DNA of 64,000 nucleotides from Podarcis pityusensis. Its lineage: Eukaryota. The stretch is taken from NCBI GenBank assembly GCA_964106645.2, contig OZ067046.1; one strand, 5' to 3'. The position numbers and the translations under genes were made by a program. Shown here piece by piece: positions 1-64,000 of this stretch (position 1 is the first letter of the stretch; each line of letters starts with the position of its first letter). The notes beneath the pieces were generated by a model, which saw only the letters and a list, made by a program, of their open reading frames with translations, was not told where the DNA came from and did not search any database.

Positions 1-1045
1 ACGCAGGCATGGTTGATTGTCCTCGAAAACACGTATCGGTAGACAATCCACTTCGCAGAGTTCCTGCACCAAACAAGCATAGAACTCTACTTCTCTGCAC
101 ATCTCTGAAAGAGCACTAAACTCAGCCTCAGTGGATGAGAGCGCTATCAGACTTTGCTTCTTGGACCTCCATCCAACTACTGAGTTCCCAAACTTCACCA
201 CTAGGCCAGACACAGACTTGCGATCCTCAAGATTAGCCCAATCCGAGTCCACAAAGCAAGTCAGTTTGACTTCTCCTTGTGCTGACAACATAAGACAAAA
301 ATCTTTGGTCTCCTGCAAATACCTCAGAACTCTTTTGATGCCATTCCAGGCTTGCACACTAGGGTTTGATGCCTCCCTGCTAAGCAGATTGACAGCAAAC
401 GCTATATCGGGTCTGCTCCACTGGGACAAGTACAACAAACTCCCTAGGGCTGACTGAAACACTTCAGTATTTTCGAACGCAGCGCGTTCTGCTTGCTGGC
501 TGTCCTTCACAAAACTAGTCTCCATAGGACTTCTCACTCCTGCACAATCACTCATCCTGAACTTCTGAAGCAATTGCTCAATTTTACCTCTCTGGCTGAG
601 CAAAAAACTTCCACCCTGTGCACGCTCAACATTGACACCTAGATAGGTTTTGACAGCACCAAGCTGTTTAAGCTTGAATCGTTTACCTAGCTCTTTGGCA
701 AACTTCTCCGCCTGTTCATCTGTTTCTGAGACGAAAAGCACGTCATCAACAAAAAACAACACCAGTTCCTGTGAGTCTCCTGATCCTCTAAGGAACAGGC
801 AACTGTCAGCAAGACTCTTCCTGAAACCTAGCTTCTCCAAAGCTTCATTCAGGCACATGTTCCAGTTTCTAGCAGATTGACGTAATCCATAGATGGATTT
901 GTGCAATCTCCACACAACATCCTGCCTTGAGTTCTCAAACCCCGGAGGAGGAATCATGTACAGCTCCTCCTGGAGATCTGAGTTAAGGTAGGCAACATCC
1001 ACATTAAAGTGGTTTACCTTCCAGCCTCTCTGTGCTGCACAAGCT
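1..1045 (-). pseudogene. Copia reverse transcriptase and RNase H (frame open to the window edge; absent from the ORF track)
   Basis: Manual translation gives ACAAQRGWKVNHFNVDVAYLNSDLQEELYMIPPPGF..LHKSIYGLRQSARNW..LFFVDDVL..SRPDIAFAV..CFVDSDWA..DRKSVSG..WRSKKQSLIALSSTEAEF..FEDNQ. It joins the upstream ORF through a 1-nt frameshift near 1045. Confidence 0.95.
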
Positions 1046-2689
1046 TAAAAGCGTTCTCAGAGTCTCCGCTCGTGACGTTGGCGAATACACCTCCGTGAAG
1101 TGTATTCCCTTCCTCTGAGTAAATCCTCGAGCAACTAACCTGGCTTTATACTGCGGCTCTCCAGCGTCAGTGGGTTTCAAGCGGTAAACCCATCTGGAAC
1201 TCACAGCCTGCTTACCCGGTGGCAACTCTGTGAGTGAGAACACACCTAGATCTTTCATGGACTTCATCTCTTTGTCCATTGCCCTGTGCCATTTGCCTGC
1301 TTCTTCCTCAGGTAAACTCTGAATATCCTCGAAGGATTCAGGTTCACATCTTGCAGAACCTACCCAGACGCTTGAAGCGTCGTACCGATCAGGAGGCCTC
1401 CTTGTCCTCGCTGATCTCCTCAGTGTGACTCCTGGTGACCCTGCCGCTTCATTGGGTCCAGCTAAATCATCCTCAACTTCAGTGTCTTCCCCCTCTGACC
1501 TGCTGCGCCTCTTGGGCCTTATAGCTGGTCCAGCAGGTGAAGAAGGCTCACTCTTTGGCTCAAACTTGACACTTGCCTGAGGAGGTGTTCTAGGTTCCCC
1601 CCTCTGAGGGATCCTGAGCTGTCCCTGCCTTGGACTCTGTCCCTCTGGACCGTGGTCCCCAGCTCCAAGTTCCTCCTCCTCCTCGTCTGAGTCATAGAAC
1701 TGCTGTGGAAGCACGTCTGGATTAGCGTGCAGACGCTTCCAACCAGCTTGCTCACAGAACTCAGCGCTATTGCTGATAACCAACCTAGACTGGTCTCCAC
1801 TTGGGTACGCAAACCTCCAGGCCTTTGAGCCAGGCTCATACCCTACAAAGATCATCCTTTTAGATCTTGGCTCACCTTTCTTGCGTAGAGCCTTTGGAAT
1901 AAGCACCCAAGCCTCACAACCAAACACACGAAGGTAGTGTACCTTAGGCTTATCTCCATGAAGTAAGAAATACGGTGTATTTCCCATACTAGAGTTGTAC
2001 ACTCTGTTCTCAGTATGGACCACATAGCGCCAAGCCTCCGACCAAAATTTCTGGGGTAGCCCTGCGTCCCACAGGATCGCAGACACAGCTTCCTGCACCG
2101 TCCTGTTCTTTCTCTCTGCGACCCCATTCTGTTGCGGAGAGTAAGGAGCGGTCAGTCTGTGGCTAATCCCCTTCTCCCTAAAGAAATCCTGTAAAGCAGA
2201 ACCAGTGAATTCAGCACCTCTGTCACTTTGAAAACCACGAACTTTGGTGGAAAAGGTTACCTCAACTGCGGTGATCCAATCCCTGATCATTTTTGCCGCC
2301 TCCCCTTTCGTTTTCAGAGAGAAGGTCCAAGCAGACCTCGAAAAATCATCAATCAAAAGCAAAGAATACTTCGAACCTCCCAGTGACTCAACAGACATGG
2401 GTCCACACAAATCTGCATGAATTAATTCAAAGGGTTGTGTGGTCTGCCTCTCTGACTTTGGATATGAGCATGTCACAACTTTCGCCTGTTTACATGCATT
2501 GCAATCTAGAAATTTGTCACAAACATTAAATTTGCACCCTTGTGTCAGCTCTGGTGCTTTCTGGAGAAATTTCCAATTCAAATGAGCGAAGCGTCTGTGC
2601 CAAATATGTAAACAGCCATTGTGGGGTGCTACATTCACACATTGGCCCTTCGCATCTTCGGTGTCATCCTCTCCTGTGGAAAAAGGCAC
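1004..2689 (-). pseudogene. Copia integrase and RT N-terminus
   Basis: Motifs WHRRFAH..CNAC (zinc-binding), LIHADLCGP, FQSDRGAEF and NGVAERKNR (DDE), LRVFGC..FVGY, then the RT start RWVYRLK..YKARLVARGFTQ. Confidence 0.96.
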
Positions 2690-2701
2690 ATTTAGAGCAA
2701 A

Positions 2702-4030
2702 CTAATTATCTTTAGACTGCACTGTGTACACGTGTTTCACATCCTTGGAAAATTCACATTTGTCACCTGCAAAAGAAATTTGAAAATTATCAATCAATAG
2801 ATCATGCACACTTAACAAACAGTTAGTTAAACCGGGCACTGCATAAGCTTTGACTTCATGCTTAAGGAAAGGACAAAAGAACAGTCCTGTTTCTGTTAGC
2901 CTTTTTCTGCTCCCATCTGCAAACTTAACAAACTTCTCAGTTTTTACTGTCCTGCAATTCCTCAAAAGATCAGCAGATGGCACTAGCGAATTTGAGGCAC
3001 CACTGTCAATTATTATAGTGATAAAGTCTTGTTGTTTACATTCCTGGGTCGCCAGGGCAACAATCTCCTCACTACCCCCCTCCTTGGGGCTTCTGCAGAT
3101 GTCCTCTCTGGTTGTCACAGCAACAGACTCCCCCCGGCAGGAAGACTTGCCCACGACCTTCACAGCTTCCATAGATGCAACTCTCTCAGTTGCCATGGAG
3201 ACTGGACTTGTCTCGGCATTCCCACACAACTCTGAAGCTCTTATCTCAACTTGCTGCAGGTGGCTGACCTTGAAGCCTCTAGCCCTTTTCAGCTTCCCAG
3301 GCTCCGACTCACGACGTAAGCAACTCTTGGCAGCTTTTGGAGAAAGAGGCGTCTCTGAGCTTTCACTGCTCACTGCCCCCCCACTGCTCACGGGGTCTCC
3401 AGAACGTTTTTCTGCACCCCCTCTGAAGGGTAAAGGGCTCTCAACACTCGGCCTCTCTCCAGGTTCTTCACACAGACACGTTGCAGCATCCACACAGCTC
3501 CCAGGCTCAGCAAAAGAACAAGCAGCATTGCTAGCAACAACAACAGCAACAGCAACAGTCCCTTCGCCCCTCTGTGGGGGCTCACAGCTCTTCCCAGCTG
3601 TGTATTGGCACTCAAGGATGTGGCCGGCGCCATCTTGCCTCTCCCTTTCGGATGCAGCCCCTTCTCGGCCCTTGCTTCCCACTCCAGCTCCACAAGCTTC
3701 TTGGAGTGCTAGCCAAGCGGCCTCTGGCTTTCTTGCACCCAGGACAACAGGCACCAGATGAGCATCCACACTTTCTGCCAAAAAAGCAAGCACACGCTTC
3801 TCCACTTCACTTTGCTCTGCAGCCCTATTAGCCTCTCCTTTCCCAGCTGCATTCTGTGTGGGGTGAATTACATTCCACAGCTGCTCCCCCACTAGCAAAA
3901 GCTCCACTTGAAAGCTCCACTGCAGCCAATTTTGGCTAGTCAGTCTCTGACATGGCAGTTTAAACTCAAAGCCATGTTCACAGGGCTGAGCCATTGCCTC
4001 CTTCTGTTGGCTTTTCCCAAAGGTACTCAC
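2702..4030 (-). pseudogene. Copia gag-like protein and aspartic protease (likely start ATG at 3994)
   Basis: Copia gag N-terminus LTSQNWLQWSFQVELLL..LW..AW, protease motif IIDSGAS, and VPGL..CLLSV. Same frame as the integrase ORF, separated from it by a single TAG at 2702-2704. Confidence 0.9.
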
Positions 4031-4182
4031 TCAGCCAAACTGGAAACTCCGGACGTCATGGCTCTTGGCTCCCAGCCTCCGTCAGCCTCCTCCGATCTGC
4101 CTCTTTGAAGTCTCCGGCAGTCAATCAAGCTGACGACCAGCAGATAAAGCTTCAAAGCCCTTCCTCACCCGCTTCACGTTGA

Positions 4183-4191
4183 CCCATAACC
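4183..4191 (-). promoter_or_regulatory. Primer binding site GGTTATGGG (internal tRNA-iMet, Drosophila-copia type)
   Basis: Lies 1 nt after the LTR-terminal CA and is complementary to the CCCATAACC anticodon arm of initiator tRNA-Met. Confidence 0.75.
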
Positions 4192-4192
4192 A

Positions 4193-4563
4193 TGTTAGGT
4201 AAGATTTATTGCTTTACTCTTGGTGTCCGGCACGCTCCCCTGCACCTCTGCAGGTCGTAAAGCAATTAGCACAGCGTCCGTGTAGAAAGAGCAGTAAAGA
4301 AGTCCCACACGTTTCTTCTTTCCTAGTAGCACTTTATTTGCTCAAAAGTAGCATATTTACAATTCATATACACCATCTGATTGAAGCTGCATTTTGCTCT
4401 GCGTCTCTCTCTCAGCTTGCAGCTGCGCAACCAAAGCTGCTTTCACTTTTCACTCAGCTCACAGCATTCCAAGCTGCTTTCGTCACGTCCTGGCTTACTT
4501 CCCTTGTAAGCGCCTCCTCTCAGCCTCGAGACACAGAAGGTTAACCCTTCACTACACCCAACA
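4193..4563 (-). repeat. 5' LTR of the Copia element (371 bp)
   Basis: Minus-strand termini TGTTGGG...CCTAACA, internal AATAAA signals, adjacent PBS. Confidence 0.88.
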
Positions 4564-4661
4564 TGAATCAAGCCCACGCTTACTTGATTGCATTGAGCAA
4601 CTCACAGATAACACATCTGTATATACTTATACAAAAATGAATGTTAGTGAAATTTTTATTA

Positions 4662-5500
4662 GAAACATTATTATTATTAATTACATAAATATGTATAGTG
4701 CCCTTCACCTGAAGATCCCGGGGAGGTTCACAACCGAAAAATACAAAATGAGAACACAAAATATATAATAAAACAAAAACAAACCAACAACCCCTCTCCC
4801 ACAAACACATAGAATTTTAATCAGCCAAACGGCTGGTTATAGAGAAACATTTTTGCCTGGTGCCTAATGATATGTAATGAAGGTGCCCGGTGAGCATCCC
4901 TGGAGGGAGCATTCCACAAATGGGGAGCCACTGTAGGCCTGTTCTCATCTGGCTGCACACCAGACATCTTGCAGAGGAGGCACATGAGGAAACGCCTCAG
5001 ATGATAATAACCTAGAACTCTGGGTGAGTGGTCTGTACCACATGGTGTGGCTGTGGTGGTTCATATGGGAAGATGTGGTCCCTGAGGTACTGTGGTCCTG
5101 AGCCATTTAAACCTTTATAGGTCAAAACCAGCAATTTGAATTGGACCCAGAAACTAAGTGGCAACAGGTGAAGTCAGGCCAGCATTGGCATTCTATGCTT
5201 AGACCACCTTGCCCCTGTGATCAACCTGGCTAGTGAATTCTGCACCAGCTGAAGTTTCTGAACCATCTCCAGAGGCAGCCCACATATAACACATTAGAGC
5301 AATCTAACCTAGAACATAGATGTCAGAAAGTAGACTATCTCTGTCCAGATAGGGTCACAGGTGGGCCACCAGCCAAATCTGATGGAAGGCACTCCATGTC
5401 ACTGAGGCCACCTGAGCCTCAAATGACAGCAATGGGTCCAGAAGTACCCCCAAGCTGTGTAGACGGGTGTAACCCCATCAAGAGCAAGCAACCTTTCATC
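4662..5500 (-). mobile_element. L2 LINE 3' fragment
   Basis: (ATT)n tail plus degenerate ORF2 C-terminus (reverse complement reads LHLLPLSFWVQFKLLVLTYK, similar to L2 LHWLP..FKxL). Boundaries approximate. Confidence 0.75.
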
Positions 5501-6490
5501 CATTTGTGTGATTAAAGAACAAATCAGAAGACAAAAGGTTTTGTGGGTGTTGGGAAGATCAAAAAGAGATTGCATGAAAAGAGTCAGTTTGCTTCACTTA
5601 GTTTTATTGCTATTGAATAGTGTCACTTTTAATATCAGAGTCCACCATGTCTTTTTTGCCACAAGGGACTTCTTCTTTGAGAATGTTTGGCCTCCTGTTT
5701 TGAAGCTGATTGTAGCAACTTCCTCCAACTTTGGGTTGGATATCTGGCTCAGTAACCATTGTGAACAAATCTCAGCTCCTATACACTGGTGGTAAGCAAG
5801 TGCAACTTGTGATACCGTACAATGCATTTATTGATATGGAAGTGAAGGCATAAACTTTTACTTACAATTTCCTTTCTCCTTTCCTTTCTTCCTGTGTGCG
5901 TATCTATCAATTTGGAGAATTGCAGAATTTGCCTTAGTTTCATTTTGCTTTAACATTGTACAAATAAGTTTCTGTTGGAAACTTGCAAGGAAATGTCTAT
6001 ACAGTGCCACCGGCTTTTTGGCAACCTGTCCATAATCTAGAAATGCACATTCAGAACCATTTCCACGCATTTCAGAAACATTTGTTAACAACTCCAGTCA
6101 CCATAACGTAACCATAAATGCCAACTGAGAATTCCACAACAGCTTGTTGCCATGGATAACTTCAACAAGAATGTCACACGAAATGACAAGACATTAAATA
6201 AATCTGAATGATGATATTTGTGCCTTTAAGATCCTGGGCTTCAGTGTATGTTAGCAAAACTTCACCTGTTTTGAACAAAAGCACTGTGTAAACTCCAAAA
6301 CTGCAGTGTCGAGTGCAGAAATAGTCCTTCCTAGTATTAATAGAATACATTTGCAAGTGGCAGAAATGTCACGTTTGCCTGGTTTATTGGATTTTCTGAT
6401 AAAAGATGAAGAAAGGAAAATGTTGTCAGTCATCTAGAATGAAGCAGAGAATGTGGTTAATCAATTTGACATGTCATCTCCTCCCGATAT

Positions 6491-6514
6491 ACACACACAC
6501 ACACACACACACAC
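6491..6514. repeat. (AC)n microsatellite
   Basis: Direct read. Confidence 0.95.
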
Positions 6515-7950
6515 ATGCATACATATTTGTGCCTTGTAAACACATGTGAAAAGGCTGGAAAAAATATAGAATATGGCATTATCATTTGTATCTAAATCTG
6601 TCTAAATCCAATCACTTCCATACAAAGCAGGAAGACACAACAGCAGCAGCAGCAGCAGCAGCAACAACACTATTTCTGCTGTACTCCGTTAGTCCCTAAA
6701 CTGCCAAAAGTGACCAAATCAAGAAGATTAACCTATTTAGACAACACAGCAGTCCATCCAGCACTCCGTGTCGCTATTCATTGTGAAGTAGGCAAAAAAA
6801 CCAATCTGTGATCCAAAATGCAGATTTGGAAATCTTCCTACATGGCCCCCTAGTGGTGACCCCAAAGCACACTGAGCGACTGGTAGGGAGGGCAGGTGCT
6901 GCTGCAAATGGAGAGGCTGGAGGAAAGACAGATTGTCCCTTACTTAGGGATCAAGCCCTGCCCACTCAGTCAGACCACCTTAGAAATGCTTCAGTCGGTG
7001 CAGGGAATTTACCTGCTCTGCCTCTCTTGCTCAACAGTTCAAAAAGGCATCCAGCCTTCTTGGCTCTGCCTAGGCCTTTTGGTTAAACATTCCTTTGTTC
7101 TCAACTAATATACACCAAGAGAACTGAAATCCTCAAGAGATCTGCATAGCACATAAACTACAGAAATTCCCTGTGCTGCAAAAGCTGCCCACACTTCTCT
7201 TTCTGTTGAGTAAAATGGGAATATTTTAAGCTCCCAGGTTTAAAATCACACAACACATTTCCACCAAACCAATCATGAAACACTTTATTTTTTTAAAAAA
7301 AACCAGTTTATTTTCCTTTTCTTGACACAGTCATAGGAAATAGTGAAAATAACATCTCCTTGCCAAATCTTTAAACTGTGTTTGTTCAGTTATTTCATAT
7401 TTAATTTGTCTGAAGCATGGAAACATTTTACACATTATGTGCCTTATGAATGAAAGCTCCATACGAAATATTACCACGATAGGATGGATTCTATTAATTT
7501 AAGGAGGAATAACAATTGTGTGTTTATACATTTTTGTGTGCTAAAATATGAAGAAGGAGTTGTGTGTAAACTATCAATCTGTTCCTATGGATCTCTCCAT
7601 ATATCAAATAAATAGTAAACTCAGAAAAACGTTTTCAGGAAAAGTTACCTACAGTGAGGGATATCTAGAAATCTAGGCTTTCAAGGCTTTCAAGGCTTTC
7701 AACAAATCAGCTTCACTGCTTCTATTTCAAAAATCATTGCATTGGGCAGGATGAGTGGTGGAATCTATGTGAATAGAATCTGGTAAAGTGGAAGACTTAT
7801 AATGCGTTGTGGCAGGAGAGAAGCCATAGTTCCTGTAGATAAAGCCAACACAAATTTCCAGCAAACCACTTCAGAAAGCATGAACTAATAATGTGCAGAA
7901 TGGAAGGGAGCATGGGCATCCCATGCTGGCACCCAGTGTAACAGGGCTAA

Positions 7951-8770
7951 CCAGGAGTAGCCAACATGGTGCTTGTGGGCATCAGTGTGCCTGCCAGTAT
8001 CTCCAGTGATGTGCAGAAAAAGGTCTCAGTAAATGTCATCTTAAAAAAAAAAAAACCAATGCATGAGACAATTTGTTCTTCCTGCCCAGTTCCTGTTTGC
8101 ACTGGTTCAGCCTCTTCCGCATTGAACATAACCTTGTACACTTGCCCTATTTCAGGGGTTCGCAGACTGTGGCCCAGGGACCACCAGTGGTCTGTTAGCA
8201 TCATAAGAGGTGGTCTTTGGCATGTATGTGAAGAACACTTGCAGTCTGAATTTTATGGAATTCAAATTGTGCACAATAAAATATAGTATGAGAAATGATA
8301 GCAATGGAAATACAGTTAAAAAGCATACAGAATCTGGCACAGCACGCTGCAGATTCTGCAATACAAGTTGGGGGGAGGGAATATTACACGTTTTTCCAAG
8401 ATCCTCAGCAATTTTCAAGTGGTCCGTTGGGAAAAAGCCCTGTCACACTGGATGCCAGCATGGGATGCCCATGCTGCCTTATATTCTGAACAGAGGAGAC
8501 ATGTGAGGAGGCTCTCTTTGTGTGCTGATGTAGGTGCATTTTTGTAGGGGGAGGGGTGGAGATGTGGAGGTAGACATGCCTACATGTCTCATTATGGCCC
8601 TGTCTCATTCTCTATGATTTTAGATGTGTCAGCCATTATGTGTAAAGCTGCTGCCATTTTGTGTAAAGCTGCACACCCATTTTGTGGTGGCCATTTTGTG
8701 ACTGGCACCCATGGCACTTTCTCAAGATTCCAAATGTGCCCACTGACCCAAAAAGGTTGGCAGCCCCTGG
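7951..8770. mobile_element. Composite of degraded hAT-type non-autonomous elements
   Basis: Outer ends CAGGAGTAGCCAAC...GTTGGCAGCCCCTG. The inner element (~8152-8436) is homologous in reverse orientation to the element at ~59803. Confidence 0.55.
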
Positions 8771-11639
8771 TTTATGCAAGCCAGGGATCTCCATAAAACA
8801 CAGCCAAGTGAACTAAACCACGGACACCAGAAAAATATTTCACACATGAATGCAGTATAGTGGTTAAAAAGCAACTGAGCAATTATAACCATTTACAAAT
8901 GCATCTGTTCCCAAAGTTCCAGCAGCAAAGGCTCTGGCCCTTCATTATCAGCTTGTCCTATATATTCCATTTTTTAAATGACAAGATTAGCCCTTGGGTT
9001 GGATGAATGAAATACAAAATGAATTCTGTGAGATGTTAAAACAAACGAAGACCTTTTGCAGTCATAACACTGCACATGAGGAAAAATTAAAAATAAAAAA
9101 TGTTTCCCTTGGATTTAAAAATATACCTGTAGTACTTCAGGTGATTGTTTTCTTACTGACTTCAGATTGTGAGTCACAAAGGGTCTGCAAGTTTCATTTG
9201 ATGAAGCAGATCCCTCAAGGTCCAATTATAGAGGGTGACATTCAATCAACCACTGCGGGTTTGCTTAGAAATGTTGTTTTCCTAGGACTGATGTGGATAA
9301 CGAGAGAAAATAAATAAATGAGTGCTCAGAACATAGAAATGCATCTTTCAGTTAAAGCAGCCAAAACTGTAGCAAAATATTTCTGTGAAATCAGTTATTT
9401 TATACATACATGCATGCATGCATGCATGCATATATATTGTTTTGCAATACAGGTGCCCTAATGTCTTATCTCTTATATCAACTTTAGATTAAAATGTGTA
9501 ATTAGTTACCAGCATTGCTTCAGTTTGCTTCCTTATTTTTTTATATAAAATGTAACAGTATTCTCTTTAAGGCAGTTAGAAATCTCACAGCTATTTATTC
9601 TGGAATAAAAGCAAAATATATATATATGATAAAAAGAAGTGTGTAGTTCTCTGGTCACTGGGATATCAAATGGAGTTCCCATATAAGAGAAAGAGATCCA
9701 TCATCTCCACTATTACTGGTTCCTCTGAAGGACTGGCCCAACCAATGTTGTGTAGGGCCAAAAGCAGGTATAGGTGTGTCTGGACCATTCTGGGAAGTGG
9801 TTTGGATCCAAAGCCATCCTAGTTCACACACAAACACAAACCCTGAAGAATATTAAGGCATGCTTCTGTTTAAAGTCAAAAGGAGAATGATTCGGCTGAA
9901 CTGGGAAAGTCAGAGGCTGAGGCTTATAGCTTAGTTATGGGACCCCTACATTTCTTTCCAAAATTTTGAACACCACCCTAAGCAACCCAAAGTTTCACAA
10001 CATGTTTGGAGTACCAGTGTAGTCTATGACTAAACTAGGTGAAAAATACTGCATCACAGAACTAAGTCTGAGTTGATAATACCAGCTTTCACTAAAATCA
10101 AGTTAACTTGTCCTAAGGTTATTGAATATAGGATTCTAATCCTTCTGTCTTCAATGCTTAGAAGCTTCTTCACACCAGTGTTGCACCAGTTAATTAAATG
10201 TGAGTTTTGCTGCTTTTATTGACATGCCAGCTTTACCCTGGAAGATGCATTGCATTCTTCTGCATGAAATAGACAGATCTTCTGATAAACTTTAGCACCA
10301 TTACTAACTAAAATAACATTAACGGCAGTTATTTTAAAGGACTGATAATGATCACACTCCCTGGTGACCTGTCCCAAATATCTTTTGGGGGAAGTGCTTT
10401 CATCACTCCATTATTCAGTGTCATGACAGTCCTTTCAGATTCATGGACATTTGGGACAGCTTTAGATAAATTCATCATTTCTAAATCCTTCACTTCTAGC
10501 AATGAACTCCTACAGTTGTGTGTTCATGTGTTTTATTTACTGGGAAGTCAAGGAAGCCCATCTTTCAGAAATGTTATTGAATGTGCAATGCTCTACAGCT
10601 TTGGATGTGATAAGTAGCATGCATCCAAAACTGTTTTACGTCATTTTGTGTGTACATGTAGTTATTATACCTTTTCTTCTAATAGTGAACTCAGGTAAAT
10701 TCTCTTTAGATCTTCATGTTCTAGCCATATGGCTATGCCCAGTGACTCCATTCAACAGCATGCCCTTGGACTCCCAAGATTACACCAAATGTGAATTTAA
10801 GTACTCACATCATAGCATCACATTTTGGGCAAAGCTGGGGCCCTGTCACAAGCAGTCCATCCCTTTTAATCCCTGAGGAACAGGAGAGGTAGATTGCAGG
10901 GTTTTAGCAGCACACAGAGCCCTTTCAAGACACCTGAACTCAGGTAGAGAGTATCAAGAAAAATGGAATCAAAATGGAGCCACTGAAAAACAAGTGGAAG
11001 ATTTTAGCATACTGTACTTGGAGGGAACCTTAACTTTTCAGAAATACAACCCCCACATACCTCCCCCCTTTTTTTTACAAAACACCCAAAACAGTGAAGA
11101 GAGAGAGGACTGAGCATGTTCAGTAACAAAGGGGGTATTAGTATAAAAAGGATAACCAGGGTTATGGAAATGGAATGGAGTGGCTTCCTGTAGGAAGACA
11201 TGATGAGCTAGCTGGAATTCTTCACAGGAGCACATTGCAATACATTGCAGCATTTTTGCTGCACACTCCACAATTGTATAAAATGCCATTTCAAAACAAA
11301 CAGCATTGGTTTCTGTGATATACCTTATGTTGTAAATTGAAGGTTTTTTGTGATGCGGTAAAAAGAGAAATCTTTGAGGCAGCCTGATTTCAAATTGTGT
11401 CAGGACGTATTTCCACATAAAATGGATCCAACCATGTACTTTGTGACTCACAAAACCCAAACGTGCGTTTGGGGTGGGTGGGGATGTCATCCATCTCTTT
11501 TACATTATACATATCATCAAATGCCCCTGAAGCTGAATGATTTATAACACAAATTTGTTGTATAAAAATACGAAGGTTGGAAAATTCTTATGATCATAGC
11601 AGATGGTGTGGTGTTGCTATGCTGCTCACCTGATGTTTG

Positions 11640-12149
11640 TGTCAGGGACCGTGCTGAGGAAGGCTGCACTGAGGAAGAATGGTGGGAGCCTGCCCCTCCC
11701 CCTGCTCCTGCTCCTGAATCTTCCTAGGAGCAGGAGGACAGTATAGATTTGGAACAGTGGTTTGCAGAGGGACATAGTTCAGAAGGCAGAACTGGGAAAT
11801 ACTGGATGGGGGACAGCTAGGAGAAGAAACACTGGAAAAGAGAGGGTTAACAGATTCACAGTCTCTGGACAGCATTCCTCTGCTCAGCCCACGGTGAAGA
11901 AGAGCTCAAAAAGTGTCAGAACAAAAAGCACAGAGGATACAAGCTCATTTTACAAGACGTAGGAGTGGCGTAGATTAATAGGGACGGAAGGGGGTGTGAT
12001 CCTTAATTGGGAGCACCGCCATTTCTAGGAGATGTGTTTTTTGTTCTCTCACTGTGATTATTAAAGTTTCTAACTGGTAGGGCATTCCTTTCTTTGATCT
12101 TCTTATCTACTGCCACAGGGGGAGGGAGCTGATTTCCTGAAGCCTGACA
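11640..12149 (+). mobile_element. Solo LTR, probably Gypsy-type (510 bp)
   Basis: Termini TGTCAGG...CCTGACA, perfect 5-bp TSD GTTTG (11635-11639 and 12150-12154), ATTAAA near the 3' end, homologous to 30107-30690. Confidence 0.9.
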
Positions 12150-13039
12150 GTTTGTCTGGCTGAGTCACTGCTGCATATTGGAACAGAGAGGGGCAGGAGC
12201 ACAGCAGAAGTGAGGTTGGCATGGAGGAAACACACCAGTGGAACCAATCCAGTGCTACTGCTAGTGCATTTGCACCATGCCTACATTGCTGTCCCACTTC
12301 CCCATCCCTGTATAATGCAATGCCTCAGCCAGCTGGAGGTCAGGTGAGTGACAGAGCCCCACCACACTGGCCACTGCATGCTATAACTTAAGTAGAACCA
12401 TGAGTAATTAGATTAAGGATCCATCAAGATTTCTCCAGTAGTCTGTGAGGAAATGTGCATCTTGCACTACCCACCACCACCACCTCCCATCTTCTGACTT
12501 TAAGAGATTTTGTGCCCTCTAAGATTATACCGTTGTTGTTATTGTTCTTCATTAAAATCGCCTTCCACATATATGTGTCAAGGTGAGGGACAAGATATAA
12601 TAAAAACAGCAAAGAAGATAACAGCACCTGAAAAACAATAAAATGAGGCATTCATGGCAGGTCCACATACAATAGCATTGTACTTGCTTGCGGGGATGTA
12701 ACAGATTGCCTTTCTTCTAGATCACACTGATAGTTCTACTGCCTTTGGGAGATGGTACTGCTGCCATCTATTATAGAAAAGGTAATGGATCTGGTAAATG
12801 CAAGAAACAACGGAATAGAATACAGACGTGAATTCCTGGTCTTGGTCATTAAAGGAAGAGAAAGCCACACCTGATTTTAATAGAAGTGCTGAAAACCAGG
12901 ATCATATGAATGGAGCCAAAGCTAATTGAATTGAACCTAATTCCTCAGACATAAAGTTCTCTAGTTTATTGTAATTGTACATTTTCCCACCAACTACAGT
13001 CTACTTAATCTAGAAAATAAGTGGAGCGTATGTGTGATA

Positions 13040-13300
13040 CGGATGGGGGGGGGATGTGTTTAATTTGCATTTTAACACAAACCTATTAAATTCACAGTTC
13101 CCCAAACAATAAACAAACCAGAACTCATGATCCATCACAATTCACACTTCCCTGAATTTTGTGGTACAGTTCAACTAAAAATGATGTCTAAAAACACATA
13201 ATATTGCCTGCAAAAATGTGTATGTTTGGAGATACACACAAAATGCACATAGATATATACATATTCAGAGAGAAACACACATTAAAATGCAGAGAAAGTT
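13040..13300 (+). repeat. Old dispersed repeat (putative non-autonomous DNA element); related copies at ~52255-52480 and ~55205-55345
   Basis: Shared degenerate blocks in three places: ttcgatt.gttc.catttaaa, aaacaat.tgagaac, ttc.aaattca. Confidence 0.55.
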
Positions 13301-14011
13301 TCTGTGTGGTTAAATGGCATGCTTATTTTATAGATTAATTAAAGAAAATGTGAGTAACAAGCTTATTGTGATAAAAAAAAGTGGCTTTTAAAAATCTTGG
13401 TTTTTTACAGAATAATGAAGTGGTGCTAAAAAGAATCAGAAAAGACAATGATATAGCATGAAATGGGAAGTGCAATGTTCAGTGGACCAAAAGTAAGAGA
13501 AAACTGAAGACTTATTTTCCTTATGAAGAATTTTGCATGTACCTTTGGTCTTGTATAAAACAGCATGCTGAACATCTGCAATTGAAGAAGGAAGGTCACA
13601 ATTACTGGCGGTAGAGGCTGTGGAATGAGCTTTTAACTGCCAAGAAATGAGTAGCTGGCAGGCAGTTACAAAAATAAAACATTGTGAGGCCACAAACTGC
13701 AAAATGTTCTACAAATTCATATTCAGGAGCTATTCTACGCGTGCGAACTCCACTGAGACCACAGAGATTTCAAATTCATTTTAACAGATTAAAGAAGACC
13801 AATTTGACGTGCATATCCTTTTGTTCATTCAGATTTGCACCCAACTTTAGTCCTATTCAGAGTTCACACCTCACCTGATGGAAACCACAAGAGGGGAAGA
13901 GCAGGACTGCATTTGTACCCCTGCATGCACACGGATGTCACACTAACCTCCACATCCCGGTGTTGTGGCAGGAGATGATTACACAGTGCTAGTTTCCCAA
14001 AACATTGTTAT

Positions 14012-14290
14012 TCAAAGGTCCATCATCTGCAGAATCTCATCTGATTCAGAGGATTTGGAGAGAGTGGACAGAACATGGTTGTCATCTACATACTGGTGCC
14101 GTTGGGCGCTAAATCCCTGAAACGACATATTCGTGACCTTGTGGTCCAAATTCCCCCAGTGGCTTGATATTGATGTTAAAAGTATAGGCAACAAGATGAA
14201 ACTCTGATGTACTCCGCAGCACAACTGCCAAGGAGTCAAGCAGCAGTCCTCCAATCACTCTCTCCGGTAACAGTCATGCAAGTCATCAGC
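14012..14290 (-). mobile_element. L2 LINE RT fragment
   Basis: Degenerate CCGVHQSFIL (GVPQGSIL-like) and HQYVDD (YADD-like) motifs. Confidence 0.75.
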
Positions 14291-14591
14291 CAGTACACCT
14301 AGGCTCTTTTGGTTCTGGACTCCACGACCTCGCCCTTCCCCCAGTTTCTTGTAGGTACCTATAGCTCACATACAGTGAGCGAGCCTTCCATCAACTGCAG
14401 TGTGGCAAAACAATGCATTTTATAACCAACAGGGCACACCCAATCCATTCTGGAGTAAGGTCTATGTGATTAGGAAGTATCCTTGTAATACAGTGAGTTA
14501 CTATGACTTTGTTGAATTATTTGGATGGGGTTTTTTTGCTCTTGTTTGCTTTCTTTATATGCTATTGTGATCAGTGCTATTTTTCTAGAAA

Positions 14592-14789
14592 ATAGATAAC
14601 TTCTGAGACATTCAGTGAGAGACCTAACATCTTTGTATCTCCCACCACCACCACATTTGTAACATGAGCATCTCAGTCAAAGAGCCCAATATTTGAACAG
14701 TTCTAAAAGATCCAGAGATCAAACATTCGATGGATGTACAAGGTATTACTGCTGTTGTTATAAAACTTGTCTGATTAAGCTGTTGGGAC
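14592..14789 (+). repeat. 198-bp direct copy of 15688-15885, flanked by a 51-bp duplication (14542-14592 and 14797-14847)
   Basis: Direct comparison shows one mismatch between the two 198-bp copies. Confidence 0.97.
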
Positions 14790-14826
14790 TGTGGGATTGT
14801 TTGCTTTCTTTATATGCTATTGTGAT

Positions 14827-14964
14827 CAGTGCTATTTTTCTAGAAAAAGAGGGGCTGGAAGTCACCATGAACACCTCCATCGTTCTCTTAGAATGGCAAT
14901 GGTGTCCACCTGAGAGGTGCTGGAACTGAGTTCCGGTGAGTTCTACCTGGAAAAAAAAGCCCTG
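14827..14964 (+). mobile_element. hAT-type MITE
   Basis: TIRs CAGTGCTATTTTT...AAAAAAAGCCCTG; 8-bp TSD ATTGTGAT/ATTGCAAT. Confidence 0.8.
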
Positions 14965-17095
14965 ATTGCAATATTTGCTTTTTTAAAAGTGCTATTGTGA
15001 TTATTGTGAGCTACTCTGAGCTCAACATTTGTTGTTGGAAAAGCAGAATACAAATATTAAATCAAATCAAATCTCGTGCTAGGATCAGTGGGTGTGGCCC
15101 CAGTCTGCCCCTCATGTTATTACCACTGCATGAGGTTTCAATGCCTGAGCAGTGCATTTGAAAGGAAGCATGCACCCTCCAGGCACAAGTGTCCCTTAAG
15201 TATACAGCTGCTGTGCTGGAACTGCAGAATCTAGATGCAGTAGCTTCAGAGTAATCAACACAGCCAAGTGAGGGCTCTCTGGTTAAAGCAATATGGTACA
15301 GTCATATAAAGCCAACAGTATATTGGATCTAAAACAGCAACTGGGATTAACTGACTTAATATCTCATTTAGATTGGCATGCTGCGCTACAGGTTTGGATG
15401 CTATTTTATATGTATCCAAGCTGCCTAATATTATATGCATATATGTAGCCATTATATCACTCTTGTAAGACTGAACTCCAGTGGTGAGAGGTAAAAGATA
15501 TGGAGCCAAAAGAGAACCACTTAGATCAAAAGGAAATGGAATGCTTTTCCTCTTAAAGGATACTCTAAAAAGCAAATTTTACTGTGAATAAAGCACCTTA
15601 TTGCCATCTGTGTGTTTGAGGAACTAGCTCTGAAAAGCAAACAGGACACAGGGTCAGGAAATCTGGGATCTGTTACGAAGAAGGTATATAGATAACTTCT
15701 GAGACATTCAGTGAGAGACCTAACATCTTTGTATCTCCCACCACCACCACATTTGTAACATGAGCATCTCAGTCAAAGAGCCCAATATTTGAAAAGTTCT
15801 AAAAGATCCAGAGATCAAACATTCGATGGATGTACAAGGTATTACTGCTGTTGTTATAAAACTTGTCTGATTAAGCTGTTGGGACCTTTTTATTGAAATG
15901 ATAACAAAAGAATGCAGACAGTATTAAGCGGCTTTGATTTCAAAAGGGGTTTGAGGCAGCTTCACACAATAGATGTACAATAGAAAAGATTAACAAATAA
16001 GGGATAAAAAGCCTCCAACCTTGAATAAATAAAACAGATTAAGTGGCTAAGCACAGCTTGTGGCGGCATATATTTTAGTAGACTGTTAGGGCAGATGAAA
16101 ATGGAGTAGCACTGGGTGTTTGCAGCTTACTCAAGATTTTTCAATCCAAAAATGTATATGCAGGGATGAAAATTCACATGCAGGGAAATGTTTTCTTCTT
16201 GAAAATGAAAACAGGATAAACCAGCAAGCTGAATAAACATGCAAACTAAGTCTTTGAGCTGAAGTTGCAGGATCTGAGGCATGCAGCAAATGGCCTTGAA
16301 GGACTGTTTCAGTATTCAAAGCAGTTCTGCATACAGTCTGGCCTCAGATTTAGAGGGTGAAATGATATTTAAGGGAAGCAGGAAGGAAATTGCTTGTGCT
16401 GAGCTGAAACAGGTGGGTGAATTTTGTGGCCGTTATGATCATCTTTACCTGAGTTTTGAACACCCCTGTGAAAGGGTGTGAAAGTGTTGACAAGAAAGAA
16501 AGCGTCCCCATTTGCTGATGCAATTGGGCAAATGCTCTTCTGTCCCAACTGAAGCAGCTTGCCAGAATGGGAATGTGCTTTGGATACACATCCAAATACA
16601 ATGCAGTTTAGTTAGACCTCTGAATGTAGATGTCCATCTGTGCTACATTACTTTTAATGGAATGGGAATTGGTGTGCTCATCCAAATGCCTATCCCCATC
16701 TACATTCTGCCTCCACAAGGCATGTGTGACCATGTGCAAATAGAAATGGAATTAGGAAAAAGACTTGCCAGCACAGTATGGTAAGATAGGGAACATTGAA
16801 CCAGTTGCCTGTGTTAAAGTTTAATGCTGTGTTCAAGTACATTGTATTTAGAAATGCTGTATAGGAAGTTTGTTTGTTTTGCCTTAAGCACAGGGCTAGT
16901 GTTTTCTGTTGTGAATGAGCTAAACACCTTGTGACCAATATAATGACTAGAAAGTCACAAGACATAACAAAAAATGTAACCTGCGAACCACTTACCTGGA
17001 GGTTGATTGCAGCACATAGGTGCAGAAGCAGACAGGCAGATGCAGGGTATTGTTGGAGAGATACACAGAAACTTCATTTTAGTAAATATGATTAA

Positions 17096-17350
17096 TACAG
17101 TCGTAATTAAGCTCCTGAACGCCTTGGGAGTCGAACGTTCCAGCTCCCAAACAATTGAAAACCAGAAGTGAGCGTTCTGGTTTTCTAACCTTTTTTTGGA
17201 AGCTGAATGTCCAGCGCAGCTTCTGCTATTGTTTCCGGCGCACCTGCGCATTCGGGAACCAATCGGAAGTTGCGCCTTGGTTTCCGAACTTTTCAGAAGT
17301 AGAACAGACTTCCGGAACGGATTCCATCTGACTTGCGAGGTATGTCTGTA
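17096..17350. mobile_element. Tigger/mariner-type MITE
   Basis: Ends TA-CAGTCGTA...TATGTCTG-TA, TA TSD, relatively CpG-rich interior. Confidence 0.7.
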
Positions 17351-17592
17351 TCTCACTTTGGGAGCAGAGATAGGAACTTTAGGGAACTGAAACTCTTTAC
17401 AATGTATGACTTTGTTATTTTGTAACTAAGTGTTTAAGACTGTTCTGCAGTAAAGCTTTAAGATTTATTCTTGTCTTGTGTAATTTCTACACAAGATCTA
17501 GAACAGGTTTATTTGCCAACAGCCAGGAGAATAGAAATGAATTCACTCTTCCATGTGGCTCTCTGAGTGAAAAGTGTTCTCACCCCTGGATT

Positions 17593-17945
17593 AAAAAGGT
17601 AAAGGGACCCCTGACCATTAGGTCCAGTCGTGACCGACTCTGGGGTTGCGGCGCTCATCTCTCTTTATTGGCCGAGGGAGCTGGCTTACAGCTTCCGGGT
17701 CATGTGGCCAGCATGACTAAGCCGCTTCTGGCGAACCAGAGCAGCACACAGAAACGCCGTTTACCTTCCCGCCAGAATGGTACCTATTTATCTACTTGCA
17801 CTTTGACGTGCTTTCGAACTGCTAGTTTGGCAGGACCAGGGACCGAGCAACGGGAGCTCACTCTGTCGCGGGGATTCGAACCGCCAACCTTCTGATTGGC
17901 AAGTCCTAGGCTCTGTGGTTTAACCCACAGCGCCACCTGCGTCCC
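17593..17945 (-). mobile_element. Sauria SINE, full length
   Basis: tRNA-like head (GGTGGCGCTGTGGGTTAA, GGTTCGAATCC) and CCCTTTACCTTT tail; homologous to four other copies in the window. Confidence 0.93.
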
Positions 17946-19424
17946 ACTCCCTAGATTACACTATGACAAATAAACAGGAAAAATTGTTCTTAAGCATAGC
18001 TATATTACTACTAGAAGGAAGCAGTAAGCCATGTTGGAGTCGTCTGGACAAATAAGATGCAACCAACTGAACAGTGGGGGTGCTTTAAATTGCTACAGAA
18101 AAATTAAGAAACAGAACCAGCAGAGTACAAAGTATGTTTATCTTTCTGCAGTGGAATAGCAGAAATAATCAGATTCAGCATTTCGGCTCAATAGGATCTT
18201 CAAGTGGTTACTTTTACTCATATGTGATTTAAAGTGTGCTTATCTTTCAACATATACAAACAGCTCAGTCCAGCATTTTAGGCTAAGTGACTTTGGAGAA
18301 TTTGGTGGATGATGGATAAGATGATCAATCTACCAATTTAAAAGGAGTTAAGCATGCTGAGCTGAAAGGCACAGATTTTCAGGAAGTGAAGCTTTTCAGA
18401 AAGAATGCAAAGAAAGAGAAAGTGAAGATGGTGTAGAAAAAGGTGTGGGTAGCGTTGCAGACAGAAGGGCTTGCTTAATGCGTTTCACCAATGACAGAAA
18501 CTCCATCCAAATCTGAATGTTGTTTTGCTCCAAACAGTTTACAGTTCACTGAGCAAATACACTGGACCAAGCTTTCCTCTTGCTAGAAATTGCTCTGTGA
18601 GTTGCAAAACATGTGCAGACACATACCTCATGACGAAAGCCTGGCAGTGCTCATGAAAAGAGGCAGCACAAGAAAAGTGATTGGTATTCTAGCTAAAACA
18701 ATATCTAAGAAAACAAAATGGAAGAAACTGTGTTGGGGTGTGTGTGTATAGCATTAGAAAAGAATGGTGCAGTTTTCAAATCCAGAGACCAGATTGCAAC
18801 TAAAGGTAGGCCAAAATGCCAAAGCTCATTTGCCCGGGTATATCCATCCTCTACAAAGATGGATTTGAGCCTATGAGTCCATTCATTCATCATGTAAATG
18901 AAACCTAAGTTTCTGCAGTTGTTTTTTTAGGGGGTGGGGTAGCACAGAAAAATGTCTCTGAAATTTTCAGGGTGGGGTGCTTAGATGTAGGCTGTTTTTC
19001 AAGTCTAAACCTGCACAGTGGGTAGTGTGAGTGGGGGGGGGGGGGGGACAATGACTCTAAGCTGGGTGGGAAGGGCCCAGGGGCTGTATTTCTCTATCAC
19101 ATAATAAGAATATGTTTTACAAATGTAAAACATTTGTTGAGTATGGGTGACCTTTGTTTCCAGAATATATATGTGATAATAAACTCTCCCTATATATATA
19201 TTTATCTGCATCTATATCTGCATCTATATATCTAGAGGGAGAAAGGAGACAAAGTGGCATGTCACCAGTGGAAACTGGTGCAACAGTGGTTCATATCTGT
19301 CATGCGGACAATTAAGTAGAACTAGTGCTGGCTGAATGGAAGTTGCCTGGCGGTTTGCAAAGAACAAATGCATTGATTTTGAGTATTTTTCCAAAAGCTG
19401 TCTCAAGTTTCATTGAGATATATC

Positions 19425-19558
19425 CAGGGCCATCTTTACCTGGGGGTGCAAGGGGTGTGGAGCACCCGGGTGTCGAATTCTGGGGGGCAGCTAAACTAAA
19501 TTTTGGGGCACTGGGCAGATATTTGCACCCCAAGGCACATATTCTAAAGACGGCCCTG
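19425..19558. mobile_element. hAT-type MITE
   Basis: TIRs CAGGGCCATCTTTA/TAAAGACGGCCCTG; perfect 8-bp TSD GATATATC. Confidence 0.9.
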
Positions 19559-21110
19559 GATATATCCATGCAATGAAGGGATACCCTATTATTGAACATA
19601 TTGTACAGTATATCTAGTATGATGATCTTTTCCAGTCCCTGTTTCAGATATCCTACTGAACCTTTAGATTGTGGGCTAGTGATGCAAGAATACATGTACC
19701 AATATGTGTTGTTGTTTTTTGCTACAACGATTATGTTTCATCATATTACAAAGCAGCATAGCAGAGGAAAGCAGTCTGCAGGAGTAAGACGGAGCAGGGG
19801 AGGTGAATGACACACAGTCTCCTGTGCCAAGAGTGAACTCAATCCAATGGTTTTCCATGACTGAGTGGAGTTTCTCTGGCTCAGGTACCAAATGATGCTG
19901 GTTTGCCTCTGAAATTGTCAGCCAATTTAAAATTTATGCCTTTCCCTTTCTCCGCTCTTTTAAGGGTTTCAAGATGAAAATCATATTCTTTGGGCAGGAT
20001 GCCCTTTTGCTTGGCAGAACACAGAACATAATGAGTTTTTCCTTGTTCCTGTAACTTGTAAACAGTACAAAACACCTGAAATTCCACCCCACCCCTTTCT
20101 AATCCCTATTATTTGTCCATACATCACCTTAGTTATTTCGACTAGGGAGAAAAGGTATATGCATACCCAAAGAGCAAATAAGGAGTGGAGAAGTAAAAGC
20201 ATTTTGGTTTTGGTTTTTCCTTTTTCAGAGATCCAACTGCATGCTGGCTTCACCCACAACAATACAACGAACAGGATGTTACCTTAACAACAACTGTAAG
20301 CGACTAGCCTGTGCTTTTCACACACGTTGCTTTCTTTTCTTTTCTATTTTACATTGTCTTGTGCGTGAAATATCCCTCCCCCTCCCCCCGCACTCCCATT
20401 TCTCATTTTCACATCTGACTGAACCGCTCTCAAAAGCTGACAGGAAACTAAAACTTGATAAAAGGAGAATCATGATCACACGTTTCACTTGGAACCACTT
20501 GCACATATCCCAGACTGACAGAATCCTTGTCAGCTGAGGTGTGCGTATGCTTAGTATGCTTGAAGCATGACTGTGGCATAGTTATCCACAAAAATTGGAG
20601 GCTCCGCTCTGCTGTGGGTGTAAATTAGTCAGGCTGTACTGAAGGCCTGGGACTCACTCGCACTGGTTGAATAGCAAGCTCAGAACAGTAAGCTGCCAAG
20701 GAGTTCTCACATGAGGTGACTGGTGCTTTAAAGGTGAATATTTAGTTTCTAGCAGAGGTAGAATTCACTCCTCTGATGATATGAGGCACTCATTCCATTA
20801 CATCAAATTGTGACACCCAGGCCCACAAGCCATACCAACAAAGAAACCTGCAGTATTCTGAAGCCTGCTGTAATAATATGCATGTATTAAGTATCCTGTG
20901 TGATTTCTTAACTAAAACATCCCCCCCACCTTATGAAATATTACTGTTTTAGGTTGCAATCCTAAACACAGTGGACCTACTTCCAGTAGCAATGCTAGAG
21001 ATGCAGTTTGTTTCCTGCTTCAAATACTTTTTCTTAAGACTACAATCCTATACCTATTTACCTGGGAGTAAGCCCCATTGAACTTAGTGGCACTTACTTC
21101 ATATTCCATG

Positions 21111-21356
21111 TACAGTGGTACCTCTACTTATGAACCTGATCTGTTTCGGGGTGCCGTTTGCACCCCGAAAAGTCCGTAAGTAGAGCGCCGCTACTGCGCA
21201 TGCGCAATAGAGCACTTCTGCACATGCGCAAAGTGCACAGATCGCTTCTGCGTGTGAGCGTGCAGCGAAACCCGGAAGTATACACTTCCAGGTTTGCCGT
21301 GTTCGCAACCCGAAAATCCACAACATGAGGCGAATGCAACCAGAGGTATGGTTGTA
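21111..21356. mobile_element. Tigger/mariner-type MITE
   Basis: Ends TACAGTGGTACCTC...GAGGTATGGTTGTA; internal TGCGCATGCGCA repeats. Confidence 0.8.
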
Positions 21357-22891
21357 TTATCTGCCTCTGGTCTTTGGTCCTTGGCCCATACCATTTTCAG
21401 AGGTAGATTTAGAAGAGCGTGACCAGTTTGCCTGCACTGAGTGCCAAGCCACAAGGGTGCTGCAAGGGGCATCACAACAGTGACTTAAACCAGAAAGTGA
21501 GAGGTGGGGAAGCAAATATTGGCATTGCACAGGGTGAAATCTGAAATCCTAAAGTCTGCCACTGCCGTTTTCCTGCAGTTTAAAACAACCCAGAAATAGC
21601 ACATGTATGTGGCTTTCACCCATAAGTTTCCTACACCTGGTTTTTTTAAATAAATAATAATAATTAAACAAAATGGCAGCTTTTTTGTGTGTTTTCAAGG
21701 GACTGTGCTTTCCCTTAGGAAAAAAAAACCCATGTGGTTCCCCTCCTTCCATTTTTATGCAGTTATCAATAATATATTCAATCAAATTTATTTCTGAAAT
21801 TAGAGGGTAATAAAACATTATGCCTTATAGCACATAACTCAGCTATATAGCAGTGGCCAATTCCAAATCAGCGCTCATCAAGCTTTGGAATAAGAGAACC
21901 AATCAATAGCTAGTGTAAATCTGCAATGAGCTCCCACTCATTTATGCCATAGCTGAAATTCTGGCATGCTGTGCTCACTAGATATCTACTTAATATGGAT
22001 TAATACCAGCTAGGTAATAAATTCTTCAACATTAGGATTGAAATGGAAATGCTGACGGAGTGTTAACTACCCTTATACTGATGAATGTTGCTATGACGGT
22101 ACAGTAGAAATCTTCCATGGTACTTGATGTCTTTAATTTCCAAGATGCATCCTCTCTCATCTTAAACACCTGCTCACAAACAAACATGATTGAACATACT
22201 CTCTCCAAGCAGCTATCTTTAGCTTAACACTCTCCCTGCTTAGCTATATATTGTGCACATTTTGATGGGGCAGAAAACACTTAAAAAAAATATATTGTGA
22301 GCTTGTCGTGATGTTTGACCAACCATCATTCTATAATGTATTGGCTCTGCTGAAAGGCTGATCATATTTAGCCAGTTTTATATGTTGCTTTGTTGGTTAT
22401 ACCAGTTCATGCAGCTCTTCTAGTTGGTGTATGTGTGTTTGGACTCTGTGCAGTTTGTTGTTTTGGCAGCTGAAGCCCTAAAGCATCCAAATGCACTAAT
22501 ATATCCAATTTCACATCCTCTTACCACTTTGCAATACGACTATATTTCAAAATAAGCCTTTGCAATCTCCCATTAATGCTTGGTGTGTCACCAGATAAGT
22601 GCTTAGGAGGATGGGCCTTATTGGCAGCTTGTCAAAGCGTGACTGAGAGATGGTCTCTTTGACTATAGTGCTTTTCTGTTTTTGGCCTGAGAAGGAGTTT
22701 ATGTTTATCACAAATTATTGTCCGGTGCACAAAACCCAGACTATTCTTTCAGCAAATGCAAAGCTGCTTCTAAGTCTTTGGTACCTTGGCACCTAGTCCT
22801 TTAAAGACAATTACAAAGACATCTCTTTCTCAAGCCCAGGAGTGCCCTACCTTTTGGGGCTCATTTGCAAACTGGAGAAATTGATGTGGAC

Positions 22892-22892
22892 A

Positions 22893-22934
<42 letters not shown>
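22892..22934. repeat. (AC)n(AG)n microsatellite
   Basis: Direct read. Confidence 0.95.
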
Positions 22935-22964
22935 TGCAACCAGTTCTATTGGTTACAATATACA

Positions 22965-23346
22965 GCGAGTGGCGCTGTGGTCTAAACCACTGAGCCTCTT
23001 GGGCTTGCTGATTGAAAGGTTGGCGGTTCAAATCTGCATAATGGAGTGAGCTCCCGTTGCTTTGTCCCAGCTCCTGCCAACCTAGCAGTTCGAAAGCATG
23101 CCAGTGCAAGTAGATAAATAGGTACTTCTCTGTCGGGAAGATAAATGGCATTTCCATGCACCCTGGCTTCTGGCATGGTGTTCTGTTGTGCCAGAAGCGA
23201 TTTTAGTCATGCTGGCCACATGACTCAGAAAGCTGTCTGTGGACAAACGCTGGCCCCCCTGGCCTGAAAGTGAGATGAGCACTGCAACACCATAGTCGCC
23301 TTTGACTGGACTTAACTGTCTGGGGGTCATTTACATTTTACCCTTT
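22965..23346 (+). mobile_element. Sauria SINE (more diverged copy)
   Basis: GTGGCGCTGTGGTCTAAACC head, GTAGATAAATAGGTAC core, TTTAC-type tail. Confidence 0.9.
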
Positions 23347-24502
23347 TCCAGCTTTTTTCAAGCCTGATTTTGGTGGGGGAAAAGACCCCCCCCACAGGCA
23401 CCAGGGAAGGACCTTGTGGGCACACTTGAACCCACAGGTGCTGCATTCGCAACTCTGCTCTATTCTAGTTTTTCCTTCTAGATGATGCATATAACTCTAT
23501 CATGAGCCTCATCCTAGATAATATTCCACCATACCTTTCCAGGTGGATATCATCACTTTATTCCCTGCAGCCCCAATTATTATATAATTATATAATATAT
23601 ATTATATAATATTATACAAGTACATGAAGAGCTGCATTACTCAAGGAGACAACCAAAGACTCAAGAATGCAGTTACGTATATCCTCTGCTCCAGCACAAA
23701 GGTACATAACATGGTGTAGACCAGAGAATATGTCAATGCAACAATAATGATAAAGGGCTTGTTTTCTTAATGGATGCATATTATTCACTTTCCATGCCAT
23801 ACAGCTGGGTTCCTATTTTTGTCATTTTATTAATTCATTTAAGAAATAATATTTCAATTCTACTGCATTCAATACAACGTACAGCCATTATAAATTCAAT
23901 TTTCTGGAGTCCATACAATTCAGGCAATTTCACCTGGAGAGAAATAGGGAAAGAAAAATGATGGGAGAGCAGAACTAATGTAAAAGAATAAAGTCAAAAC
24001 AAGATAATTTCTGCTATCTATAGGAAGTGTTTTATATAAAGCACGTATTTAAAGTCATGCTTGAATTTATGGGATACATAAATTTGACTGAATATCACTA
24101 TGGCCATATGTTGAGTAACAAAACACACTGGAGAGCTGCTGCTAGTGCAAAATGCAGCTGCTTCACTGCTTACTGGGGCAGATCATCACCACCATGTTAT
24201 GCTGATTTTGACAACATTGTGCCAGGTGCCAATTAGCTACTGAGCTAAGTTCAAGGTGCTGATTCTGGCATGCAAACCCATATAAAGCCATCAGTTGATG
24301 ATAATCTGTGTGCTGCACTTAGTTAATTCTAGGTGCTTTATAAATGAGTTATTACTATTAAACATTTGGCCACAACTTAGTCTGGATAGCAATTCTAATA
24401 TGAACTCACCTGATCTGCACATCCTGGACCAATGTGCAGATCCAAACACAGTTATTCTTTGTATTTCACACTTAACAGAATTTTGCGATGCAGTAAGCCA
24501 CA

Positions 24503-24860
24503 GGGCGCTGTGGTCTAAACCACTGAGCCTAGGACTTGCCAATTGGAAGGTCAGCGGTTTGAATCCCCGCGACGGGGTGAGCTCCCATTGTTCAGTCCCA
24601 GCTCCTGCCAACCTAGCAGTTCAGAAGCACGTCAAAGTGCAAGTACATAAATAGGCACCACTCCGGTGGGAAGGTAAACGGCGTTTCCGTGCACTGCTCT
24701 GGTTTTGCCAGAAGTGGCTTAGTCATGCTGGCCACATGACCCAGAAAAACTGCCTGCAGACAAACGTCGGCTCCCTCAGCCAGTAAAGCAAGATGAGTGC
24801 CGCAACCCCAAAGTCATTTGCGACTGGACTTAACTGTCAGGGGTCCTTTACCTTTACCTT
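24503..24860 (+). mobile_element. Sauria SINE
   Basis: Homologous to the other copies; CCTTTACCTTTACCTT tail. Confidence 0.92.
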
Positions 24861-27365
24861 AAACATGCTGGAAGCATGTTCCTTTAAAGATAATGCCTTT
24901 GAAAATCTCTGCCACTAGTACTATTTTTGGAGATGCAAACTTACATTTATGGCAATCTCCTATATTAAGGATGAGACACGTCCCACTTCATTTTGTTTAA
25001 ATGGTTCCTTCAGTCTGGACATCAGAAATTCAAATGCCATATTGGCCCTCCCTATGGACTCTGATAAGGATGATAAGGGGAAGGAAAGGGTCATGGATCA
25101 GAGCCCTCCTGCTCAAGTCAGGACTTTCAACTCTGGATAAGTACGGGCTAGCCAAGCCCTCCCTGGGAGGTCACTTCTCGTGTCAGATATGGGAAAGAGG
25201 AGCTCCATTGTGCAGACTGAGCTGTCAGGAGAGGAGGAAAGCCAGACTTTTTCTCTGAGACAATAGTGGCACATTAAGAGGCAGGAAATGGCCTGGGTTC
25301 CATGAAACTGGGTTCCACAGTTCTCAGCAAGACAAGCATGTGAGCCAATAGCCGGACTTTCCATGTCTTGTTGAAGAACATGGTGGGTGTGTTCTGTGCA
25401 TGGAGCTTTGAGCTTATGATCTTGGAATTCTGACCCGTAACTTTGTCCCTTATCTGTATTTAGAGATTCTTGAAGCTCCTCTCCTAAGTTGGTTAGATGG
25501 TTGCACATTTTTTTTGTGCCTAAGGGTTTCTGGACTAATTTCTGATCTTCTCATTTTTCTGAGATTGCACTATGCGCCATCTGGAATAAAGCTTGGCTTC
25601 TTTATGTATAAGAAAGCCGTTCTTGGACAGGAGCAGCACACCAAGTTCTATTCTCAGAGTCCATCCAATGTACCTGAGAGAACATTTGTTCTGAAAGGTT
25701 TTTCTGGGATGTCTTGTTTGGTATGTGTAATGTTCTGCTCAAAGTACTCAAATTCAATGCACATTTCAGTTTTTCCATATAATAGCATAATGGCCATCTG
25801 TTAGGCCGGCAGGATGCCTAATCAGAAATTTGTTATGCAAGTATAAACAATGCATAGAAGAACTGTTGATGGAACAGGTTGCTTTTTCTTTAGCCAGAAG
25901 GCTCCTTATGCGTGCAACTTGCACTGAGGCGCCCCTTTCTACTTAATCTATTTTGTCTGCTTTCCCAGTGTGATTTGAACAACTGGAAGGCAGCACATGG
26001 AGAATGAGATGTGCTTATATTTCAAGCATGAATATAAAAAATATATATGGGAAAAATATTTTGTGAAGTTTGCAAGAAGGCAGGTCCTTGTTTGGAATGT
26101 TTTACAATCTGCAAAGATAAAGGACAAGCAGGAGCAAAACAAGAAATACCCTACAACATCCCTTAGTGCAAAACAAGAGGCAACCATTTTGACAATATGC
26201 ATAGAGAAGGTACATGCACCCAGATCCTGCAAGCTGTTCCAGGATATTCATGAAGCAATCCTTTCTGAATTTTAATTTGAATAAGTTTATATGTACTATT
26301 TTTAGTGGCTTAACATGCTGGAATAGGGAGATTTGAATAGCAAAATGATTTTGTGGGTTTCCATGAACTGGGCAGATTTTCAACATATTGAGTGTTGGTT
26401 GGTTTTGTAGTAGTATATGACTCCTATCATCACACCTCAAATAAAAATGAACCATTAACTGGCTTGAACTATAGAACCCAGTTCCAAATTTTGGACCCTT
26501 TACTGCAGCAGTTTTCTTCATCTCATTCTACATCGTCCGCAGAGATTTCCTAAGGCCCCAGAAAGGCTTTTTGATGGTCACTGGTGGCTTGGCTGCAGGT
26601 AGGAGGAGGGGATGTGGAAGTTTCCTTCCATGACCTTTCCCAAGTTAACAGATCTTAAGATTCAACCTAACATTTGTAAGCCTGTCTGAAACAGGAGAAC
26701 ATTTTTTCCTGTCACGTTTCAATAAAACCAGAGAAAGGAAGCATTATTATTTTTATTTGCCATTTTTCAAATGGAATTTGGAATGTATGCATTTGCCTTC
26801 AAGCCTGCCACTCCTGAGGGAAAAACCCATTTTTGTATGTGTCTGTAATGAGAATTTGTAGACGTGGGCACAACAGCCCCCAAAGGGAAAGCATTTATCA
26901 CATGGATATAGATTAGAAAGGTGTCAAGGTTTGAATCCAAAATGGATGTATGAGCAAGGCTTCTTAAACTTAGTTTCTGACTGAAACTGATTTTAAGCAT
27001 TGAATCTGAAGTGAATGCTGTGCTGATACCTCTCTACTTTGCATAGTACATTTCTGCAACAATAAGAAACAAGCTGAATTCAGCATTCAGATAGCTTGTA
27101 CTCTTATCAACAATGAAGCCTTCATCGTGACTTTCCTCTGTTTATCTAACCTCTTCTGGTTCAGACTGTTGAATACACTGGCAGCCATAACATACGGTAC
27201 TTGTGAAAAGAGTTTTGTGGACAAAGGTATCTCTTCCACATTAAACTTGGTTATTTCTCTTGATTTTCCTTTTATATATTCTAATTTGTAAATGACATTA
27301 TAGACTATTAATGGCTATTATTCTGCCTGTTATGCACTCATCAATATAAAATATTTATCTAATGG

Positions 27366-27499
27366 ATAGGGGAGCCTGTGGCCCTCTAGATGTTGTTGGA
27401 TTCTAGTTCCCATCAGATCCAGCCAACATAGTCAACGGTGAAGGATGACTGGAAATATAGTTCTGTGACATCTGGAGGGAGACGGCTCCTTACCCCTGC
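27366..27499. mobile_element. Palindromic hAT-Charlie/MER3-like MITE remnant
   Basis: Inverted structure CCCTCTAGATGTTG...GACATCTGGAGGG with a CCCCTG end. Confidence 0.6.
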
Positions 27500-27873
27500 T
27501 CTGTCTAAAACTAAGATTGCAGTCCAGCATCTTTTACTTGCCAAGAGCATAAAAGTTCAGGAGAAAGTCTATCTTTTCTATTTCCACAATGCCCATCTCT
27601 CAAAGCAGGTGATGATAACAGGAACTGGCTTTCTAAAGTTGACAGACAAACAAAGTAAGGCACCAGAGAAGGGCACCTCCATTCTTTAGCAATATTTATT
27701 TGTTTATTTAAAAGAACCCTACAGCACTTTTCAATGACTACTCCCATTGTTCCAAACAGTTTGAACATGACCAAGAAAGAGAAGTTTTAATGAGTAAACA
27801 TTAGGTCTTCCAATAAAGGTATTTAATGAATTATTCAATGTGTGAATTAATAAATTATTCAATTAGAAAAGGA

Positions 27874-27932
<59 letters not shown>
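27874..27932. repeat. (GT)n(GA)n microsatellite
   Basis: Direct read. Confidence 0.95.
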
Positions 27933-27937
<5 letters not shown>

Positions 27938-28034
27938 AAAACATTCCACTAAAAAATCACAAACTAAGTAGGTTAACTTCTTTTCAGACCAATTTAAGGG
28001 ATTGGGTTTGGATTTCGGACCATGCATTGCATGG

Positions 28035-28240
28035 AAACTACAACTAATCCAGAATGTGGTTGTCAGACTGGTGACTGGGAGCTGCTGCCCAGACCATATA
28101 ACACCAGACTTAAAGTACACTTAAAGTAAAGCTCCAAGTACATTTCCAAGCACAATTCAAATGTTGGTGCTGACTTTTAAAGCCCCAAATGGCTTTGGCC
28201 CTGTATACCTGAAGGAACATCTCCACCCCCATCGTTCAGA
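28035..28240 (+). mobile_element. L2 LINE ORF2 3' fragment
   Basis: KLQLIQN..RLVTG..DHITP..QFK..VLTFKA..G.GP.YLKEHL. Confidence 0.75.
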
Positions 28241-28351
28241 CAAGGGTGGATCTACTATGAAACTAATGAAGCTTAGCTTCAGGGCCCTTAATCCCAGAGG
28301 GGTCCCGGAAGCAACTTTAGTCTACATGGCTTAAAATTTTGGGATCTCATA

Positions 28352-28529
28352 GACCCAGTTTGAGTGGTACTACTGCAGGGTATTGGAATACTAGATGAGC
28401 CTCAGGGTCCCTTCCAACTCTGCTTCTATGATTTTTTGTTGACCCAGTTTGAGTGGTACTACTGCAGGGTATTGGAATACTAGATGAGCCTCAGGGTCCC
28501 TTCCAACTCTGCTTCTATGATTTTTTGTT
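28352..28529 (+). repeat. Perfect 2 x 89-bp tandem duplication containing a CR1 3' terminus
   Basis: Units 28352-28440 and 28441-28529 are identical and contain CTAGATGA..GGTCCCTTCCAACTCT..TTCTATGATT. Confidence 0.93.
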
Positions 28530-30106
28530 GTTGGTAAGTGTGGTCGACAATCCCATTGCAGAAGATTACTTCTGTGCAGAAGCCCTCCCATGCAGAATTG
28601 CAGCTAGCTCCCAGTGAAGGGGTACAGCCAGCTCTCAGGGAAGATTTGCAGACAACTAAAGGAAGCAGCCAGGAACAGAAAGGGTTAACTTTCATGCAGG
28701 ATGATCAGCAGAGAGAACTAACTCCCCTGCCCCTAGGAATGCCGGGTGATAAGAGAATGATGGGGCGTGGGGGAACCCAGTTGGAGTTCTTAGGAAGTTC
28801 AATCAGGCAGGAACAGAGACGGAAACAGTTTGTCAGAAAGGGAGGAAGGGGAAGCTGATCCAATCTCTCCTCAGAGTTGGTTCAGGGGAGGGTTGCTAGA
28901 CAGGAAACAAAACAAGAGACACCGGGTTCGTAAATTCAATTTTCGGCCTTCTAGGGATTAGAAGGATTAGAGGGACCTATGGTTTGAATGCATATAAACA
29001 GCTTCCTGTGTTCCTCTGAAGAGCAGTGCCATACCCTGCTGCTGCATAGGATATATTGCATAGACATGCTATAAAGTGCTGTGCTCCATGTAATAGCAGA
29101 TATTTGCAAACTGGCCCACAGTTCCCAGACTATGATTATACTGTTTATGACAAGCATATTTTCCATGTAACAGGTGGCTGTGAAACGAGCTAATATTTGC
29201 TCCTTTTATGAATGGTAAAAGTCAATGTTTAACAGTGCGGCACATCAAGATAGGAGCTTTGTATAATCCTGTTTTTTGGTGCTGTGGCATGTAATTGTGA
29301 GCATGGTAAGAGCCCCAAGAAAAGGGAGACACTTTTCTCTCTCTCGTGCCATTCTGTCCACCACAAAGGAACAGTCATTCAGTCTGCTCCACCTGTGCTT
29401 TTCACATTCAAGCTGGTATCAGCAGTGAGAAACAGGAAATGAATAGCACCGGGTGTAAGAGAACAGGTAATTTTCAATATTAGAACTGTCTGAGTATGCC
29501 CTGGGAGGACAGCTTAAATAGATACACACAGTCACTGTTTAGGGTCCACCTTTGATGTTTTATGACTGATTTAATTATTCATTGTATTCAAGTATAATCC
29601 TACAACTGTCAGGATGTGCCTTTTTGCTTTCATGTTGACTTCTGTTCATATTTTGGCAGCTTCAGGCATTCAGATGATGACAGAGAAAGCATCAGTCACT
29701 TCTCTTTGTGTATCCTTTGTAACGTGGATAGTAAAGGATTTGCTCACTCGTATCTCCTGCGGCGAGATGGATGAGCTCCACATGAATCTGAAGATCAGGC
29801 ATCCACATATTTACTGCCTTCTCAGTCCACTTTCTGGATGAAGTGGGCTCGTGCTTTTGAAATCTCATTCTAGAACAAAATAAAATGTGGCAACTCTCTG
29901 TCTCTTAAAAGAAGAATCTCCCTTTGCATCAAAGGATGGACAGACAAATCCATAGGCAGTGACTGCTTTGATCTCTCTCCCATCATAGAAGTAGAGGTGG
30001 TGTGAAGTAGGGTGGGGAATGTTTTTTTAATGTTAATTTGAACTGTTAGTTTAGAGAAAAGGCAAGCAAGAGCTGAATGACAGAAGTGTATAAAAGTATG
30101 TATGGC

Positions 30107-30690
30107 TCTCAGGGACTGGGCAGAGGAGGAATGGTGGAGACTGCCTCCCCAGCCTGACCCTTACAGGGAAGAAGAAGACAGTTCAGAATTACAACAGGCG
30201 TTTGAGGGAGGTCATAGCTCAGAGGAAGATGAGAGGGAAAGTTGGGAAATAATGGGAGAGGAGGAGGAGGCAGAGCCAGAGCAGCTGGCTGACATGTTAT
30301 CACTAGAAAGCATTCCAGACCCACCATCTCCCAGAACCCAGCAAGCCTTAAAAAAGGAGACCAAAGGGCTCAGAAGCAAAAGGCCCTCAGTGCCAGCCGC
30401 AGAAGGGACGATGAATGAGGAAGTGGGAGAGAAGGGGAGGGGAGACTTACTCGGAGCAACACCATTATTCCAAGACATATCTGTCAACGTTTTCCTTTTT
30501 TTAAGAGAAATTCCCTTATTCCAAATAGGATTCCTCGCAAGAAAGGGAAAAGTTGACAGTTATGTTCCAAGAGGCTGCCTTTCTAAGCCTCTCTCTGTGA
30601 ACAGTGAATAAAAAGCAATTGGTAAGAACTTCCTTGTCTCATCCATTCCTGGCAACTTACTGTGGGGGTTTGATCCTCTAACGCTTGATA
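30107..30690 (+). mobile_element. Solo LTR, same family as 11640-12149
   Basis: Decayed termini TCTCAGG...CTTGATA, perfect 5-bp TSD ATGGC (30102-30106 and 30691-30695), AATAAA near 30607. Confidence 0.85.
30476..30564. mobile_element. 89-bp hAT-type MITE nested in the LTR
   Basis: TIRs CATATCTGTCAAC/GTTGACAGTTATG; perfect 8-bp TSD TTCCAAGA. Confidence 0.9.
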
Positions 30691-32399
30691 ATGGCATGGT
30701 GAATTTGGATAGAGCAAAGTTTTTCTCCCTTTCTCATAACACTAGAAATTGGATACGTCCAATGAAGCTGAATGTTGTAAGATTCAGCACAGGGAGAAGA
30801 AAATACATATTGAAACAGTACATAATTAAACAGTGGAATTTGTTCCCACAAGAGGCAGTTATGGCCATCAACTTGGATGGCAGTAAAAGAGGGTTAGATA
30901 AATGCATGGAAGTTAAGGCTATCAGTGGCTGCTCACCCTGATGGCTATGTTCTACCTCCACTGTCAGGTGAATCCAGCAGGCGCTTCTCATGTTTTCGAC
31001 ACTGGATCAGGTGATACAGTTCTAGCCTGCTTTTAAGTTTTGTTTGCCCAGTACCCCTGGGCACTTCACTTTGCTTCACTTTCTGTAATTAAAAAAAGAA
31101 AAAAGAAAAGAAGCAACCTCATGCAATTTGCAGACTTTCCCACTCAATTGTAGAAAGGCTTCTTATTTCAGGAGGGTTGGCATGCACATAATTCCTGCCT
31201 AGATGTTATTTCCAAAGAAGTAGTCAAAGTACTCGAACCAGAAAAATACTATTGACAAAAGTTTATTATCTACAAATCCAATATTGCTTTCTGCTCCTGC
31301 CTATGTAGGGAAAGGCAGAAATTGCTAAGAAGTCCACCAGAGAATGACTGTATTAATGGAAAATGTATATTTTGGTTGACTTGTGATTTCTTGGGAATAT
31401 TACCAGAGTCGTATATTAAAGGGAATTAAAGACAATCTGTCTGATCTTTGTAGCTGGATTATGCAGTGTTGGAGCAGAGTTTACAAGCGAGCCAAGAAAA
31501 TCAATGATTAGAAAGTATAAAACATAATTTTAATTTAGAAGAACTAACATGTTACCAAGAATTTATTTTGCACTTGGTTAATTGCTATTTTCCATCACCT
31601 GTGAACTAGCCCACTATGAAATGATCTCTGTTTCATTACTTGGACCAGTGGTTCAATCAGATGCAAAAGATCCAGCCATGGATATCACCTATTTTATTTA
31701 AATTCATTGTGCAAGGGAGAGAGCAGGGCAACACTGTATCAGAAGAGACTTGAGCTGCATGAATGCATCCATGGGATGCTCTGATGGCATTGTTCCTGGA
31801 GATCAAAGTAAAGTCACTGGCTTTCTTGTACTTGTGATTTGTATGTTTTGTCATTTCAAGGACACCTGTATGATTTGGTTTCATATGCCTTTTGTGTGTG
31901 TGAAGGATAGCAAAGCAAATGAAGGCAGACAAGCAAGTAGCAGCACTGGTAAAGCCAGTAAAGGAAAAGGTAAGGTAAAGGGCACTGCATCAAATCCCAC
32001 TGAAATGCTCTATTTGTAACACCATTGCCACCCGCTAATAGTCTTTCTCTGTCCTTACCAGATACTTTTTCAGTCTGAGGGACACATGCTGTCATGCGCA
32101 GCCTTCTGAGGGCTGAATGCGAATGTGAGTGCTGAGCCAGAGTTAAAAAGTGGTTGAGATGATAGTTGTAACATTTAGCTTTGTGCAGTAGACTATATAT
32201 TCCGGCAACACAAAAACCAGAGGTTTGTACATGCATCTGTTCATCCTCAATCCAGGCAAGCAAAAGGAATGATCACAGTTCAGGTACACATGGTGGTCAG
32301 CCAGAAGCAGTTGAAGAAGTTACAGAACAGGGCTGGTGAAGAGTTTGGCATGGCGGGGTAGTGTCAAAGATCAGATAGAAAGTCCTGGAGGGTCATATT

Positions 32400-32519
32400 C
32401 AGGGGGTGCTCAAGGGTACACAGTACCAGCACCTCTTTTTTGTTGTTGAAAAGTGTGGCACTTACTGTAACAACTTCATGGTGAGTACTGGGACCTATTT
32501 TTCTAGGGGAAAAGCACTG
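32400..32519 (-). mobile_element. hAT-type MITE related to 14827-14964
   Basis: CAG...AAAAGCACTG ends; 8-bp TSD GTCATATT/GTCATATC. Confidence 0.7.
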
Positions 32520-34244
32520 GTCATATCCCACCATGTTCCCTGTTCCTGGTCTATCGAAACACATTGTTGGATGTGACACCATTGCAGTTTGAATGCTACC
32601 AGCAGGAGATGAAAAAGTCATAGTGTGATGGCACCATGGCAAGTGGTGAATTTATATAGACATAATGGAGGGTTTGAGAGAACTAGATACAAAGATGTTG
32701 TTTTTAAGACAAGTCCCTTGTTCAGTACTGGCTTCACAGTACAGGCTGCACAAGTGACTGCTTGGGGGACATATCCTGCACGAAAGCCATCATTGCATTA
32801 TTACTATTGCTTGCAACGCTGCCTATGCCTCCATGAACAGGGCTAAGTCTAGGATAAACCTTCAATGGCATCCTTCTGCCTTACCTGAATTAGGCCTTAG
32901 GTTTTTTGCCCTCATCCCAAAACTGCTTCAAGACTTCAACAGCTTCCCTAAAACCAGAAGATGGAAATGAGAGATAGAACTGTATTTCATCTACATACTG
33001 ATGACACTTTAGCCCAAACCTCCTCTCAGTGGATTTATGTAACTGTTACAAAGCACAGGGTTAACCTGAGATGCCCCAGGAAACAAGGACCAGGTATGGT
33101 TACTACAAGGTCCAGAGAACTAATAGAGTCTTCCTCACACACACAAACATCCCTAATACATTTCCTGGTGTAAATCAACCACCAGGGTGTTGGGGGTAAG
33201 GCTGTTTATGTCCAAACATCAGGTCAGAAACCTGATTGGAATGGTTAGATATCCAAGACATTGTACTATCCTTCTGATAACATTTTTTTCAGAACAGTAG
33301 GTCATAAAATAGTAAAACAGCAATAGTCAGTGAAATAGCTTGGTTGTGAATTAATTAGCTAATTATATGGTCTATGCAGAAATATGGAGAAAGTATGGTG
33401 CTTGTAGTTAAGTCATCTATTTTTAAATACATACATATGGAATGGTCGCTGGTAGCCTTAAAACATCCTCTTGGTTTTTATTTCATGAACCAATCCTGAA
33501 ATAATGAAAATGGAGAGAAAGAATGAAAGAGAGAAATTTTGCTTTGTGCCAAATGGAGGAAATTCCTTTCCTTTCATACAATATCTAGTTCTGCTCTAAT
33601 TTCTGTAGCATTTCTGTAGCTTTCCTTGTTAAAGACCAATTACAACATCAGTGTGGGAGTTGCTTCCATATGCTTTCTTCATAACACACAGCTTGCTGGA
33701 ACATAGACAGTGTTTGTATAGGAATGAAACTATGTCATAGGTCCTGCCCATGTTGTTCCTTAATCCATATGCTATTAAGGGAGTATGGGAAAGAGTAGAC
33801 CCAGCCCTACCATTAGGCAGGATAAAGAGGTCCTATCAGGCAGCTAGGTTGTTGTTGTTTTTTACATTTTGGGGTGCTTTTTAATGTTATAAATTATAAT
33901 AAAAGGAAACAAGCAACATTTAGAGTATAATTCACAGAATTAGATTGTCATTCTACAGTTAAGAAAAGAAAGTTACATTTTGTTCAAGTAGGTTGATCTC
34001 TCTCAGAAAATAATGTGTTTGAGACTCTTGGAAGGCAAAGACCACTTGTGCTTTTGCTTATATGAGGCAATAATGGGAATCATATTTCTATAAACTGATC
34101 TTTCCAGTCCTCTAACAATGGATCAACTTTTCCCAGCACTCTTCATTAAATTCTATTGTATCAGCCTTGGGTATTATACCCTCTTCAAGATTTTCAGTGT
34201 TTTCAGCAATCTCAATAGATGCTTCAGCTAACATGAACTGAATT

Positions 34245-34530
34245 GTTGCTGGCATCTGCCTCCCTTGAGAGTCAGTGGAGTGCGCCTCCGGCGGGGGGAG
34301 AAAAAAACCACTGTGGTAGCAGTACCAAAGTAACTTCTCTGGGATGTACAAGCATAGGCAGAGTGTATGGAGGTCCTGGGCTGCCCAGACAACTAGATCC
34401 CACCTCGGCCTCACTAATGTGGTCCAAAAGAAAGCAGAGCAATACTGCGCCTTGGCTGCAAGAGTTGCCAGAAGATCATTCACCCTCTTGGTACAGTGGC
34501 ATTGCGTTGCAGTGGAGGCTCCTCCAAGGC
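34245..34530. repeat. Probable interspersed repeat (RTE-associated, family uncertain)
   Basis: GC-richer block that resembles, from memory, a squamate RTE-related repeat. No protein motif seen. Confidence 0.3.
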
Positions 34531-35121
34531 TTCAATGAGGGAGCTCAGGATCAGCATCCTATATGGATGGGTGGAAGAGCTGTAAGTATTATTTGCTGGG
34601 GTCTGTTTGCATTATTTGCTGAGCCCCCTCAGAAATTACATCAGAAAGTCTTCTATAAACTGACTTTACCACATATAAAACAAAGAACCACTACCACCCC
34701 ACTGTTTAGGTTGCCCCCAAACCCAGATCACAAACTCTTATTTATACAAACTATTATTTTTAGTTTGAGGAGCTCCCTCTATTCATAGACTGAGATACAA
34801 TCTGTGCGCTACTTTCAGGGTTGTTTCTTGGAGTATAGTTGACGTAAACATGTGTCCAAACAAGTAGACCAACAAAAATCAATGTACATAAATTAGTCAG
34901 GACTCTGAGTATGACTTGTTTGAATACAACCCATAGTTTATGGAAATGGTTAGACCAGATATTTTACTAAAATCCATTGATATAATGCAAATTCTCCAAG
35001 TCATGATGGGTGTTATGTATATTGACTTGGAAATGTGCACACTTCTCTCTTCATGGATGGATTAAATCTGATGAATTTGCACAATGGCCAGTTATTATGC
35101 ACATCAACTGCCATCCCCCTT

Positions 35122-35123
<2 letters not shown>

Positions 35124-35204
<81 letters not shown>
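35124..35204. repeat. (GT)n(GA)n microsatellite
   Basis: Direct read. Confidence 0.95.
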
Positions 35205-35206
<2 letters not shown>

Positions 35207-38200
35207 CTATTGCTTCATAAAGTGGGTCTCTCAGAAGTAATGTTCTCATTATTGTATTATGGGCATTTAGAAATGCAATGTGAAACAAACGTACCTGTTT
35301 TTCCTCTGTCAAGTGCTGGAGGATTGGGGAGCTTGGATTAATGGTTATTGCCAACTTAATTTGATAATGTGAGTAAATTTTGGATTTTCAATGTGTGGTT
35401 TCACATATTCTTTTAATTGGTGATCTAGCTGTACAATAAATGTGTTGAGATATCTCCTTTATATTGTTAGCACTCATTCCCTTTTAATTAGCATCATTTT
35501 AAGCAGCATCATTGCTTTCTAATTTGAATCTTTTCCCAGGCCAGGCTTGTAAAATGTTTTATAATAAAAACAGAAACTTTATTTATTTATTTTTGAAAGT
35601 TTCCTGCTTGCCAATCGTATCCCATACATCACAGTCTAATTAGAGGCAAAGAGCTTTTTTTCCTTTCTCCTCTCATTTTGGAAGTGATGTTTGAGAATGG
35701 GAGGTAGAAGTCCATCTTCAGCTGCCAGATCTACTCTGGACCCTCCCACCTCTCTGATTAAAAGTCTCCTGAGGTCAGCAGCTCATTCGCTTATGCCAGG
35801 AAATGACAGTTGCTGACAACCAAAGGCAGACCATGGCTCAGTCAGTCATTGGCTTTATGGTATAAAACATTACCATATTATGATTAGTGGTCTTAAGTAA
35901 TACACAACACAGCCTGTAATAAATCATCCAGTAAGTCTTTCATCTAGCAAATGGCTTACTGAACAAGAAAAGAAATGACGATGTTCTCCATCGCATTGAC
36001 AGTGCCTCTCTTTGAAACCTGCCACTGTATCTGGCATTCAGGGACACCAACTCATGGGGGCTGAGCTGCTTTGCACACCCAATATCTTTGGGGAGGCACA
36101 CACACACACACACCCGTGTTGAGGGGGCAGACGAGGCCGAGTGCAGAGCTAAGCATAGTGCATCTTCATGGAAGGAGGCTGAGTGAGAGAGAGGAGGAGC
36201 TGCTGACCACTGAAGCCATACTGCACTCAGCTCAACAATCGGCCTCCTCCCGACAATGCAATGTGTGATGTTACATGTGCGACCCCGGGCTCCCCTCATT
36301 CTTTGGCGCAAGTTGGTGCTTCTGCTGGCATCAATCGTCTTATGCTGCCTGACTTGCTTAAAAGATTGTTCATTACAGTGAGCCAGCCATCTGGGCCCAC
36401 ATTGATAATCCTTTAGTCCCTGCCTTCCATGCAGGTGTTCCTTTGGTTGTGCTCTTCTCCCCTAGAGAATTCCAGACAGGGAGACAGGCTGCAATCACAG
36501 TGTTTTATCTGGCTTTGACTCCATGATAGCGCCATTACAAGTTTGATGCCTCTTGCACAAATATGATTCCTCCCTTCCAGGATGTCAGAGTGTTTCACCA
36601 CCCTGAAAGGCGTATTACCGTCGGTACAATCATATAATGTTAGCGCCCTCACAGAGTAGAAATGGATTACAGGATTATAGAAAGACTAACGTTCTTAGGC
36701 CTTGCCATATGCTTAGTGAAAGATTGGGGAAGGAATGATTAGGGCTGGTTCAAGGTTTGGGCAATAAGCTTTCCAGTAATAGTGGTTCCCTTGACATCAA
36801 TGGTGGGCCTCCCCAAAGCTGAATCCTCATGATCTATGGTGCACAACTGCAAACTGGCAGCCATTTTAATTACCCAGCTTTCCCATTGCTGTGCTAGTGG
36901 AGCCCCAGCTGCACCACCATCTTGTCCCATCTCCATTTTAGAACCTTTCACATTGTAAATGCTTCTATACAAAGTGTCTTCTCTGTGAAGCTCTTCCAGC
37001 TCCTTTGCATGCCAACAAGTTTAAAAACAACAACAGCTAATCAATGCCAAACATTTCTGTGTATGTTGAGAGCAAACAAGTACTCCACAGCTGCACAGTT
37101 AGACGGTGGTGTTTTTAGATGCCAGTTCTTATGCAGAAGACTTCACAGTGTACGTCTACCTTAAAAATTCTGCATTACTTTTGGTGAGAAATATACCCCC
37201 CAGACCTACTTTATCAGTGCAAAGTTCTTGCAATTTCCCTTTCCACAGTCATAAATTACTGCAATGCTATATGTGTCCCTTAAATATCCGACTTCTGTGT
37301 TAACAACCATGACTACACATTTCCACTTCATTGGTTTTCTTTTGAGCTGGCAACAATGCATTAAGTTACCTATAATGGAAGGATTTGGTGGTGGCATGAG
37401 GCCACAGCAAACAACTCATTTAATTGTGTCTGAGAGCAGGAAAGCTGGGCTAGTGATATAAAGAATCAAGATAGTACAACTTATTTCTGAAAAAAACTAA
37501 TAGGCCATGTCTGCTGCCATTTATAATGAGTCAAATCTGATATAACACCATGGATTCCAGAATCTCATTCTGTACTGGGGCTGAATTGTGCCACCTTCCC
37601 CCACTTTGTGAATACTATTCACATTTCAAGCCCTTTCTGAAAACATCATGCTCATTATCAGCTCCTTAATCCACCTTTCTTGGTCCTTTCTTTTTTTATA
37701 CTAGAGCAAACTTTAAATGAGGGGGTTGTGGCAATCAATGAAAGAGCTCTTCTGTTGATAATGCTATGGGTGGAGCAGACAGCAAGGATGTTACCCACGT
37801 TTTCTTAAAAAGTATTTAAGATGCTTCAACTTTCCCTTGCCTTCCTTGTTTCTTCTTCTTATATATACACTTACACACACATACATCTAAGTTGATGGCA
37901 CAACGGTAAAAATGGGGTTTCTCATAAGTGCAACCAACTCGAAATAGGGTAGGCGTAGCCAATGTGCTGCTCTGCCAATATTGTGGACAGTTTCTGCCAT
38001 ACAGCATAGGAGTCGGTGCCTATGCTGCCAGCCAATTCACTCATGCCACCAGCATGCCTGCTTTGCTCATCACAGCACCTGCTGTTGTCACACTGCAGTT
38101 CATGTGGCCACCTATCAGGAGCCATGCAAAATGCAGCATGACAACTTTTTTTCTTACAAAAATACGATATACAGTAGTAAGACATTGTTCCATATTTTGT

Positions 38201-39189
38201 TTAAGAGAATTCACTTTGTTTATTGGAACGTTCTCACTTAGGTATATTTTCTTTTTCTTTTTCTAATAATATTATTATTGAGATTTTATAATTGCAAATA
38301 TCAAATATCATATACCATTATCCAATCCTACCTTACCTTACATTTACAATCCCCTCCCTCCCCTACTGTCTTCCCTCATCTTTCCCTTCTTGTTTGTTAC
38401 ATTGTTTGTTGTATTCTGCATGTATATATACTGTATATAGATGCATTTTCTGTTCCAAGAAAGCAATGGCATTTGGTTTCATGAACATCTCCAAATCCCA
38501 CAGTGAATTGGTTGCTTGTCTTTGATCCCAAGCCATCTGTTATCCTCTAATGTAGCTGAGTGTAGTCCAACTTGAATCTCTTGAAAATGGTCACCACTGT
38601 ACCATAGCTTGCTTAATTAAATGTGTTATTGCTTCTCTATGTGTGTGTCCAGAACCACTCCCAGCCACATCCAGAGGACAGCAGCCAGGTGGAACGGAAT
38701 GCCCTGTTATCACTGCTGCTTTATATACTTGTGCTATTCCAGTGGAGCAAATCTGGAACCATATCTCGGGACTTGAATATTATTTACGATTTTGCATTCT
38801 TATTCATTCTTTTATGAAGATTTTCATTAGTCTGTATTGTAGTATTCCATTTTATTCAATCACATTCCCAAGACTGAAAATAACATACTGCAGAGAACTG
38901 CCTCACAGTTTCAGTGGGCAGATTTATTAGATTCAAAGCAATTCATATTGTAAAAAGTGATTTATACATGCAGTGTATTTTAAGAAGTGACGTATCATTT
39001 ATAAAGTGTCCTGCAAAATTAAATTTTATTTCATTTTTCATATCCTTGTTATACATGGCACACTTGACCATACTTTCTTGTTCAGTTGTATTTCTAACCT
39101 ATATTCTGCTGCACAGTTGTGGCAGCAGATCAGTTCCAGCAGAAGGTCCCCAGCACGGGTTTATTGTGAATATTTCATATAATTTTGAG

Positions 39190-39339
39190 AAGGGCTGTAG
39201 CTCAATGTTAGAGCATCTGCTTTGCATGCAGAAGGTCCTAGGTTATATCCCTGGCATCTCCATGGAGGACTGGGAAGCCGTAGAGTGTCTCTGCCAATCC
39301 ATCTAAACAATACTAAGAAGGGGGCTTCCTATGTTCCTA
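39190..39339 (+). mobile_element. tRNA-derived SINE, Squam3-like, internally deleted
   Basis: Head GTAGCTCAATGTTAGAGCATCTGCTTTGCATGCAGAAGGTCC with A/B-box remnants; tail GCTTCCTATGTTCCTA. Confidence 0.8.
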
Positions 39340-41904
39340 ATTTCTTATGGTTATCCTTAGAAAGTCTTCATTTATTTACTCTGGAAGACTGCGAAGTGGG
39401 AAGAGCATTGTAGAGCCCAGGAGAGCTAGACTCATTCTCATTTAACTAAGGTGCAAATGGTGGGGAACCCATCTGGACTGCAGGAGGAAGAAGAAGGCGT
39501 GGCTTCACCAATACGGACATGAAAACACAAAAAGAGCAAGGCAGGGATTCAATATAATAAGCGACAAATATATTAAGGGACAGTAAAGCAGCAGAATCTA
39601 ATTGAGGCTAAATCAGCAGCTTAAGTTGACACACATTGGGCATTTACCTATTTCATTTAGTTTTAATGCATCTGGTTCTGCATGTATTCAAGCATGTCTC
39701 CAGTTCCACAAGTTTTCTATAATTGCTGCTGCATTAACAATTTCCTATTGGTCTCAGCTGCAGAGCATGTGTGGCACCCAAAAACAAAGAGTGTCCAAGG
39801 CCACGCACAAGTATCTGTTTGAGCTGGACGTTACCCTACAGGCTAGCAGTTGAACATTCCTGGGTTGAAGGACTGTTCAGAGGTCAATGAACAGGAAGTC
39901 CATGAGAACGGGTTCAATTGCTCTTAAGTTAATTTCCAACCAAATTCCATTCCAGATTGTTGCAACAGTGCCTCTAAGATTCTGCAAGATTCATGAGAAT
40001 TCCTGTTTCCAGGGAACAAATTATTAATACAGACAGTCCTCAGAAAATAAAAATATTGTGGGCGATGAGAGCATCACTCAGTGTTGTGACAGGTATGGAG
40101 AGTGTTCTAACCACAGCAAAACAAATGAGGTTGTGATCGATTTATCAATCTAGTAATTCGCATGTGGTGTCCAAAACTGAATATCTCAAAATCATCGACT
40201 CAAGGCAAGGGTGTCTCATCTTACTAATGTCTCTTGGTGGTTGTAAGATGAAAATATACCTATTTTCCATGTCACAAAATATAATAGTTTTGACTTGTAG
40301 CTTTCAGTGAAATCTGATTTCATACTGAACACAACAAATATTAGTAAACATTACACATGTGGCGAGGGGAAGAGGGTTAATGGTTTATAGATTTCTTTTC
40401 TGGTCTAAGAACATTGAAAGAGCCAATAGTATTTACTCTGTTTAATGAAACCATGTACCCCTGTTAAATGTAATTGTTCTTGTCAGTCTTCTGCTTGAAA
40501 TTGCACTACTGCTCTTAAGTGGTAAAAAAAAAAATCCTGTCTACAAACACAATAGTACTAATGCTTATAGCATATATATTGTTAATTTCTAGCATTCTGA
40601 AAGTCTCTGAAAGGCTGTCCAGAAGGAAACAATAGCTGTGAGCTGAAGAATTAAACTGCCACTCAAATTTGAATTATTTGTTGCTTAGAAAGAACGATAA
40701 CACAAGTATGGAGAACCAATACTGGTTTCTTTAAAACAAATTTGGGAATTGCTTCCTGTGAGGAAAAGTGTATTAGTAATGGTAAGTGTAATTCTGAGTA
40801 TTCTAATACCTTAGATATCTGAAAATCAGATTTACCACATCCTCAGCCTGGAGATGGAAAGACCAATCTATTTCAAGGCCATGTTGATTTTGCATTTGTC
40901 CATTCAATTCCATTTGTCCATTAATATGTGTGGTTTTTTTAAAAAAAAATCCATGCAAAAATTAGATTTAAATGCATATTTAAATATTTTTAATCACAAA
41001 ATACATATTTCAATACATATTTTATCTCCATGTATGTATTGCTATACATATTTTATGGGGGTGCCTGGACCGGAAGACGTGGTTCAGTCCCTGATTCAGC
41101 ACTTTGGAAAACACCCCACTTCATTCCAAAGTTAGCTGACTGATTCAGTTTGGGGTTGATCAAGTCTGCTTCCTCCCTTCCTTCAACTCACTATTAATTT
41201 TTCCCCTTTTGACAGAAGTGGATGAAATTTGCAGACATTCTACCTCCTCCAAAGGGGTGAAAGCTTGTCAGATTGGACCTAAGTGGGTTCAGGTACTTTT
41301 TTGGGTTTTTTGCTGGGCAACTTTAAAATGTGATTTATTTATTAACAATCATTTTTCTTTTATTTGGGGGCAGAGTTTGATGATATTTGCAAGCAAAGTT
41401 GTCCCTTCTGAGGGCATGAATCCCATCAAATTTCAGAAGGACAGCTGTAGTGGTTTCTCCACAAGCAATTACAGTTCAGAAGCAGCAAACAAACAAACCC
41501 TTTCAGCTAGTGTTTTGTGACCAATTGGTCGGAAAATTGCAGACATGAGACAGGCACCCCAAGCAAAGAACCTGCCAAATTGCTTGCAAATAATTCCAAG
41601 GCCTTCTTTTTTTTTTTTTTAATAAAAATTTATTGGGTTTTACAATAGAAATAAACATAGTAAACAATGTAACATATCTCTTAACATAATTTCACATTTT
41701 CTTTGGACTTCCTCACATCTCCCGCTCCCACTTTCATCATTATAACATTTTGTCAGCAATTTATTATCTTATTTGCATTCTTATATCCCTTCTATGTTTC
41801 ATAATCTTCAAGTTCTCAAAAAGAGTTATATTTTCTCAATCTCACTTATTTTCTTAAAATCATCTAAATTAGTGGTGCTCAGTTATTTTGATCTAGTATC
41901 CTGT

Positions 41905-43584
41905 TTAACATTCACTCAAGTTACAATATTTTTGTAAATAGTTCTTAAATTTCTTCCAATCCTCCTCAATCCTCTCTTCTCCCAGGTCACGAATTCTGCC
42001 TGTCATCTCAGCCAATTCCATGTAGTCTATCAGTTGCATCTGCCATTCTTCCAGTGTGGGTAGATCTTGAGCTTTCCAATGCTTTGCGAGTAGTATCCTT
42101 GCTGCTGCTGTTGCATACATAAAAAATGTCTGGTCCTTCTTTACCACCCCTTGGCCGACAATGCCCAAAAGAAAGGCCTCTGGTTTCTTAGTGAAGGTAT
42201 ATTTAAATACCTTTTTCAGTTCATTATAAATCATTTCCCAGAACGCCTTCACTTTAGGGCAAGTCCACCAGAGGTGGAAGAATGTTCCTTCACACTCTTT
42301 ACATTTCCAACACTTATTGTCAGTCAGGTGGTAAATTTTTGCAAGTTTGACTGGGGTCATATACCATCTATATATCATTTTCATTACATTTTCTTTCAAA
42401 GCGTTACATGCAGTAAATTTCAATCCAGTACTCCACAACCTTTCCCAGTCCTCAAACATAATGTTGTGCCCAATGTCCTGCGCCCACCTTATCATTGCCG
42501 ATTTAACCATTTCATCTTGTGTGTTCCATTTTAACAGCAAGTTATACATCCTTGAAAGTACCTTACTCTTAGGTTCTAACAATTCTGTTTCTATTTTCGA
42601 TTTCTCCACCTGGAACCCTAATTTCTTGTCATTTTTAAAAACTTCTTTAATCTGAGCGTAATGTAACCAGTCTCGCACTTTATCCTTCATTTTCTCCAAA
42701 CTCTGCAGTTTCCAATTGTCTCCATCTTTTTCTAGAATTTCCCAATATTTTGGCCATTTGGCCTCCATATTGGGTCTTTTTCGGGCCTTAGCTTCCAAAG
42801 GTGAGAGCCACCTTGGGGTTTTATTTTCCAGCAAGTCTTTATATTTTGTCCAGACATTAAACAGTGATTTTCTGACAATATGGTTCTTAAAGGCCTTATT
42901 TGCTTTAACCTTGTCATACCATAAATATGCATGCCATCCAAAAGCATTGTTAAACCCTTCCAAATCTAACACATCAGTGTCTTCAAGAAGTAGCCAATCT
43001 TTTAGCCAGCAGAACGCTGCGGCTTCATAATACAACTTTAAATCTGGCAGGGCAAAGCCCCCTCTTTGTTTTGCATCAGTTAATATCTTAAACTTAATTC
43101 TGGGCTTTTTGCCCTGCCAGACAAACTTAGAGATATCTCTCTGCCACTTCTGAAAGCACTCCGTCTTGTCCAAAACCTGAAGTGTTTGAAATAAAAATAG
43201 CATCCTTGGCAATACATTCATCTTGATAGCAGCAATTCGGCCTAACAAAGAAAGTTTCAATTTTGACCAACTATCTAAGTCTCTCTTAATTTCTGCCCAA
43301 CATTTTTCATAATTGTCCTTAAATAGACTTAAGTTTTTCGCTGTTATGTTTACCCCTAGGTATTTTACTTTTTTAACCACATTAAGTTCCGTCTCTTTCT
43401 GAAACCGTTCTGACTCTGTATCTGTCAAGTTTTTTCCCAAAACCTTAGTTTTCTGTTTATTTAATTTAAATCCAGCCACCCGACCAAAGTCATTAATCAG
43501 TTGTAATACTCTTTTCGTACTAGGCTCTGGCTTCTGCAGGGTCAAAACCAGGTCATCTGCAAAAGCTTTTAATTTATATTGTTT
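41905..43584 (-). pseudogene. L1 ORF2 C-terminal half (RT from FADD onward, Cys-rich domain)
   Basis: KQYKLKAFADDL..YLGVNI..LSLLGRIAAIKMNVLPR..GGFALPDLKLYYEA..CWKC..GTFFHLWWTCP. Confidence 0.95.
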
Positions 43585-44312
43585 CGGATCCGGTTGGTAG
43601 TAGTGTCATGTCCATTTTTACTGCATTATGGTCGGAACAGGTCTTTGGGCAGATTTCCACTTTTCTGACCTTAGGTGCCAGGCCTCTAGATATCCATATT
43701 TGGTCGATTCTTGTCCAGGTCAGTTGGGCTTCAGAAAAGAATGTTCCCTCTCTTCCTAGTGGGTTCTTTGTCCTCCAAATGTCAATCAAATCCATATTGT
43801 CTGTCATTTCAAAGAAAGTTTTAGGTAGTCTGCCGTCTTTTGTAACATTTTGGCTTTGTGACTTGTCCATGTTAGTTGATACGACCCCATTCATATCTCC
43901 CATCATTATGATGTTGTTGTAGTCCAGATAATCCAGCATTGTCTCCTGCAGCTTCTTGTAAAATTCCGATTTCCCTTCATTAGGTGCATAGATTCCTAAT
44001 ATCAACAATTTCTCTCCTTGATGTTGTATCTCAATTGCCAAAATTCTTCCATGTTCATCTTTAAATAAGAATTTAGGTGACAGGCTCTCTTTCGCATATA
44101 TCACCACACCTCTCTTCTTAACTTTGTCCGACGATATAAATTCCTGGCCCAATCTTTTATTTATTAACACTTTTCTATGGAGCCTCGTCACATGTGTTTC
44201 CTGTAGACAAATAATGTCCAATTTGTTCTTTTTTTAATATGTGAAATATTTTCTTCCTTTTTTCCGGAATGTTACAACCATTAATATTCCAGCTCAACAG
44301 TTGCAGAGACAT
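43585..44312 (-). pseudogene. L1 ORF2 AP-type endonuclease
   Basis: MSLQLLSWNING, then a 1-nt frameshift near 44230, then DIICLQETH..IYAPN..GDMNG..RIDQIW..SDHNAV. Confidence 0.95.
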
Positions 44313-47300
44313 CCTGAATTAATCTGGTTATTTCTTAATTCCAAGGCCTTCTGTACTAGACACCTTTAAAATTCATTTTGAGGTTGTAAGAACTAGAATG
44401 GATTCAAATTCTGGATATGATCATTCCTTTTGATTTAAACCTGCCCATCAGTGACAATGGAGCTCTCTCTCTCTCCCCTCTCCCGAGTCTGGTACATGTT
44501 CTTCCTTCTTGCATCATCCCGAACTGATCTGAATCCTTATATGTTAAGCTAGAGACATTGTTTCACTTTTAGTTGATGCTTTTCTGTAGCATTTATTTAA
44601 CGTCTACAGCACTGAGCTATCACAAAACATTTCAGGAATTCCCTAACTACACAGATCCTGCATCACTTCTGAAAAGCCTCAAATTCCTTTGAGGCACTTC
44701 ACTTCAGTTGGGAATTCAAGATTCATCTAAATCCAATGCACACCCTTAACATTTTGACTCAAAACATGCATTTTAGCAGACATTTGTGAGGTTTCTTGAG
44801 CTGAGAATTGCCTGGGCTGAAAGATAATTTTGTTGCAATTCACACAGTAGTTTGTGAGATGCAGTTCAGGAACATTCACATTGGTTTTCAGAGAAACTGA
44901 ATTCTTGAAGTATTCTCTTATATCTGGTACTTTTCTGTGTGCTCCATACAGATCCTTTCATGTTCATCAAGCTATTATCTTCATTTAAATAAATGGGATG
45001 ACTCATGTGAATGTGGGACATTCTTGTACACATATTTCATGTACTCAGATAAGATTTCCGGACTAGAGCACAGACTTTGATTCAATGCTCAAAATTTACC
45101 TCTGAATATGAGACCTCTGCCTACAGTAAAAGCTTAAGATAAACAAATTGGGTAAGTTGGCAACACATTTATAGGACTACACATTTATTGAATGACAGCC
45201 AAAAAGGAACACTGTGAATTGCTGTCAGGATATTTTTTATCCTTCGTTGCATATTTTGATCAGCTGAAAGGTCTGGATATTTTTGGTGATGAAAATCCAT
45301 AGTAAGCAAAGTACTGTACAAATAGAATCTCTATGTCTGCATTTTTACTGACAGCACAATTTTGAGATGCTTTATGCAGTTCAACAAATCTATTGGAGAT
45401 AAAGAGCAATGGAAAGTAATTTACAATTTCATGGACAACTCAAAAGTTTCAACAAGCAGAAAAGAATCAATCAGATATCCTTGAGATTCAGCTCAATCAA
45501 CTAAAGGGGGCTTGTGTGTGGACACACCATTCTCAAGCAGGCAAATCAGGACATGGTAGCATTAGCTAGCTGAGACAGGGAAGAAACTGTTATGAAGTCT
45601 AAGTCTGGATGCTGTAATGTATCATAGGACATGACTAATGCTCTTGAGACTTGAGTTCCAGCTTCTAAACCATGTCAGGGCTTAATTGAAAAAAAGTACA
45701 TCTTAACAGGACAGTGAACAAGGACAAATTAATACAAATAGAAGACAACAAAACAATGATTTGGAGCAGGGGATACAAGTTCTAGTAAAGTAGTGGAATT
45801 CTCATGGGAGGAAGCATGGGATATAAATTTAGCAAGCTAATAGTAATACTACTAGTAAATCAATCATGTGTTGGGTTTTATTGCACTTTTCTTGCTTTTG
45901 AGGTGGGCAGACTCTGAGGTGAGTCCCTTCATTCTGCAAATTATATCTCTGTGGATCTGCATTCTGCAGCGTTCCCAGGTGCCCATGGTTCCTGAAAACC
46001 CCAAGGAAACTTCAGCTGGGCTTTCCTGTGTGGGAAGTGTGGGAAGCCAGAGAAGTCAGGAAAGTTGTAAACCATGCTTCCAACAGCTCTATTTTTTTGT
46101 TTTGTTTTTAAGGAGAAGCCTTTTTACTTTTAAGGAAATCAGTGTGGATTATTATTGTTCTTGTTGTTATCAAAAGGAATGACTTTGCATAAGAACAACA
46201 TCGATAAGTGTGTCAACCTCAAGCACTCGCAACTTCCTGTACATTAATTAAAGCCCAAGGGAAGATAGAATGTGATAACTCCTATAGGCTTTTTCAGATC
46301 AGGAAACATGGAATCCGGCAAGGCTGTGGAGTAGTGGGGGAAATGTTCCATGTAAAGAAAAAGAAAAAACATTCAGTACCCTTGGCCATCTCACAACAAA
46401 AAGGTAAACTCAACCCCTCATCTACTAAAATTATAAATAAATTCTAAATTCATGGGGGAAAGTTTCTTCTTTTAAAGAAGCTGAAGGACCAGTTTTAGCA
46501 GAGCTGTCCTCTGAAATCATCTGAAATATACCAGTTACATATGTCTCCTATGCCTGCTGATGACAATACATTCATGGTTTCCTTGTGACATACTTTGTTT
46601 TCTCATATTGCATGGTGGAGGGGGTTAGTTTTTTCCTTTTTCTTTTTTGGAGGGGGGCACATAATGAAAGTTTGGAATAATTTTTTTTTTACTTGATGCA
46701 TTTGCACTGTATAGCTATTTATATAGATATAAATAATTATACAGAAGGCACCCTGACCCCCCTCCCCAGAGATGATTTTTGACTGACACAGGAGACTGCA
46801 GCACCAAAGAGTGGACAGGAAACTTTCCTCCCATGAGTTTCCCTAAGGCTGCAATCTTAAGACTTGGGGTGGTGGTGGTGGAAGCAGATGAAAGCAGTTC
46901 ATCTATCTTATCCCAAACCCTACAAGACTCTTTTCTGTGTATTGTTTTGTTTTTAATGTTTGATGTTTGATGTTTTAGTATGTTTTGATATATGCTGTGA
47001 GTTTCCCAGAGATGGGCGGGGTGTTGTTGTTATTTTTTGGTGTTGTTAAAATATGTTTTCTCCCATTGTTCTCAATGGGAGGGAAATAAATGGGAAGAAA
47101 CTATGCTGGCTCTTTGCCATAGTTTATTCCCTGGTTTGGGGGCATGTTAGGGGACTGGAAAGTCCACTCCCCACATGCCTCCAAACCACCCTGTACATGT
47201 GTCCTATTGCTGTTAATGCTCAAAGGGTTGTGAAATTTGCTGCAGCAGTATGGAAGGGAAATCCAACATCTGGTCTCCCTTTCTGAAGTGTATACTCTCC

Positions 47301-50300
47301 GTTCTCTGTCCCCCTTAGAGAGAGAGAGATTTGATACCTATGTCTCCTTGGGTGTTCTCTCTGGGGCTATAGGATTGCACAGTAGGATCTAAGCTACCAA
47401 TGTTATTTGCACCCTTTCCTTTTAAGCCTTCTCGTTTCATATTCTTAAAGAACCATTTAAACATTAATACAGATGTGTGGTTTTGTTTTGATTCCCACAG
47501 TATAGATTACAAGTAGCTGACTCAGAACTCTTAAAAGCTTCTGAAATGCTGTCAAAGGACAAAGTTTTCTTGAAGTGGTGTTATGATAGCAATCAACCCA
47601 CCCCATCCTCACCCTGTTATTTACTGCTGAATACTTGATAAGCCTCAGTCAAACCGTTGAGTCAAGTTCCCAGTACCACATTTAAAGATGCACCTCTGCA
47701 ACCCAGGGGAGATCAAGAAGAGAGAAATAAGAAACATGAAATGTTCATGTGCATGAAATGTACATTTTCAGTTGTGAAATAGAAATGTGCTTTTAAATAT
47801 TTAGAAGCTTAGGTTAGCATCAGGGATAGTGACAAGGGTGGAGTAGTTGAGCAAACTTTAAGGGGGGGGGGAAACAGTATTTTTATGTAAATATTTACAA
47901 GTAAGGAATAGTTGAGAAGATTCTCCTGTGTTGATCCCAAACAACAGAAACATAGAACATATTAAGATGGTGGTTTTGACTGGACCATTTTTCATTACTT
48001 TAAAAATATGATATATTTATACTTGTTCACATGACACACTGAACAAAGGTGTAAGCTGTGTCTATGCATGTATAAGTGTCTGTGTGAAAGAGTGTACACT
48101 TGTTGATTAGTACAGCTGAACTATTGTGTATACAGGCACACAGCCCTCTACTGCCATTGTACATTGCATGTGGAAAAATTGCAGAAGTGTACAGTTTAAC
48201 TATTGTGCGCACAGATCATACACCTCTTGAATGTGATGTGCAAACACTCCTTTTCTCATGCTAACCCAGTGATTTGACTCACATTTCCAAAACTTTACAT
48301 GTCTATATATTTCCGGTCCTGATGGTCAGCTGAGTACGTTAACTCAGCTGATGGATGCATCTACTGCATGGATAGCTAGAACACAGCTCTTGAGTTTTCC
48401 TCTGGATGCTGCCTACTAGAGGCTTCATTGTAAAGGGACCAGATCTGTGGCATTCATCCAATATCTTCAGTGGACTGAGTACCACAGATGGAATTGTTCC
48501 TGTTTCATTATTGTAAGGTAAATGTTAGAAGGATGCAGCCTAAGCCAAATCAGCCAAACCAGCAGGCTCACCTGTAATGATAGTTTAATGGAGACTCAAG
48601 CTGGCCGAGGAATGCAGATACATTTTCCTTTTCCTTTATTCCGCTCACTTACAATTTCCCCTTTTGATAATAGCCTGCGCAGTTTATCCCTCAGAGGTAG
48701 CGCAACACGAGGAAAGAAATTGTAGCTCTGCCACTTGCCATGTATTAAGCTATGTCCTCCTGACTCTGAAATATTTAGAAAAACAATCTTGCTGTGACCA
48801 GCATTGTATTTCCTCATCCTGATGGCAGCATTTGGAGCTGACGACCACAAGCGCTGCATTAGAAATTGTCTCCATAGTGAGTCACCATGCTGCTCACTAA
48901 AATGGTTTAATCTTCTGCCACAGTGCTTTTCTGTACCATTCATTTTGCCGCCTATTACATAAATTAGATACGGAGTCCTGTTATACTTTGCTGAGTGATA
49001 ATATACCCCTCTCTGAGACATAATTGGCATTACCACAGTACCAGGCCAAGGCAAGCAAGGCTTTTATTTCCTATAAGTGGTAAAAAGTTTTCTCACTCAC
49101 TTCCCCCCCCCCCCGGCAAAAAAATCCTGTGTTTTTTTAAAGAAAAGAATAGGTAACTACAAAGCACATAACAACCAATTAAGTTTATGCTCAAAAGAAA
49201 TAGGTTGAACATAGCTAAAGCTCTGCTATTAAATCCACTTGCACACAAGTGGATTCCACTGCAGGCTATGGAATGAAAATTCAGGCACAAATTGTTGTAA
49301 GCTCGCAGCATTAAGAAGGATAATGGCTTCATTTGCTTTCATCACAGCTGACAATCAAAGTTACATTTCTCTGCAAAACTGTCCTTTCACCACTCCCCCC
49401 ACTCCAACTTATCAAAAGGCTTGTGTATCTTTTGCTGCTGTGGCTGAGCAGATCAGGACTGTGCTACCTGCTAACACAACTCTGAGCATGATTAGAGAAA
49501 GACACATCAAATGAGCTCAGGGAAGGGATCTCTGGGGAGAGCTGCTGAGGATACAAGTCATTATTGCGGTATCTCTCTCAGGAATCCACACGTTACAGTA
49601 GTTTCTTCTCCTCCTCCTCCTCCTCAGGAACCTGCCAATGACAACTCATTTTGAATGACATGGTCAGGGCTTGTGGACAAATTCCACAGTCACTGATGCA
49701 ATTACAAATTCTGCGGTCATCCGCCACCATCAGGTCTGAAAGTGGAATTTGGCCCATATGCCTAGGGAAGCATCCTTTTGTGATACATGGGTAGAATATA
49801 AGGAATCAGGTTTTTTAAAAATCAAATGCAAGCAGCCTACAACCTTTTCCTCTGCGTCAGAGATTCTGGTCACACACAGTTGAAGCAGAATGTGCATTAC
49901 TGTGTGTCAAGTTTAGGGGTGCAATTTGGCTATATAAAATGTAAGGTTCCCCCGACAGTCCATGTTAGGAATAGTAAAAATATTACTGGAGGGAGTCTTT
50001 ATAATACTCAATAATGCTATGAATTTAGGAGCGGGTATGCTGAGACATTTCTAATTCCTGGAATAGTCAGACTAGCTTCCTGGTGAGGTAATGGCCATTA
50101 AGGTACTAAGGAAGTGGATCTGTGCCAGACAGCAAATGGATGTCCCCACTTCTTCAACTTACTGGTAGTTAGAAGGACAAAGGCCAGAGTTGAGAGTTGA
50201 ATTATGTAAGCTACAAACTGGAAGCTGGCAGACTGCAGGCTAGGCAGATGAGGGACAGAGCCATGCCTGATTTCTGCTGGAATCCAAGGTGGTGGCTATG

Positions 50301-50775
50301 GGAGAAGCAAGATGCTATTGGGGTGTTAACGCTGTGAGCCCCTCCATCATAGGCTCAGGTAGTATATATGTGTAAATAAACCATACACCACATTCTGAGG
50401 AAACTGAACTCCTGGAAATCTTGCACCACTCGGAGATTGTGGGTGGTGTGCCAGTTTAGTTGAAACTAAAGTCCCATTGATTCCAGTGGAATTTAGGATG
50501 CATCCAGATATAGAAATTATTGCATTAGCTTTCCTGATTATAATGCTAATGTTTCTATCCTGGAATATTCTAATATTCCTTTTACACTGCACACTACCTG
50601 TTACATTATGGAACTGTGGCTAAGTGACTGATATACAGGCATGTCATGCTACAATTTTAATGGTGGGAATGAATTGTTTGGCAGGATACTGCCACATATC
50701 TCATCATGTTAAATTACACTGCAACCTCCTGTGATTTTCCCAGGCTGCAAACAGATATTTGTTTGTTTGTTTATA

Positions 50776-50825
50776 GAAGAAGAAGAAGAAGAAGAAGAAG
50801 AAGAAGAAGAAGAAGAAGAAGAAGA
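50776..50825. repeat. (GAA)16 microsatellite
   Basis: Direct read. Confidence 0.95.
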
Positions 50826-50963
50826 CGGGAGATCAGCACTAAACTTCTGTTAAATTCCACTACTTTTCCAGAAGTGCCTTTTATGTTGTGCGAAAGATCA
50901 CATGAAACAGAGAACTTATCAAGTAAGGAAACATTGGGGAAATGAAATAAAGTGCTTTCTGAA

Positions 50964-51488
50964 TCTTCTTCTTCTTTGGCGATCGCTCATAGCCAAGTAA
51001 GATTATCTTCCATAAACACGGTTTTAACAATGAGTCTGTAGGTGACTGTGGAGGCCAATTCTGGATCCACACGTCCTTCCACAGTGGAGACATTGGTTTC
51101 CAGGCGGGAGTTGATCATGGTGTGGATTTGCCAAGTGTGCCTTCCTCTTAGCACATTTCTCCCTTGCGTCCTGAGATCGAGTGTTCTCCAACTGAGCACT
51201 CACAGGACAGTGTTTCCCAGTTGTCAGTTTATACTACATTTTTTTAAGATTTGCCTTGAGACAGTCTTTAAACCTCTTTTGTTGATCACCTGCATTACGC
51301 TTTCCATTTTTAAGTTCGGAATAGAGTAGTTGCTTTGGAAGATGATCATCAGGCATCCGCACAACATGACCAGTCCAATGAAGTTGATGTTGAAGAATCA
51401 TTGCTTCAACACTGTTGATTTTTGCTTCTTCCAGTACATGGATATTAATCCGCTTGTCTTCCCAAGTGATGTGTAAACATTTTTGGAG
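50964..51488 (-). mobile_element. RTE-clade LINE 3' fragment
   Basis: HITWEDKR..VLEEA..SVEAMILQHQLHWTGHVVRMPDD.LPKQLLYSEL..QKRFKDCLK, C-terminal CLHCGRTCGSRIGLHSH zinc finger, (GAA)n tail. Confidence 0.88.
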
Positions 51489-51824
51489 ACATGCTTTTTG
51501 AATACAGCCTTAAACACTGCACTACTTTCCCCTCAAATTGGAGTCATCATGTTCATTAATAAAAATCTAGGTATCATACCATATGTTAGCATTTCCACTC
51601 TCATAATTTTAATGAAATGGTTTCAAGAACTTGCATACTTTGAGAACAAAGCATTCACCTGCCACAATCCCTTCTGCAGTGCAGGGAAATTGAATTTCTA
51701 AACGAAGCTCACCAAACTGTGTTCCCCTAATGGTCATCTTTTTTTGAAGGAGAAAGACTTGTTTAGTCCTAACTTAGAAAAGCATAACTATCACAAAGTG
51801 CACCACTGATGTGCCTTCTCACTG

Positions 51825-52045
51825 GGTACTTTGTTCCAATAGTTAATCATTCTCACTGTTAAAAATCGGAGACTTCTTCCTAATTCAAATTTGTCCAGCA
51901 TTAACTTCCAGCCATTAGTTCTTATTATGCTTTCTCCTGCTAAATTAGAGTCCTTTATTACCCCATTACTTTTTCCATGTAAAGGTGCTTATTCAGTGCA
52001 ATCAAGTCACCGCTTAATCTTTGTTCAATAAACTAAATGGGCCAA
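51825..52045 (-). mobile_element. Old CR1 fragment
   Basis: Reverse complement reads RTNGWKL..KFEL..FLTVRMINYWNKVPSE. Confidence 0.6.
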
Positions 52046-52825
52046 GCTTTTTCCTCAGAAACATGGAACTCACTAAGATGTGCACCCTTCTGGGGGCCTT
52101 TTCAGTTGGTTATAGACAATTCTTGCCCATTTGTAAGTATACCCAGGACTAAACATACTTGCATTTCAACCCCAAAGATACCTGTCCTCACAGTAAGAAA
52201 TCAGACAGTAAGGTTTTCTGAAGGCTATGACTGTAATCTTATGCATACTTTCCTGGGATGAGGAATGGGAGCAACATTCGATTCAGTTCACATTTAAATG
52301 CAATTCTGAATAATGAACGCTTTATGAAACAATCTGAGAACCAAATCACAGCCATCCTTCAAATTCATCCTTTTCCTAGTTTGGCAACGCACTTCTCTAG
52401 GAAAGTTACGTATACAAAAAAATGCATATGCTCAATTCATATACTGGCTGTGCATAAAAAACCATATATTTGTGAAAATACCATACAAAGTCCTGGTTTG
52501 CTGCTCTGTCTGCCTCTATACTGGCCGGGGGGGGGGGGCAAATCTGTGGTCTGTTCAGGCCAAGAGAGACAGCCTGTCTGATGCTCCTGAATCAGTCACT
52601 TGTGGGGGTAGGGTGGGGGTGGACCATCCTTTTGAGGGTTGGGCAGATGCCTCCCTCCCTCTTCTTTTCTGGGCAGCAGCACCCGTCCTTCCGTCTTGTC
52701 TCTCAGTGCAACTTGTTGGCTACTTTGGGGCTGTGTAGGCACCTTTGGCTGATTCACCTCTTAGTGGGCTCATTTCTTCACCTACTCCATCCTGAATATC
52801 GGAGTGATGTGCATTAGATGGCCTA

Positions 52826-53071
52826 GGTAAAGGTAAAGGGACCCCTGACCATTAGGTCCAGTCATGACCGACTCTGGGGTTATGGCGCTCATCTCACTTT
52901 ATTGGCCGAGGGAGCCGGCGTACAGCTTCTGGGTCATGTGGCCAGCATGACTTAGCCGCTTCTGGCGAACCAGAGCAGCGCACGGAAACGCCGTTTACCT
53001 TCCCACCGGAGCGGTACCTATTTATCTACTTGCACTTTTGGGCATGCTTTCAAACTGCTAGGTTGGCAGGA
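52826..53071 (-). mobile_element. 5'-truncated Sauria SINE
   Basis: 3' ~245 bp only, with perfect 13-bp TSD ATTAGATGGCCTA (52813-52825 and 53072-53084). Confidence 0.93.
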
Positions 53072-53754
53072 ATTAGATGGCCTACTGTACTGTTAATTAG
53101 GATAATCTTGTATTTAATTTGGTCACTTTTGGCAGTTCAAGTGCAGGGTGGGCAAACTTTGGCTGTTCGTATATCTGAATCTTCAGCATGTATGGAGAAG
53201 TTTGGGCCAGGGGAATTTCAAATTGTCCCACTTTAAAGTGGCCAATCACTTCAGGAGAGTGGAGCTAAGACTCAGATGAAGTCTTCACTCAGGTCCAATC
53301 CCATGGCATTTAAATTCTCCAACTTTGTCACCCAGCACCACAGTCACCTTCTGGGTCCCCCTCCCTTGCTTATTTATTTGTGCTGGTATTCACTTGACCT
53401 TGCTATGAATTGCCTCATTCATCATAATCGAGGCCAGAGTGAAGTTTTGCCCTCAGGCTAATTGGGCCTAACTGGTGTGTTTTTGCCTTCCTCATCACAA
53501 TCGTCACAACTTTGGCCATCATGAAATCCTTCCTCTTTGTCAAAGAGGAAGCACAGGCCTCATCCACCCCCCTCTGCAGCAGCAGTGTATCCCGTTAAAG
53601 GGATCCCAGGAGAGGTGCACATCTGTCGGATAGTATCAGTTTGGTGTATGTCATAGGACATCCTTTATCAAGTTTGATCACGGATTTGTCCAGCCGGTGG
53701 GCTGAACAATGCTGGATGTGCCCAATGCATTTGTCCAATGCCATCCTAAACATA

Positions 53755-54108
53755 GGTAAAGTTAAAGGGACCCCTGACCATTAGGTCTAGTTGTGGCTGA
53801 CTCTGGGGTTATGGCGCTCATCTCGCTTTACTGGCCGAGGGAGCCGGCGTACAGCTTCTGGGTCATGTGGCCAGCATGACTAAGCCGCTTCTGGCGAACC
53901 AGAGCAGCGTACGGAAACGCCGTTTACCTTCCCGCCAGAGCGGTACCTATTTATCTACTTGCACTTTGACATGCTTTCGAACTGCTAGTTTAGCAGGAGC
54001 AGGGACCGAGCAATGGGAGCTCACCCCGTCGCGGGGATTCGAACCACTGACCTTCTGATCAGCAAGTCCTAGGCTCAGTGGTTTAACCCACAGCACCACC
54101 CGCATCCC
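53755..54108 (-). mobile_element. Sauria SINE, full length
   Basis: Complete head and tail; TSD AAACATA. Confidence 0.94.
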
Positions 54109-54275
54109 AAACATACATCCCTAATAAATAAAGTTGTGGCTAATTTTGAACCCCAGGTGCTTGTCCAAGCCTTTATTTATTTGTCACATGGGATAAGAGG
54201 GTGGCAGGTCACATTGCCTGGGTACGCAACTTTGCTTGTGTTCTAGTAAAATGTATAACACACAGCAATACTTAG

Positions 54276-54314
54276 TTGGTCTTAAAGGTGCTACTGGAAG
54301 GATTTTTTTATTTT
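54276..54314 (+). mobile_element. Very short Penelope-like terminal-repeat insertion
   Basis: TTGGTCTTAAAGGTGCTACTGGAAG resembles the reptile Penelope-like pLTR end; flanked by the 12-bp direct repeat AGCAATACTTAG. Confidence 0.6.
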
Positions 54315-56987
54315 AGCAATACTTAGGATTGTCTCATACTTACAGATGCTAAAGTGCATTTGTTTAACTATTCACTATAAGTTCTCATGGTGCAATTTCA
54401 TTCTCAGCAGAGGTCCTGCAAATCTACACTTGATGTGGTATCCCCCCCCCCCCACTAAGATTGAGTTAACTCTTCTGTGTACCATTTCCTATATAATGGA
54501 ATGTTGGCTTATATATATTATAATAATGGTGCCCATTCTAAATTCAAATTAAAAGTTAATTTCAAATGTGAAAAGGTTGGCCATGCAGGTTGAAGTTGAA
54601 AGCATTGAGCAACTGTCTGTCAGACAAGGGGTTTTTTCCTGAGGCATATGTGAAACTATGATAAAAACCTGGGTGGACTGAATCAAACAGCAGAGAGAAC
54701 AGCTGGGCCCCAAAGGAGTATAGAACACTGAGAATTCATTGGTGAAATTGCTAGGGAACTGCCTATAAAATGCAGTTCAGGTAAAAGAGATTCATAGTAA
54801 AGTCAGACGGTAAAGAGCTGTAGGGCTCAACTGCTATGATTAAGCATGAACAAAGCTCAAATGGGATATCTGGTATTCTGTTGCATGCATTGTATTTGAT
54901 GGAGCAAAGGAAATGGAATGTTTAATTCTGTATGTTCATTTTCATTACAAGACTTCATGGACCTCTATGACAGACACCACAGAAGGTAAGCAGCTTTTAA
55001 AAAAAATTTTTTTAGTAGTGAGCAACACAAAACTGTTTAAGAAAGTCTAGAAAAAATCTTTATATTATCATAAGATTTAGCAATCACTTGTGAGTAATCC
55101 TGTACACAATTACCTAGTAGTAAGTACTTTTGACTTACCCCTAAAATAAGTTAATTTAAGGTAGTTAATGGTAGGTAAGTTTTATGTCCTTTTCTACCTC
55201 CAGCTAGGAATTAGGGGAGAAATTCGATTTGGTATGAATTTAAATGTGAATTTATCTCATTCACACTTCACGAAATAATCTGAGAACTGTATTGCAACCA
55301 CTCTTCAAAATGTGCATTACTCCAAATTTGTCATGAAGTTCTTCAGCTTGCAGGGGCTTCCTACCCACTATGCACCTCACTGTGCATTGTTTCTTCTTTT
55401 TCCCTGCTGGGACACAATGTACCCATCTCACTTCCTCTCTGAGAAAAGGGAGCGAGTAGGACAGGTTCAAATCACATAGAAAAACATCTTGCATTCTAAG
55501 CTTGGAACATCCAACTTAGACCTCCTTACTGGTATGACTCACATGATTGAACAAAAAGAACCAAAGAATTATGTCACACCCCTTAACCTTGGGTGTAAGT
55601 GTTACTATGTGAACCCGACCAGTAAGGCTATCTAAGCTGGGTGCTTTAGCAACCTTTATGTTTCTATACAAATAATTTAGAAACGCTTACCATTGTGGAA
55701 CCTAAATTATACTATCTGGGTTTTTTTCTTGCTGTTGTATGGCAAAGCACATGAATCTGACCTTTGAAGAGTTTGTAAGTAACCCATTTTTAACTTACCA
55801 AACGTGTGGTCTGTATGCTAAGGGAAGTGGGGAACTTTGGAAGCAACTTAGAAGGGAATATTTTAAAGCTCTAACAGCCTATATTTCCATGCTTTACTTT
55901 GCTGCTCATTTTGTGATTTTAAATTTCTGCTGGGGCTCTCCCACCAAAGAGTACTAGCCCCAAACCTGGATCTAAGCATCCAGATTGTTCTGTTTTTACT
56001 CTACCATATCTGTGTTTCCCTTTAACCAAAATGCAACATACCAACAAAATGATGCGCACCCATGTGTGAATCGGCCCTGCCATTCTGAATTAATAGTTTT
56101 GAAGTTCGCCATGGTGATTAAACAGCTTTCAGACTAGTTATGCAGCAGCAGCTTCTTTGTGTTGTTCAAGCGGTCGCATCATTCGATAACTAACCACAAT
56201 CCTTTGCATGTCTGCTCAGGCCTGTTTGAGTGTAATGGGACTTACTCCTAGGTAAGTGGGTGTCAGAGTGGAGCCAAAGAAAAATGATTCAGTATGAGGG
56301 TTCATTTTTCATATTGTGTCAAAGTAGTCTTTGTTACTGGAGAGATTTGAGCATTCATTTCTCAGATTTCAAATAATAATAAAAAAAGGCTGCAGCACTT
56401 CTAGAGATTGACACACCAGAAGAAAAAGCTTCTGCAAGAAACTGATAAATTAAGCACCATCAGGTGGCTTGTATCCAGAGGTATGAAAATGGATGTAAGA
56501 ATGAAGTGCCTATGCTGCTAATATAGCTAGCAAAGGCTTTTTTATAAAAACCATGTTATACCAGAGAGTTTAAATGACCCTGGCAACTAAACGGTATTGA
56601 ACTTCTGGTATTAGGTAAGATGATTAAACCACCAATTAACAGCTTTTCTTCAATGGAACACCATGGGGTTAATTGCCCTGGTTTTGATGTTGTCAAGATG
56701 CTTAATTGAATTTGGATATTTTACGAACAAGGTAATAACTGTGTGAATTATCCTGGCCAGTGATGCTCCCTTCCTGTTGCCTCTTATCGAAACAAGCCAC
56801 CTCTTTATGCCATGGTCCCTACCTTGTGTTAATCAGTTACAAGCTAGTAAAAAGGTAAATGGGCAGTAAGAGAGTAGCTAATGCTTCGCAGCTTAAGACA
56901 GTAGTTTGGTAATGTTGTATCTTTAGGCCCAAAATAAAAGTGGCATTTCTGAGATGTATCAACTACAGTATATGCAATACATCCAAG

Positions 56988-57233
56988 TACAGTGGTACCT
57001 CGGGTTACGTACTGTCCCCCTTATGAATGCTTCAGGTTACGCGCTCCGCTAACCCAGAAGTAGATGCCCCTTGTTGCGAACTTTGCTCCAGGATGTGAGA
57101 GGACGTCATGCTCCGGCAGTGCAGCAGCAGTGGGAGGCGCCATTAGCAAAAGCACGCCTCATGTTACGGGCAGTTTCCAGTTACGAACAGACCTCCGGAA
57201 CAGATTAAGTACATAACACGAGGTACCACTGTA
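56988..57233 (-). mobile_element. Tigger/mariner-type MITE
   Basis: Perfect ends TACAGTGGTACCTCG/CGAGGTACCACTGTA; related to 58641-58870 in opposite orientation. Confidence 0.9.
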
Positions 57234-58601
57234 AACAAAAGCAGCTACTCACCATGACAGCTATGTTCTACCTCCACTGTCAGGGCCATTTGAAAATACA
57301 CAACGAAGAAACTTGAATACTAAGAATCCTACTCATATTTTATTCCACAATATATTTTTATTACTTTGTAGACACCCTTCCCTCACTTTTGCTCAGTATG
57401 GGAAGAGGGTGTGCCTTAGAGGAAGATGTTGATACATCTGAGCTCCTCAAGAGAGCATCTACTTGGCCTTCTAGATAACCTTGATCTATTCTATTATTTC
57501 TGATAAATATTTTATATTTTACTTTTTTCCCAGTGTTGACAGAATAAAATGATTTATTTATAGGGTTAACCTTTACACAGTACCAAAAGCAGCACATTTG
57601 ATATGTTCAAAGGTTTGGGAAATGAGAAAACAACTTTCATTTCCATATTGACAGGTGCTGTTGATCTCTGCAAGCTGAGCAGATCTGATTTCCAGTTGTT
57701 CCAATGCATATGCACAAAACTAACATTAAACTTCAGTGGGGAAGGTATCTTCTGAAGTCCTAGGTTTTCCAAGGTTTCATAGGTCTAAAATTAAAATTCT
57801 GCAAAAAGCTTGCCCGTCTCAAAATCAACTATAAAGCAGTAATTATATAGCAGATCAATTATGATTATCCTACAAGCTCCAGCAGAAGACGTGGCATTTT
57901 AAAGCCTGCATATTGATTGTGTTTCCTGCATCTGTTTATGGTGACATTTGGATAATATCAGGCTTATATATAACACTACAAAGCCAGAAGCAAATCAAGA
58001 CGTGTCATTACTGTAGGCTGATGATGTAGAAGAACAAGATGATGATTATAAACTGAGTGTCAAATAAAGGAGAACTTAAGTCAAAATAAATGCCTTCTCT
58101 AACATTCCTGAAACCATTTCCTAGCAGTTAGGCATAATGTTCCACATGATTTAATAGCATATTTTACATTTAGCAAGTGTTCTAAAGGACACACCCTGTC
58201 ACAGAAAGGCACACTCAAGACAATTCTTGTAAGGTAGAAAAAGGTGAAAGACATTTCCTTCTTAAATCCATCACTGCTGCTGCCACATTGATGCTGCATC
58301 CATGCCATGAAACTGTAGTTTGGCCCTATAACCTACAATTTCCAGCACCTTTAACAAACTACAGTCCCCAGAATTCTTGGTGTACATACAGCCTAGCTCT
58401 ACTAATTCTTGGAATCCAAATCTGCAGAGTTTGCTTATAAAGATGATCATATGCATTCATTCTCCTTAAAAGCTTGAAGTATGGACAAGTCCAGAGCGGG
58501 CAGAGTACTTAGTCTATTTGAAGGATGTGAGACACAACAAAGGACAAAAATAATGGCTTGCATTAAAAAGAAAACAGTGATTTCCACTGATCCTAAATTG
58601 A

Positions 58602-58640
<39 letters not shown>

Positions 58641-58643
<3 letters not shown>

Positions 58644-58870
58644 AGTGGTACCTCGGGTTAAGTACTTAATTCGTTCCGGAGGTCCGTACTTAACCTGAAA
58701 CCGTTCTTAACCTGAAGCACCACTTTAGCTAATGGGGCCTCCCGCTGCTGCCGCACCGCCGGAGCACAATTTCTGTTCTCATCCTGAAGCAAAGTTCTTA
58801 ACCTGAAGCACTATTTCTGGGTTAGCAGAGTCTGTAACCTGAAGCGTATGTAACCCGAGGTACCACTGTA
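58641..58870 (+). mobile_element. Tigger/mariner-type MITE inserted in the (ATT)n tail of an L2 remnant
   Basis: TIR TACAGTGGTACCTCGGGTTA; preceded by (ATT)n at 58603-58640 and followed by L2-like tail sequence to ~58970. Confidence 0.92.
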
Positions 58871-59802
58871 TTATTATTTCAGTTTATATACCACCCTTCA
58901 ACACAAGATCTCAGGGCAGTTCACAAGATAAAAATACAAGGAAAAAACACAAATAGCTAAAACAAAAACCATGGAGAGGTTGAGGAGAATTAACAAGGAC
59001 ATATTCCTCCAGGATGTTGAACATTATTGAGGCTCACCTGCCACATCTGCCCAGAGTTGTGGGGCCTTGGAAGAGGCATGAAAGGCTCCCTACCCATATT
59101 GTGGGACCCACAGTTTGGGTCTCTGCCTTGTCATATCCCTTGAAATGAGCAGAGTTCAGCTTGCCCAGGGCTGAAGTTATGGTAGCTTCCCACTCTTCTC
59201 ATTTCCCCTAGAGAGTATTACTAAAAAAGTGACTTTAGTTCAACCCTTCACTGGTGTCTTGCCTCTATATTCCTGGATCTAGCCACATCACAGAACTTTG
59301 GTTAGATTGAGAATGACATTTCTTTTTACTTTAATACATAGATATATGTGGGTCCCTTTTAATGCTAATATTTCCTGTTCTGAATTCAGAATTACCTGTG
59401 CCTCTGATTAAACTAGGGAGCAGCTGTTCAAGAAGGGGGGAAACATCCCAATTGTAAACTGTAGAAAAAGAAGTGAAAGAAAGGAGGGGATGTGTATAAG
59501 ATCTGAACTAAGTACTTCAAGGTTGTGGTGAGTGATGTCTTCCCTTGTTTCTAGTAATTATTCAGGTGTGTGCCTTTATGTTAAGCATGAAGATTTATCA
59601 CTTAGAATGCCCTAGTTGGTCATGAGACCAAATGAATCACTTTTTAGAAATGCATACTTAAAACTTAATGTAAGTCCAGATGAAATTTGGGGGGTGCTTT
59701 AAACTAATGTATATATTATTCCTTTTCCCACCCCCTGTTTTATTCTTTCCTGGTTTTAGTGCCTTTTGACTGATACCATACAATGGAAACCTGGATTAGA
59801 GC

Positions 59803-59980
59803 AGTGGTTCCCAAACCTTATTCCCCATGGACCACTTGAAGATTGCTGAGGGTCTTGGTTTTCTGCCTGTTGTAGCAACCATGCTAGATGCTGCTTGATT
59901 TTTAATTGTATTTTTATTGCTTCTTTTATTTCTTGCATATTATATTTTATTGTATTACCATTTAAATTCCATAGAATTTA
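59803..59980 (+). mobile_element. hAT-Charlie-like element, one end only
   Basis: CAGTGGTTCCCAAACC terminus; reverse homology to 8250-8436. Confidence 0.6.
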
Positions 59981-60540
59981 TTTACTCATTATAACCTAAA
60001 GCGCTAAGTCTATCCCAATACTAACGGAATAAATATATGTATCCTAGATCTTAATTACTTTTTAAATAATGTTAAGTCTTAAGTAAGAGTTCCTATATTG
60101 TTTTTACATTTTTACTGCTTTTGCTTTTAAGTTAGCTGGACTGGAGAGTGGGTGTTAGGAAGAGGGCTGCTTTCTTATTTCTTAAACAGCTGATGCAAAT
60201 AGCTTCATATTACTTCTGTTTAGTGTTTGCAGCATTCTCATTCTCTGAATCCAATGCAGTGCAGTGCACCATTGAATTCAGAGGCATGCTTATGTGTCCA
60301 GCCAGCTAGCATGGGTGCTGCCCTTCAGTCCTTGCATGGAATTCTGCCCTCTTCCTCCTCCTTTTCCCCAGCAGCACTTGCAGAAAGCAACTCCTCTCCT
60401 TCCACTTGCAGTGTCGCCCCTCTGCTCACCCTGACCACTGCCAGATTTACGTATAAGCTAAACAAGCTATAGCTTAGGGCCCCACTCTCTTGCCCCCCCC
60501 ATATACTATTTCTTAATTGTATTTCGCTATTAATATACTT

Positions 60541-60804
60541 TGTTAAGTTGTGGGTGAACATATCAGACGGCACAGCGATTCTTCAAACAGCTCTTGTTTA
60601 TTCACAGGCCAGAACAGAACTGAACTGAAGGGTTCAGCCAGCCTGCTTATATAGCGCTCCAGTACAACGTAACTGTAACAACTTTCTGTAACTATCCAAT
60701 CACTGAACGTCACTTTGAATCCCTTATTTGCATATGTGGACCTGAGTGAAAACTATCTACAGTATCCCCCTGCTGGCCCAGGGTGAGAACTTCAGTACAT
60801 AACA
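60541..60804 (-). mobile_element. Solo LTR (264 bp)
   Basis: Termini TGTTA...TAACA, perfect 5-bp TSD TACTT, minus-strand TATA (60646-60654) followed by AATAAA (60597-60602). Confidence 0.9.
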
Positions 60805-60820
60805 TACTTCTTCTTAATTG

Positions 60821-61049
60821 TACGTGGTACCTCGGGTTAAGAACTTAATTCGTTCTGGAGGTCCGTTCTTAACCTGAAACTGTTCTTAACCTGAGGTACC
60901 ACTTTAGCTAATGGGGCCTCCCGCTGCTGCCGTGCCGCCAGAGCACGATTTCTGTTCTCATCCTGAAGCAAAGTTCTTAACCTGTGGTACTATTTCTGGG
61001 TTAGCCGAGTCCGCAACCTGAAGCGTCTGTAACCTGAGGTACCTCTGTA
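60821..61049 (+). mobile_element. Tigger/mariner-type MITE, same family as 58641-58870
   Basis: Near-identical interior; TA flanks. Confidence 0.9.
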
Positions 61050-62226
61050 TTTCAGTTCAACAATTACTTTGATAAAATACATATTTTGTTATGTGCAAAT
61101 CGCTTTAGATACATATAAGGTCCGCAAATTACTATATAGCATATATTCAACACAAAAAACAGTGACCATTTGTTGTTGACAAAGGACAGTTGCTGGGCAG
61201 AGAGACTTATGATTTGCCGATGGCTTACCATTATCAAACAAACCAGGCCATTATCAGCCTTTTGCCTCTTCAATGACCTACCCCCAGAAAGCCATTGCCA
61301 GGCTGGCCTCATGAGAAAGCTAGTTAGTATTATTTCCAGCCCTTGTTGAATTCATGAATTTATGGGTTTGCTCAAATTCTACACCTTCACTGAATGCAGA
61401 GATTATGGGCGGGCCCACAGTAGCTATAATGCAGTCCCCATTTTATATTAAGGAAGCTACAGTAGGCAGCAGGGAAATAGTGAGAAAGCAGTGCTAATGA
61501 GTTGCATCAAGTGGATCACAAAATGGCTGCCCCACCCCTCAGTTTTCAATAGACTGATACAAAAGCAGCATTCTAGTTTCTAGTGTTTACTCATGAAGGA
61601 GCTATATTCTACAGCACGTATTGACTCAACACAATTGATTCAAATAAACAAGTCTAAAGAAATCAACTCACCCACTGAATATATAAATAAAAGATGCTGA
61701 AGTGAGTCCAATACCTGTGAAGGATATCTGATTGTGTATGCAATTTGTCCCTATTGAAGGCAATGAGAATTATGATATACTTTCGCGACATATGATGAAA
61801 GTTAAGAGGGTGCTTCTTATACTGCTGTGTGCTCTTTTAAAAGAACAACTGGCTTGGCTTGAAATGCACATGAAAAATAAATTATTCCTGGATCTCCTAA
61901 TGAGTACCGGTAATTTATATTTTATATGAGGGTGTGGACTGCTTCAGATGTCCAATAAACCATGAGCAATTGTGGTTTAACTGCCCCAACAAACCAGGAT
62001 TGCAGACTACAATTAAATCATGACCTGGTTTACAGTGGGCACTCAAACCACAGTTTCCTGGTTCGGATGTCAAAGCAAACTGGTTTGACAAACCAGGATA
62101 TCTTGTATTAATCTGGGGGTATGAAGGGAGAAGAAAAGAGGTGGAGAGAAGTGTGTGATGTAGATTTGTTGAATTGGGAATGTGCCATCAGAAGTGGTCC
62201 TGTATGTATGTTTACCTGCCTGATAG

Positions 62227-62601
62227 TACCATATTGGCCCGGATATAAGCCACACTCGAATATAAGTCACACCTTTAAAATTGATGAGTGGGGAGAAAAA
62301 AAAGAAAAAATAACCGAATATAAGCCTGCTCCCTTCCTGGGAGTATGGGTGCATACTGGGCGGGGGGGAGCCACACTGTGTTGCCGGCGGCCTTTCCACT
62401 TCCTTACTCTCTCCCTTCCCGGCCTTGGGTGAGAGGATGGGGGACTACGGACAGGGCAGGCACCGCTTTGCCGCACTCCTGGTGCTGTTTGCCTCGCGCT
62501 CCTGGCTGCATACCGTAAGGTCATGAATATAAGCCGCATTTTAACTTTTCACAGTTGGAATTTGGGGGGAAAGTGAGGCTTATATTCAGGCCAATACAGT
62601 A
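62227..62601. mobile_element. Pogo/Tigger-type MITE, second family
   Basis: TIRs TA-CCATATTGGCCCGGATATAAGCC...GGCTTATATTCAGGCCAATACAG-TA; internal AATATAAG repeats. Confidence 0.85.
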
Positions 62602-64000
62602 TTTCCTCTAAGTAATTTGAGAATTGTAATCAGTTACAAGAAATGCTAAATGATTTATATAAAAGCCTATGTTTCAAAATAGCCTTTAATGGGTGCTTTG
62701 GTGCGTAGGTCAGTGGTGGTTATCATATTACATATTCCGTCCTGCATAAGTCATATATTGCTGTATGATACCTGTAGTTATTTTGTTCATGCTTTGTTGA
62801 TTAAAACAATAAAAAACATATTCCCCAAATTATTTTAATGGCTGTAATCCTTAATGTCAACACTTGGAAGTAGTGCCATTGATTTTGAAAGGTAGTACAT
62901 TTTTATTTTGTCATAATAAAATATCTCCGATTCTGAGCATTTAAAAAAGAACAGTAGTTAAACCCCCCCCCCCCACTGGTACACAATATTAATCTTGTAA
63001 CAAAAATTAATAGATATTCTTAAGCACACATTAAAATATCAGTATTTCCAAAGGTGTATGCATGTTAAATAATTTATTCCAAAAATCCATAAAGCAATTT
63101 CTCTTCCACTAATTATGCTACTGCAAAAAGCTGCCGTTTTAAATTCAGAAATAACAAAAAGCCCACTTTTACCTAAGGTGACAAACTGAACATTCTAGTT
63201 CTGCTGCCATCATTCTTCCATGCATTTCTTCATCCATATCAGCTCAGGATCATGTCTGTGACAGAAGTTAAATGCATTGCATTTAAAAGATATAGTCCTT
63301 TCCAAAGAAGCAGCGATTAAATCACAGTATCTGCACCATGTGGTTGACTTATTCAGACTTGGAAGAGAAGAGTATTTGTACTCTCCTCACATATGAGGAA
63401 AGATAAGAGTGTAAAAAAGTAATCTGCTGAACAAACTACATCAGTCATCTGTACCTTCCCAAAAAAATGCTCGTAATTAAGAATACTGCTACCTTGGTCT
63501 GTTTTTTAAAATAATAGGGTTTCACATTTTTACAACAACATGGTTTAGTTAGCTATCCTACGCCAACCTTTATCTCTAAGTCTCCTTTCAGATCATATTT
63601 TCACTTTGGTTATTTGTTCTTTCAGAAGCTGGCTGGATACATAACTAGGTCTTTAAGTTAATGTTAAGATAATTATGTTACAACATCTTGTCAACCTTAG
63701 CCTGTTGTCACTATTTGTTGAGGGCTACGCTACATCCAGAGAAGGACTCTGCACTCCTGTCATCTTGAGTGCCTTTGTCAATGCATCTCCCAGCATGTAG
63801 CTGCTTCTGCAAAACACGCTGAGTGCTGCTGTTCATCTCAAATGAGAATTAATGTGCCACTTGGTTCCAAAGGTTGTCTGCCAGTGGGTGTGATGAGCTA
63901 GCTATGCGGAATCCACTGCTGTTCATTGTCACACTGATCTTTTAATTTGTGCCCAAGACAACTTTGGCTCATTATTTCTCAGTCTTTAACAGAACGACAG

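Follow-up and report, generated by a model that had tools for sequence, protein, structure and literature searches.

The two LTRs at 11640–12149 and 30107–30690 of the 64 000-nucleotide stretch of Podarcis pityusensis DNA analysed here (the window) are solo LTRs of a lizard chromovirus (Ty3/Gypsy) with a chromodomain at the C-terminus of its integrase, and the frame that begins at base 2 of the LTR is the end of Pol. It is close to certain that this read-through Pol tail has been under selection, and it is probable that the selected tail is a disordered integrase extension serving nuclear import and chromatin docking. Pol tails coded in an LTR have been described in plants. The present one belongs to a group of vertebrate chromoviruses, follows an intact chromodomain and shows measurable purifying selection. 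LTRs are usually taken to be noncoding, whereas in this abundant group of vertebrate retrotransposons about two thirds of the LTR codes for protein.

The window LTRs and their reading frame

Both LTRs reported in the preliminary description are present, each flanked by an exact 5-bp TSD. The first (copy 1, plus strand, 11640–12149) is 510 bp long, has sibling copies, ends in TGTCAGG...CCTGACA and lies between two copies of GTTTG (11635–11639 and 12150–12154). The second (copy 2, plus strand, 30107–30690) lies between two copies of ATGGC (30102–30106 and 30691–30695) and its ends are eroded. It is interrupted at about 30474–30564 by a short inverted repeat of MITE-like type (self-inverted match 30475–30565, 74%) that was inserted later; these ~90 bp are absent in the sibling B copies compared. 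The two are poorly alike as DNA, the best BLAST piece showing 66% identity over 113 nt, and they belong to two separate high-copy subfamilies, A (copy 1) and B (copy 2). A first look at the 1.5-Gb genome yielded 1900 candidates of subfamily A, 2501 of subfamily B and 2595 of a third, B-like subfamily C. For A and B 40 candidates each were scored and 30 each were retrieved; the other 39 of the 40 scored A candidates (among the 1900) are 86–93% identical, and a TSD with at most one mismatch flanks 18 of the 30 A loci and 20 of the 30 B loci. The copies are spread over most large contigs, with no clustering apparent on inspection of the match lists. Thus, copy 1 has TG...CA ends, both window copies have a TSD and dispersed relatives, and LTRs of their kind adjoin polypurine-tract and integrase DNA, as expected of solo LTRs. 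At first, the lack of common internal sequence in the flanks of the 30 best copies of subfamily A had suggested a MITE or a DNA transposon with inverted ends of 7 bp; this reading was dropped once the junctions between polypurine tract and integrase were found.

The peptides previously quoted from LTR base 2 were recovered from both copies, with one change of frame needed in each. In copy 1 the decayed C-terminal Pol tail occupies about 110 codons of U3 (11641–11978, plus strand; family stop 11976–11978), with a one-base frameshift near 11790 and in-frame stops at 11725–11727 and 11895–11897; in copy 2 the corresponding tail (30108–30418, plus strand; family stop 30416–30418) has a one-base frameshift near 30350. 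Both tails are therefore broken. The stops in copy 1 had been attributed to decay after insertion; sense codons are present at both sites in most sibling copies. The first 300 nt of the frame from LTR base 2 are free of stops in 12 of 27 A, five of 28 B and five of 30 C copies (three A and two B loci with no recognizable LTR start are left out of these counts), while any frame other than that of Pol is stop-free over this length in two copies at most, the reverse frames in at most two of 27 A copies and in none of the 28 B or 30 C copies. The open copies encode 102–120 residues with a common basic tail at the end, and the A peptide contains no Met, that is, no in-frame ATG.

Downstream of the family stop, copy 1 carries a GGGAGCA motif (12009–12015, plus strand; LTR nt 370), which resembles the self-priming site of an intact sister family (LTR nt 391–392 in L132, L133 and L136) and may be the start of R and the self-primer. 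Since this motif lies 3' of the stop, the peptide would be encoded wholly within U3. An ATTAAA motif at 12060–12065 (plus strand; LTR nt 421) is a likely polyadenylation signal.

Continuity of the LTR frame with Pol

A pattern search for a purine run ahead of the LTR start led to copies in which the integrase end and a chromodomain are coded upstream of the LTR. The 86 loci examined yielded 45 distinct chromodomain matches and, from these, 34 LTR junctions, of which 22 are in frame; sibling loci are not independent, and the 12 out-of-frame rows include two mis-picked junctions (L119 and L131). The suggestion that Pol reads across the polypurine tract and on into the 3' LTR was borne out at the junctions with LTRs of A, B or C type, where chromodomain, polypurine tract and LTR peptide form one frame in seven of nine cases, again with siblings that are not independent. 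A chromodomain (PF00385) scores above cut-off directly upstream of B-type LTRs in L070 and L071, and a chromodomain end also precedes an A-type LTR in L093, where it is in frame with 118 open LTR codons; this LTR is 76.5% identical to copy 1 over 498 nt. A second class of junctions, with GCATC before the motif (L062, L063 and L072–L076), proved to be an unrelated repeat and was dropped. No intact full-length element of A, B or C type was found among the seven regions retrieved (L140–L146), and the evidence for the fusion in these subfamilies comes from decayed copies. One of the seven, L145, is a remnant of this type with two LTRs and decayed pieces of gag, protease, reverse transcriptase (RT) and integrase.

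Intact elements are available in sister families, in which pol is continuous with the LTR frame and no fixed stop lies upstream, a point that the preliminary description had proposed to test on full-length elements. The 1270-residue Pol of L132 and L133 ends 352 nt inside the 3' LTR, which is 99.8% identical to the 5' LTR, and its domains in L132 are, in order, protease, RT, RNase H, integrase, SH3 and chromodomain. The Pol of L136 has 117 codons within the LTR and that of L138, from a second sister family, has 102, so that the intact sister families overall place 102–117 Pol codons in the 3' LTR. A PBS with a 10-nt complement in the element's own LTR is found in all four sister-family elements tested; no element of A, B or C type that retains an intact 5' LTR and PBS came to light. 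The nearest named protein to one sister element is from Podarcis muralis (98%). An open reading frame separate from pol, with a start of its own, was rejected: the A peptide lacks Met, and the intact relatives have no fixed stop upstream.

The sister family of L132, L133, L136 and L137 appears in many further matches of equal score and is very young, with dozens of open 1270-codon Pol copies. Its LTR-coded tail ends in RRSARL, which we take to be a motif of the type that binds the nucleosome acidic patch. RNA reads from this family (91, 76 and 21 in three runs) lie mostly in the orientation that a stranded library should give; they cover pol, polypurine tract and LTR at low depth, with a depth of 2–6 across the junction of polypurine tract and LTR in one run.

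The full-length RNA of an LTR element carries U3 at its 3' end only. Accordingly, the 3' LTR in the full-length source RNA would be the only template for the tail and, because subfamily A has no in-frame ATG, the tail would be translated only as part of Pol. Ribosomes finishing Pol would continue through the polypurine tract, the purines of which code for Glu and Gly, and would stop about 35 nt ahead of the putative R, yielding an integrase with a chromodomain and, behind it, about 125 tail residues, of which about 105–110 are LTR-coded. Solo LTRs would retain the tail as a silent fossil.

HIV nef and MMTV sag are separate U3-overlapping genes with starts of their own. The earlier appeal to them as precedents holds in so far as protein-coding sequence lies in U3, but the lizard peptide is the end of Pol, and the closer precedent is that of the plant CRM elements (PMC3059260, PMC3605345). 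In CRM group A the gag-pol frame is described as extending into the 3' LTR, which codes for a centromere-targeting CR motif (PMC3059260, excerpt), and several Bingo and Beetle chromoviruses of beet are likewise described with a Pol that extends into the 3' LTR (PMC3605345, excerpt). The lizard Pol frame resembles both groups in entering the 3' LTR, the plant LTR part being a putative targeting domain in these excerpts. In CRM group A, according to the available text of PMC6317226, the LTR-coded motif has replaced the chromodomain; in contrast, the lizard tail is added behind an intact standard chromodomain and has neither a CR motif nor a Pfam match. The likeness to CRM is thus one of layout only, and the lizard elements are not classed as CRM. 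They share with the Tf1/sushi group (the fungi/vertebrate cluster of Ty3/Gypsy, with Sushi-ichi and Tf1) the order gag, then PR-RT-RH-IN-chromodomain, as well as the 5-bp TSD and the TG...CA ends, and the intact sister families also share the self-priming type of PBS, a layout given as a feature of that group in the part of bioRxiv 2022.12.06.519325 consulted. Unlike in these relatives, the lizard Pol continues for 102–118 codons into the 3' LTR. A literature search made up mostly of titles and the opening lines of abstracts, with Repbase and Dfam outside its scope, returned no LTR-overlapping Pol tail from squamates or other vertebrates, and the available portions of PMC2577118, PMC2864245 and PMC10854676 contain nothing on LTR overlap.

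The LTR boundary is located 16 codons past the chromodomain end in L070, L071 and L132, and 45–50 codons past it in L081, L108, L112, L125 and L138; despite this shift, an aromatic motif stays 23–26 residues past the chromodomain, which indicates that LTRs can be redrawn over coding sequence. A short tree of the integrase end and chromodomain, with a support of 0.88 for the group with the far boundary, suggests that the near position is the older. In this tree, which contains no named reference elements and omits L089, L093 and L095 as too short, 20 lizard rows form a clade (0.99) and two frog proteins come next. Two frog Gypsy proteins (P0003 and P0004) extend beyond the chromodomain Trp by 287 and 161 residues, with a Gly-rich junction, and at the protein level LTR read-through may extend to amphibians. 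Contig C19 of the genome (G000) holds 18 of the 30 best internal-region chromovirus loci, a concentration that would be expected of a low-recombination chromosome such as W.

Purifying selection on the Pol tail

The differences between the two window copies had been described as mostly synonymous, which is correct for the conserved blocks and not for the whole: the 88 aligned codons comprise 20 identical, 20 synonymous and 46 non-synonymous pairs and two stop codons, with 32, 32 and 49 mismatches at the three codon positions. To measure selection, we aligned all LTRs at the DNA level, irrespective of frame, and compared real copies in pairs. Between A and B the mismatch over 90 codons is 0.348, 0.348 and 0.603 by codon position, whereas 3' of the stop it is flat (0.477, 0.462 and 0.506). 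Across 27 A and 28 B copies the third-position excess is 0.256 in the coding part (95% codon bootstrap 0.145–0.363) and 0.036 after the stop (−0.081 to 0.155); once many copies are compared, the codon-position bias is far above chance. Mismatch within subfamilies is also flat (0.096, 0.110 and 0.104), and selection therefore acted in the source elements and not on inserted solo LTRs.

The mismatch between A and B at fourfold sites (0.717) is near saturation; because dS is saturated there is no usable dN/dS for this pair, and a value of 0.03 was discarded as an artefact. Two intermediate LTRs (L093 and L130) were used instead, being unsaturated against A, and gave dN/dS values of 0.43 (0.25–0.71) and 0.38 (0.21–0.63), respectively, as against 0.91–1.18 in the other sense frames. 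The comparison of B with C is weaker, with a net value of 0.42 and an interval that reaches 1.25 (0.17–1.25). Of the indels common to at least two copies, nine of 11 in the coding part preserve the frame, as against three of 12 beyond the stop (Fisher p = 0.012). Together, the position bias, a ratio of about 0.4 as against about 1 in other frames and the mostly frame-keeping coding indels uphold the earlier claim of purifying selection between subfamilies. The A and B peptides have only 45% of their residues in common, and more distant families share short motifs only.

Conservation could in principle reside in the DNA, U3 being the normal place of a promoter, or in an antisense reading frame, with the sense peptide incidental. 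The antisense frame that has its third positions in common with the sense frame also gives a low net dN/dS, 0.20; the three-base period found only before the stop and the frame-keeping common indels are nevertheless unexpected of DNA sites, reverse frames are hardly ever open (at most two of 27 A, none of 28 B and none of 30 C copies) and the sense frame is continuous with pol. This very improbable explanation is largely refuted.

Still less probable is that the host has co-opted the window copies, or other solo LTRs, as a small gene coding for protein. One Podarcis gene model for SPARC (UniRef, P0021) does contain at its N-terminus a 42-residue stretch of the A peptide, in frame with SPARC; this start would be a mis-predicted or exonized LTR, and an LTR-coded tail accounts for such odd exon-like matches in gene models. 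Both window copies are broken, however, and divergence within subfamilies is flat over codon positions. None of 100 and none of 200 RNA reads placed on copy 1 reaches 99% identity and none falls on its upstream flank; for this reason, the reads on copy 1 are assigned to other copies.

Because of their coding content, the thousands of lizard solo LTRs are fossils of integrase tails and constitute a large data set on the evolution of this segment of Pol.

Anatomy and possible roles of the tail

The LTR-coded part is predicted by AlphaFold2 to be mostly unstructured, with a short helix at residues 35–40 and a confident basic helix at residues 82–108 (pTM 0.29). Nine residues are invariant in 16 open copies of the three subfamilies: Trp15, Leu35, Phe39, Ser45, Glu46, Glu51, Pro82, Val90 and Glu92. 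The tails of A, B and C contain a helix ending in Phe, a 10–13-residue S-S-E linker and a W-E-I block; in the A model the helix at 35–40 is followed by this acidic linker with a pLDDT of about 60–70, and the pattern is loose. Across families an acidic-aromatic motif (WW or FxGF) ends 23–26 residues past the chromodomain end in eight of the 17 rows shown, a spacing that holds with the LTR boundary at 16 or at 45–50 codons, and a basic motif of the SP[RK][ST]RR or RRSARL type lies near the end of the tail. Presumably, SPRxRR resembles nuclear localization signals (NLS) or kinase sites.

On the basis of these motifs, of the predicted fold and of analogy, a role of the tail in nuclear import or chromatin tethering is somewhat favoured. 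The acidic and aromatic blocks (EEEWW; the helix ending in Phe, S-S-E linker and WEI block) would bind a chromatin factor or a transcription factor of the host, and SP[RK][ST]RR together with the basic helix would act as an NLS or as a nucleosome or DNA anchor. We infer such a module in preference to two others, both of which retain translation with Pol. It is possible, at a clearly lower probability, that the tail is a tolerated spacer with no partner, kept open, acidic and soluble or required to place the stop near the poly(A) site. A spacer would fit the weak constraint (dN/dS near 0.4), the variable linker lengths and the poor alignment of distant families, as well as the fungal-type chromovirus proteins, which end soon after the conserved Trp of the chromodomain (seven of the nine fungal or environmental relatives with a chromodomain end 50–75 residues past it). 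Against a spacer, Trp15, Leu35, Phe39 and others are invariant across three subfamilies while synonymous sites are saturated, and SP[RK][ST]RR and the acidic-aromatic motif recur at fixed spacing across families. It is improbable that the element's protease releases the tail from Pol to work as a separate small factor, such as an acidic transcription activator or a particle RNA chaperone: the acidic, Trp/Phe-rich N-terminal part and Arg-rich C-terminal part of the tail would generally suit an activator or nucleic acid chaperone, yet the equivalent plant CRM tail is described as the integrase C-terminus in the available text of PMC3059260.

The import or tether role admits a more specific and rather doubtful version, drawn by analogy, in which a second targeting module behind the chromodomain, mostly written in the LTR, mimics host TND-interacting motifs (TIM). 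The integrase would recruit LEDGF/HRP2 or another elongation factor with a TFIIS N-domain through a linear motif of cellular type, composed of helix, acidic linker and FxGF in one family and of a WW/WEI variant in the family of the window, and the SPRxRR basic helix would provide import or a grip on the nucleosome. A TIM consists, in the part of PMC9987994 consulted, of a short helix, an acidic Ser-rich linker of 8–16 residues and an optional FxGF, and that review gives all known LEDGF/HRP2 partners as having FxGF. The layout of one sister family (L125–L129 and L138), with FxGF, appears similar in sequence to this TIM/IBM layout as excerpted, and the helix and linker of A, B and C also look similar; unlike a TIM with FxGF, however, A, B and C lack this motif, and in the sister family it lies upstream of the LTR. 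It was found there at six loci, for example in L138 (2247–4919, minus strand; residues about 752–769), where the helix ahead of it is of low confidence and the single-sequence fold of the tail is poor (pLDDT 51.6). The literature search returned no FxGF or acidic-patch motif tied to a retrotransposon integrase in the titles and abstract openings that made up most of it. If such mimicry were real, a retrotransposon would reach, by a route of its own, the tether to which HIV integrase binds through a different interface. The chromodomain and the second conserved tail offer a testable handle on insertion-site choice by vertebrate Gypsy elements.

The fairly young family with FxGF comprises L125–L129, L134, L135 and L138, and has helix, acidic linker and FxGF directly after the chromodomain. 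No Pfam family was found for the tail peptide. Of 1.84 billion proteins searched with a profile, eight matched, seven of them unnamed open reading frames on contigs of 533–1235 nt and one a Podarcis gene model; a separate search of longer proteins returned no homologue, which is weak evidence. The ESM Atlas provided no usable match to the tail, its leads all being under 0.8.

Other repeats are present in the window. An acidic-aromatic block and an RRSxR motif likewise occur in the integrase tail of a Copia-like element on the minus strand (1004–4030), which has open frames of 565 and 442 codons. Pieces of a LINE-type ORF2 (endonuclease, RT and C-terminal part; 219 and 566 codons) lie on the minus strand at 41905–44233, and a perfect tandem duplication with an 89-bp unit is located at 28352–28530.
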